A stretch of DNA of 61,742 bases, filler included, from Choristocarpus tenellus KU-1152 (lineage: Eukaryota > Protista > Phaeophyceae): the NCBI GenBank assembly GCA_964200185.2. It is 5 parts of 5 records of this genome, joined end to end, with 100 filler letters (N's around TTAATTAATTAA, not from the genome) between each part and the next. Parts side by side here need not be neighbours in the genome. Positions count along the whole stretch, not along the records: positions 1 to 24,026 come from CAXNAD020000228.1; 4 more parts are not named here. One strand, given 5' to 3'. The stretch's first letter is position 1. Every line of letters starts with the position of its first letter. Under the pieces are notes generated by a model that was not told the DNA's origin, did no database searches, and saw only the letters and a program-made list of their open reading frames with translations. Of this stretch, positions 1-61,742 are shown piece after piece. Position numbers and translations under genes: made by a program.

Positions 1-23
1 CCCCCCCCCAGATACTTTGACCC
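1..23. mobile_element. Partial terminus of G-rich variant of the GAG..CTC MITE family
   Basis: ccccccccagatactttgaccc matches the right end of the copy at 25374-25554 (ccttcccccagatactttgagcc). Confidence 0.55.
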
Positions 24-565
24 AGGCACCTCAAATAAATAATATTTCTAGTGCAAGTGTCTGGTACACCATTGTGGACAAGAGGTGAGCATACCTTATA
101 CAAGGCTAATCCTTGCCCTTACCGTAACCCTCACCCTCACCATAAAGTATAGCAGTGTCAATAATCACTTCATCTCTTACTCAACTACTCCCAGATAATC
201 AGTACATATGTATCTTTCTAATTAGAAGGAGTATCACATAATCCCTCCCCAATCTATTTCCACCTCCAAAATCAAACAAAAAGTGACATCAAAATAAAAT
301 TATTAACCGAGCAAATTGTACTCTGAGATGATTAGGGTTATTTAACCCTAACCATAACTGCAAGGACGCAAGAGGACCCAACAAGAAGATATTATCTACT
401 CGCCAGGGTTAGGAGTCTCAGTTCCGTGACCAAATGCAGCAGCATAGGGGAGATACACATGAAAAAATGATGGCATAAAAGAGAAAAATTAATGAAAAAA
501 GATCAACTGAAAATCAACAAAATGAGAGAACCCTAACCCTAACACAAAAAGATCACAGTGCACAC

Positions 566-3500
566 CTTTGCAATGACCCAATTTCGTCTTCCTTCCAGCA
601 CAGCCCTATTGAACTCCTTCATTGTGAACTTAGGCAGATGCAATTGGGACTTCACCCTCGCTAGTGCGGGCATATTCTAGTAGGACAGAATAGTTGGGGG
701 GTGGGGAAGTAGGGCAAGTAGATTGAACGAAGGTCTTGTCATAAATGGCGCAAGTTAGCAAACAAATTTAAATAATGATCCAGTATGACACTTAAGCACA
801 AATTACAGTAAGGGCGGGGATACCCCTAACAAGAAAGATCAGGTTGGGTGGATTTACTGCCGATGAGAAGTGACCCAGCGTGCCGGATATTGACATCAAC
901 ACGAGGCTCACCATGCAATATTACAATTCTTCTTCCATTGGTTCAAGTTTTCCTTTCTTGTTGATACATTGTAAGATATATGTGGCCTTGGGTTTGAAAA
1001 GGTGGGATGAATGTGCGATAATACCTAACTTAAAGTAGAATCTTAGTCCCATGCATCATCCAGAGCGATAACCTAAGGTATACAGGGTTGTATTACCTCC
1101 TGTTCAATCTGAATAAATCCCTCGTAAGTACAATAGCAATTTGACTCAAAAAGTGACCTTAAAGTACCTGCATTGATCAAAAAACAAAATGGAATTATTT
1201 GTTGCTCTGAGATAGAACAGAAGTAAAGAATTTCAAACCTAATGAAGAAAATGGTTCACCTTTGTGATTGCCTTCCACATTCCAGGCTCCCAATAACAGA
1301 AATGTGGAACAGAAAAAATACCTCAAGAAATCACACCCCTCAAACTCTGGACTGGAAGATTCATTAGAGTCCTAAGAGTCATGAGAAGCCAGAACAGGGA
1401 AAGGAAGGGTAACTTAATAATCACTTGAGTTGTCATGCACAAAATGCCATCACATCACTCCTTTCCATGCGATGGGTAGAGTTTCTCCTTGGCAAAAAAA
1501 AACTATACTGATGAAATCAACAGCACAGTCTTACAAACAATACTAAAAAAACTGAGCTAATAGAAGAACCCAAAAAACATTTCTCATCAGCACTTTAAAA
1601 GAGTTTTTTCCAGGATCAATTTGGGTGCTAACAACATTGAAACAGGTTGCAAAAAAGAACCCAGGACTGTTCACTCACACTGAAGAGAACATAACCCTAA
1701 CCCTAACCCTAACCCTAACATGACACTACTTGTTCAGTATCATTCCCTGGCACTAATGACCTAAAGCATATTAGTTAATTGCAGCATGTACTGTACTTGC
1801 TTCAAAAGTAAATGCTTAGGTTATGGTTAGGGTTAGCAATGAATCGAAGAGCACACAGCATACTTGTCATTAAAATAGATCGGGAAAAAGTATCCCTGGT
1901 ATCCAACCACCCTATCCCTAACTGCAACTCTAAGTCTCATTTCTCACATCTCTTCCTGTGGAAGGCACCTCAAATCTTGACCTAGATGATTTAGGAAGAA
2001 ACATAATCATATCCCCCACCACTTCCTGTACAAAGCATACACAATAATGTTGAAGTGAGTCTTGTGTATGTGTTGTGATAAAAATAAGGCCTGGGCAAGG
2101 GATTTATGCATATACCCCTAACCCTAACCCTAAGAACCATGTGGTCGAGAAGAAACTGCTAACCCTAACCCTAACAACCAACCAATAACCTTTGCTCCAT
2201 TGAATGGGTTTGTATTGGAGGCAAACACCATTATAAGATTGCATGCTAGCAGGCATACTTGACGCACATGGTCCACTCTAGTGCAGGCACCCAGAAAAAG
2301 CATTACTGACACTACATTTTCAGAAGTACATGGTACATTATAAATCATATCATTCTTGTGCAAAAGGATATCTTCAACATCCCACATGGCACCCATCGCT
2401 CATTTAACCAAAAGTCATGCTACAGATAACAAAAACATTTCAAATTCTGTGCTAAAATGATGCCTAGTTGTACTTTTTTCGGAAATTTTAATCTAGCCCT
2501 GCCTCAGCCCCTCGTTGTAACCCTAACCATAACCCTAACCACAAAACAAAACTAAAGCACTTATCAGAATATTCAACACCTGCACACTCCATCTGCAAAT
2601 GGTACATTCCTAGCCCTATATCTTGACTCTGATCCTAATCCTAATATAACCCCAATCCTAACGGTCAAGTGCAAGCTTATGTCAAGACATAGCTCAAAAC
2701 TTGACCGCAGTGATGACTCTGGTTAAAATCCCAAACAGTCCAAAGTCTTCAATCCAGCCCCAACCTCAACTCGAAGTACGACATGACATCAATGTCAACG
2801 TGAAATCCTACATCTGATCTTCTGTCCAACCTGTCTACCTCTCCTCATTTCTGGTCTGTTAGAAAATTACCTTGTAAGTGTAGCCAAAAATATGGTTGAA
2901 GACTTACGAAGTATATACAATGATAATAAAAACAATAATAATAGTTACTAAGAAATATAAAATTCACCACTTGACAAGAAGGGTGGCTTGCCTTGCATGA
3001 CAAGGTAAGGGGGGTGGGGAAGAAAGGAGAGTTCAAGAGTTATGGAGTTAAGAGTACAAAAAACCTCTTGACTTTTTTCTTGTTGCAGGAGTACAGATGT
3101 GTGCATAATCTTCAAAAATCTCTGGTACCCCACACAACAGGACCTCCTAAGGGACCCTAATAACCCTTAAATAAATGTCTAAACCTTTTTTGATCTCTGG
3201 TTAGGTTTTTTTCAATGTAAAAAAAAAAACGAGACATATCATTTAATACAAAAAAAAAACAGACCATTAAAAAAATAAAAAGAAACAATGCTCCGGAAAC
3301 TAAGAATGAACAAAGTCACATAAAAAAGTGACCTGCTTGATATTGTTCCAAAGCTTATTGAGCGATAATTTTCCGTCACAAGTCCACTTGGTGTGAACAC
3401 GGTGAAATTCCCAACCAAAGAATGACAGGAGGATCAACCCCATCCAAGCTGGAAACATGTAATCTGAGGTATTAAATGGGGGAGGGGACAGCATAGAGAT

Positions 3501-6500
3501 AGGGTTAGAGCCAGGTAAGGGAGAAAGGTGGTAAATGCCAATATTATGTGCAGGTGTTTTCATTGGTAGGGGTGGGGAACGAATAGTATGGTCTAGAATA
3601 CGTAAGTACTTGCCAGGCGTGTCTTAGCATTGAGATGCACGGCACTTGAGTGGTACCAAAAAAACTTATTCTGTGTCACAGACTACAACTAAACTCTTTA
3701 GCTGCTCTTCCTTCCACTTTTGCAGCAAGCTCTTCCTTCAAAGCAACAAAGATTTTGCAGCCCATCCAAACAAAATCCTCAGAGTTTGGGATAGTGCCAA
3801 TAAAAATGTTTAAATTTTCCTCACAAAACACCGTCAATTTAATTTTGGTACGAGCAAAATGCCAACATTTCCACTTAAAAAAAATAATGTTGCCAACTAG
3901 GGTTAGGGTTAGAAAAAACAATGCCATTCGCCAATAGAAAAAGCTAGGGCTCATTTAAAAAAAAGTGTCACAACTGTGAACACTTGGCTTTCATTTCCCT
4001 ATACATAGCATACACATTACTATCACCCTTAACACAAAATGGGTACAATCACACATACTCATTCAAACCTCTAACCCAGAGCTCCAACTTTCCCACCAAA
4101 AGCTACTCCAGAAGAGTGCAAACTAATAATGATACACCAAAGGTGGAAATGTAGAGCTCTAAGGTAGCTACGTACTCCACACCTAATGTTTTGTAGTGCC
4201 CTGAAAACGTTCGAGATGTCAATATTCAAACACAAAAGATAGCACAAATGTCCTTTCACTCACTCCTAATCACTGCAAAGCTGGTAAAGTTGTACAATGG
4301 GTCATCCCCTTCAAAACCCAAGCTGAAGATAGCATCTTCGGAGACAAGTTGTAGTCCATACCAACAGTTGAAAAAACCCAAAATTAGGATGATCCTCCCA
4401 AACCACTTGTGCATCTAGGTGGAGCTCGGCAAAACAGAGAATTTTCGGGTCAGGGCCAAGTAAGGGTAACAATAAATGCTGTAGTAAGTCATGCCAAGAC
4501 CAAAAAAGTAATGGTGACATGAAGCAGAGATGAATACATGACTCAAGCGACCAATTAAGCAGGGCTGAAGATTTGTTTACAACTTTGATGCATGAAATCT
4601 GTAGTGGGAAGATAGTTGGGAGAGGTAAAATAGTTACCAATAGAACATGCAAGTCTTGAAACTCCGCCTGGTAAAAAAGGGAAAAAATAAAAAATAAGCG
4701 ACTAACCCACCAATCATCTGCACCTTGTGTTTGTGTGTATTCATGATTCCTGTACGTATCATCTTCTGACGGTTACAACAATCCAACTTATATTTTATAG
4801 TAACAACCACACCTATCTTGAAAAAAATAAAAATGATGGTAAGATTGAGCGGTTGGAGACATGGTGGGAATAATTTTTTTTACAAGCCAAAAGAATAGTT
4901 GTAATATGTTGACTGTAGTCTTATTACTGAAGTGCATATTATTAATTTAAATATAGTGACTGTTATATAACTACTGAAGTATAGATCACTAAGTGAAATA
5001 TACTGACTTGCGTATTATTTCAGAAATACATGTTATTAAAACTCAACACCATTCAGAGCACTGGCATTCTCACATTGCAAGGGTTCATGCAATGGCAGTA
5101 TGCTAGCACAAAATCATTAACTAAGCAAATACTAGTAGTTAGAAGATGGTTGCTGAGCATTCCAGTTTGAGAACTTACGACCCTAATCCTAAGTGGATGA
5201 CTGCCAAAAATATGTAACACCAATACTCCTGCTCATATATTATCGACAATGTTGCAGGTGGAGAAGCATACCTTTACAAAGTACAATGAAAATGCTATGT
5301 AAGACCAAAAACCAAGCAGTACATAGGCTGCACAGTCACATATGTAGAGTATGTCGAGATTCTATACGCTGGAAGTCCTTTATCTGGCAAAGAGATAACA
5401 GGGACCATACAGTCAAGTTCATCTTGTTTTACGTCTCAATGGAGCAGCACTAATCACATTTTGTTTCACACCATTGAAATCTTCTGCCCTGACCTTAACC
5501 CCATTTTACACTAGGAATCCAGTGATCACAACGTAGCATGCTCATTCATCAGGTGGATAAAGGTACTCATATCAAGTACCCCCAGTGGTTCATAAGGATT
5601 AGGGTTACTTGGTATGCTTTATGTTAGCATCCGATCATATCAATAACCTTGTATTTTACCCAACTGTAAAGAATTGGTTGCAATCATCCGCAAGTCATAC
5701 CTGAAGGGTGACTTGAGCAAATAGAGTTCTGGTGTCCATCTTTCCCTCAAAGGTCCTTATCCTAAACCACCCAGTGATCAACTTAGTGTTGGGGTAGCGA
5801 GGAGTATAAAGGGACAGTGGCAATAAAGCAGTTGGGGGAAATGGCAACATTGGAAATAGCATCAGGTGACAGCACCAGTAATAACAATAATTGTAACAAT
5901 AATAATGATAATAATAATAATGATAATAATAATACTGTTACTGCTACTAAAAAAAAAATCGTTCTGGTTGGGAGAGTGAATGACAATATTATGGGATGGA
6001 ATAGAAGGCGCTTACAACATACAAAATGAATACTTCCCCTAGCATGCTTCGACTCAACTGCAAATCAGTTTGCATTCACATTTTAGATCAAACTACTTTT
6101 GAAATTGTCCAGAGTGGCAGGTGACTCAAACCCTAAAAATAGCAATTATTACGCTGTAAATCACCTAAGTAGGTAAAGGTGTGTGTGGAGACCTAGTATG
6201 CCATATAGAATTTAATGAAGTACTAAAAACTCACAAATGTGAACTTAGTTCACTGATACACCTGGGCAGAGAGCCAAACACATCATTATGTCGTGTTCAT
6301 CACCATCACAAATACTTACATATCACAATACGTATCTATTACAAATGCTTATCTTCCTGCTCAGAGTTGGTCAATGTAAGGAGGGGATACATTAATAATA
6401 TAACCCTCCTTGTCTAACCTCAAAGACATGTCTAACTCCTTCACCTATTGTGCTCAAGAACTCCAATAAAGTTCCACCCAACTTGAAGAGGAAATGGCCC

Positions 6501-9500
6501 CCGCAGGGAACTAGATATCAAGCATGATGATGTAGTTATGGTATAGACCTCAAAGTACTAGAATAAAGTTGTAATTTCCCTCAGAGAAAAAGTTGCACGA
6601 AACAGACTGAACACACATACACCCAAGATTAACACCAGAGACCCAACCACCCAGCTAGAGACAGTCCCTACAATTGCGAGTCAACAAATAGCACAAAAAA
6701 CCCTGCAAATAGCTGTCCATTTTGTTATTCCTATGAAGCTGTTGCAATTAGCTAAAGAGGAGTCAGAATCCAATGCATCACCTCGCTTACAAATCATAGT
6801 TAATCCACATGTTTAAATAAACTCAGGCAATATCAGATTTCAAAAGTAGGTTAGATATGTTAGATGACCGATCAAAACACTACCAAAAAACAGAGGGGAA
6901 GTTGTAAGACCTCCAAAGGGAAGCACCTGCAATATTACAGCTGCGAGGATCCCTGCACCAAGCTCAGAATGCCGAGTTGCCTCTATGGAATCCCCAGATG
7001 TTACAATGGCTGTAAATGCATATTTGAGTTGGGGCTAGGGTTAGTGGAAGACAGGGGTGGTTACAGTGAATATGAGGTTTGAGGTTTAGAGACCCAACCA
7101 ATCAAGTGTACAACTTATAGGAGACAACCGATAGTTCATAGCAAGGGGCAGGGGCCACCATTGAGACATCTGAATCTTTGAGAGATACCAAAAAAGAGCT
7201 CCAACTCTGTGATGTTAGATGTTACCTACCCTTCCCTTCACTTCACTTCTAGTCACCAACTAATCCTAACCCTCTCCCTAACGCTCATTGGTTTCTCTCC
7301 CTAATCCTTTCCACATACCTCATTTGAACACCAAGCTAACCATTATCTTTTTCAAGTTTCTTCCCTTAACCCTACTTCTAACTCTAACTCCCTGTTGTAT
7401 GTTGTCCCCAATGTGAGGGCTCCATCCTTTCTCATCATCTTCTAGCACAGTCTAGAAAGAGAATATATTCTAGACACCGGCCATGACATTGACAAGAAAA
7501 CATCTCAATAGGTCAAAGCAAATTTGCCCTTTGCATCTCTTTTCTAGTGCAATATGGTAGTATCTGCATTTGTCCTAACAGCATACATGTATTACTAGGA
7601 ATATTTTCAACGTACAAATATGCTACACCCACTACAGTGCTATGAACAAAAACTAAACAATACTATGTACCTTCATGTGGTAAGTGTTGACTTGGTCCTT
7701 CATACACTAAGAGAATGATAGAGTCAAAATCAGGTATCGTGCTGTGACATTGTTCAGAGGGCGGCACTGCAACAAAAACATCATACTCATTACGTAAGTA
7801 CAAAAAATGAACCAAATGATACAAACAGTAATCATCTAACGCAAAATAATAATAAGGAAATAGGAACAATAAAACGACACAGTACAGTAGTACTAGAAAA
7901 CTGGTATGTAGAGCAAACAATAAAAACATTATACATTGAAACCTCAGAGATCAACAAGCGATACTATTATTACTACTACTACTGCTGCTGCTGCTGCTAC
8001 TACTACTACTACTACTATATTGTGTATACGTAAAAAATCTCCCATCTCACCTGTAATGGCAAGAGGAATTACCCCTTCTGCCAATACACTCATGGCCAGA
8101 ACATGTAACTCTTGAGCAGCAGCATAGTAGACACAAATGACCAACAGGAGAAATTTTTTTTATGAAAAATTTATTGCAATTTTTGAAGTTCCCCAAGAGA
8201 AGTGAGTGACAAGCAACCAAACCAAAGGGGGTAAGAGGGCATGTAACAAGGGATAGGGTTATAAAACGAATCATGGATGAATAAAAAATTCAATCAATTG
8301 CTGGTTTATCGAATGGCACAGACTTCATCATCCACGCCAATCAGACGTACCTACTTGCATGTAGAACCAATCACTAGATAGCACCTTCAGAATACATAAC
8401 ATTTTGACAATCAGATCACTCACTTGGGTGAGGGAGATTGCAAAAGAAATACATTACATTGAGTGGGTTAAAGGTACAAATAGTACATCACCATATTGCT
8501 CAAAACACTGTTTTATTTTCTTCCCTACAACTCCAAAATTACTATCAATACTACATGCAACTGTTCTTAGGGGTATGTTATAAATAATCCATGTACAAAG
8601 ATCTCCAAACAATGTTTCAGGTCAAACTACCGTATGCTTTATTGTAGACTAGTGTCTGCAACAAATCGATTTCTCCTCCCTCTCCTCAACCTGGCCTACA
8701 TTCAACATGTTGGTGGCATCATAGCACTCCACATATTTCAGAGGTGACAAAGAAACTACAAGACGGTGACTTTATCAGCAATACTTGAAGCGGTGCACAG
8801 AGTTGCAGCTACAGAGCAGCAGAAGAGAAAAAAAATAGAACATAACCTACAGCACTACATTCAACAAAGATCCCACATGTACATCAGCTAGCATACAGGT
8901 GTATCTGAGAAACAGTGAATGGATGGAGAAGAGAAACAGTCCAACATACATGTGCATGTTCTCCTGCCATGAGAAGTTGAGGAAGCAGCTACCTGAGATT
9001 CAAACCAGTAACCTCTGAACTTTTCAACTTTTCAAGAAACGTCACCAGCAACATACCACCACGTCAGCATCCTCCGTGCAACTGCTGCCTTCATGGTAGA
9101 ATTGTATCAAACATGTCAACACGATATACTTTAAGAAGAGTTCCTCTAGAGCATACACGACCACTAATGATCAAATGACTTGTTCAAATTGCAGGTACAT
9201 GTTGAAAAGAAAAATTGTTCATAGTAGAGGTCAGCCTACATTCTCCCCATAAATATCATGCAACATACCCTTACAAGGTTATCAATGTGTGAAATTGTAA
9301 ACATACTTGATTCTGAGCACAATAGGTGAATTTCCGTCCCTTATTATTTCAGACAACTACACCATATAATTTTGCACCCTCCCATTCCTAACCCTAATCC
9401 CTTGCTCCCTGGCAAGTAGATGCCCTCTAGAGCTTCTCAAAAACAAAAACAATGATCCACATAGTGATAAATCATATTTCTAGGGTTGGGGTTAGAGCCA

Positions 9501-12500
9501 GGGCAAGTTAGAGCGAGTCTATCTGGTTTTCTCTTGGTGTAAAAGTGCTTACCCCACCATACCAGCCGAAAGTGGTAAACCTTAATGGAAACGCCACGCA
9601 TGTACCTGCCGAAAAAAAACAAGAACATGCACAAAAAGCAGTAACGACAAATCAATTTGAAAAAAGGTGCAAAGCATGACAAAACCAACATCACTAAAAG
9701 AGAGTTATAGGATAACAAAAAAAACACTATAATGGTTCCAAGTGCTATGACTTGCAGCAGAGTGGGTGGGCAAGAAGGAACACTGAACTGTTATGTGATC
9801 TCTAAAAGTGATCAAGTGACTCTCCACCTACTATATGCCTCAATAGAAGAGGGAGGGGGAGTAGGGGTCAGGGCACAGGGCAAAGGTTAGGAATAAAAAA
9901 CGATAAAAAATACATATTTTCAAAGTTGACTAGATTTACATATTATTTGTGGATCATGACTTTTACATGGAGAAGGAGATTGTACACCACTCCCATTACG
10001 CTGTGCATGAAACTTGCTTCAAAATATTTAATTTAAATGCTAAAAATGAAAAATAAAAAATAATTATGGCGAGGAGCAAACCCCCAAACAAGCAACACCA
10101 CAATATCTTCTTCAACTGTCCCACTTGATAACGCAATCTAAGTACTAAGTGCATACTGGAGTAGGGTTAGGGTTATACATGCTGAAGCTCTACAGAGAAA
10201 GAGAAGAATAGGGAGGAAGAGAGCTCTAAAAACATTTTAATTGGACATACTGAGAAAGCAAGAGACAAAGCACAGAAAAAATTACGTAACACACTACTCA
10301 CCTAGCACAGATGAAGCCTAGTGGTGCAGCAACAAGCCATGAAAACAACTTCATGGCATTGAAAGAACCACCCATGGAGGAACAAACACAACCAGCACCA
10401 GAATCCATACAACATTGATGCAGAAACACAAAAGGTCACACCCAACCGCCAAAGGTCAGGCAATGATAAAAGATGGAACCAAGACATTTCAAACGAAGAG
10501 TGTTAGCCTGATTAGGGTTAGGGTTTAGGGTTAGGGATGAAGACAAGATAGCGGTTAGGGCTAAGGTCACCTTGGCTCAAAGTATCGTAGAGGGTACGAT
10601 TTTTTTTCCTATTTGTCCATTTGGGGCTTGGAATTCCACAGGTATTTAATTACATTTTACCTACTCCAAAATGTTTCAGAGTAGTGAAATGTATACTTTA
10701 TGAAAAAGTGTCTCCAGAATAAGGATATTGACATCTCCCAACAAATACAATAGCCAAAGTTACATCAAAATTGCAACATTGGATTTTGACCCCCAAATGG
10801 ACGCGGCTCTACCCTCTAAGATACTTTGACTCCTTTACCTATCATGGAGTTACAATCAGTAGCAATTGCTTTCATCACATTGGTTTGGCATGATTCATGC
10901 TTGTCTAGAATATAAACATTGCAATGAAGTCCGTCTCATGTGCTAAAAAAGCAACAAAAAGGTACCCAACGAAGACAGTACACATTTCCAATCATTGAAA
11001 AGGATCTTTCAACAGCTGCAATAAGTCAAGAATGACTACTCTTTGATTCCTGTGCCAATTCGCAATTGACACAGAATTGACAAATGATGGCTTGTGGGTG
11101 GTAGGTCAACATATTGTCACACTACACTTGTACAGTGTGAGATAATCTATTTCTAGAGCGCTAATGCAAGAGAATGGATTACACATACTATCATCTCACA
11201 ATATTTCTACTCCTAGACCCAGCTCAGCATTGCCAGACACCTACAGTACTACACACTAAAAAAATCATTTCTCAGATTTAACAAACATCTCAACATTTTA
11301 AGAAAACCCTACCTCAAACCATTTCCCTAACCCTAGTTACTGTAGTCGTACCTCTCTTCCATCAATAGAGCTTTGAGCGTCTGCCTCATGTCCACGCCCC
11401 AAATCAAACATGCTCTCCAAGAATATTCCCCCAACCATAAACCTAACCCTCACAATGTTTCTTATTACCAACAAAAAAAAACTTAACCTTAACCCTAACC
11501 TTAATCTCATAGACCTCCTCTAACCCTAATCCTAACCCTAAACCTATATTCATACACTTATTGCTTGCCATGATGCTTCCATGAAACACATAGAAGTTCG
11601 AGTTGTCACTTGTTACCACAGAGGCGCACACGTTGCTGGTGAAGAAGTTGATGATAAGAGCACCTCGGTCTGTTCTAGTGTGTTCAGAGATCTTGAAACA
11701 GTAAAGAGTTGTTTTTTGTTGCAGTTTGTGTTCCCAGAAAAACGGAGGGGTACCAGGGAAAACCAAGTCAAACCTCGAAAATTCTTCATTTCTCACATCA
11801 GAGACACTAGGGACAACAAATGAGCTGTATGTGTGTGTGTGTGTGTTTGAAGATGTGTGATTAATAGCTGTATCATCTCCCATGACCTCTGTCTAAATTG
11901 CTCAAATTGCTATGCTGAGTGTATCCATGGATTGAGATGTAATCTCAAAATAATATCCAAGTCTTGTTCCCAAATGAAACATATCTTCATCTCATAAACA
12001 AAAAAATCATCTAGGTATCTTTTCACATTTCCAAAATTGTGTTTAAATTTTGATTTCTGAAGGAAATAGGGGGAAAACTGGAACAAGAGAAAACACAACC
12101 AAACCCTAACCCTATCCCACATATCTCAAAATGCTAATCATTCTAATTGTGGGAAGCGTCCTTCAAAAACACACTCTAAAAATATATAATTACAGTACTT
12201 GGAAAAGTATTTCAACAGAGAGGAAGATCAACTGTTCAAAAACGTCCCTTTCTAATATCTACTGCTAGGGTTAGGGACAAGAATTTGTACCATTTGAATC
12301 CTAAGATCATATACTCTAATATTTTGTGCCCAAGCACCTCATCCCTGTTCTTGTGGAAATTCTCTAGCAAAGAAGAGAGAGCAGTACAGTGTTCTTCTTT
12401 TTCTGTGCATTGGTATTCACAAAAATCTTTCATCAAATAAGTATCAAGTTCAACATGAAGTGGACAGATCAAAACCAGAGGAGAGAGTGTGGCTGCACCA

Positions 12501-15500
12501 TTAAAGTAATGGACTCAATTAAAAGAGCAGGAAATATTCTACACACAATAGTGACCAATACCCTGAAAGAAGAAGAGAAAAAGAGCTCAGTACAAATTTG
12601 TGAGTTGGGCTTTCAATGAAGTTAGACCGTAAACAACGATTAGTGCAATCACACTTCAAAAGGCATCACTGTGGAGGCTATTCACTTCAAAGGTCAACCA
12701 AGGTATACATTACAAGGTGATACCTATCCTAAGCTATCTCTACATGCCCCCAACAAAATTTGCATACGATAATGTTCTTAAAAAAACATCACAGTAAAAA
12801 AAATAATAATCAAAATATAATCCAATCCCAACCCTAACCCTAATTCATGTATCTCTCCCTTGCTAACAGAAAAAAGTGCGGCTCTAACCCTAACCATTCG
12901 ATACGTGATAGTAACCCCTAACCCTAACTGTACAATGAATAGTAGATGACACAACAATATATTAGGAAAAAAATACACAATAATTTGTTCAATTGGTGGT
13001 GAATGTTCCTTGTTACTATCTCTTACCCCGGCCCCTGAGCTCCATGAATAGACAACCTCAATGTCTGTGTTTGTGATGTTGAAGTTATTCAAACCTCCAC
13101 CACCTGGTTGCAAAAAGTACACGCACACCAAAACAAACAAAATGCGTGTCGGGGATAAACTCACTCACAAATCACATAGGGTTAGGGCTATGGTTGGGCC
13201 TATGGTTAAGGTTAATGTCAAACACAACCTAATCCTAACCCTAACCCTAGTTCTAAAACTCCTAACTATACTTCCTACTAGCAAAAAAAATGTTGTTCAG
13301 GCAAATATTGAGTAGTAACATTTCAATAGTACCAGTAAATACAAAATAAATGTTTTGTGCTACCACTAGGTGAAAAAAGCCATCATATTCCCAACAGTCC
13401 TAATTTCAAAAAGTAGCAAAATTTAAAAATCCCAACACCTTAGGAAAGCGTGCACCATAAGCTTAATGGTAGTCTGCCATAAGCCTACTGATACGCATGT
13501 TCATCACCTATAATGACCATAACCCTACTGATATGTATGTTCATCACAACCCTACTGATAATGACCATAACCCTACTTACTCAAAAGCAAAGTCTACCTA
13601 GCACAGACTTCACACAACCTGTGTCTAATGTGCAACAAGTACCACCACACCACACATATGCTTAGTGACCTGGTAGTGTGAAATATATTCATATCTACTG
13701 TGTATCAGAAAGCCCAACATGATCTGCTGTGGTTGCTAGTCATGTTTCAATAACCTAGACACCAAGAGTACGTAGCTTTTCTTCTACCTGTTCTTTTATA
13801 CCTTGACCCTAACCCTAACCCTTGAATAGTGTATGATAATATGCTATAATTGGCAGCATAAATTGGACAAGTGACAACTCAAGTCCCAAGACCCTAGTCA
13901 ACCAACACCGCCTCAAGGATGGAAGAAGAGAAGGATCTGCAACCCAGGGGACATGCACAAATTCAGAGGAGTGAATGCGTATGGATTACTCAAACAAATT
14001 TATCAGAAAACTACAGTTAGACACATATTGTATATGAATTTAATCTTACATATTCCTACTTCGAGGTGACCTCTGATAATGGTTCTCTGTTGAAGGAGTA
14101 CAATGACTTCCACTAATCTCTCAAATCACCCACTGTGGACTTCAGTAGTTGAAAACAAGGTGGTAACAACCCAATTGCATAGAAAAAGCCCTAACCCCAC
14201 CTCCTGTATGATGTAACTCTGACATATGTTTAGAACAAAATACTGGTTTAATGAAAATAGATCTCTATAGGGAGCAAAAGCCTGACCATCCTACCACAAA
14301 TTGGACCCTATCCTTATCCCCACCTGCAATAGCACTTGTGGCAGAATAATAATATTAATCAAAACCCTAACACTAACCCAAACTTTCTCCTACTTGAAAT
14401 CATGAAGACACACCACACACTAACCACAGTAGTAAAGAATTGCTTCTGTTAAGTAACTCTGCATTAAATGTCCTTTTAATTAACGGATACAAAAAAAAAA
14501 ATCAACTTGACCCTTAAAAACTAACCCTAACTCTAACCCCCTCAAAAGGAACACAACAATGAGTCGTTCTTGCAAGACACACAAAGACTACAAGAAAATA
14601 AAAACATGAAACGCATTTACACACTTCACCCAAACTAACTAATCCCTAGTCCTAAACCCTACTGTGTCCGGTTGGTCTTGCACATCGAAACATTCACCAT
14701 GTCTTCATATCCTACTATGCTACAAGTAGGTTAATAGCAGCACAGAGCTAACACAGTTCAAGTTACAGATACAGGTACAGGCATAAAACCCACCATCCAA
14801 AGGCCTCACAAAGGTCACACTGGTCCAACTGTCGATGACATCCACCTCAAGCACATCAAATTCATCCCCACTCACTCCCCCAGCACCTCCATTAATGCCG
14901 TCCCTGGTGGGTTCCCTGTGACCAGCTGCTATGCGGTCAGTGCAGATAGCCTCATCTGCACTCTGTTGACAAGTGGTTGAAATAATAAATATACTATCAA
15001 AATAACAATCAAAAGATGATAGACAGAAGGGTTCTACATTCGCGAAAATTCATCTCTCAACTGCACCACCTATACCCATACAAGTGACTTAGGTTATGTT
15101 CTCTCCCAGAATACACTTGAAGTAGAACCATACAATACCACCTTTTTTCCAGTCATGAGTAATCTCCACCTCATTCCAACCATCTAAAAACACCTGCAAT
15201 ACCTTCATACCATGTGCTACCTATGGAGATTCAATTTTCTGCTCAGATCACCAGTTGCCCCTTGCCGACAGCTGTCACCTCATACTTACAATATCCAATT
15301 TGAGAAAGAACTATAATAGTTACAGCCATATGCCAACATATTTTTTGCTTCTATAAGTAATATAGGTAGAAGGGAAGGGGGCACTACAACTATAGTTACA
15401 GATATCCATTGTTTCAAGTCTGGAAATTGCTACAAGTATATTTCATGTTCAAAGCACTGGCAAAACACAATGGAACTGATGTGCTCGTACATACATAGTT

Positions 15501-18500
15501 TGGTTAAGGTGTTAAAAAAGTGTCAACAGATGGGTTGACACCTCAACTATCATGCAACAGAGGATTTAAGGTCTGCACAAACTTGATACAGACCTGATTC
15601 TGACTTAACACTGGCTTAATACTGACTTGGTACTCTCAAAGAACATACATCACAGGGTGTATTCATATTTACAAGTGCTAGAATACAATGTAGTCACTAT
15701 TTTCAAAAAAATCAAGAGTCACCACAACCCAAGCATCCAAACGATTTTCAAGGCTTATCAGTGGTAACAATTACAGTTATGCTACATTCAAAATAGCAGT
15801 GTTATGTTGTAGGAAGCAAGACATTGCCAAGAGGAGAATATCGATATATAGTATATGACGAAATGATGGATATTTAAAAACCAAACCTTTAGAAATGAAT
15901 ACCTAGAAGTGTTTGTGTGAATATCCTGAATAACCCTAACCCAATCAAAACTATCATCCACCTACGAAATTGAAATAAACAGATACATAAGTGTAATATT
16001 CTTGAACATTAGAAGTATACTGAAATAGAAGTTAGAAGTAGGGATTGGGTTGGGGGTAGGAACCGGATCACCTTTACTTCACAAAGAACCATGTCCGTGC
16101 CAGCCATAGTAACTTGACCCCACCCAAACCCCTGAGAGATGCAACATCGAGACAGAGAGATTGGGAAAGAGTAACAAAGTGCTGGTGTCATCTACAAGTT
16201 ACAAGAATACTTAGGGTTCGGGTAAGGATTAACCTAACCTTAAGTGATAAATAATACTACTTGGTTTAATAGCTACAGCTGTGAATCCAGATAATTCCAA
16301 TCAAGCCAGTTTGTAACTAATGGAGAAATGACTGGTATTGTCATTGGGTGTTTGTGGAAACACTCTTTGATTCACCTCTTGACATGACTGTAGAGGTCGG
16401 CACAAACTCTCAATTTGTGTCACAAAACACCCAAATCCCATACATATATCCTACTTTGAATCAAAAACTACTTTTAATTTGATGTATGAAATAATTCATA
16501 TATCAGAAAACTTGAGCAATTGAAGATTGTGATGATAACAGGATCAAGGGTGCCACTTAAACACTAAAGGATGCTTTACAAATAATAGCTTAGACGAATA
16601 TGATCAGGAAGACAAAGCAAGGTCATTTCAAAAGCATTAGATCTATTTCATGGCATGTTTTAAGCTTGAAGTGATGAACTCTTGCATGTTGTGTAAATAT
16701 TCTAATGGAGGAAAGTACGACTTAATAAAAAAAATTATTGCTTTGACCTGCAGAAGACACACATATGGGGATGTTCTCACACCCAACCCTAACACCAACC
16801 CAAATCCACAGTCCAATCGCTGTGAGTATGCCTAAGGCATATGGAGACAGTTAGGAGTCCCTGCCACACACGCCTATCCCAAATCTTCAGCCTTGCTTCA
16901 TCAAACATGTGTTCATCATCTGCTTCTAGTTGTGGAGAAAGAGCACACAAAAAAAACTAAGTAGAAACGTTCACATCTCAGTGCATAGTAAACATGTTAC
17001 AAAAAAAACTACTAGAGATGTCTATCACAATTTTTTATAATATTAGTACACATTGATTACTATTGCCCACACCTTTCAAAATGAATATCACTGTACAGAT
17101 GAGAAAGTACTTTCTTTATTCTTAAATGTTCAGCATCAGAACAACTATTATTGATTGGGTGCACTGAAAAAAAATGGAACCAGTGACGTATAGAATGATA
17201 CACGATTTTGACTCACCACACAAATAATCAAAAACAAGTCAGAAGATCAAGGATAACCAAGATGTGAGGGAAAAGCAAAATTAGCACCAATGAATGACCA
17301 TATTTTGTTCTGACCCATAAGATCATTTGCATCAGAATGCAGTCTAGCCCTAACCTAAACCTAACCCTAACCCGATGACTATTTTTTGCTCTGAGTCAAT
17401 AAAATGGTTGTGCTTAAAGACCAAGAATTTGGGTCGGCATTTGATTTTGTAGCAAACATATTTCAAACCATCAGATAAAATTTCCATGTTCAAATCAACA
17501 TGTACAGTTGCATTGAGCAGCCGCACAATACCTTTGAGGGAAATGAGTGAAAATAGACTTTTTCATATCTGGATTTTTTGTTCTAAGATGATTCCCCAAT
17601 GACAAACGACAAAAAGGTTCCACTATAAATGTTCCACTTTTGAATGTCTTGCCCTTGGACACATCTATGAATGAAAAACTTCAGAGTGCATGGACACAAA
17701 TTTTTCAAGATTCAGTTTCTAAAGACAGATGTGAAAGCGAACAACAGACATCCACCAAAACACCTTAATCAAGGCTACCTGCCTGGCAATGAAATACCAC
17801 CACCGCTTACCTTAACATTATAATTTCAGTATCAATATCAGCACCAGTACCAGGGTTAAGGTGGGCCAACAAAATCAGGAAATTTCTTTCAGGCAGGTTA
17901 CTATCTAATTGAGGAGACGTACAGTATACACTGATGACTTAGAAAATAGAGGTTGGTGGATCAGTGCGACACAATGATATTGGCTGCTAGCAGGATCAGC
18001 ACCTTTCCAAGTACAGTACGTAGTCAATAGTCACCATCACCTATGAAGGTATACCCTACCACCAACCAAAATGCATCCCTAAACCAAAATGCTGCCTGTG
18101 TGAGTGTCAATGGGCTTACGTCAAGAGAGGAGAAAAAATTATGTCGAAAATAAGGGCACGTACTGTATGGGGAGGGAAAGAAAATTGTCAGGGTGGAAGC
18201 CCCCACTGCCCCATTCCACTCCCATGTAAACACAAGTGCCCCCGTTTTCCAGTCACCATTTCAACCTTGAAGGAATATGCGAGGATGTGATGCAAACTGT
18301 GTGCAAGTGTTACGGAGGCACTCCTTGGATAGCATTTGTCAACCCTTTTGGAGTACTTACTTCCACAGCGTGAACAAAACACAGATAGAATATTGAACAC
18401 ACTGAAAGCTGTTCATATCTATTCTGGTGTGCTTAAAATAGTAACAACAATCGTTGTGCAACCCTTACACTAACCCTAACCCTAACCCAACAATTTGACG

Positions 18501-21500
18501 AAATGGGAAGAATGATCTTGCTTTCCTTGTGTGTAGCAGGGATGTAGACATGGTTTTCCAAAATGTAGCGGTCAACGGTTTTCCCCCAAAAAACGGAAAA
18601 TTGTAACCCACTCAAACAGCACATACATGGAGTGGGTGGGTTGGTATGACAGCAAAGGGCTTACAGCTGATAGTGCAGGTATATATCAACACTCCAATGA
18701 TTCTCACAATTATACCATACCACCCACCCAGACTACTAAGCAAATTACATCTCTAACCCTGAGTACAACACAGAAGGAAAATTGATACACCTCAAGTCGT
18801 GCATGGGGACATCTACAGATAAATACAGGCTTATCATGAGAGCAGATAGTTGTAGATAGTTGTGAGAGGTATGAAGGGAGTAAGATTGGGGAGTAAGTTT
18901 AATGGGACAACAGGCCTTCAAAAAGAATCCTTTTTTATAGAAGATTAGGTTAGGATGAGGGTTAAGATGTTTAGAGTTAAGGACAGAATAAGCCCAGTGG
19001 AGAATACTCAATAAACCCTGACCCTATTGCTGACAAACAGTAAAAAATGTATCTCAGAAGCCTGAATTAAACCATTCACAAGTTGTCTAAATTGAGCTCT
19101 ATAATCTCTAACACAATTAGTTACGCAGGAACTATTTGGAACCAACTATTCCAGGGGCAATGACACTTGACATAGTAACACAAGCACCAGAGCTCACCAT
19201 CATGCCATCAGTGCCCAATCCGAAGACGCTTCAAAAAAGAAGGCAAGGAAGGGCCACATTGTCATTGTTTCCAACCAATTGATTGTCACCATTGCATGCA
19301 TCAGGGGGACATGGGAGACATGCGGATGGATTGAGAGATATCAGATGTAATGGCATACCTAACTCTAAGACAATCACTAACCCTAAGTGAAGAGAAAGGG
19401 TTAGGGTTAGGGAGGACAAACTAAGGGGCCAACATGTGACAGACCATGTTAGGGACTCAACTATGGAATAATAGACGCAGGTTGTCATTGGGGAATAAAA
19501 CAATGTAATAGCATATTCTTGAGATTCATCTCACAGGTTTTGCTACAAACCCTAACCCTGAAACTAGTATGAGCGTTATGAGATGTTTCATTGCACAAGC
19601 GAAACATGTCACAGTCATAGACACAATTGCCTTTATCGTTACCGCTCTTGTAAGAGCCTGTCTGTCTTGTCCCTAGCTATCTTAGTTCTGCCACCATAAG
19701 GACTTAGGGCTGGCTTGAGAACACGAAGAGGTGGTGCATCAAAGTCCACACATCAATACAGATCATTGGAAGTCAAGCCAATGTCCAGTTTGTTGCCCAA
19801 CTCAATAGGACCAGAAAGAATCAACCATTGCCAGAAATTCAACTCTGCACATCACTCAAGGTCTGTTCATCACTTTCAGATGTTTCAAACTTCCTCCAGT
19901 CGGAACTAAATGTAACATAGATTTGTAGCCCCAATAAAAAAGCAAGACTTCTTTCATGTGTTCATATTTGATGGGTGTGTATTGTGCAGACACTAAAGGG
20001 TAGAGCACCAAAACCCCAAGCTAAACGAGGCAGCCTAAACCTGTCTATAATTCCACCCCGAAGCCCTCCAAATCTCCATTCCAGCACAGTACTTCGCCGC
20101 ATTCTGGGGCGTTTGAGGTGAGCTTGCCCGCCTTCTCAGCCTTTTCCTTGCGAAGATGGGAAATTTGAAGGCACTGTCGCCCTTGGATCCCAGCACTTCA
20201 CCATACACTACTAAGGGACTCTGCCAGACGTGCTATAACGTCTCCCGGAGGTACATATCGAACGCCTTCATTGCTGCCTCCATCAGCTCCTCTGAGTTTG
20301 ACACCTCTAACCCTAACATTTAGTTGCTGGATGTAATGAATTCCAGGTCATTGATGTTGAGGTCAGGTGAGTTGACTGACCGGGTCTATATGACAATGTA
20401 ATATCCCTCACACATCACCCCCCTTGCGACATAGTACAATGTCCATACATTCACCCCATGCAATCTGGCTGTCATACTCCTTCAGATGACAGAACACAGT
20501 GATTCGGGAAATTCCAAAGTCCTCCATGATGGCCACAGGCATCCGCCAGGGCACCCGAGTCTCACACACTCTCGCCTCCAGGCATCGTGTGCCACCACGC
20601 TGTTCTTTGCCGGGGTGTTGGAGTCCTGACTCCGGACAGACTTCTGATGGGCAATAACAGGATGAGCGAGCTACTCAAATAAAGGGGGGCCTTCATCCTA
20701 GGCATCCCAATGAACACCTGCTTTGACAGTTTCACGACTTGGTCGACTTTGCACTGGTGCTCTTCCACAGCCATGACATCCCACAATCTCAAACTTTGCA
20801 CACCTCCCAGTCTATATGACAACCCTGCCCCATCCAGAGGGTTTCATTACGGTTTATCACATGGGTCACTCCTGGGCTAGAACAGAGCTTGCAAGAGTTT
20901 TGTTACATTTAATTCCGAATGGAGGAAGTACGTGTTGATACAACTCATCACAAAACTTGCTAAGTTCTTCTGTCAATGGAAAGGTTATTTCAATATGCAC
21001 CTACTAGATCCTGACAAACGCAAATCCACAAATTGAAAGGATAAGATTACATGGTTGAAAAAAATTACAAAATACTTGACAAATAAAAAACTTGCACCAA
21101 CTCTAAGGTTAGATCCTGACCCAAAACAAATAGAGAACGACATGAAACCTCACCCCACCCCCACCTTCCCGCTTATCTGAACTGCCCCAATCCACCAATC
21201 CCTTCCCCACCCCCACCTCAGTGTCATTGTCAATGTCCCTGCATCACCATCTACCACCCAAGCAGCCTCCATTGAATCTTCAAGAAGGTCTGCTGAACCC
21301 TCATAGACTGATGCCAGCGCTGATGGTGAAGGGGTGGGGCTAGGGATGGCTACCTGCAGAGCCCTCTGTGCCTGCAACCTACTCTGCCGATGGCGTTGCC
21401 GTTGCCGTTGCCGTTGGCGCTGTTGGTGCTGCTGTTGTCTATTTCGTTTATTTGGTCGTTGCTGAGGTTGTGGTTGCCATCTCTGCTTCAGATCATATGA

Positions 21501-22763
21501 AGGAGGTCAACAGGGTAAAAGCAGAGTAGGGCAAAAGAGGGTGTGACAAAAGGTCCCAAGAATTCCCATTCCATTTGGTCAATATGATTTGCAAACTGTT
21601 CTAAGGGTGAAAGACTTGCTGTCTGAGTCATAACATTGCTGATCACCCAATTGATCATGTCTCCTTAGTATGATAAAAATTGTGGGCTATTCATCTCCTG
21701 TAAGCAAGCAGAGCAAATATCTGTTCATATTTCAACAAGTAGGTAGTGGACGATCAAGTGTCTGCCTGAAACACAGCAACATATCAGCAATCTACATATT
21801 TGTGAGGTATCCAAAAAGGTGGGGCATCCACTCCCCAAACTATTGCAACTTCTCCTGTGTAGTCATTTACCTCTGTATATAAAACATATCTACCATATAT
21901 GGAGGTGGATGTGGGAAGCAGTAGGCATGTGGGAGGTATTTGGAAGGATCAATTGAAGCAGAATTCACACCTTCAACACGAGAAAAAAAATGTTTTACAC
22001 ATGAAATGGCTTTTACTGAAAATAACTCTTGATCAAGTACTGCAAAAGAAAAAATTCCTCCCTCTTCTTTTTAGCTGCAGCTTTAGCCCTACTGCCAATG
22101 ATAGACCCAAGGTGCATCTGGCAAACACAAATCATTCTTAACAGTCAAATCAAGTCCTAGAATCCTCCAGCCCTAAACCTAAACCTAAACCTAAACCTAA
22201 ACCTAAACACACTTGTTACATGTCCTTGTGTGCTTGTGTGTGAAGTCTGAAGGAAAGCATAAGCATTTCTGTGCCTCTAATATACAATTGAAATTAATGC
22301 GTTTTGAAATCATGCATGCCTACTTGTGTGCACAATGAGGCGTATTTATGTGATCCATACACCGTAGAGGTACTCAGAGCTTATCCCCTCGGATCCTTTA
22401 ACCAATCTAAGTGCTCCAGCATACGACACAAGAAAGAACTCCAACCATATCATAGACACCAGGGATTAACTGCTTCTACTCGATACAAGAGGGTGTCGAA
22501 GCAGTGTACAAATCGTGAGATAGAAACTCAAACGAGGTAGCCCTCAGTCCACACACTAAAAATGTTGCATCCACCCCTTAGTCCGGAGACAGACAAAATC
22601 AATGGCGTATGCACACCTGCTGTTCTCCTCCTGCCCTTCCCCCCACATTGCTTCCCCAGCCACTCACAGGTGCTGCCCCACGTACGAAACAGGTCACGGT
22701 GACAGCTGATAACACTATGGATACCCGCATTAGACTATACGCATGAAATCTCCACCCCAGCAT
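566..22763 (-). CDS. DOMON + cytochrome b561 + cytochrome b5-like multidomain membrane redox protein (CYBDOM/FRRS1-like); 15 exons; continues past the left window edge
   Basis: Exons (-): 22763-22668, 21482-21217, 19228-19198, 16131-16072, 14962-14794, 13103-13027, 11691-11569, 10348-10302, 9605-9553, 8110-8051, 7009-6927, 5781-5701, 4414-4264, 3463-3333, 676-566. Total 1539 nt/513 codons, all phases match, no stops. Signal-like MRVSIVLSAVTVTCFVRG. DOMON motifs: YEGSADLLEDSMEAAWVVD; GMMGFGWGQVTMAGTDMV (heme Met); TSVTFVRPLD; VYSWSSGAGISEHTRTDRGALIINF (heme His). Four b561 His: FHGSIMLFSWLVAAPLGFICARYMR, WWELHV, RHSELGAGILAAVILQLITGWFR, MHKWFGRIILILGFFNCWYGL. A fifth TM (PAWMGLILLSFFGWEF) is followed by LPKFTMKEFNRAVLEGRRNWVIAK, resembling a cyt b5 N-terminus. 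Small extra exons cannot be excluded. Confidence 0.85.
5879..5935. repeat. Imperfect (AAT)n microsatellite
   Basis: aataacaataattgtaacaataataatgataataataat... Confidence 0.85.
7963..8017. repeat. Compound (ATT/ACT/GCT)n microsatellite
   Basis: actattattactactactactgctgctgctgctgctactactactact. Confidence 0.85.
10574..10832 (+). mobile_element. ~260-bp MITE (GAG..CTC TIR family), intronic copy
   Basis: TIRs ggctcaaagtatcgtagagggta / taccctctaagatactttgactc; interior homologous to 40650-40909 and 41994-42249; flanks cctt/cttt. Confidence 0.85.
13484..13577. repeat. Local tandem duplication (~40-bp unit)
   Basis: cctactgata..atgttcatcac..ataatgaccataaccctac repeated about 2.5 times. Confidence 0.7.
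20110..20560 (-). mobile_element. Degenerate Tc1/mariner (DD39D/plant-mariner-like) transposase remnant in intron 2 of the DOMON-b561 gene
   Basis: Minus frame: IMEDFGISRITVFCHLKE (HTH-like), then NSPDLNINDLEF...EELMEAAMKAFD...TL*HVWQS...VYGEVLGSKGDSAFKFPHLRKEKAEKAGKL. This matches the SPDLNxxDLGF...KIPH..K C-terminus of that clade. Contains stops and an internal deletion. Confidence 0.75.
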
Positions 22764-24026
22764 TTACCATCATTGAGAACAGGATTTAGCGGGCGTCGCA
22801 GCACATGAGAAAAAAATCCATTGTGACGAGTTTAGTGAGTTTTGGGGTCGAAGAAGGGTAGGAGGTACGTGGGTAGAAAAAGTTCAGTGTTGTGACAGGA
22901 TTTGCTCGAGGTTAGACCTTTGTTCTTGAATGCCAAGGGAAATGGGAGTGGAACACATCTGAATACACCGAGCGCTTACACATGCAGGGGTACCTGAATT
23001 CATTGGGGGTATCTATCATAGAATAGGTCGATCGATAAAGTTGGACGAGAAAGTGATCGAACAGGAACCTAGTTGTAGCACTGGTGAAAATTGATTGGCA
23101 TGTCAGGGGAAGAAAAAACGATCAACGGGAAGGAACGGGTAGGAGTGGTACTGTGTTGTGAAGCTACAACATGTCACGAGGTCCTGTATTCAGCATTGGA
23201 TTCGCTCAGAGGAATCGAGATGAGTCAATGTCTCTATGATTCCTTCTGACATAGTTCCTGACCGGCGAAATCTATTTGTCCTGCACAGAATGCTCGGGGG
23301 TCTTGTCTAAGTGTTGTAGCGTGAGGTGTCACTGTTGTGTTGGAAAGTTGGAAAAATCTTCTTTGAGAAGAGAGATACGTAGAAGTACTCCCTACACCTA
23401 ACACGATAATATTACATACGTACATTTGGGGACTGAACAACTACGCCACACGTAGCAAACCACCTATCCATTCATCGTGGAAAGTACCAGATACACAACA
23501 AGTAAGTGACGTTGATGGAGATGTTCACACAGGGAATTACTTCTTTACTACATGGTCAACGCGAGGTAGGGATGGGTGACAAAGGCATAGAAGGTAGACC
23601 ACTCACGTCTAAGGTATATATGCTCCACCACGTATCCCTCTGAAATCTTGGTTCCGTTGCTGTATTGGCGTTTAATTGAACAGGAAGTAGAGATTGCTTT
23701 TGTTGGAATAAAGACAGGAGAGGATAGGACCTCGCACTAATTTAAAAGTGATTTTTTTCGTTGGCCAATCTGGAAAGTTTTTCACACAATAATATAATTG
23801 TTTATTTCATGACAATTGTTACATTTTTATGAACTTTTCTCGCATGTGAATAGTTTTTATTGTTTTCCCCTATCACATCTCCAATATGTCACAGAATAAA
23901 ATATTTATCAAATATAGCAACTGTCAGGAACAGGTTCCTTTTTGGGATCGCTGACACACACTGTATGTATAAGACGCGTGGTCAGATACAATTGCGTACG
24001 CCAAACACGTCATTTGAGCTCATCCA

Positions 24027-24126
24027 NNNNNNNNNNNNNNNNNNNNNNNNNNNNNNNNNNNNNNNNNNNNTTAATTAATTAANNNNNNNNNNNNNNNNNN
24101 NNNNNNNNNNNNNNNNNNNNNNNNNN
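24027..24126. other. Assembly gap spacer (44N + TTAATTAATTAA + 44N)
   Basis: Identical 100-bp construct also at 31042-31141, 43399-43498 and 58141-58240. Confidence 0.97.
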
Positions 24127-24177
24127 CCCAAACGGACAAACAGGGCAAAACTGGTTCCCTCTAGGATACTTTCACTC
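24127..24177 (-). mobile_element. Partial MITE copy (reverse orientation), truncated by gap
   Basis: Reverse complement gagtgaaagtatcctagagggaaccagttttgccctgtttgtccgtttggg matches the left end of 40650 and 41994. Confidence 0.8.
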
Positions 24178-25373
24178 ATAGGCCTCCTCAACAGTTTGGC
24201 ATCCAAGCCTCCCCAACTCTATCTCCTGTGCCTCACCGTATCCCTGAGCCATACTTGCTGCCCCAAGCCTTCCTTTTGGAGTGTTGACAGGATATGCTTG
24301 ATTGGAGTACCCTTTCAAAGTTAGGAATGGACAAGCTCTCACGAATGAGCTTCTCTCTCTTTTTGACAGCCTGACTTTTTAGTTGGGCTAATGCGTCATC
24401 ACGTCCCTGGGTAACAATAGACATCTTTTCCCTATACACACGTTCCAGGTTATCGTCCTATATTTTGTTTTGAAGGGAGCAGATGTTGATAGGATAGCAT
24501 CAGCATGGTAAGTTTAGACATTAGTAGTATTTTATTGCGTAGAGCATGGAGGGGGAGGGAAGATGTTGAGGTGAAAAGGATTTGGGAATTGGAATGCACC
24601 CTCTAACACCTAGCTCAGACTGAAGTTACTATTACAGTCGAATAACTTCTGCCGATTGTGCCATTTTCAGTCATGGCGAACCTTCTCAACGAAGTGTGGT
24701 ACTGTTTTTGTTGAAGTTACAATCATCATTCTGTTTGCTTTAACAAATGGCAAAGCCTCTCTAGGAAATGTGATGCTGTTATCGATGCTGTAGAAATACC
24801 ATGAACTCAAGTACTATGCTTTCTAATGCTGAAAGCAGTCTCTCTTTCATCATTGATTAACACAAGAAAAATGATGACTCACAACAGACCCAGGGGAAAT
24901 GCTCCAACAACATTCATAGACCGGTTAGTACATGACTGGCACCAAGGTAAAGAGATCATACAGCCCATGGACGTGTCGATTCCCTGGAAGCATGGCATCA
25001 CGTTTGGTCTAGGATAAACTATGCCTCATCTCAGCATGAGCAATAAATGTTTTTATTTGGGACTATTGTACATCCCAGTAAAACTACATTTTGGATATTT
25101 TAACCTGTCGCTGTCTTCTGAACGTGGTTTCTTGGACCTGAAGAGTGAACCCTCTTTCTACGTTGGCCACAGCATTGTCAACCTGCTCCTGAATCCACTT
25201 ATTTTTGAACTCCTTTGTACTGTTTCTGATTTGGACAGAGGAAGAAGGAATAGATTGGATAAAAAAATATGGAGCTGATTGCGTTACTGGTGAGCACCAA
25301 GTATGGTTTCCTTTCTATCAAGAAGATAGAGGAAAGGCGGTAGTATGTTTTTTACCCCTTTCCATCTCTCTCA

Positions 25374-25554
25374 GACCCAAAGTATCTGGGGAGGTGGGGG
25401 GGGGTCTACATCAGGGTGTCCATTTGGGCCAAAATCAGGAAAAGTGCATTTATATTATCCATTCGATGTATGCAAACCAAATCACCCAAAAATCGCGACA
25501 CGAAAGAATTGACCCAAATGGACAGCCGCCACCTTCCCCCAGATACTTTGAGCC
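25374..25554 (+). mobile_element. Shorter G-rich MITE variant (~180 bp)
   Basis: gacccaaagtatctgggg...gtccatttgg...ccaaatggac...cccagatactttgagcc has the same TIR core and subterminal gtccatttgg/ccaaatggac pair. Confidence 0.75.
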
Positions 25555-28500
25555 CCATGCTCTATATGTAATGGCAACGCTACATTGCAATAATGAGCTT
25601 TAGGAGTAATGACATACACGTATATGGAGTCATGAAGTCCTTTGACTGAGTTGACTTAGTACCTCTTATTCTCAATCAAAGGCTAAGATAGACTTAGCAA
25701 GAGGAGGGAAAATGTTATGCATGAGATAGTTTTACCTCCTTACCACCACTTACGAGTCTTGGGGCATAATCCACATAAGACAAACTTGATATACACCACT
25801 CTGGATTTCGATCTAAAGAAGGATTGCTTGCAACTGAGTACTTTGAAGCACAATATTCGCAATATTCCACATGGGGCTCCAGGAGTGAGGGCTCCAGGAG
25901 TAAGGGTTCAAGGCTGGAAATAAATATGGGAGAAAGTCCAGCCAATGCGATAGGCATGCCCCAGGAATGTTTGGTATTTCTTACACACAATCCAGAACAC
26001 CAAAATAGACTTTGACGATTTTTCCTCCTCGAAATGATGAGATACCTCCTTCTGCACTTGAAAATGCACTTCAGGGAGTCAGGCACAGTGTTGTTTGGAA
26101 TAGGCAGGGACACATTGTATATCATTCTCACGATAAGTTGGTAGCTTGTACCCCTTGTGGCAGAGTGATGTATAATTTCCACTTGCTGAGGTAAGCCCTA
26201 TGCAGGCTTGGGACCTCCACAGTCTTCTCATCCTTAGCAGCCAAGATCGTGCTTTCTGCAAGGCATGATGCCTTTGTCTGGATTGACAAGGTAGAAGGAA
26301 GGACATGCTGAGAGCGTACTCCAGTTCCTAATAACATTGTTTTATGCTTCACACAAGTAGAAACAGACAACGCTCAAATTCTGATAGAGGTACATGCCAT
26401 TCAAAAGTCACCTATAGTTAATGCGGTAGTGACAACATGATGTCACTACAGAGTGATGATTACCTTCTGAATAATTGTATCGTGCACCATTTTAGCAGCA
26501 GCATCCTCTGTCTTCCGTTCTTTTTCTAAAGCATGCTTCTCCCGTTCGAAGACGCCTCTCAGTTGCGATAGCTTGTTCTCTGCTTTGCTAATTATTGCTG
26601 TGGTTTTGGCAAACCCCTGGTCTGAAAATTGAGTTGGGGACACATTGGAGGGAGGAGAGGGGGGGGGCTTACATGTAGGTCAAGATCTCAATGACCCGTA
26701 TTTGAACGATGGATCATTTCCTTATTCATCCGATAGGCCCTATTATGTCTTGATATTGGACTTGCTTCCTCCCTACCATGCAGGATGGATGCAGACACAG
26801 ACAGATTTTCAACTTACTCAGCAAAGATACACTGCCACAGAAGCTTGTCCCCCTTGACGTGCAGGAAAAAATTAGTGGTTGAGCCAGATCGTCAGACAGT
26901 CAAACAGCCAAGCAAAAAAACTCCAAAGCGAATGTTTGATGGATCCTTCAATTATTTTTCTTGTAGTTTTACACCAAACAGCGCAGCTTCAAAGTAATTG
27001 TAAGGAAGTGATCGTGGCTCCAAAGTGCGTGGTTTCCGGCAGTAGCTTCATTCAAGACAGAAATTTTAGCAACTTAAATTATTCCATAACACCAAGCATA
27101 GCTCTATTTCTTTATGGTTCATCTTTCATCGGGAAGGAAAGGGTCACTAGGCTAGCAAGAGCAAATAGAACTCTATCAGACTACCTTGCCCTGTTCAATG
27201 GAGATATTCTGTGCTATGCAAAAAAGAGCACAGAATCCGGCCACTACTGGTCGGTAGAGTGATATGCAGTTCCAACAGACTGGAAACACGATTACTATGG
27301 TGTCATAATTCTGTGGTTAGGTCAGGATATGTCTTGTCCGAATTTTGCCATCAACATTGAGTTGAATTTGTGTTAGACTGAGGGTATGGGTGGAGTCGAA
27401 GATGTGCTATGTGAGAGCATTTATTTATTTATTCATTTATTTATTCTTTTTTCTGGCGCACCAACTATAATGCAAGTATGAGAGAATTACACTGATGTAG
27501 TGTTTCAAGCAGTAGAAAAGACTGGAATAGTTAGGGTTTACTTGGAGATGAAGTCAATAATCTCACAATCTCCTGTACGTTTTGGACGATTCCTTTGAAA
27601 AATTAATGCTCACCAAAGTTCTTGGGAGGTAATCCAGTTGAGCCCAATGAATCAGCTGTTGCCAGTTTGTGGCTACATTTTGGTTTCTATAGCATTTCAC
27701 TTGACTAGCAGGAGCAATCTTTCGTGGTGACTAGAGGCAAAGAGAGACCAAGGTGATCTATTCGTTGAATGAATTATAAGGATCTTCTGGTATCTCAAGT
27801 TGATGGTTTGTGGTGTTACACGTGCTCGGAACATCATTGCTCTGGTGTAGGCCCTGTGATACTCCATTTATATATTTATTCGCTCTCTGCATGAGATATT
27901 TCATGGCATGGAATGGCAGTGTTGCTTACCCTCACCTATGCTATCTTGAAGAAAAAACACACTCTAGATCTCCTTTATCGGTTCTTCCAGCGTAAATGGT
28001 GTAACTCCTATCTGGGCATGGAATTCCCTGCCTTAGTTCTCAGATATAGCTCTTCTCAATTGAGTGCGACCCTGCTGAACTGACAGCATACTTCTCCAGA
28101 ATACACACTGCTCTAGAATTGAAGAACTATTCTCAATATTCTAATGATGGGATACCTGAGTAATACGTCACACATATGCATTTGACACGTAATTTCGGTC
28201 TCAAGGTTGAAGCCCTGACCCCTGCTTCCCAAAGCAGTAAAACGTAATGAGGAAAACACCAATTAGTGATCAGAAGCTCGTCGACCTACTGAGGCTGGTT
28301 GTACATATGGAAGAACAATATTAGAATGTTAGGATATTGGAGAGGCAAGATTGCTCTTGACTCATCTCAGGGCCAAATCTCCTTGATTGATGCTGCCATT
28401 CACCTGTGAGCTCCTGCATTTGGGTGTTGTCAGGACCTGCAGACAACATCGTCCAGCGGACCTGGTCAAGTGCTACCTCAACCTTTGGACCAACAGGGTT

Positions 28501-29293
28501 CCAGGAATCGTCGAAGGGCTGTAGGTCATAGGATATGCGCACAACTGTGTTGTTTTCAATCCATTTTGCAGTTACTGATGAGACTTCCATCTTGCGCCAC
28601 ACATTGGCTGTCCCATCATAGATCTGGTCAAAGAGAGGGAAGAGGCTGCTTCAGTAACAATACTTTCATAATATGATGTAGGGAGAGAGGAGATCTAATG
28701 ACACAAAATGGCACCAGGTGATCTGAGCAGACTCGTATTTGGTGTACAGGTTGCCATCATCACTCACATCTCAGAACACTATGGATTAGGGTTCCTACAT
28801 GCATATTCCATCCCCCAATAGCAGAAAACAGATGCATCATATCTCCAGTGTTTTACATATCCCACATAACTCTCTTTCTATCCAATACCTCAATTCGTTT
28901 TCCCTCCAGGTCGCGAGCCTTCTCAATCAGTGGTTGCTGTTCCATATGCTTGCGTTTGATGTATATTTCATGGCTTTTCATGGAGCGCAGTTCCTGCCAT
29001 ATTGACAGGTCGAATATGGCGAATATGAGTCGTTCTAGTCACCTCCTGCTTGGCCCTATACCGCCTCAAAGTATATTTTCTTAATAACAACAGCCCACCA
29101 GGGTCTTATCCAATTTCTCAACAAAATTTTGAAAAAATGTCGGTGAATCTGAACCTCACTTCCAGCGCCCATGGTTCCTGTTCACCTCGATTGTGATAAT
29201 CCCCGTTGCTAACTCCTTTCTTCGGCTCACATCCTTTTTGTTCAGATTTTTCATGCTTCATTCCCACTTCAACACTTCAGAAGGTAGTTCCCT

Positions 29294-29545
29294 GACCCAA
29301 AGTATTTAAGAGGGTAGGGATTTTGCCTTGTTTGTCCATTTGGGACTTGACTTCCCACGGGTATGCCCTTTTTCGGTTTTCTGCGTGAACACAGATACCT
29401 AGAATGTATACTATTGTGAAAGGTGTGTCTGTAGCAAGGGCATTGACACTTGCTATCAAACACGATAGCCAAAATTCGACAAAATCGCAACATGGATTTA
29501 TGATCCCGAACAGACTTGGCCCTATCCTCTTAAATACTTTGACTC
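29294..29545 (+). mobile_element. MITE copy (diverged)
   Basis: gacccaaagtatttaagagggtagg ... cctatcctcttaaatactttgactc; interior homologous to the other copies. Confidence 0.8.
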
Positions 29546-30986
29546 TCTATTACTTTAAAGAATATGGGAACCACCCCCAAAACAGAATCATCACTGTATT
29601 ATTGGAACAACAGGCATCTCACTCACCCTTTTCTGTTCAGCAGTAAGATCTTTCAGTAGTGCCTTGACCTTTTTGTTTGTCACCTTTGGAGGGGAAGATG
29701 CCAATCTGCTACAGTCAAGGGTAAGACTCTGCCCTGTCTTGGTCTCTCCACTCCCGTAGCCCTCTGCTGCCCTGAACTGTTGACAGAGTATTGAGGGAAG
29801 TTTTTGTTGATTAAAGGTGGCAAAGGTCAGCACCCCTCTGCCTTGGGCAGAGTGTGCAAAACCCTGGGCTACATCTGTCTCTCCGTTGGAAGGAGCAATG
29901 TATATACATTCATGGAGAGGTGAGCTGGTACGAATAACATTACTCAGTCCCAGTTGAGAGACCTGCTTGGAACATGCATCAATACAATGCATTTGCATCC
30001 CTTTCTACATGTTAAATGTTGGTTTCACACTAGGGTGAAAACTGTTGTTTTGCATTTTCATTGAGCGTGGACACATATGGGGTGTATTTTTTGTTGATTT
30101 ATTTCCTTGAGTCAACTTAGCGTTCTGGTCAATGTGGATTTTCTTTAAAGCCTCCAACAAAGAAAAAAACATAGAAAAACAATATATGCTTAAACTTTTT
30201 TATAGAGTCTCAGTAATGGCACTTCAGGTAGTGGACATTCCACCGTGTATCATTAGCTGAAATTATGTTACCTGGCATAGGTTTTGGTAGAAACCATACT
30301 TGGGTGATGTTGTGAGTACACACTTAACATACGGCAGCAACAAACGCCGATCCTGCCAACTCTCGTCAATATGGTCAGTCAAATGGACCGGAATTCCTTC
30401 ATCTAGGACTGTAGTATGAGGTGACTCTTGAGGTGTTAAGTGGTGATATCAAAAGTAGGTAGACGATGGTCTCTTGAACAACTGTGTCTTACACATACGA
30501 GGGGTGTGATAGCTTGGGGTATTCTTGGAAGTAAATGGTAGGCCCATCCAAGCAGCACACAAGAGTTTGAGTCATCATCCTTGAAAGAACAGTCTCTTCT
30601 TCAGTCCTTACGGCAAGCTCTAGATCCTTGTGTACACAGCATAATATGCTCATCTACCATACCAGACAATGAATATGAACTTACTTGACTTTGTTCTTTG
30701 AACAATCCCCACGAGTTTTCCTCCTTTGTCATTCAATGAATATATGAGGCATCGCCATGTTTTTGGATGCATGTTTCAGATTGTCCAAAGAGGGAGCATA
30801 TATGTTGGTTGCATTCAATCATCCATAAACCTTTTACTTCGAAGAACTAGCCTTCCCAAGGTTAAATTCCAATCCACAGCCTATTTTCTCCAGGCTCCAA
30901 TAGTCTTGATATTGCGATATCAGCTTAAGGTCGAATCATTTTGATCTGTTTACATTGTGTTCCTCTTGGGTCCATGGCCACCCTCT

Positions 30987-31166
30987 GGCTCAAAATATCT
31001 GGGGGGGGGGGGGGGGGGGGGTCACCCCGGGGGGTTGGTATNNNNNNNNNNNNNNNNNNNNNNNNNNNNNNNNNNNNNNNNNNNNTTAATTAATTAANNN
31101 NNNNNNNNNNNNNNNNNNNNNNNNNNNNNNNNNNNNNNNNNCCCCCCCTCCCGGATATTTTGGGTC
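30987..31166. mobile_element. MITE termini flanking an assembly gap
   Basis: ggctcaaaatatctgggg.. | gap | ..cccggatattttgggtc. Confidence 0.55.
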
Positions 31167-31199
31167 GTCCCTGACTAAGGACGGAGAGGATGTAAAAAG

Positions 31200-33602
31200 G
31201 TTAAGCTACAATGGTACAGCAGATGTAACATCAGTGGGGGTTAACATACACGGGAGGTTGCCTTTCAGTATGAAGGCCCTGATGGATCCAGGGTCAGGGA
31301 TCACAGGCATATCTGAGAGCCTGATGAAAAAAATGCGGCAGCATTTTGGTGGAGCAGCGCTAACAAAGTCCCTCCGCCACCCCTTCCCCATAAAGATCGC
31401 CAATGGTTTGTCTGAGAGACCATAGGGAATGTGACTCGTCCCATTAATGTGGCACTCCACTCGGGCAATGGGCCTGTGGTGGTGAGAGATCTTGTCTTGG
31501 CAGTTATACCAGTCAATGATAATGTGTTAGTTATGGGCAACAAGACATTGCGAGACGTGCTTGACTTGACATGAAGCAATCCTTTGAGGAGGTGGCCCGA
31601 AGGAAGGCAGAAACTGCACATTGCAGGTCTGGAACAAGATATTACCTCAATGCGGCGCATGAGTGTTAGTGTGGAGGTTATGCAGGAGAGCATTGGGACT
31701 GCTCGTCTGGACAGAGACAATGACTCCGTCTCTACACTATTGAAGCAAGGCCCTGAGCTTATGATGGGATATTCAGAGGAGGAAAAAAAACGGGGCTTGG
31801 CCTTAGAAACCTCCTTACAAGAGGCACAACGGGCCGGGATGCCCTTGGTGGCGCCTACGACAAGTGATAGCAACCTGGACCAATGTGTTCCGACTATCTG
31901 TGGGGCGTTACCCGCCTGCCAAGGTGGAGCCTGTTCACATAGACACCACTGGTGGATTAGATGATAGGATGTAGAGCCAGTGACAGATATATTATATGTA
32001 CTGACTTATAGTGTTGATTGATTTTAAAATCATGTTCAAGATACACTTTCTATACTTAAGACAAGTAAATAAGTGATTCATAGTAAATTAGTGTGTGGAC
32101 GATTGCAAACCCCACACTATAGAAACAATAACCGTAGTCTAGGCTATAGTCTTACCCACATAGTCAGTCAGCGGAATCGAGACCATTAGCCCCTCGTAAT
32201 ATTAACTTTGCATATCTATGTCAAGCTATTCGTTGCCTTTCATCAAAGCACCAAAGCCGCGGGTCCAGTGTGGAATATTTCAACAGAGCCCATTAGGGTG
32301 GTGCTGTAGGAAGGTGCGATTCCTGTGAAGGTCAGACCCAGGGCATCCCATCCGGATCGACAGAGCTGGATGGTAGGATTTGTGGGCCTGCTGGTCATAC
32401 CGGGGATGCTGAGGTAGACCCCACAGGATGTGTGGAGCAACTCATCATTGCCTTTGCCCAAGCCTGAGGGGCGGGGCTACCGACTGGTGACGGATTTCAG
32501 CGCGGTGAACACGGTCTCACAGGTGATGGAGCTTTCACACTCCAGGGAGGAGTGTGCTATACTGATGTCTCCAGATGCCTCTGACAAGCACTGGGGGTGT
32601 TTTGTTACACAGCTCCCTCAGGTGGAGCTGAATGGAGGTGTGGTAGTGGAAAATATGAGCCATGAGTCGCTGAGATTCCTGGGTGGTTCTTTCCTGGGAT
32701 CACAGGTACGCTGGGCCACGGTGAATAAGGCGGTGTCCGCCATCTTGGGACATACCGGCGCCTGAAGTGGGTGCCCTGGCAGGTGGCCTACATATTTTGT
32801 TACCATTGCAATCTCGCACATATCTTTTACTCATCCTCGTGTATCACAGATCTGTCCAAGACCACTGCTCAATCTCTTTTGCATTGGGCCATGTTCTTGG
32901 GACAGTGCAACTACACCATCCAGCACATTGCTGGAGAACAGAACTGCTGGGAGGATTTGTTGTCCAGGTGGACTGATGTCCCTGCTGTGGCAATGTGAGC
33001 TGTAGCCGTGTCTACAGAGGTACAGGGAAAGGACACACTGCCATTAAGAGCGGTGGTACATGAGGCACAACTAGCGGCCAGCAAGGCCCTAGGTGGTGTG
33101 ACGGTGCATACAAGCGGAGGATTTACGACCTCTGCTGGCCGTGTTCATCATGATGGCATGATGCGAGTGGGTGCTGAGAAAATAGCCCCACTGTGGGTAC
33201 CTGATGAGGCAAAGGATCTGCGGACATGCCTGATGGTGTGTGCACACATTGGCGAAGCTGGCCATCGTTGTAGGGCAGTAATGGTGCAGCGCCTAAAAAG
33301 GTTATGTTTCTATGCAGACAAGAGGAGCTGAACGTGACCACAGAGATAAAGCCAACATTCCAGTACATGCAAAACCAGGGGGAATCTGAAATGTCTGGTG
33401 TTCTGGCAGTGCACAGGGTAGAAGGGTATACATACCAGGTTTGGTGGATTGGTTGGGGTTTAGTGAAGACGAGAGGACATGGGAGCCACTCTCCTCTATT
33501 TTAGAGGATGCCCCTGTCTTTCTATGTAAACAATTGAAGAAGCTGAAGTTGCATGCTCAAGTGCGCAATGCGGCTAGGCGGCAGTACAAGACTGGCATTT
33601 GA
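31200..33602 (+). mobile_element. Degenerate Ty3/gypsy (chromovirus-like) pol: protease, deleted RT, RNase H, integrase fragment, chromodomain
   Basis: Protease-like ALMDPGSGITGISE; RT start PKPEGRGYRLVTDFSAVN; RNase H DASDKHWG..HIAGEQNCWEDLLSRW; integrase Zn-finger-like VCAHIGEAGHR; chromodomain LVDWLGFSEDERTWEPLSSILEDAP. Frameshifts and stops throughout. Confidence 0.85.
31932..32285. mobile_element. Solo LTR (354 bp) nested in gypsy pol
   Basis: Begins TGTTCACAT and ends ATTTCAACA, with a perfect 5-bp TSD GAGCC (31927-31931 and 32286-32290). Removing it restores the frame PPAKVEP|IRVVL. Confidence 0.8.
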
Positions 33603-35149
33603 GTTGGATATTATATGCTATTCTTTGTCGAGCTGTCAGTTTTGCTACTATTGGTAGCATGCTTGGCTGTGGGGGTGTTGTAGACACAGCATGGAGGGGT
33701 TTCATAACATACTTGAGACGTTTGCATTATTTGATGTTTGGAGCATATATAGTCCTTTACAGGACCTATGCTCACTCCTTTTACAAATAACAGAGCTGTA
33801 AGAACCAACGTGGGGTGGAGTCCTTTCAAGCCATCATAGATCAGTTCCTGTGGTTGAACTGTCTATAGAATACAGGTATGACATGGGCATCCGATCTACG
33901 TAATTTTTTAAAGCCTTCCGAGGTGGGAGAAGCTAGGAACTTATATTGCTAGAACGAAGGGAAGGAGCAGGAGGAAGGAGATAATTTACACACTGCTCAT
34001 AAAGCCAATCCAAACCATTCCTGGACCTCAGTACGATGGTTCTAACTCATGTCATCGAATAGCACTTGAATGAGCAATACAGACATGAGGGATATTGTAT
34101 GCCAAACGTGTAAGGGAGACCAATGAGAAAGATATGGGAGTCGTCAGGGTTGGGGATGCAATAAGTCTGTCTGTAGCTGTGAAGTGAGGTACATATTGTG
34201 GAAGGCCTGGAGTAGCAGATCTCGATAGCGAGTATAAGGGATACTATGCCGGTGGGTGTGATGCCTCCATAACTCAACGATATTAAACTGGAGATTGGCA
34301 AATTGAGGGAGAGCTTCCTTTGTTTTTCACTTTTAAGGAGAGATGAGAAAGTCAGAATATGCAACAAATAGAACGGGTCACTAGTCCTGTGAGTCTGCTC
34401 TGGGCTTTGTTTTCGGCAGCTGGCGTACCTTGCGTGATCGTACCAGGAAGGAAATTTACTGGGTAGACTAGGGGGGAAAAGGGGTCAGCGAGGGTAGACG
34501 TGCAGGAGGGGATAGATTTTCAAGGGCAAGGGAAACATTTGGCCAAGACTGATGGTTGAGTAAGGAGATTTGAGGATGAAGGAAAGGGTTGGTCTGTTGA
34601 TGACATGTCACATACCATGAGGGAGGAATTTGGTGACAGAAAAAAACGCCAGGAAATCTAAAACGCAACTCAAACTAACACTAACTTACCATGCCCAAAG
34701 GGAATGATAGCAGCAATCCTTGGGCAAGGAAAGGACTGAGCAGGAGTTGGGGAGCTGGAGAAAGAAAGTGTGCAAAAGGATCGGAGCCGTCTTTGCGTGT
34801 GTACGATAAATTACTAGAACGTGGTCAAACTCAAAATGGGGGATGCTAGCAAATAGACTCAAGTATCTGCCTGACTATAGTTGTTGGGTGTGATAGGTAT
34901 ACAGAGGAGTAGGGAATTGGTGTCTCTATCTTTGGTTAGCGCAACTGAATTGGTATTGAAATTGGTTGAGTATATATGTAGAAACCCCAATATTCCACAT
35001 ATGCTACCTTGACTGGCCAACTGTCCATACAACACCTCAATTCCTTTACTGGGAAGGTGGGGCTTGGGAGGTGTGAGTAGAACATCTTAGATAAAAGAAC
35101 TTAGAGGTTTGGAGACACCAGCGATGGAAGACATAGGATGTATGTGACT

Positions 35150-38100
35150 CTGGGTGGGGAACCGTGTGAGGCTCATAACCTGTTGGAACCTGGGATTGAA
35201 TGAATCTTGCTCTTGTACGGTGACAGGTTGGTTGTGAAGGGGTGTCATAGTGCAGTGAAGCACCGGTGAATTTGTGCTGATGAACCTAGTGACATGCTTT
35301 GCACAGTCAGAGGCTATTTGGTATATTGAAGTTGGTCATTCCTTGGTATATTCAAAGGAAGAGATTCGTGCTCTCTGTAGAGTATTGCCATCTTGTGAAG
35401 AAGGGTTTTGTGGATGTTCTAACTCTGAATTTATAGCACCCAGTTGAGTATCAGGTGTAATTAGTGCAGAGTAAGCTCGGTGTCTAATTGGGGGCTAGTC
35501 CAACCAAGAAAAAAAGGGCATACAAACAATATGTGAGATACGACTGGTGCTTCTGCTATGAAGAAAAAATAATGAAACAAACTCGAATGAATATCAGGGC
35601 CTACTCATGTGGCACATACTATGCTTGTATGTTTGACAGGTGTCGACTGTTCCATACTTGCTTGCTATGAACCATGGAATCGTAACGATGATTGATGATG
35701 CTATGATGTAGTATCGGTGATGGAAGAGGTGAGCAACGATCAGTACTGATGTGCGAATCAACAGCCAGCATGAACTGGTAATACTGTATAGTATCCATAA
35801 CACAAAGATGAGTAGCCTATGTTTTAACAGAGAGTAGGCAATCAAGTCGGTATTGAAAGCGACAAGATTAGTGACATTTAGGGCTCAGGTTTGAGTTTCC
35901 AATGCTTCCTCAACTATTTCCTGATCATCCATCCGCCTACACACACATCCGATTTCTTTCATCTGTGCCAGAAGGGTGAGAAGGGGTCAGGCAGATGTTG
36001 AGAATCAGCCTTGGGCGGTGGAATAGAAAGGGAACTCTGTTGAAACCTGAATCGAATGCATCGTACATGTAAGCAAAATGCGTAGACTACGAGCAATGAG
36101 GCATCATGGTGTTGCAAAGCACCGACGAGTAATATGTGTAGTCTATGTTAGGGATAGATGTGATTGTGCTGCAAAGCACCTATGTGTTTATTCTATTGTA
36201 ACCGGGGTCATTGATCTCTCAGTCAAGAATGAGCGATGTGAATGCAGTATTCTTGGTTGCTCAATCCAGAACGATATGATGTGAATTCAGTGTTCTTTCA
36301 TGAGATACCCAACGAAAGAAGTCCATGCTCCGTGGAGAGACTTGTTGCCTTGGCTGGCAAGGGCTTCCGCTGATGGTTTTAACTCTGATTATATTACATC
36401 CAGATGTGTAGCTGGTACACTAATTGTAGTGTGAGTTTGGTGCATTGTGAGGGATCAATGGCAGTCACAAAAGAAAAAATAATCAATAATCAACGTACAA
36501 CTGTCATCTTCTGCCGATAAGAAGAAAGAGTGAAGAAAAACAAACAAGGGAACAACAAAACTTGAACCTGTGTGAGGCAACTCAAGTGACGTATACTATA
36601 CTATACTATTCGTGTGGAACACAGAGCGACTGTTCTGTACTAAGGTGCTCTGATTGTAATTGGTGTGGTTGTGATGATGAACTATTGAAAGTAACGTCCA
36701 GAACGTAACAGACCAATCAACAGTCAGTGTTGACTGGTGGAACTGTATCGTATCTACTGGTGGGGAATATGTCTTCTAGTTCAAAGGCATGTTATTGAAG
36801 TGGATGGTGGAGGGGTGTTCTTGAATGAATGTTGAATGGTGTTGAATGGTGTATGGTGTAGTGGAGAGTGGTGGAAAGCGTTGTGGAGGAAGGTGGAATG
36901 GATTTTCGGAAATTGGTCGCATTGGTTGGTGACTGGAAATTATTGGCGACAATTGGTCGCACTGGTTGGTGATTGTATACGTACGATTAGTCGTATTGAT
37001 AGTGACCGGAAATCAGTTGCAAAGATTGGTCGCACAGGTTGGTTGGTCCCTAGATATGCGGAATGTGGCCGCATTGGGGGGTGACTGGATACCAGTGGTA
37101 AAGTTAGTCGCACTGGTTGGTCACTGGATATGCAGAGTTAGCCGCTGTGGGTGTTGACTGGAGATGGAATTTGGCTGCATACTATGGTATAACAAGGATA
37201 CTGTGTGGGGAGGGAAGAAAGAAGTGGTACTATAGAGTTTGAGGAGGAGAGTGGGTGGCCTGCTGAGACAAGGCTATATAATGAATCCAGAATTCGTGAG
37301 CAAAGCATTAAGAGTATTTTGTTGTGTGAGGTTATTTTACAAATAGTATGAAATTTAGTTCAGTTGTGATGAGACATGTCCGTCATAGTTATTGTAGCTC
37401 CACTGTTACGCCTAAAAATTCATCAGATAGCAGGCAGTCAGTCAGCCCTCATCATCGAGGTTGACCAAGAATACACGCTCTCCATTGTAGTCGAGACCCC
37501 CCTCTTTGATTTCTTTTTCTGCAGTGATTGACTGCTCCACTCGATCAAGCGCGAGTCCCCCTCTGGACACACGACAATCACCAGCGCTTACACTCCGCCC
37601 AACCTTAGCCTTCGACTTACGTGAAACTTGAAGCCTGGAGGTAGAGACCGCACCACGATATCCAGTATGTCCTCCGACAGAGGGGCTCCCGCAGCCATTG
37701 TGCCGAGTTCTGCATGGACAATCGACATTGTAGTGAGCTGCGTGCGAAGGTTAAACTCCGAAAGCCTCGGACAACATATTGTTAACAGTCACCTTTATGA
37801 TAGCATCACAGGTCTCGATTGTTTTCGAGGTGATATAAGGCGACTTGATTGGCGATGAGCATATCAAATTGAAGCTGAGATCATAAGCAATCGATTGGCA
37901 CAAAGAAATCTTTCTGCAAAAAAAATGTTGATATGGTTTTCAGCGATTTTATTTTTTTTGTCAATTCGACCGAAACTTACGGCATTTCCTAACTCAACAC
38001 AAACTAATTTGCGACTGGATTACTTGCACCAATCGACAGCATTTGGTCTCAGCTTCAATTTGATATGCCGATCACCGAACAGGACACCTTACATCACCTC

Positions 38101-39700
38101 GAAACAAATCAAGGCCGGTCTGGTCCCAGGGGCAACTGCCAACGCCATACTGTACTACACAACTGTACTACTATTGCTCCAGTACAATAAAATGTTCTGT
38201 TTGCTTTGCTCACGAATTCTGGATTATTACGATTTATTCTATGTTTGCGTTCCAACCATTCTCCTCCTACCCATTTTACCACCACTTGTGACCAACCAGT
38301 GCGAACCCCTTTCGCCACTTATATCCAGTCACCACCCACCTCTGATGACCAACCAGTGCGAACCCCCTTCTTCAGCACTGATTTCCAGCCACCTCTGATG
38401 ACCAACCAATGCGACCCCTTCGCCACTGATTTCCAGTCAGCAACACCATCTGATGACCAACCAGTGCGACTCCTTTGCCACTGATTTCCAGTCACCCCCC
38501 ACATCCGATGACCAACTGTTTAAACATAGGCTACTCATTTGATTTGTCTTAATACGATACAATAATGTCAGTTCATACTGAATGTTGATTTGTACATTGT
38601 ACTAGTCGATATTTCCACTTACTTCATTAGCTCATCATCACAATATCATCAATTAATTGCCTGTACAAAATCACAGTACGGAGGAAGCATCAGAACAGTC
38701 GCTACCTAGCACACATACACAAGGCATAATATGCGTGACATTTTTTCCCTTCCTTCTTCTTCACACAAGAACCCATCAGTTACATATCATGCGTTTATTA
38801 TTTTCCTTTAGCTGGCGTTGTCCCCTCATAAGACATCGACATCATTCTGCACTACGTGTACCTGATACACACTGGGATGCAGTATAATCAGCGTCAAAGC
38901 ATCCTCAGAAACCCTTCTCAGCCAAGGTGACAAGCCTTTCCACAGAGCATGCATTTCTTCATTTGAGTGTCTCAACGAATGACCCCACTTTCGCATCAAC
39001 CATCATCTGATTGAGCAAAACATGTCAGATCTACCGGAACAAATTCACCGGTGCTTTGTTGCACTATGACACCCTTCACCACAAGCTAGCCACAGCACAA
39101 CCAAGCATGACACATACAGACTCAGGTTTCAACAGGTTACGAGCCTCACACGATACCCCTTATCCAACCAGTGCGACCCCTTTGAAACTGATTTCCAGTC
39201 ACCCCCCCCATCTGATGACCAACCTGGGCTGATTCTCTTAAAAATTTCCTCGACGCATCTGTTACTATATTTTTAGTTGGATCTTCATAATTATTATATT
39301 ATTCTTTTACAGTGCGACCCCTTCGCCACTGATTTCCAGTCACCAACCCCATCTGATGACCAACCAGTGTGACCCCTTCGTCACCGATTTCCAGTCACCA
39401 ACCCCATCTGACGACCAACCAGTGCGACCCCTTCGCCATTGATTTCCAGTCAACACCCCACCCTTCAACCCCACACAACCCCAAACCGCTTACCACTCCA
39501 CCACATCATTCAACACCACTCCCCTCCTCAATAGTTTCCACCACTTTCATTTCTTCATACCTTTCAACACCACTCAACTCCCAACACTTTCCACCACTTT
39601 CCACTCCCCCACACCACTCAATACCACTCCACATACAAGAACACCCCTTCACCATCCACTACATACCATGCGTTTGAACTAGAAGACAACTACCCCGCCC
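35150..39700. repeat. Composite inverted-repeat block with ~55-bp minisatellite
   Basis: Inverted pairs: 35150-35300/39005-39155; 35740-35830/38515-38600; 36300-36420/38850-38975; 36760-36900/39540-39700; 37180-37310/38140-38240. Unit gatgaccaaccagtgcgacccctt..ccactgatttccagtcacc at 38285-38515 and 39165-39450 (+), and 36910-37160 (-). Confidence 0.75.
37859..38068. mobile_element. ~210-bp hairpin/MITE-like element of a second family
   Basis: Perfect 22-bp inverted repeat gcatatcaaattgaagctgaga / tctcagcttcaatttgatatgc, with further inner complementarity (tcgattgg/ccaatcga). Confidence 0.7.
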
Positions 39701-40649
39701 GACCTTGACCTCCCCCTCCCACTCAACATCCCAGTAGGTCGTAAGCAAGCAAAAAGATGGGTAGGTGGGAGAGATTGCTCAGAGGTTGTCTTGTACTAGC
39801 CCTGCTTGTCCCCTACCCCCAGCCTCAGGTTTTTCTTACATTCTGACCATTCCTTCCTACCAGGTGTTTCCACCTACCACACATTTATTCTAACTTCTTC
39901 CCTCTTCTGCATCCTAGCCACTCAGTACTAAACTCTTTGTCTACCTTTTGATATATATATATTTTTTCAAATCAACCTTCCTTCCCTGTACGTCAGTCCT
40001 ACCAGAATTCTCCCGCCTGCAAAACTCAGAATACTTCATAAACATCCCCTTGTAGATCAGTCCTTATATTCAACAATATCACACACAACCATTTGGGTTC
40101 CAACGCCCTCTAAGTCAGGTTTAATTCCGGGGAAAGCCGATTTCGATTATTCGAAATTTGTGTGTTGGTGCCTAAGAGTAGTATAGGACGGGTTGAAACT
40201 GTACAATCTCTACCTCTCTGTCATTCTTAATAGAACAAGCTTCTTGGCTTGCAACAACGATACCGTTAAAATGGGAAATACAACTGTACTCATTGATTGG
40301 TTATGCAGTTATTTGCGTAACACTTGAATTTCATAAATGTAGAATAGTTTATATTTAACTAAAATATGTGTCACCTGGTTGACGAAAGACTGGACCTTCT
40401 GGTTCATGTAAGTCGTGGGGATAACTTTGATGAGTCATAAAGAAACGAGCCATCACCATCAAAACCCGAAGTAGCCAAGAAGATGGTTGTGGTGTACGCA
40501 TTTCAGATAGTTGATATTCGAGTAGGCCTACCACCTCCATGTCATGGTTCACAAGTGGAAGATCCTACATGTGGAGCTTAAGATTAAGCTCGCAACTCTT
40601 GAAGGGCTAGATCAGGACAGAGCAATCAATGGTCAGCGAAGAAATTAAG

Positions 40650-40909
40650 GAGTGAAAGTATCTTAGGGGGTACGAGTTTTTCCCTGTTTGTCCATTTGGG
40701 GCTTGACTTCCCACGGGTTCTTTATCACATTTTATCTACTCCAAAATGTTTTGTAGTAGGTAAAATGTATATATTATGCGAAGTTGTGTGCAGAACAAGG
40801 ATATTGACACTTCCTAACAAACACGATAGCCAAAAATTACACCAATATCGCAACATTGGATTTTGGCCCCCAAATGGACGCGGCTCTACCCTCTAAGATA
40901 CTTTGACTC
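40650..40909 (+). mobile_element. Complete MITE with TAAG target-site duplication
   Basis: taag|gagtgaaagtatcttaggggg...ccctctaagatactttgactc|taag. Confidence 0.9.
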
Positions 40910-41993
40910 TAAGTGCATAAACAGTTAGGATCTGCTCTACTCAAATTAGGCAAGACCAACCAAGACAAATAGTAATGCCGGCAATGCTACAGGATCCCCT
41001 CTATTAGAGAGTGACACTGAAGTCATGACTGGAAGAGCAAGCTGCCCACAAGCTACCCATTTGATGCACAGGCTAATTCCTATGCTGCCTCTATTTGACA
41101 CACAGGCACCCTTGAAGCCACCATTTCCCTTCCAGGAGGAAAAACAGGTGTCTCAGTAGGACATCTCATCTCGTTGGGATGGTATAGCAGCGTTGGTGCT
41201 CATGAGTGCAGGTAAATGATGCCCGGGAGAACAGTAAAATGTAGCCGAATCGCCAATTTTGATTGTTACCGTCAAAGAGTGTCTATTTTCATCAGAAACA
41301 GAAGACCAATCACCAATTAGTTTTGAGAGCCTTCAAAGGGGTCAAAAGTTGGAATCATTTTTACAGTCCGTAATTCAATACACTTGCACTCTGCTCAGTA
41401 CAGCCCACACATACGACAATGACCTGATCGGTGAAGTCCCAACAACGCTCATTACAAACCGCCCACACAGAACAATTGCCAGCAAAAACCATCACTGCAG
41501 CACACCTCTCATATCCACGGACCTGTGCCTCTGGTAGCAGGGGTAACAAGGAGGGGAACCTCCCCCACCAATACCCACTGTACTCCAGTAGCTCTAGGAG
41601 GATCAGTGGGGGTGTGTGCCTGGGAAAACCTGGAGGGGCTATGCTGGGGGGAAAGAGGAAAATATAATGTTGGCCAGATAGCAGCCACAGTGCTCTGGCA
41701 GGACTACGAGGAAAGGGGAAGGGAGAGGCTGTGCCTGTGAGAAAGAGAGGGAGAACCTCCACCAGATAGCAGCCATCGTGACACAGAGCACCTCTGGGAG
41801 GAAACGAGACAATAGTGGACTGTGGTTTAGAAGCAAGGAAGAGCTGTGCCAGGGGGGGTCTTTGTGTACCTGTTCAGAAGACAGTGACACAGCTAAATAT
41901 GCATGTGTTACAGGTGAGTAGTGTGAGTATTTCTTCCTGCGCTTTAACTGGCGCGAGCAGTGTACACGCGTGAGAAACCCCAAAAGGGAGAAC

Positions 41994-42249
41994 AAGCCAA
42001 AGTATCTTAGAGGGTACGAGTTTTGCCCTGTTTGTCCATTCGGGACTTGGCTTCCCTTGGGGTTTTCATGACATTTTCCTACTTCAAAATGTTTCGGAGT
42101 AGTAAAATTTATACGTTCTGAAAGGTGTGTCCGGAGCAAGGATATTGACGCTTCCTAACAAACACGATAGCCAAAATTATATCGAAATCAAAACATTGGA
42201 TTTTGGCCCCCAAATGGACGCGGCTCTACCCTCAAAGATACTTTGGCTC
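41994..42249 (+). mobile_element. Complete MITE with GAAC target-site duplication
   Basis: gaac|aagccaaagtatcttagagggta...taccctcaaagatactttggctc|gaac. Confidence 0.9.
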
Positions 42250-42978
42250 GAACTCTCCGATTTGCTAAAAAGTTGCAGAATAAAATCTGTAATTGGGAAG
42301 GTCGCAAGGGTTGTCAGATATATTCGAACGTCTGTAAACCAAAGAAGCCCCAACAGTAAATGATGATAAGAGATGCTAAAAACGACTCCAAATGGCTCAG
42401 TTCGGATTCAGACACCCACACAAGACACTATTAACTGATACCGATACACATTCATATGCTTATTGATTCATTAAGGGTACCCCTGTTCTGCTGAGCTGAC
42501 GTTCGTTAACCTGTGGATTGGACCCCTTTGACTGTCGGAGTACCCTGGGAGCCCTGTACGAACATCAACACTATCGATAGGCCTGTGGATTAGAACTACG
42601 CATCCTGTGGAGGTAAGCTTCTGGAGCATGCCTGTAACACATGCGCCAAGTGTAACTTTTACCATAACTTCGATCTTCAAAGTTGTTAACAGGAATTCTA
42701 AAGTAATAAAGCTATCACAACCCATGTCCCTGCCAGATGTTGTAACGATCGGGTACGCAGTAACCTAACCCTAACCCTAACCCAAGTAGATCGTGTTTAG
42801 AGTCAACCATCTCCGAAAGAAAGTTTGACAATGACGTTACCTTAGAGAGGAAGAAGGGAATAGGCTTGATCTAGCAATAGTTACAACTTTGCACCGCTTC
42901 ATATCTAGTGATAGTTACTAATGGGTAAATCCAAACTAAGAGATCATCTTGATTTTGCATGGAATTCAATGTACTAAC

Positions 42979-43131
42979 TCTGTGCCATAAGTTTGTGCCG
43001 TGAAACATCTGGGCTCGCCGAGCAAGAACGGCACCGAATCGGACGATAACACCACATAATGAAATCGGGTTGATAATCTCAGCTTTCAGAAAAGGTGGGG
43101 GTCGAGGATCATCAGGTACAAACTCGAGGTA
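42979..43131 (-). CDS. Isolated exon-like segment of unknown gene (possibly upstream part of the 24-30 kb gene)
   Basis: ctaat..ttttgaag|YLEFVPDDPRPPPFLKAEIINPISLCGVIVRFGAVLARRAQMFHGTNLWHR|gttagt; 51 codons, phase 0-0. Confidence 0.35.
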
Positions 43132-43498
43132 CTTCAAAATGTCAAATTAGTTTTTTTTGGGGGTGATTTTGAGGACAGAACTGGGCATGTCAAGGGTCAG
43201 AATGTCGGCATCCAATCCCCCCGTTGACCCCCCTGCGTAGGAAGGATGTCCAAGTATCACTGAATACCAGGGTTACACTTGCAGTATGGCACGCCCTCGT
43301 GATGGTCCCTAGTGAGCATAAATTGCCGTGACACGTTGGGCTGACCCTTTCAGCGGAGTTTGGGGTATCTGAGCGTTATATGTGAGGGCTCTGGGAGGNN
43401 NNNNNNNNNNNNNNNNNNNNNNNNNNNNNNNNNNNNNNNNNNTTAATTAATTAANNNNNNNNNNNNNNNNNNNNNNNNNNNNNNNNNNNNNNNNNNNN

Positions 43499-43567
43499 CA
43501 TCAAAATCACAACATTAGATTTTACCCCCAAATGGACGTGGCTCTACCCTCTAAGATACTTTGGCTC
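43499..43567 (+). mobile_element. Right end of MITE truncated by gap
   Basis: ccccaaatggacgtggctctaccctctaagatactttggctc. Confidence 0.85.
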
Positions 43568-44551
43568 TTTTGAAAGCTACTACTATATTGTTCATAGAAG
43601 AAAAGAAACTCCAATTATTACTTTGAAGTACAACATTACTTCATGTTTATAGTGAAAAAAGAGCAGCAGACATGTTATGAAAGGTCATTCATTGGCCGTC
43701 AGTGTTGACATGTATGTGTGTGTCATTACCTCCAATCTGAGACAGGATGTATTGTAATCCTGACTTAGTATAAGAAAAGTTTTTGCATGAGGAGGTTCAC
43801 ATGACTGAGTCCAAGTAAATGAGAGCTACCCAGAGTTGGATTCTAAGGAGGCTGCCAAATATGTGCAAAATTAATCTTTTTTTACAAGCGTGTATAGGAT
43901 ATTTTCTTAACTCTGTTGAAAATTCTCAAACAATAGAGAAATAAATGCTCTCAAGTCAAACTTAGCACTCCCTCTACAGAAATAGGAGTGAATTGCAAAG
44001 GATTGAACAACTGGCATAAAATGCAAGTCGACCAAAGGCTGGGCACCTCTCGTTTACTTTGACTCAGTGTTCAGTGTAATCTTTTCAAGGGCTCAACTCT
44101 TTTGTTGTCTGATTGTGTTCAGCTTCAGTCAATCGTAACAGCATTGATTGGTCGATATATCGAAGTCTTAGCATGTACAAGTACACAATTTGAATTATAG
44201 TACACCACTAGCACAAGTCACTGCACTTTCTGGTCATGTTGCCAAAATATGTCATCTCTTATGTGAATACTCTTCGAGATCTACTGGCAATGATAGCCGA
44301 GTTCCAAATTTATGTGTCAAAAGCAAGCAACTAACTCAAGTGATCGGAGAACTCGCACTGATTGAGCAACAAGTCGTCTACTTGTAGAGCATCTTGAGAG
44401 ATAAAACTGCATAGTTTTCTTTTTCTTTTTAACAGGTTACACTATGATGTGTACTTGGGAGGATGCATATCAGTTCCATATTACGGTGTTCTGACGTTAC
44501 ATGTTCCAATGACAGTGACAATGACAGTTACGAAAACGGTTGCAATGATAG

Positions 44552-45663
44552 GTACTGTGTCCGTGTCAAGGGCAAGAATGAAGACTTAAACAAGCCTGGG
44601 GCTTGTGGCAAGGGACAGGTCTACCTGGAAGGAGCGGTAGAAATCATCCGCAACCTGGACAACATCAACTTTCATCACCTCTTCTCAGGACGAGTAAGAA
44701 TCCTTATCAGAGACTTTGGTCATTTAAAATGAAAAACAAAACTGGAGATGTTTGTCCCACATGAGATTGGGTACATCATCACCAAAAGAGGTCATCAAAT
44801 CAGACACAAGCACGACTTCATTCCATGTTCATGTCATGTAGGCCTTCTATTTTCTCCTTTGTTTAGTGGTGAGGATGTCATGTAGTAGTGGGGTAGAGAC
44901 CAAGTGATGTATGGTGCGACTTGATGAAGCTGTATGTCTCTAGTTGATCAAAGATGACTGCAACAAGGACTGAGGGGCCATGAGAAGGTCTCCACCACAC
45001 AGTATTTGTGGGATATAATGGGGTCTGACACCCAACAATTTCTTAAGGGTATCCTGATTTAACAAGTCATGCATACCCCAAAAAATTCAACACCGAAATA
45101 AACTCTATACTAACTAATTCTTCGAAGTGTGTGCAAGTATTTAGTACACCCTATATTATTCACTCACTGATTTTCACTTGATGATTTTTCAGGTCCCGTT
45201 GGGTAAGCTTGGACGAATCAAGAATCTTGTCCGAACATCCCTTGTGACCCTGCCACGTTTTATGGAGAACCAGACAATATACAAGGCCATGCTGCGACAG
45301 ATAGGGGAGCTTAACGGTATAATCTCAAAGAAACCACAGGCTCCACTCAGAATGAGTATGAAGTTGAGGCGGACACAGAGTGAAGGGGGGCAGGGCACAA
45401 CTTGCCGGGAGTCAAAGTCTGCCAAGAGCCATAGCAATGCACAACGTGCAACAACAATTCATTTCTCACATAATGCTAAGAGCAGGCATGGGAGAAGGAA
45501 AATAGAAACATTGGTCCCATCAGTTGGAGACCAATATGATGTTGGTATCATGGCAAGATGTGCTTGGCAGTCACCAAGTACTGTACACTTCCAAGATGAG
45601 AACCCTCATGTGCAGGATATCTCAAAGATTACTAATACTAGACTACTATTAGACTATAAATAA
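44552..45663 (+). pseudogene. C-terminal part of a MATCAP/KIAA0895 (DUF1704) tubulin tyrosine carboxypeptidase-like gene; 5' exons not found
   Basis: Exons 44552-44693 and 45193-45663 join in phase 0: RYCVRVKGKNEDLNKPGACGKGQVYLEGAVEIIRNLDNINFHHLFSGR|VPLGKLGRIKNLVRTSLVTLPRFMENQTIYKAMLRQIGELN. This resembles the DUF1704 C-terminus (YCVRxKRG..D...PG...KDQVYL.G...I.F..L..G.V......P.FM). KRG reads KGK and KDQ reads KGQ; no HExxxH exon was located. Confidence 0.65.
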
Positions 45664-46977
45664 AATACTACGGATAAAAAGCAGCCATGTGTCACCTGAA
45701 CCCTGTGCCTGAAGATGGCGTTTGTGCAAGAGTCAACATGGGGGGCTGCAGAACGTGGGCAACAACAATGCTAAGCATGGGAGCTACAGATTTGTGTCCC
45801 CCAACAGAACAATCTTCACAAGGGACAGAGATATGCTGGGGCGATACAAGTGACAACTTGAGGTATGCCTCAAATCATACCAGTCCACATCCAACTCAAC
45901 ACCTGGGCTGTACTCTGGAGGTGTATGGGACTTGAAAATGTTCTCAGTTGTTTTTCCAGCGTTGTTTGGGTCACCACAACACTGAGACCTTAAACCATGA
46001 ATGCCTTTCTAGAGGTACTACTGCACTTCACACCGCATGGTGACAACTATGCCAAAGGAAAAGTTCGTGCCAAATATTCACTTGAAGTTTAGATCATGTC
46101 AGCCACAACTAACCCCTGAAGCATAACATGTTCGTCACTATTATGCACAGTCTTCATCTAAGCAACTCATCATCCCCACTGCCTGCCTTTGTGGGCCCTT
46201 CACTAGCAGCTTGTAACTGGAGAGCAGGCTACAGGTGCTTGAACCCCAAAATAGATTTTGATGCTCTTGCATTACCTACAATGGGAGATATTTCACATAT
46301 GCCCGCCATTTTTGGTATGTCGATAGTGGGTGTAGCTGCCAGAAGGCTATCTACAGTGCACAGCAGTCATGCGAGAAAAAAATGAAATAGATTAAAACGC
46401 TCTGCAGATCAGCAACCAGTGCAGATCAGCCGTCAGTGTAACCACTTAGTTCGCCACACATAGATCAGATTATACCCTTTAGTTGGTTCGCCATATTCTC
46501 TGACTAGTGTCACAAGGGAAAAGAGCAATTGGTTCCCAAGGCCTTCATATCTACGCCTGTGGACAATGAATGGCATCACACATGACAACTCATCAACTGA
46601 ACTGCATAGGCAAAAGATCACCACAAAGCAGCGACATGACAACAACACACAAACAGGAGGAAACATCAACCAAATATAGTTTCCAACAGAGCAAATCACA
46701 GCAAGCCCAACTTACTTGATAACCACCCCCAGTATTCCCACCACATTGCACTGCCCCTGGCCCATTACCATTCTATCCCAGTTTAAGAGAAAAGTATGTG
46801 CCAAGAAAACTCGGCATTGGAAATTGGCAAAAGAACACTGATTACAAATGTAAACATCTTGAACGCCTGACCTTGTATACGCACATAGGTTGTCTTGCTG
46901 AGGCACTTAACCTGAACTTGATGTTAAAGAATTTCTCCACCCAACCATGCGCAAGCCTGAGAACTACCTAAAACCGG

Positions 46978-48156
46978 TTACTTGGCCATGGGGTGGGCGA
47001 CTACATAATTGACGGCATCTTCAACGCTGAGGATCTTGTCTGCCTCTGCGTCAGGAATCTCCACAGTGAATTCATCCTCAATTGCCATGACAACCTCTAC
47101 TGCATCCAGAGAGTCGAGGGATAGATCCTCCTTGAATCGAGCCGTCTCTGTCACGAGGGAGGAGTCAACCTGCACAAGTGTGGGGATCATCGTAATGTAA
47201 GGTTCATCACAAACGAAGGGATTTCCATCACACCCAGCGAACACCGTGTCAGCAAAGGAAAGACCTAGGGTGCTAATACTTATTTCATAATTACATTGAT
47301 AAGAACATTGAAGAGATACAATAGAGATGGCACTATTGGTATGTTGGTTTTCACACTTTCTTTGGAGACATTGAGTGACTCAAAACAGGACGGAATAGTG
47401 TACCAATCTGAAACCTTGGATGTGCTTTATATCAAGCAAAAGGAAAGTCTCTGACATGGAGGTCACAAAATAAGTTCAACTGTTGCACAGACGCACTGAT
47501 AGGTCAATTACTTACCTTCTCGAAGTTCTTGACCACGGCAACGATGCGTGCGGCAGTATCTGCCTTGTCAAGAAAAGCCTGGTCGGGCGATCAAAGGAAA
47601 GTCCCGTTAGCCACTGCGAATAAACACGTTGCATATAGCAATAGCACGAGGAGTGCTAGCGATAGCAATGGTTGCTTTTAATTCGCACGTAACATGTAAC
47701 ACGTCGGAGCTTGGCGCCCCACAAAAGAAAGGTATCAGAAATACAAACCGCTAGCATGTCGGACAGGAAGTAAAAAATCTCCATCAAAACAATGAGAAAG
47801 GATACGTACGGGGTTGTTCTCGGGATAAGTTCTACAAAGGGAAGGAATTGTGTATTTCCCACGGGATGCATACTTTAGAAAGCGCGCCGTTTCCCTCCAC
47901 CTCCAACCATCCCACCCCTCTAACACCTCCTAAGTAAGAGAGAGTCGATTCATCTCTGGTCGACCTTCGTAGCACTCACCTGCCCGGCAGCTGCAGAAAC
48001 GGCTCTGCTGAAGTGAAAATGTCTCACGATTGTGGATTCCCAAGCACGCCTCCCCACTGGCAGGCGCGCCACTACAGCCCCAGGAACGACAGCTTTCTTG
48101 GTTGTGTGAATGGCCACCCGTCTCAAGGCAACCGTGGCAATCGCCGCACATTGCAT
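46978..48156 (-). CDS. NDUFAB1: Mitochondrial acyl carrier protein (NDUFAB1/ACP1-like), 3 exons, 143 aa
   Basis: Exons 48156-47980, 47578-47516 and 47169-46978, all phase 0 with GT-AG sites. Arg-rich transit peptide; [32 protein letters not shown] contains the phosphopantetheine Ser; ends HPMAK*. Confidence 0.95.
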
Positions 48157-48361
48157 CTTCACTATGGTCTAGACCTTGGAAGTAGTGTATAGCAACACGA
48201 GTTACCTTTTAATAGGAACCGGTTCCTACTCTCTCCTCTTTCCTCCTGTCTCCTGTCACGTCTGTCTTTACCTTGTGTGTTCTGTACCCATATTTTTGGC
48301 TCCAAGTATAATATTAAAAAAACACGTAATCCACTCACACTCATCATACTCCATAGTCAAC
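48157..48361. promoter_or_regulatory. Putative bidirectional promoter / 5' UTRs
   Basis: Only 205 bp separate the divergent ATGs at 48156(-) and 48362(+). Confidence 0.55.
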
Positions 48362-49716
48362 ATGGAGTCCAAGTCCCCTAAAGGTAAGAAGAGGAAGAGG
48401 GCGAAGGGAAAAGGGCAAGACTACTCGGATGACATCTCTTCCCAGAGGGGGACGCTAGACAAGCTCAAAGTAGGGGGTGAGGGCGATGACTGGGGTAACT
48501 ACAAGGATGAGATCAGGACCAAGGACAAGAAAAGGAGAAAAGGCAAGGCAAGGACCGCCTCTGCTGGCAAGAATCGTTCTGAAAGCATCGACTGTATCAT
48601 TTTTCCCAAACAAACTTCTGACACAGGGGAGAAGTTAGCTTTCGATCTCGAGAAAAAGGACAAGGGAATTACTCAGCCTGGACCATCCTCCTTGCATCCT
48701 CAAAATCCCTCAACCAAGAAACGCAATGTGATGGGCAAACGAGAGAGGGTCCTTGCTTCAATCCCTTCCAAGACCATTGGAAGTCTTCACCACCCTTTTC
48801 CCACCGAATACGGAGACCACTTCGAGACACCGATGCAAGCGTACCAAGATGTCGCAGGCATCCTGTCGATATTAGCGAAGCGACTGGGCAGGAGACGTAA
48901 GACCCTGCGCATCTGGGACCCATATGTGAGTCTCACAACACGCGAGAGCTGAATCACTCAACAGAATGTTTATGTTTCTGTCCGCTCTTGTCACAGCTAA
49001 CATTACATATAGTTATTCCCATTCCCTCTCCTTTGGCAATTCTGTGTAGGAGTCCCTAGTTCAACCCACCACAATATTACTCCGATGGTCTAGTACTTTT
49101 CCCCACCGACCCTTATTCGTCCCGTTTCCAAGTCTCTTGAACTATGTCTGTTTTCCCAACTTTGAGGCAGTACTGCGCAGGCCGGACCCCCCGCCTCCTC
49201 GGTGAGCTCGGATTCCCCTTAGTATCTCACCAGAATGAAGACTTCTACGCTGTTGTGAAAGACGGTCGACAGCCCCTGCACGATGTACTGGTAACAAACC
49301 CACCTTACAGCGGTGATCACAAGCGCCGCTGCCTCGAGTATTGTGCAGGTTCAGGAAAACCTTGGCTGCTGCTTATCCCTAACTACGTCGCTACCAAGGA
49401 CTACTACCGGGAGGCTACTGTGGGAAAAGGACCTGGGGGAGGGGGTGAACCTTTTTACTTGGTGCCAAGGACGCGCTATGTCTTTGACCACCCAGAAGGA
49501 ACGGGGAACGCCGACTCACCCTTTGTTGGAGTGTGGTTTGTTCACGCTGGTAGTTACACCGATGATCTCTTCTCTACAGCAGTAGCAGGGTCTAACAGAG
49601 CCTTTGATATTGTGAGGTCTGTACAGGAACTTGGGAGGAGAGGCATCGTCAACTCTCAAAAGAGACTCAACCCCCGGCAACGAAGAGCAGCAAAGAAGCG
49701 CAAAGCTGGTAGTTGA
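48362..49716 (+). CDS. Uncharacterised NPPY-motif amino-methyltransferase-like protein, 2 exons, 369 aa
   Basis: Exons 48362-48925 (gtgagt donor) and 49171-49716 (cag acceptor), phase 0. Motifs: DHFETP, IWDPY|YCAG (SAM motif I-like), NEDFY, DVLVTNPPYS (motif IV), WLLLIPNYV. Lys/Arg-rich N- and C-termini. Confidence 0.85.
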
Positions 49717-50707
49717 GGATACATTGATCAGCAGCTATGTATGACTGTCTGGAGTTGAGGCCTTTGTGTGCAAAAAAAGGGTTTTCCAACCAGTGTACAC
49801 TTGATGTGTGTTTACTCGCCCAAACCATACAGTTCAATGTCATCACCTATATGACTTCCTGCTCTGCTCAATGGCTTCAGCTTTTAGAGCACAATACCTT
49901 GGTTAGGTGGACTGGTGCGAGTCAATGAATGAGGATTGATTGGTCAAGAATCGCACTGTCTGTATGACACGTGTGTGGGATAATATTGATAAAACTGTGT
50001 GCATGTAAGTAAACTGTGCCCTTGACACCTAGTTCCTGTTGCACTGGAGGTTGGACAAGCCAACAACACAGGTAAAACAGTTCTGATGAACACCTACATG
50101 TTTGGAACAACAGGTTTCAGTGTGAGGTTTGCCACGATGTGTCATCACAAAACTGTACTTGTTTCTGTCACAAAACTGTAGTGAACATAATACCTCCACG
50201 TAAGGTATTGTTCAGGTAGGTGTTTCTAAGCTTGCAGCATAGGAAAATGCTCAGGTACAATAAGACAATTCTCTTGCACTATATTCTGAAGTGTAGGAAA
50301 AATTTCTATTTAGTTTAGGGTTAGCTTTAATTGTGCACACACCCCAATCCATGTTTCATGATCAGTACTTACACTACATAAGGATAGAGTTGGAGTACTC
50401 AGTTGTGGCAACACAACCAAGGAGTCATTCCCCAAGTAGGATTGCAGCATGGCAGGTAGGTACCTTGCTCTCCATCAATAAAGGGTACACAAAATAATCC
50501 ATGTCCCAGTTAGAGTACCTCCCACATTTGCCACCTTGGGTGAGGCAAGTACACGACAAACACAGCATAGGGCTGTGTGTGCTTGAGTTTAATCATGATC
50601 CGAATACATGACGCTCAGGTACGTTTGAGACATCCCAGTTCCCTGTCTTCCATTCCCCATTTATCCCCAGATGGCAGTCACTAGCACCCATTTCCTCCTC
50701 TAGAACA

Positions 50708-53700
50708 CTACCCTAGTTTTTGTTTCTTTCCTATCGATGACTGATCCTTGCCACCATCCTGCAATCGGTCCTGTGGTCGATCCTGTGGATGCTTCCCAAG
50801 ACGGCTTGTGATCTGACCTCTGTACTGGCTCATCTGGAGGGAACACACGAATGTGTTAGAGAGAAAACAAAAAATCAATTGAGCCAAGAGGAGCAACCAT
50901 GCCAAAATATAGCACCACACAGTATACTAGAAAAGCATAAACCAAAGGGTCATAAAGACACAATTTCCTCCCAAAACAACCTATACAGAAAATTGAAGTT
51001 GGAAGTACTGGTTTGTTCAACCAATGAGGTATTACACCCAAATCATCACAACCCACAAAAAAATCAAAAATGTGAGAATGATAAGAAAGATGTTGAGTCG
51101 TGATTATTATTATGACCATTGTACACAGGGTACATGAGGTATATTAGGTAAACTTTTGTTTCAATAATCTGACTTTATACAAACCTGCACAGTTCACCCC
51201 AGGATTGAAAAAAAAAAAAAGCTTCACCTGACATTCTATTGCATTTCACAGAACCACTAGTGTACTTTGACAAAATTGGAAACAAAAATGAAAAGAGGGT
51301 TCACAACCAATGCGAAACAAGAGTGCTGTACTGTGATTTTGTAGTGCATGGTGAGTGCAATTTAATATCGACACATGATGAGACCCACAGTACTATAGTA
51401 GTACCTCCAAATACCATGTTCTATTTTTGAAAACATAATGCACAGGGTGTTCAAGAAATTTAATCAAGTACATTAGTTTATTTTTTTGCACCTCAGGAAA
51501 ATATAGAGGATATCATTTTTCACAAAGGGATGAAAGTGTGTGATTGGTGAGCATCACTAGTCCCACTAGGAGACACACATAATACATGTTCCACCTTTGC
51601 AGATCTAGAAAGGTTCAAATTGTGCTCCATAATCACCGTTTGGCTGCCGAGAGTAGTGCAGACTAGTGCTATCGTGTCCGTAAGATATTGCTGGCACCAA
51701 ATTTTCCTCAAGCAACAACCATGCACAAGCACCACCAGCAACATGCATGCAACAAAAACAAGCAACCATTCCCACACAACATACTACGAACAAAATCTAG
51801 GAACTAGGTCATTTCTGACCAAACTAGAATAAAAATCAATATGCTTGGTAGCCCTGATGCACTGTTCAGAAAAAAAAAATCATAGTTTTCCACTTACACA
51901 GTGAACATTCACCGTAATTCTCAGAGCATGGTATGAAAAGAAAAAGGTTACACATGAGAGCAGTACCACATTTTGAGCAATAGGAAGGACTTAAATCCAT
52001 TTTGTGGCACATACTAGTAACTTGTAAGACAAGACATGCTGTATTGTTCAAATGAATTGTTTCGGAATTTTGCAGGCCTAAGATGCCATCATCAACAAGT
52101 TATTGTCTCTGCTCAAGACCCCCCTAGCACATGGGCACTCAATCATCAAAGGTGCTCCAGAGCACCCTGGGCCCTCCAGTCAGTAGAATCTGATACTCTT
52201 CAATTTTATAAGGGTCAGTATCTCCAGAACATCTACTCTAATTAACTGGAAATTGTAGGAAATTGACCCATGAGCAGATTGCGATAAAAAGATCTGCTGT
52301 GAATTGAAATGATTGAATTGCTTTGATACAATTCAATAGATTTGAATTAAAAGATTTGAATTAAAAATAACAATTGAGGCTGTAAAATTCAATTCACACG
52401 TTCTAGAGCACTCTGCTCGAATTTCCTCAAGGTGTCGTCCTTGCACTTCATAAAATTTACAATTCATACACAACTGACCACATATTTTTATTCACCACAC
52501 CAAAAACCAGATGGATGATACTGACAGTAACCAAAGAACTACTGAAAAAGAAAATTGTGGACAGTCGGCGATAAAGAAATACCATTTAGAACACTTCATT
52601 CTTGAGCCTTAGCCTATTTTTTGTGAACATTACAGACGGACACCTTGCCCTTCCGTTGTGGTAAACTAGTAACAATTTCTTTCACAACGGGATACAAAGT
52701 TCTCACTTTCAAGACTCTTCCAGGGGGGCTTCCAACTATTCGTATCATTATAGTCGAATGTCCAGAATAAAATTACGGTCGAATTCACAAGCTGCATGCT
52801 GCTCGTGACCTCCTCCTATGTCATCCAACCATTTCGAGGCAACTGATCTTAAGATAGTCCCACAATCAAATTCTACCATTTTCGAACTAGGGTTTCCTAA
52901 AGGGATATGGCCTCTCCTCTTGAGGATAAAAATGCGCATGAAAAGTCGGGAGCAAAGGCTGTAGATATTTATGGGATCATGCAAAACATGCCCCCAAACC
53001 ACAGGATGAAAATTGCGTTCCACAAAAAACAAATTATCAGTTACAAAAACTCTTGACACAAAAAAATTCGGGCACCATCTCCTTGAACTATTAACGCAAT
53101 AGGTACAACACAAAATGTACAATAATAGCTCAAGATGTAACTTCACATTTTCTGATGAAACTTGCAGGAAACACATCAGCATCAGACTATAGTACCCTAA
53201 TTTCTCATCTGGAAAACGCTCAAGGAGTGAGTGAAAGCTCCTCCACATACAACATTGATATATAGCATCCATTATTACAGGACAAGCTCAAACTGTAATC
53301 ACAGCAAAGGCCAGACATACGCGGCAATGTCAATGGGGGAGGAGTAAGCCCATATCAAAATGAGCTTCGCCACATTAACTCCTCACCATGTATGTTGGGA
53401 ATTATCTCGATCAAATGCCCCCCAAGGCTTCCACCAGCACACTACAATTGGATCATTTTCCAGGTGCATCTATAGATTTGTACTACACTTAGCATTATGT
53501 CAAGTCGGACACGGCATATCCATGCACTTATAGTGTTGGGACCTGAACGGAGTATAGCACAGCAATAAACACATACAGCAATAAACACACAAAACAATAA
53601 ACACATACAGCAATAAACACATACATAATGACGGGAAGATAACAGTTGACCAACTGGAATGTTCCAACTCACTGGCATCAACAAAATCACATTCTGGAGC

Positions 53701-56700
53701 AGCAGTGCTGGTCCATGGAAGGTGTGCTACAGCAATTGAACATTGTGAAATGTCAGGTGGATAACAGTTAGCAATGCCTCAAAGGGGTCAAACCGCAACA
53801 TCTTCAAACCTGTGCAGTTACACGAGCTTTTGCTACTTGCGCTGTGGCAAGGACCTCTGCCCGGTGTTGCGCACTCAGCACTTGTGCTCTCTTGTTAGCT
53901 GCATCCTGCCCCACTTGCTTTGCCTGTGCCATGACTGTCCCCACCAGGCTCCCAGTCACTCCTCCTCCTGGACCAAGAAGAGGGTTAACACCCTTCACCC
54001 CCCCTGTCCTTGTTGCTGCTGCTCTCGCCTCTGCCGCCCTTGCCACTGCTATCCCAACCGATGTCACTGATGTCATAGGCATAGATTGTCCCGGTAATCC
54101 CTGCAAAATAGGTGGGGCTGGGGCAGCACTCCCCCACTTGTGGCCTCGCTTGCGCACAGGTGCTGTCAACTTCCCCTGTCCCTGCCCCTGTGCACCACCT
54201 CCTGGCTCAACCTTGGCTCTTAGAGCAGAAGATTGAGAGGGTTGTGACCTTGCTCCAGGTATAAATATTGTCTGTGATTTGAGCGATGGAGGCTGGGGGG
54301 GCAGAACATGGGAGAGAGGTCAAGGAACAACAATGCTTGATCAAGGCCAATCACAGTAGATGATGGGGTCCAGTAACATCCATTTACTGACAGGATGCCA
54401 AACAAAACATTTGAGAAACCATCCACACCTATGTATACAGATAAATTGATACGAACCATAATATAGTCCTCGTTAGTGTGTCAACAGGTAAAAAACGTTA
54501 CAGGATATAAAAACACACATGAAGGGTTGGAGACCCTTTTATGTACACCACGGACTACACTATCAACAGATAATTCAAGGCCTCCATGACATCAACCGAA
54601 ACACGAGCTGCTTGCCCTCCATCAAGGCACATTTCAAATTAGGGTGCAAATCCTCATGCACCAGATGCAGGCAACATTATGCCAGGGAAACGTAGGTTGC
54701 CAAGAGACATGATCCAGCTTGATTGGTACCTCAACACAGTTGAGCATACCTTTCATTCAGTCTTATTAGATTCCATGTTACAGGCTTAATATTTATAACA
54801 TACAAATGGATGTACTTAGAACAACATTCAACAACATAATATCATCCATTCATCCGTCCAAAGCACTTTAGGTCAGGTCCATAGCACATCATCCCTCAAC
54901 AGCATGAAGTTTGCTAGAGTTATCCCAACTCCAACTCAGTCTTCATTGCAACATACAAAATGGGTCCACAATACCGTCCACATTATGAATTGCCCCGGCA
55001 ATCACACCACTTTGGTACTTCCAAAACTTATCCTCAGTATTGTTCTTCTGGGTTTTTTTTCTATTCTCATGTGTTTTAAGGGAGGAGTACAGAGAATTTT
55101 CTTATCTGACTCAAATACCCCAACTAAACAGTAAATAGAAAATGCTGCAAATCAAGCAAGGCAATAACATTGATGCAGGATAAAAACTACTCTGGGGGCT
55201 CTCCCCACCCAATCAACCACAAAGTACACAGCGGATACTCCATACACGAACAGGATCTACCTTCACACAGTCTATCGGTGAAAATTGCCAAGTCTTTTCT
55301 ATTTACATGTAACTGCGGAGATGCCATATATATATATATACATGCATCCCCAAGATATACCATGCCATATATATATATACATGCATCCCCAAGATATACC
55401 ATGCCAAGACTCCTGATTGATTGCTCATCACAATGAGCCCCATGTGTGTCAGTGTGCAGCCTTCTTGCTTGCCCTAGATCAGCCTGGACAAGCAGCTCAC
55501 CAACGATATTCCGTACATCATATACAGGGGTTCCATGTGTGCAGATGCACACACCCCTTGTCCCATCGAGTAGTAATGGCTAAGACATAACAATGTAGCC
55601 TTCCACACTCTTCTCTCCCCCTGTGCTTCCCATGCTGAAAACAGCATCTGCCCTGTACGCCCACCATATTTTATCCAGGGCACCTTACATCTACGGTAAA
55701 GAACAGGTGCAAGGGAAGATTAGTGCATCTCACAAGGAGGCACCCCTATCATAGTTAAAGCAATCCCTTCTCAATATTGACTATTATTGCCTTTACAGAG
55801 GATGCAAGCATTCCCCTCTGAAAAACGTACTTCTGAAAGAATTTCAAATTCTTATGGGTAAGAAATATGCTAAGAAGCTTTGTTGCTTCTGCTTTCTACA
55901 GCGCTCTGAATTTGGTTTGAAAGTATGTACTCCACAATTACTACACTCCTCATCAATCAGCGATATCAATGCCTGACTGCACCCCAACTGTTCTCAATGC
56001 ACTAAGCACCATTCTGCAGACCGAAATGTCCAACACATGGAGGTTCATCAAGTCCATGAGCTCGTGATATTAACCAATACAGGATTCTAAAACCTTTAGA
56101 GTGTTCTCTTCTCCTCTCAGTGAAATACTTCACTACAAATACAAAGCTTTCATGCATCAAGCATACACGGAGATGTACTTGACGTTTATGCAAAGGACTA
56201 CAACCGATTGTGATCAGAAATCAAACAATGCATGCATTAACTTTTGTGGGAACGAAACAATGGATTGGAGAAGTGCGCAAACAAAGCCCTGATTATCAGG
56301 GGAAAAAATAATTACTGCACATGGACTTGATCAGTAAATATTCAATCAGTAGGTGGTTAACAACCATATTTCAGGTTGTAGGAAAGGTACCAGGAAACCC
56401 AGAGGGTCTCATGACTTGAGATCAGACTGGCAGTGCTCAACATGGAGGCATTTGCAGTGCTCAAGCAATGAGAAGTCATCACAAGCAACTGTAGAGACCA
56501 ATTTAGAGTGGGAAAGAGACTGGGGACAACAAGACTGCAAGCTGATTCAGAGCATGAGAGTTACCTCTTGTTGCATACTGTAGTGCTCAGCATCAATGAA
56601 TGATTTTTCCAAAAAAATGAGATAATATTTACTACCCAAACAGTGTGACGTGGTAAGAAGGAATTGGGGCAGTATTTGGGGAAGGGGGAGTAGGAGAGCA

Positions 56701-58132
56701 AGGCCATAACCCTAGGGCCTGAAGTGATTTGCATGTGTAGAGGGGGGTATGGGAGGACAGATGGGAGCCCACAAGACACTGCATTATGTTCACCTTTGCT
56801 TCATCTTCCTTTTGCTTCCTCCTTAGGCCTCCCATAAGAGTATCATGGAAGTCAGCAGTGTCATACACAGAGGGGTGCACCTTTGATCCATTGGGATAGT
56901 TGGTGCCCTTGTCATCCACATCCATGTACCTGCAAATCTGGTTGGGGAGAGCATCCGAGCAAAATGTCCCAGGGAATGAAAAAAGGGGGGCTAACCTGGA
57001 TCAGTGTAACGTGAAGGAGGGGGGGACCCCATGCCATGGAGTCAGATATCAGCAGCAACTATAGGATGCCTGGTAAAAAGGAGTACAGTAGGAAAAAACT
57101 TTTCGAGACAATAACAGACGACTTGACAGAGAAGAATTGTACATAGATGAAGCTAGTCTTTTCAGCCTTTCGACCCGAGCTGTTTTCCCATCAATTTTTT
57201 TAAGCATCGGGTAGTGGATCTAGAATCAATGTAGAGATTAAACTTTTCTTCACCAACACAAAAGAATGGAGATACTTGTTGATACACGCGCTTCGTCCGA
57301 ACAGTTCGAACTGAGCATGTAAATTGAGCTACCAAAGAATCCCACCCAGTCTGATCAGCGCAAAAAACAGGTTCGCCCTTTGTCACCTGAGTGCGACTTT
57401 CCACGCATCTTCTGATTTTGTATAGTGGACGTCGGTCATGCATCTCGCATCAGGTACAATCAAGGCGACTATAGCATAAATTCCAAACCCTCCAATAGAT
57501 TAGAAGGTCGCGAGTTATTTGCCTCTACGACAGTATATTCTCACCTGGGTCAGAACCGCAGGGTTCCCATAATCTTTTTTTGCCTTTATTGCCTTGGTGA
57601 AATCGTGTCTCATCCGTCCTATCGCCTTCGCAATTTTGGACTGCAACTGGGGGTTTGGTGGCCCTTTCGGCTCTGGAGGCAGCATATCGCGATACTCAGG
57701 GTCAATTATATCGCCGTCTCCAGTGTCCTCCTCCTGCTTCTCCCCCTCTTGCCCTTCCGTCAATGGGTCTTCACCACCTACCCCGTCCTCCCCCAACCCA
57801 TTGGGGGTGTCGTTTGGTCTATTCACTGGTGTGGGCATGTTATCTAGTCTCACCAGTGGAGAAGGCAGCGGCATGAAAAAATTAGGTTTTACATTCCGCG
57901 GTGGGGGAACCACCCCCTCCCAGGGCATCCCTCCCTTTTGATTGTGCTCTTCGTCGCTCCCCTCATCATCCCCCGAGCCCTCGCCACTCCCCGCCCGATT
58001 GCCGGAGCCACCGGCTACCCCTGAAGACCCCCCACTCCCTCTATCCCCCGAAGAATCGCGATCATCCTCATCCCCCACTCCACCCTCGTCACTGTGATCA
58101 GAGTCATACCCCGCTCGTCCCAAAAAGGACAT
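50708..58132 (-). CDS. SAP30BP: SAP30-binding protein / HCNGP-domain transcription-splicing factor, 4 exons, ~446 aa
   Basis: Exons 58132-57545, 56937-56794, 54292-53810 and 50833-50708, all phase 0. Acidic N-terminus GYDSDHSDE; LPPEPKGPPNPQLQSKI; FTKAIKAKKDYGNPAVLTQ|ICRYMDVDDKGTNYP; KRGHKWGS. The last exon is less certain (alternative stop at 53804), and the start lies 8 bp from a gap. Confidence 0.85.
53558..53625. repeat. ~17-bp minisatellite x4 (intronic)
   Basis: acagcaataaacacat repeated. Confidence 0.8.
55321..55405. repeat. ~40-bp tandem duplication containing (AT)n
   Basis: atgcc(at)n acatgcatccccaagatatacc x2. Confidence 0.85.
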
Positions 58133-60327
58133 TTGGACCTNNNNNNNNNNNNNNNNNNNNNNNNNNNNNNNNNNNNNNNNNNNNTTAATTAATTAANNNN
58201 NNNNNNNNNNNNNNNNNNNNNNNNNNNNNNNNNNNNNNNNCAGACACCAAGCAATATCGCCGGGTTTATCACCTTTATCCTCTTTGATGATTTTGGGGAT
58301 ACTTCAACAACTCGCACTCTCTCATCACCTAACATCGCACTGAGTGTCACACGGTACTTGCTTTACTGTCACCTCTCAACAGAGAAGGTGTCGAGGGTAG
58401 ATCCAGGGGGAAGAACGGCTTCGGCGACCCTCCTCGTCTTATCGTCGTGGCTCATGTTGCTGTGTAAGTCACGCGTGTGTGTGCTCACAGAAAGTCTGCA
58501 AAAGGCGTTAAAAAGATTTCCGGAAATCTTTTTTTTTTTCGGTGTTTCTACACTGGTCAAACTTCGGAAGCGACCTAACCCACACCAATGTTTTGCAGGG
58601 AGTTCAGCCAATCACTTCATTTTTGTCCGTTTTGAAGTTATGACCTTCAAAATTGCGCCGGAGATGTTCCCCCGCGTTTTTTTTATTACTTGATCGGGAA
58701 ATTGTCCCCGTTCCCCGAAGCCTGGACATTCTCACATACAAACCTTCAAAACCTCTTGTCATATCTGTTCATTTGATATATGCAATATTGTATGACTGTT
58801 GTGGTAAACTGGTGATAAAAAACAAGATTGCCACAGAGGGCGAAGCTACTAGTACCACCTTATACTCAGAACCTAAAATGATGTTCTCCCACAAGACAAA
58901 TCAGAGTGGGGGACGGTCACCATCAAGTTCCTCGTGAATAGTGGGGTACTGTTGGACATGTAAATACCAGCAATTCATCAATCAGAGCCCTAGCTCGGGT
59001 AGAAACGGAAAAGTCTTCCCATACGGTAGTTGATACAATCTGATAGACAAACATGACTTGCTGACACATGTTGAGACCCATGGCATCAGTAAAATCCATC
59101 CCTCGGTATATTAGATAACATTTTCTTGGGGGTGTAAACACCATCACAAATGCTAATAATGACTCTAAAATCATTATTTTTATACTTTTTGCGAGCGTCA
59201 CAGTCTGTAACACTTGCTTAGAATTTTTTGCTGTATTAGAGTAAGGATTATATTCGCACCACCCTAGATTGATACGTCTTATTCGTAATATTTCATTTTC
59301 TGAATGGGGCTAATACGACTATTAATAATTATGTGGATCCATCCCTGTCTTCCTTCTCATTGTCTCTTGGGTTCACCACCCCCACCATGTTTATTTGGAA
59401 TGGGTACTTGGTGAAGCGAACTGTGGACATTTGCACCACCAATCATTTTACTACTCTACTACTGACTGTTGAGTATATATAACTTACAGGACATGAAACG
59501 TGAGGAAGGATTGGTTAGAAATCGGAATGCAAATGAATATGCTGCGTATGATTGGTGAAGTTAATATACACAGTTTGGTCCTTTATCGATAACAGGTACC
59601 CATTTCAATATATATATATATATATGTTCTTTTGAATTTTCCCTTCCGATTTCTATTTAATCCTTCTTCCCATATATAGTTCACAATAACAAAACTGGAT
59701 AGAGATAGGGCTTAATGCAATGGAATTAAATACCACTAGAAACAACTACGTTTCCTTCTAGTACCCTCAATTTCACATCTGATGTTCCTTCTTCCTTCTT
59801 TTCCCTTTCTCATTATATATGTTCTATTCTTTTTCTTTAGATTTTTCTTTCTTCTCTCATTGTCATTGTTTTAACATTTTTTTTCTTCTAAGATATTTGT
59901 ATGTCTCCACCATAATGCATTAATCTGGTTTTCTATTGGTAATGAAGGTGGTAGGATCAAATTATCACTAACTCTGGGCACAGGATCCAAAACGTTGTTT
60001 CTGTTCTCGCAAATACACCTATATCCTGTATGACAGGACTTCAGGTTTATCGCTCAAGAGTAAGATCTGAATGCACAATGCTGTGAAGTACTTGAGGTTC
60101 TGATATAAACTTGAACGACATATACACTTCTCTAGGTTCAATGTGAGCTATGGTCCCATCTCCTCAAATTCCTCCCATGTGGCATCGGATTTTGCCAACA
60201 GGAACCCACCGACCCTGCACTGTCCTACAAATATGTCCTTGTGAAGCTTGTGTGTAAGAGTATCGAGCCGACAGTGCGAAGACCTATTTGCTGAGGCTGT
60301 TACACACATGGGGTGTGAAAAACTTCC

Positions 60328-61446
60328 CAAGGAAGGGGCGACACCTGTGAATGCCAGACCCAGGGCGTACCGTCCAGAGCGACAGAGCTGGATGGCAGGA
60401 TTTATGAGCCGGCTGGTCGTACTGGGGATGCTAAGCGGGACCCCACAGGCTGTATGGAGAAGCCCATTATTGCCTTTGCCCAAACCTGAGGGGCAGGGCT
60501 ACCGGCTGGTGACGGATTTCAGTGCACTGAACAGCCGCATAGAGTCGTGCATTTTCCCCATGCCCAACCTCAAGGCAATGGCGACCAAACTTCAAGATAT
60601 GGCCTGCTTTGCCAAGCTTGACCTGTTCAAAGGCTGCTGGCAGTTTCTGTTGTGTGAAATGGGACAGGAAATCTTTACGATGGTGACGGGGGAAGGTCTG
60701 TTCTCCCCAATCCGTGTCCCACTGGACATGCTCAATGCTACCTCTCATTTCCAAGCACGATGAGTCAAGCATTAAATCGTTTGCTCCACAAGATCTGATG
60801 CTGTGGGTAGATGATATCATCCTGTGGGGCCGAGACGCCAATGACCTGGTGGATGATCTTGATGATGTACTTGGCAGGTTGGTCAATATGGGATCTATGC
60901 AGCAGGCAACAAGACCCTGCTGGTCAGCGCTGAGATCAATTGGTGTGGGAAGATCTACATGGGACAGACCGTCCAGCATGGCCCTGTTCATCTGCAGTGA
61001 CTGGTTGACCTTCGTAGGCCCAAGACAGCGGGGGAGCTGATGCAGTTCTCGCAGGATGTCAACTGGCTGAAGGTACATCTACCTCGTACGTTTGAGACTG
61101 TAGGGCCCCTGTGGGAGTTGCTAGAAAGGTGCTTGGAAGGTGTGAAACGTGAAACGCTGGTCCAAAAGAATGACCTCCACCCTCCCCATTGGTCCCCAGA
61201 TTAGGTGGCGGCCTGGACGGCTGCGCAGAAAAGGATCTCACAGGCGATGGAGCTCTCACACCCCAGGGAGGAGTGTGCTGCGCTGATGTTTCCATGCGCC
61301 TCTGACAAGCACTGGGGGTGTTTTGTTACGCAAGTCTGTGGTGGAGCTGAATGGAAGTGTGGCAGTGGCAGATATTAGCCATGGGCCATTGGGATTCCTG
61401 AGTGGTTATATCTGGGGGTCACACCTACACTGGGCCACGGTGGATA
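60328..61446 (+). mobile_element. Degenerate Ty3/gypsy RT-RNase H, same family as 31200-33602
   Basis: EGATPVNARPRAY..PKPEGQGYRLVTDFSALN..FAKLDLFKGCWQ..LMLWVDDIILWG..ASDKHWG..LHWATVD; visibly alignable at the nucleotide level with 32310-32725; frameshifted. Confidence 0.9.
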
Positions 61447-61574
61447 ATGGTAGTAGTAGTAGTAGTAGTAGTAATATGCTGGTAGTAGCGTCTCGAGTAG
61501 TAATAGGTACGGCAGAGCCCACATGAGATTGAGAGTATATATGTTACAGGGTGGAAGTCTCGGTAGGACCTCCA

Positions 61575-61742
61575 TGTTACAGCTTGCCCCTCAGAACTCA
61601 CCTCCACAGGATATGCAACTCAAATCCAATGACCTTAAAACGACGCAATGGGGGCGTTGCCCTTGATAACAGTTTGTAGGGTGTCTGTTACAGGCGCCCC
61701 TCAATGCTCACCTTCCAGGATGTACAACTCAAATCCAACGAC
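61575..61742. repeat. ~110-bp direct repeat running off the window end
   Basis: gttacag..gcccctca..ctcacc..caggat.t.caactcaaatccaa.gac occurs twice. Confidence 0.6.

Follow-up and report, generated by a model that had tools for sequence, protein, structure and literature searches.

C228, a complete contig of Choristocarpus tenellus (a brown alga), forms the first part of the window, the whole stretch of 61,742 nucleotides; a homology-guided model places 13 in-frame exons on the minus strand of this contig, running from 22763 to 566. When joined, these exons amount to 1359 nt (453 codons) without a stop and with consistent phases, in line with the multi-exon gene announced for this interval by the original prediction; the 15 exons of 31-266 nt given there could not be reproduced, and the present model has 13, each 47-171 nt in length, with a 14th if one exon annotated in GenBank (2025-1948) is counted. 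The predicted product consists, from N- to C-terminus, of a signal peptide, a DOMON domain, five membrane helices, a linker, and the start of a cytochrome b5 domain (about 19 positions). Only the 5' part of the gene is present, the contig breaking off at position 1; the DNA contigs of two sequencing runs also stop there, like the assembly. Two automatic, unnamed GenBank models serve as full-length relatives: P0004 comes from Discosporangium and has 1484 aa, and P0007 comes from contig C173 of Choristocarpus and has 1341 aa. The features of C228 are as follows, in the order of transcription.

22668..22763, minus strand: E1, 96 nt, start codon and signal-peptide-like hydrophobic N-terminus (judged by eye); donor GTGAGT
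21183..21353, minus strand: E2, 171 nt, Pro/Ser linker and first DOMON strands, end set by eye against a paralog and P0004; donor GTTCAG
16078..16131, minus strand: E3, 54 nt, DOMON strand with the ligand Met (TMAGTD); scores 16.8 bits (E 3e-4) with the profile of the paralog exons
14794..14962, minus strand: E4, 169 nt, central DOMON strands; E 7e-4 against P0004, E 1e-3 against the P0004+P0007 profile
13027..13103, minus strand: E5, 77 nt, DOMON strands, placed by phase and colinearity with relatives
11569..11691, minus strand: E6, 123 nt, DOMON His (SEHT), then the beginning of helix A, including the first b561 His (FHGSIM); GC donor
10520..10840, unstranded: dispersed repeat within intron 6, also in introns of contigs C171, C1484, C6939, C1177 and C1929
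10302..10348, minus strand: E7, 47 nt, remainder of helix A to the conserved Arg
9553..9605, minus strand: E8, 53 nt, cytosolic loop (RYMRG...); strong acceptor and donor
8219..8245, minus strand: exon-like relic YMPSYPLWF, matched by relatives, with a right-phase donor and without an AG acceptor
8051..8110, minus strand: E9, 60 nt, helix B, contributing the second b561 His (ELHV)
6879..7009, minus strand: E10, 131 nt, helix C, contributing the third b561 His; donor GTTTTG
4264..4414, minus strand: E11, 151 nt, helix D, contributing the fourth b561 His (MHKWFGR), and outer loop; 31.8 bits, E 7e-9 against the paralog profile
3333..3448, minus strand: E12, 116 nt, fifth membrane helix, then the first part of the cytosolic linker
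1948..2025, minus strand: optional linker exon, 78 nt, in frame, from the GenBank model P0001 only; good CAG acceptor, GTGAGA donor
566..676, minus strand: E13, 111 nt, cytosolic linker and Cyt-b5 positions ~1-19, ending ...WVIAK in phase 0; donor GTGTGC; final exon ahead of the contig boundary

The boundary set for E6 gives the canonical His-to-Trp spacing of 8, matching P0004 and P0007, and intron 6 requires a GC-AG splice; two donors are weak, those of E2 (GTTCAG) and E10 (GTTTTG). The intron position of E3 is common to C228 and to C583, a more distant paralog copy. The loop encoded by E8 exceeds that of the relatives by 8 residues, and the relic at 8219..8245 is a possible alternative to this exon. 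A frameshift at 10350-10400 with loss of the first b561 His was considered and discarded, since that His sits in E6 and the region is intron, as was an additional exon between 6927 and 4414, since E10 simply extends to 6879. The GenBank annotation of this gene covers just 153 residues, in the partial model P0001 that has E11 as its first exon, so surveys using current models would miss it. P0001 takes an in-frame acceptor at 3463, 15 nt upstream of 3448 (E12), and 3333 is not spliced straight to 676 in this model, the 78-nt exon lying in between; no homology support was found for that exon. A profile search of the 1.26 kb of C228 that remain upstream of E1 detected no peroxidase exon.

Domain assignment was examined with the Pfam cut-offs of DOMON (PF03351, 32.7 bits), Cytochrom_B561 (PF03188, 23 bits) and Cyt-b5 (PF00173, 23.7 bits). 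Across the stop-free frames and single exons of C228, zero exons reached threshold, and C228 was not among the loci listed by the genome-wide scans for b561, DOMON and Cyt-b5, so the domain calls on this contig rest on its relatives. A profile built from P0004 and P0007 gave seven matches with E<1 on C228, all colinear and on the minus strand, with zero on the plus strand, and tblastn of P0004 returned an identical exon order. That no single exon passes a Pfam threshold would be compatible with chance open frames in non-coding DNA, but the seven colinear same-strand matches, the E value of E11 (7e-9) and the partial GenBank annotation make this explanation next to impossible. Judged from its sequence, C228 carries a genuine multi-exon gene.

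All six heme ligands encoded on C228 are retained, namely the DOMON Met and His and the four b561 His. The DOMON motifs quoted in the original prediction were located at 16110-16093 (TMAGTD) and 11688-11677 (SEHT), its HKWFG helix at 4411 and its tail peptide at 637-566, and the four b561 His that it mentioned were recovered in E6, E9, E10 and E11. The Met of E3 and the His of E6 align with the conserved Met/His of P0004, P0007 and the paralogs, and the b561 His with P0004 H686, H718, H748 and H789. The b5 part of E13 (positions ~1-19) holds no heme ligand; the second b5 heme His (HS..A region) is present in P0004, P0007, C171, C583 and C1484, while no exon carrying it was detected for the C228 gene.

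P0004 and P0007 both contain An_peroxidase, DOMON, Cytochrom_B561, Cyt-b5, FAD_binding_6 and NAD_binding_1. Their DOMON domains score 68 and 45 bits, respectively, and Cytochrom_B561 reaches 27.9 bits in P0004, 20 in a C171 exon and 18.2 in P0007 (cut-off 23). The reductase domains PF00970 and PF00175 score 41 and 24 bits in P0004, with RxY(T/S) FAD and GGxGxxP NAD motifs present, and the reductase score of a C171 exon is 22.3 bits against a cut-off of 21.1 (b5-reductase-type FNR module). In P0004 and P0007, Pfam detected b561 and no ferric-reductase transmembrane domain (PF01794). Against the PDB, the C-terminal half of P0004 matched NADH-cytochrome b5 reductases (E 3e-8), cytochromes b5 (E 1e-4) and nitrate reductase, and a paralog b5 exon gave a single 13-bit b5 match; PDB sequence searches with the E11 profile and with P0004:520-880 gave no matches. 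The fold model of the relative's segment P0004:515-880 is of low confidence overall (pLDDT 58, about 70-82 in the sandwich). Its top Foldseek matches were CBM9, the dopamine beta-hydroxylase DOMON and the CDH cytochrome domain, with plant DUF568/b561/DOMON and mollusc Reeler/DOMON/b561 clusters also among the matches of the fold search. Five hydrophobic helices in P0004, with a predicted N-out/C-in topology, place the b5 and reductase domains in the cytosol.

As three to four paralogous loci of this genome, the two GenBank models and their bridging exons indicate, the architecture common to the family is DOMON-b561-b5-FAD/NAD reductase; domain order and strand are constant at 4-5 paralogous loci and in a second species. 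The exon series is intact on C171, C173 and C2832, which share 60-97% amino-acid identity and form one subgroup that adds an N-terminal animal-type heme peroxidase, placed outside the membrane; C1484 is a 5'-cut paralog. As P0004 and P0007 are automatic and unnamed, such long proteins might be merged models of separate neighbouring genes, a DOMON-b561 gene beside a b5-reductase gene. This is very improbable, because single exons cross every domain boundary, which rules out merged models, while order and strand hold across the paralogous loci and the second species. On C228, E6 joins the DOMON end to helix A, and E13 itself contains the post-helix linker plus the first b5 strand; elsewhere, exons bridge helix E and the linker (C171), the b5 end and the FAD start (C171; P0004 residues 950-995), and the FAD end and the NAD start (C1177).

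The tail had been read as the beginning of a cytochrome b5 fold, a reading supported by E13, each position of which can be aligned to the linker and opening b5 strand of its relatives, namely the paralogs C583 (Pfam Cyt-b5 E 2e-12) and C1484 (4e-13) as well as full-length P0004 and P0007. An HPGG exon had been expected next. Such an exon exists on contig C1929, where it lies orphaned 226 nt from the contig end, spans 29 codons and scores 28.4 bits for Cyt-b5 over profile positions 20-48. It picks up directly after the last residue of E13 in the identical phase 0, at an intron position absent from the other paralogs examined (C171, C583, C1484). The 565 bases of C228 past E13 contain no b5-like exon, and the 11.8 kb of C1929 yielded no other family exon after the HPGG exon. 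A reductase module was likewise anticipated beyond the contig. It is present in every complete relative, and contig C1177 offers a candidate, an orphan 5'-cut reductase of the same subgroup as the C228 gene (family profile E 1e-7). TTAGGG-like repeats number 35 on C228 and 8 on C1177, against 0-1 at the other paralog loci. From these features we infer that the HPGG exon of C1929 is the next exon and that the C1177 reductase belongs to the same gene.

Several other candidates for the continuation were set aside: C6939 encodes a generic b5 reductase, and C1484 and C583 are separate paralogs, as their b5 exons overlap E13. A 23-nt string common to three contig ends (C228, C1929, C1177) looks technical and was not used as evidence of adjacency.

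The C228 gene could also be of the CYBDOM/FRRS1-like type, a plain DOMON-b561 gene in which only a decayed stub of b5 remains, or it could be a pseudogene copy; the C1929 and C1177 pieces would then derive from other, unassembled paralogs. The contig boundary that cuts the gene and the 565 bases past E13 without a b5-like exon are compatible with this, and one non-canonical donor, two weak donors and the acceptor-less relic could signal decay; moreover, C1484, being also 5'-cut, indicates that orphan pieces do occur. Nevertheless, all 13 C228 exons are open and the six ligands are retained, and the C1929 exon fits the end of E13 in residue and phase at an intron position unlike those of C171, C583 and C1484. 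Genome searches found no second copy of the E13 tail exon and, among the matches listed, only one orphan first part and one orphan second-part b5 exon, that of C1929. We consider such a truncated or decayed gene unlikely. The C228 gene is probably the 5' part of a single-chain DOMON-b561-b5 transmembrane electron wire, followed, by homology, by a reductase.

The layout of this protein would comprise a signal peptide, an extracellular heme-b DOMON domain (Met/His), and five helices with two bis-His b561 hemes, continued on the cytosolic side by the linker, the cytochrome b5 domain and, going by its relatives, a cytochrome-b5-reductase-like FAD/NAD(P)H module. Electrons would enter from NAD(P)H through FAD and the b5 heme to the cytosolic-side b561 heme, and would leave from the outer b561 heme through the DOMON heme to an external acceptor, for which Fe(III), Cu(II), O2 or a partner enzyme are candidates. 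Ascorbate would not be required along this path. The protein would act as an NAD(P)H-driven electron wire across the membrane and may have the ferric-reductase or signalling role put forward in the original prediction.

Several known systems resemble parts of this layout. The plant CYBDOM proteins (CRR, HYP1) and animal FRRS1/SDR2 carry out transmembrane ferric iron reduction (PMC10784552, PMC10784544). Like the C228 family, they place an extracellular heme DOMON before a b561 core with four His; however, they end shortly after b561, lack a reductase of their own and draw electrons from cytosolic ascorbate, whereas the C228 chain extends into b5, and both E13 and all complete relatives depart from this pattern. 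Their sequence similarity to the C228 family is remote, the PDB offering no sequence match. NOX, DUOX and yeast FRE share with the proposed wire the passage of electrons from cytosolic NAD(P)H through FAD and a stacked pair of membrane hemes to the outside, but in the membrane they use a ferric-reductase domain where the C228 family has b561. In the latter, two additional hemes, that of b5 and that of DOMON, would lengthen the wire, and the reductase is of the b5-reductase type, its NAD_binding_6 match being weak. DUOX has an outer peroxidase-like domain, which the peroxidase-bearing paralogs mirror, and these would present a DUOX-like layout made from different parts. In NCB5OR/CYB5R4 and the heme-FAD part of nitrate reductase, b5 is also directly followed by an FNR-type FAD/NADH domain, but these proteins are soluble with cytosolic partners, while in the C228 family the module would be tethered to a membrane heme pair. 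Finally, cellobiose dehydrogenase is likewise a flavocytochrome whose DOMON-type heme b (Met/His) passes electrons to outside acceptors; unlike the C228 family, it is secreted, carries a GMC sugar oxidoreductase flavin domain and has neither b561 nor b5.

A broader proposal, to which we give somewhat less than even credence, is that the Choristocarpus/Discosporangium lineage, and perhaps ciliates or others, possess a second class of transmembrane heme reductases, driven by NAD(P)H and assembled independently. The chain of this class would run through b5 reductase, b5, b561 and DOMON, with four hemes and one flavin in one polypeptide, and its peroxidase-fused members, as possible functional analogues of DUOX, would feed or re-reduce an extracellular heme peroxidase. 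To our knowledge, known DOMON-b561 proteins rely on cytosolic ascorbate, and all known self-contained systems leading from NAD(P)H to the outside are of the NOX/FRE type. If the proposal holds, the family would represent a third solution, a natural five-cofactor wire (b5 reductase, b5, b561 pair, DOMON heme), and a testable candidate for a role in the oxidative burst or in reducing iron or copper at the cell surface of brown algae, with the peroxidase-fused paralogs as a convergent counterpart of DUOX.

No description of such a protein was found in the literature, and databases hold the architecture only as unnamed proteins. A word-based protein search for mid-length relatives found none among the 8000 candidates scored, and a second Atlas query gave no matches. 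When the E11 exon profile was searched exhaustively against 1.84 billion proteins, the credible matches were limited to P0004, a chytrid DOMON-b561 protein and one fragment each from C228 itself and from C171.

Positions 1-24026 make up the entire contig C228 of a 164-Mb assembly in 27,310 contigs. The gene on its minus strand exits the contig at position 1, where C228 offers no leftward extension, and the two public runs containing this stretch are DNA contigs that end at the same base. The gene model was derived exon by exon from splice sites, phases and homology, and its splice junctions are predicted.

Predicted exons of the C228 gene, 5' to 3' (splice, phase and homology model)
22763-22668, minus strand, exon E1
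21353-21183, minus strand, exon E2
16131-16078, minus strand, exon E3 (DOMON Met)
14962-14794, minus strand, exon E4
13103-13027, minus strand, exon E5
11691-11569, minus strand, exon E6
10348-10302, minus strand, exon E7
9605-9553, minus strand, exon E8
8110-8051, minus strand, exon E9
7009-6879, minus strand, exon E10
4414-4264, minus strand, exon E11 (helix D)
3448-3333, minus strand, exon E12
676-566, minus strand, exon E13 (tail)

The 13 exons total 1359 nt, or 453 codons, with zero stops, consistent phases and sense codons at all five split positions, and the gene opens with a start codon followed by an N-terminus that looks signal-like. Eleven introns are GT-AG, and intron 6 requires GC-AG, the sole in-frame solution giving the canonical His-to-Trp spacing in the first b561 helix; two donors are weak. 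The original prediction described a DOMON-b561 gene of 15 exons of 31-266 nt at 566-22763. Its observation is real as regards span, strand, quoted motifs and tail peptide, all of which were recovered as described; the exon details are the exception, as the 15 exons could not be reconstructed and gave way to 13. On the minus strand at 8219-8245, 108 nt upstream of E9, lies a nine-codon stretch whose length fits the relatives better than E8. Its donor is in the correct phase, but it has no AG acceptor; it may be left over from an earlier exon boundary.

No single C228 exon reaches a Pfam threshold, and genome-wide Pfam scans did not pick up C228, so the case for the gene rests on its relatives. 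A profile built from two full-length relatives gave seven matches on C228 at E<1, all on the minus strand and colinear (profile positions 569 to 917), and none on the plus strand. Profiles of paralog exons scored 31.8 bits for E11 (E 7e-9) and 16.8 bits for E3, and tblastn with P0004, a full-length relative from Discosporangium mesarthrocarpum, returned the identical colinear exon series. Choristocarpus is usually placed with Discosporangium in an early-branching brown-algal order.

A scan of 1.84 billion representative proteins with the E11 profile, built from four paralogs, gave six matches: C228's own fragment, a fragment from the paralog contig C171, P0004 (1484 residues), a chytrid DOMON-b561 protein, and two repeat proteins with bacterial Ig/cadherin-like and chitobiase-type domains, which were set aside as noise. 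The domain order of P0004 is An_peroxidase, DOMON, Cytochrom_B561, Cyt-b5, FAD_binding_6 and NAD_binding_1, and P0007, the GenBank model of the Choristocarpus paralog on contig C173, has the same six domains in the same order. On contigs C171, C173 and C2832, the DOMON-to-NAD exon series is intact and free of stops (60-97% amino-acid identity), with peroxidase exons upstream. GenBank lists these peroxidase-bearing paralogs, P0004 and P0007 included, as unnamed products only. A more distant subgroup comprises C228 and three further contigs, and no peroxidase was detected in these four.

Coverage of the other distant-subgroup members
C583, DOMON to C-terminus
C1484, b5 onward
C1177, FAD to C-terminus

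Likewise, the 1.26 kb upstream of the C228 gene start yielded no peroxidase exon, and the predicted gene appears to be without one.

The existence of one chain, rather than of merged models, is argued by the fact that every domain border is crossed by single exons.

Domain borders crossed by one exon
DOMON end to helix A, E6 of C228 and the corresponding paralog exon
helix E to linker, C171
linker to first b5 strand, E13 of C228
b5 end to FAD start, C171, and also P0004 at residues 950-995
FAD end to NAD start, C1177

The Discosporangium gene is, moreover, one 17.8-kb gene call. Among solved structures, NADH-cytochrome b5 reductases (E 3e-8) and cytochromes b5 (E 1e-4) match the P0004 sequence over its C-terminal half. 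Five hydrophobic helices follow its DOMON domain, four of the five starting with a His; this therefore places the peroxidase and DOMON outside, and the b5 and reductase inside. An AlphaFold model of P0004 residues 515-880, made from a shallow alignment, is of low confidence (pLDDT 58 overall); its better-modelled sandwich matches DOMON-superfamily folds, namely CBM9, dopamine beta-hydroxylase and the cytochrome domain of cellobiose dehydrogenase, and the fold search also returns plant and mollusc DOMON-b561 clusters. A further Atlas cluster from this search has 75 fungal (Mucoromycota) members with An_peroxidase and DOMON, and peroxidase-DOMON fusions may thus be older than the brown-algal family.

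The tail of the C228 gene had been proposed to begin a cytochrome b5 fold, and the alignment of E13 to the relatives' linker and first b5 strand, which is unambiguous, supports this. In C583 and C1484, the equivalent residues continue within one exon into the HPGG stretch (Pfam Cyt-b5 E 2e-12 and 4e-13), and E13 ends in phase 0 at the residue corresponding to Cyt-b5 profile position 19. When the genome was searched with the C1484 b5 exon, a single orphan exon turned up, on contig C1929. It comprises 29 codons, has a good acceptor and lies 226 nt from the right end, on the strand running into the contig. This exon is in phase 0, begins at profile position 20, contains HPGG (the next exon that the original prediction had named as support) and alone scores 28.4 bits for Cyt-b5 against a cut-off of 23.7. 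No intron occurs at this position in the other paralogs examined (C171, C583, C1484), the genome holds no second copy of the E13 tail exon, and exons for the remainder of b5 and the linker were not found on C1929. Judged from sequence, E13 likely continues into the C1929 exon, and the interpretation of the C228 gene is supported by its paralogs, an orthologue in a second species and this complementary HPGG exon. C1177 carries a reductase of the same subgroup that is cut at its 5' side (family profile E 1e-7); over the C-terminal exon it shares 52% identity with C583.

GenBank holds a partial model of the gene, CAM9148476.1 ("unnamed protein product, partial [Choristocarpus tenellus]"), whose 153 residues match C228 exons letter for letter. 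It spans E11-E13 only (within 566-4414), and the DOMON and first three b561 helices (22763-6879) are absent from it. This model takes an E12 acceptor 15 nt upstream and an extra in-frame 78-nt exon at 2025-1948; if it is right, 3333 is not directly joined to 676, and the tail still belongs to the same reading frame and transcript.

In the proposed mechanism, NAD(P)H would reduce the FAD of the cytosolic reductase, which would pass electrons to the b5 heme. The b561 heme on the cytosolic side, bound by the His of helices B and D, would take them up next and hand them to the outer b561 heme, bound by the His of helices A and C. From there they would move to the DOMON heme b, with its Met and His ligands, and finally to a putative outside acceptor. 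In paralogs with a peroxidase, this wire would end beside an extracellular heme peroxidase, a layout similar to that of DUOX, but with unrelated membrane and heme parts.

Four known kinds come closest. CYBDOM proteins of plants and FRRS1 proteins of animals are ascorbate-driven, and their chain ends after b561 (PMC10784552, PMC10784544). NOX, DUOX and FRE proteins share the logic of the C228 family but differ in the membrane domain, and the other two kinds are soluble b5-b5 reductase fusions and cellobiose dehydrogenase. No published full text was found describing DOMON-b561 fused to b5 and reductase, or to peroxidase, and neither DOMON nor b561 comes up in the brown-algal genome paper. Word-based protein searches, of limited reach, returned P0004 and P0007 only. 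An ESM Atlas feature search gave a eukaryotic cluster with 54 members of about 995 residues, most often from ciliates (Cyt-b5, DOMON, FAD_binding_6), and a 179-member cluster of about 1490 residues (An_peroxidase, Cyt-b5, DOMON), which may be a lead to the architecture beyond brown algae. The DOMON-b561-b5-reductase architecture is, thus, already in databases under automatic names and not unique to C228; as far as could be seen, it is uncharacterised.

Several repeats were observed on these contigs. Short TTAGGG-like repeats number 35 on C228 and 8 on C1177, versus 0.2 expected by chance; C1929 has 2, and C171, C173, C2832, C583 and C1484 have 0-1. Those of C228 are (TTAGGG)2-4 stretches scattered in introns; 26 of the 35 share the strand of the gene, and several follow a donor at a distance of 24-28 nt. 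They could be the sign of a subtelomeric or repeat-seeded region, or of elements associated with introns. Positions 1-23 of C228, 1-32 of C1177 (locus L009) and the right end of C1929 each start, read inward, with a C-run and an identical 14-nt string. Reads pile up there to about 40 times the local depth, and the string has the look of a technical or very high-copy end sequence; it was rejected as a sign of adjacency of the three contigs. Finally, a dispersed repeat of about 300 nt, at about 10520-10840 on C228, also occurs on C171 (locus L003, 600-840), C1484, C1177, C1929 and C6939, a generic b5 reductase contig; its copies occupy introns of several paralogs in either orientation and, when translated, are up to 72-90% identical.
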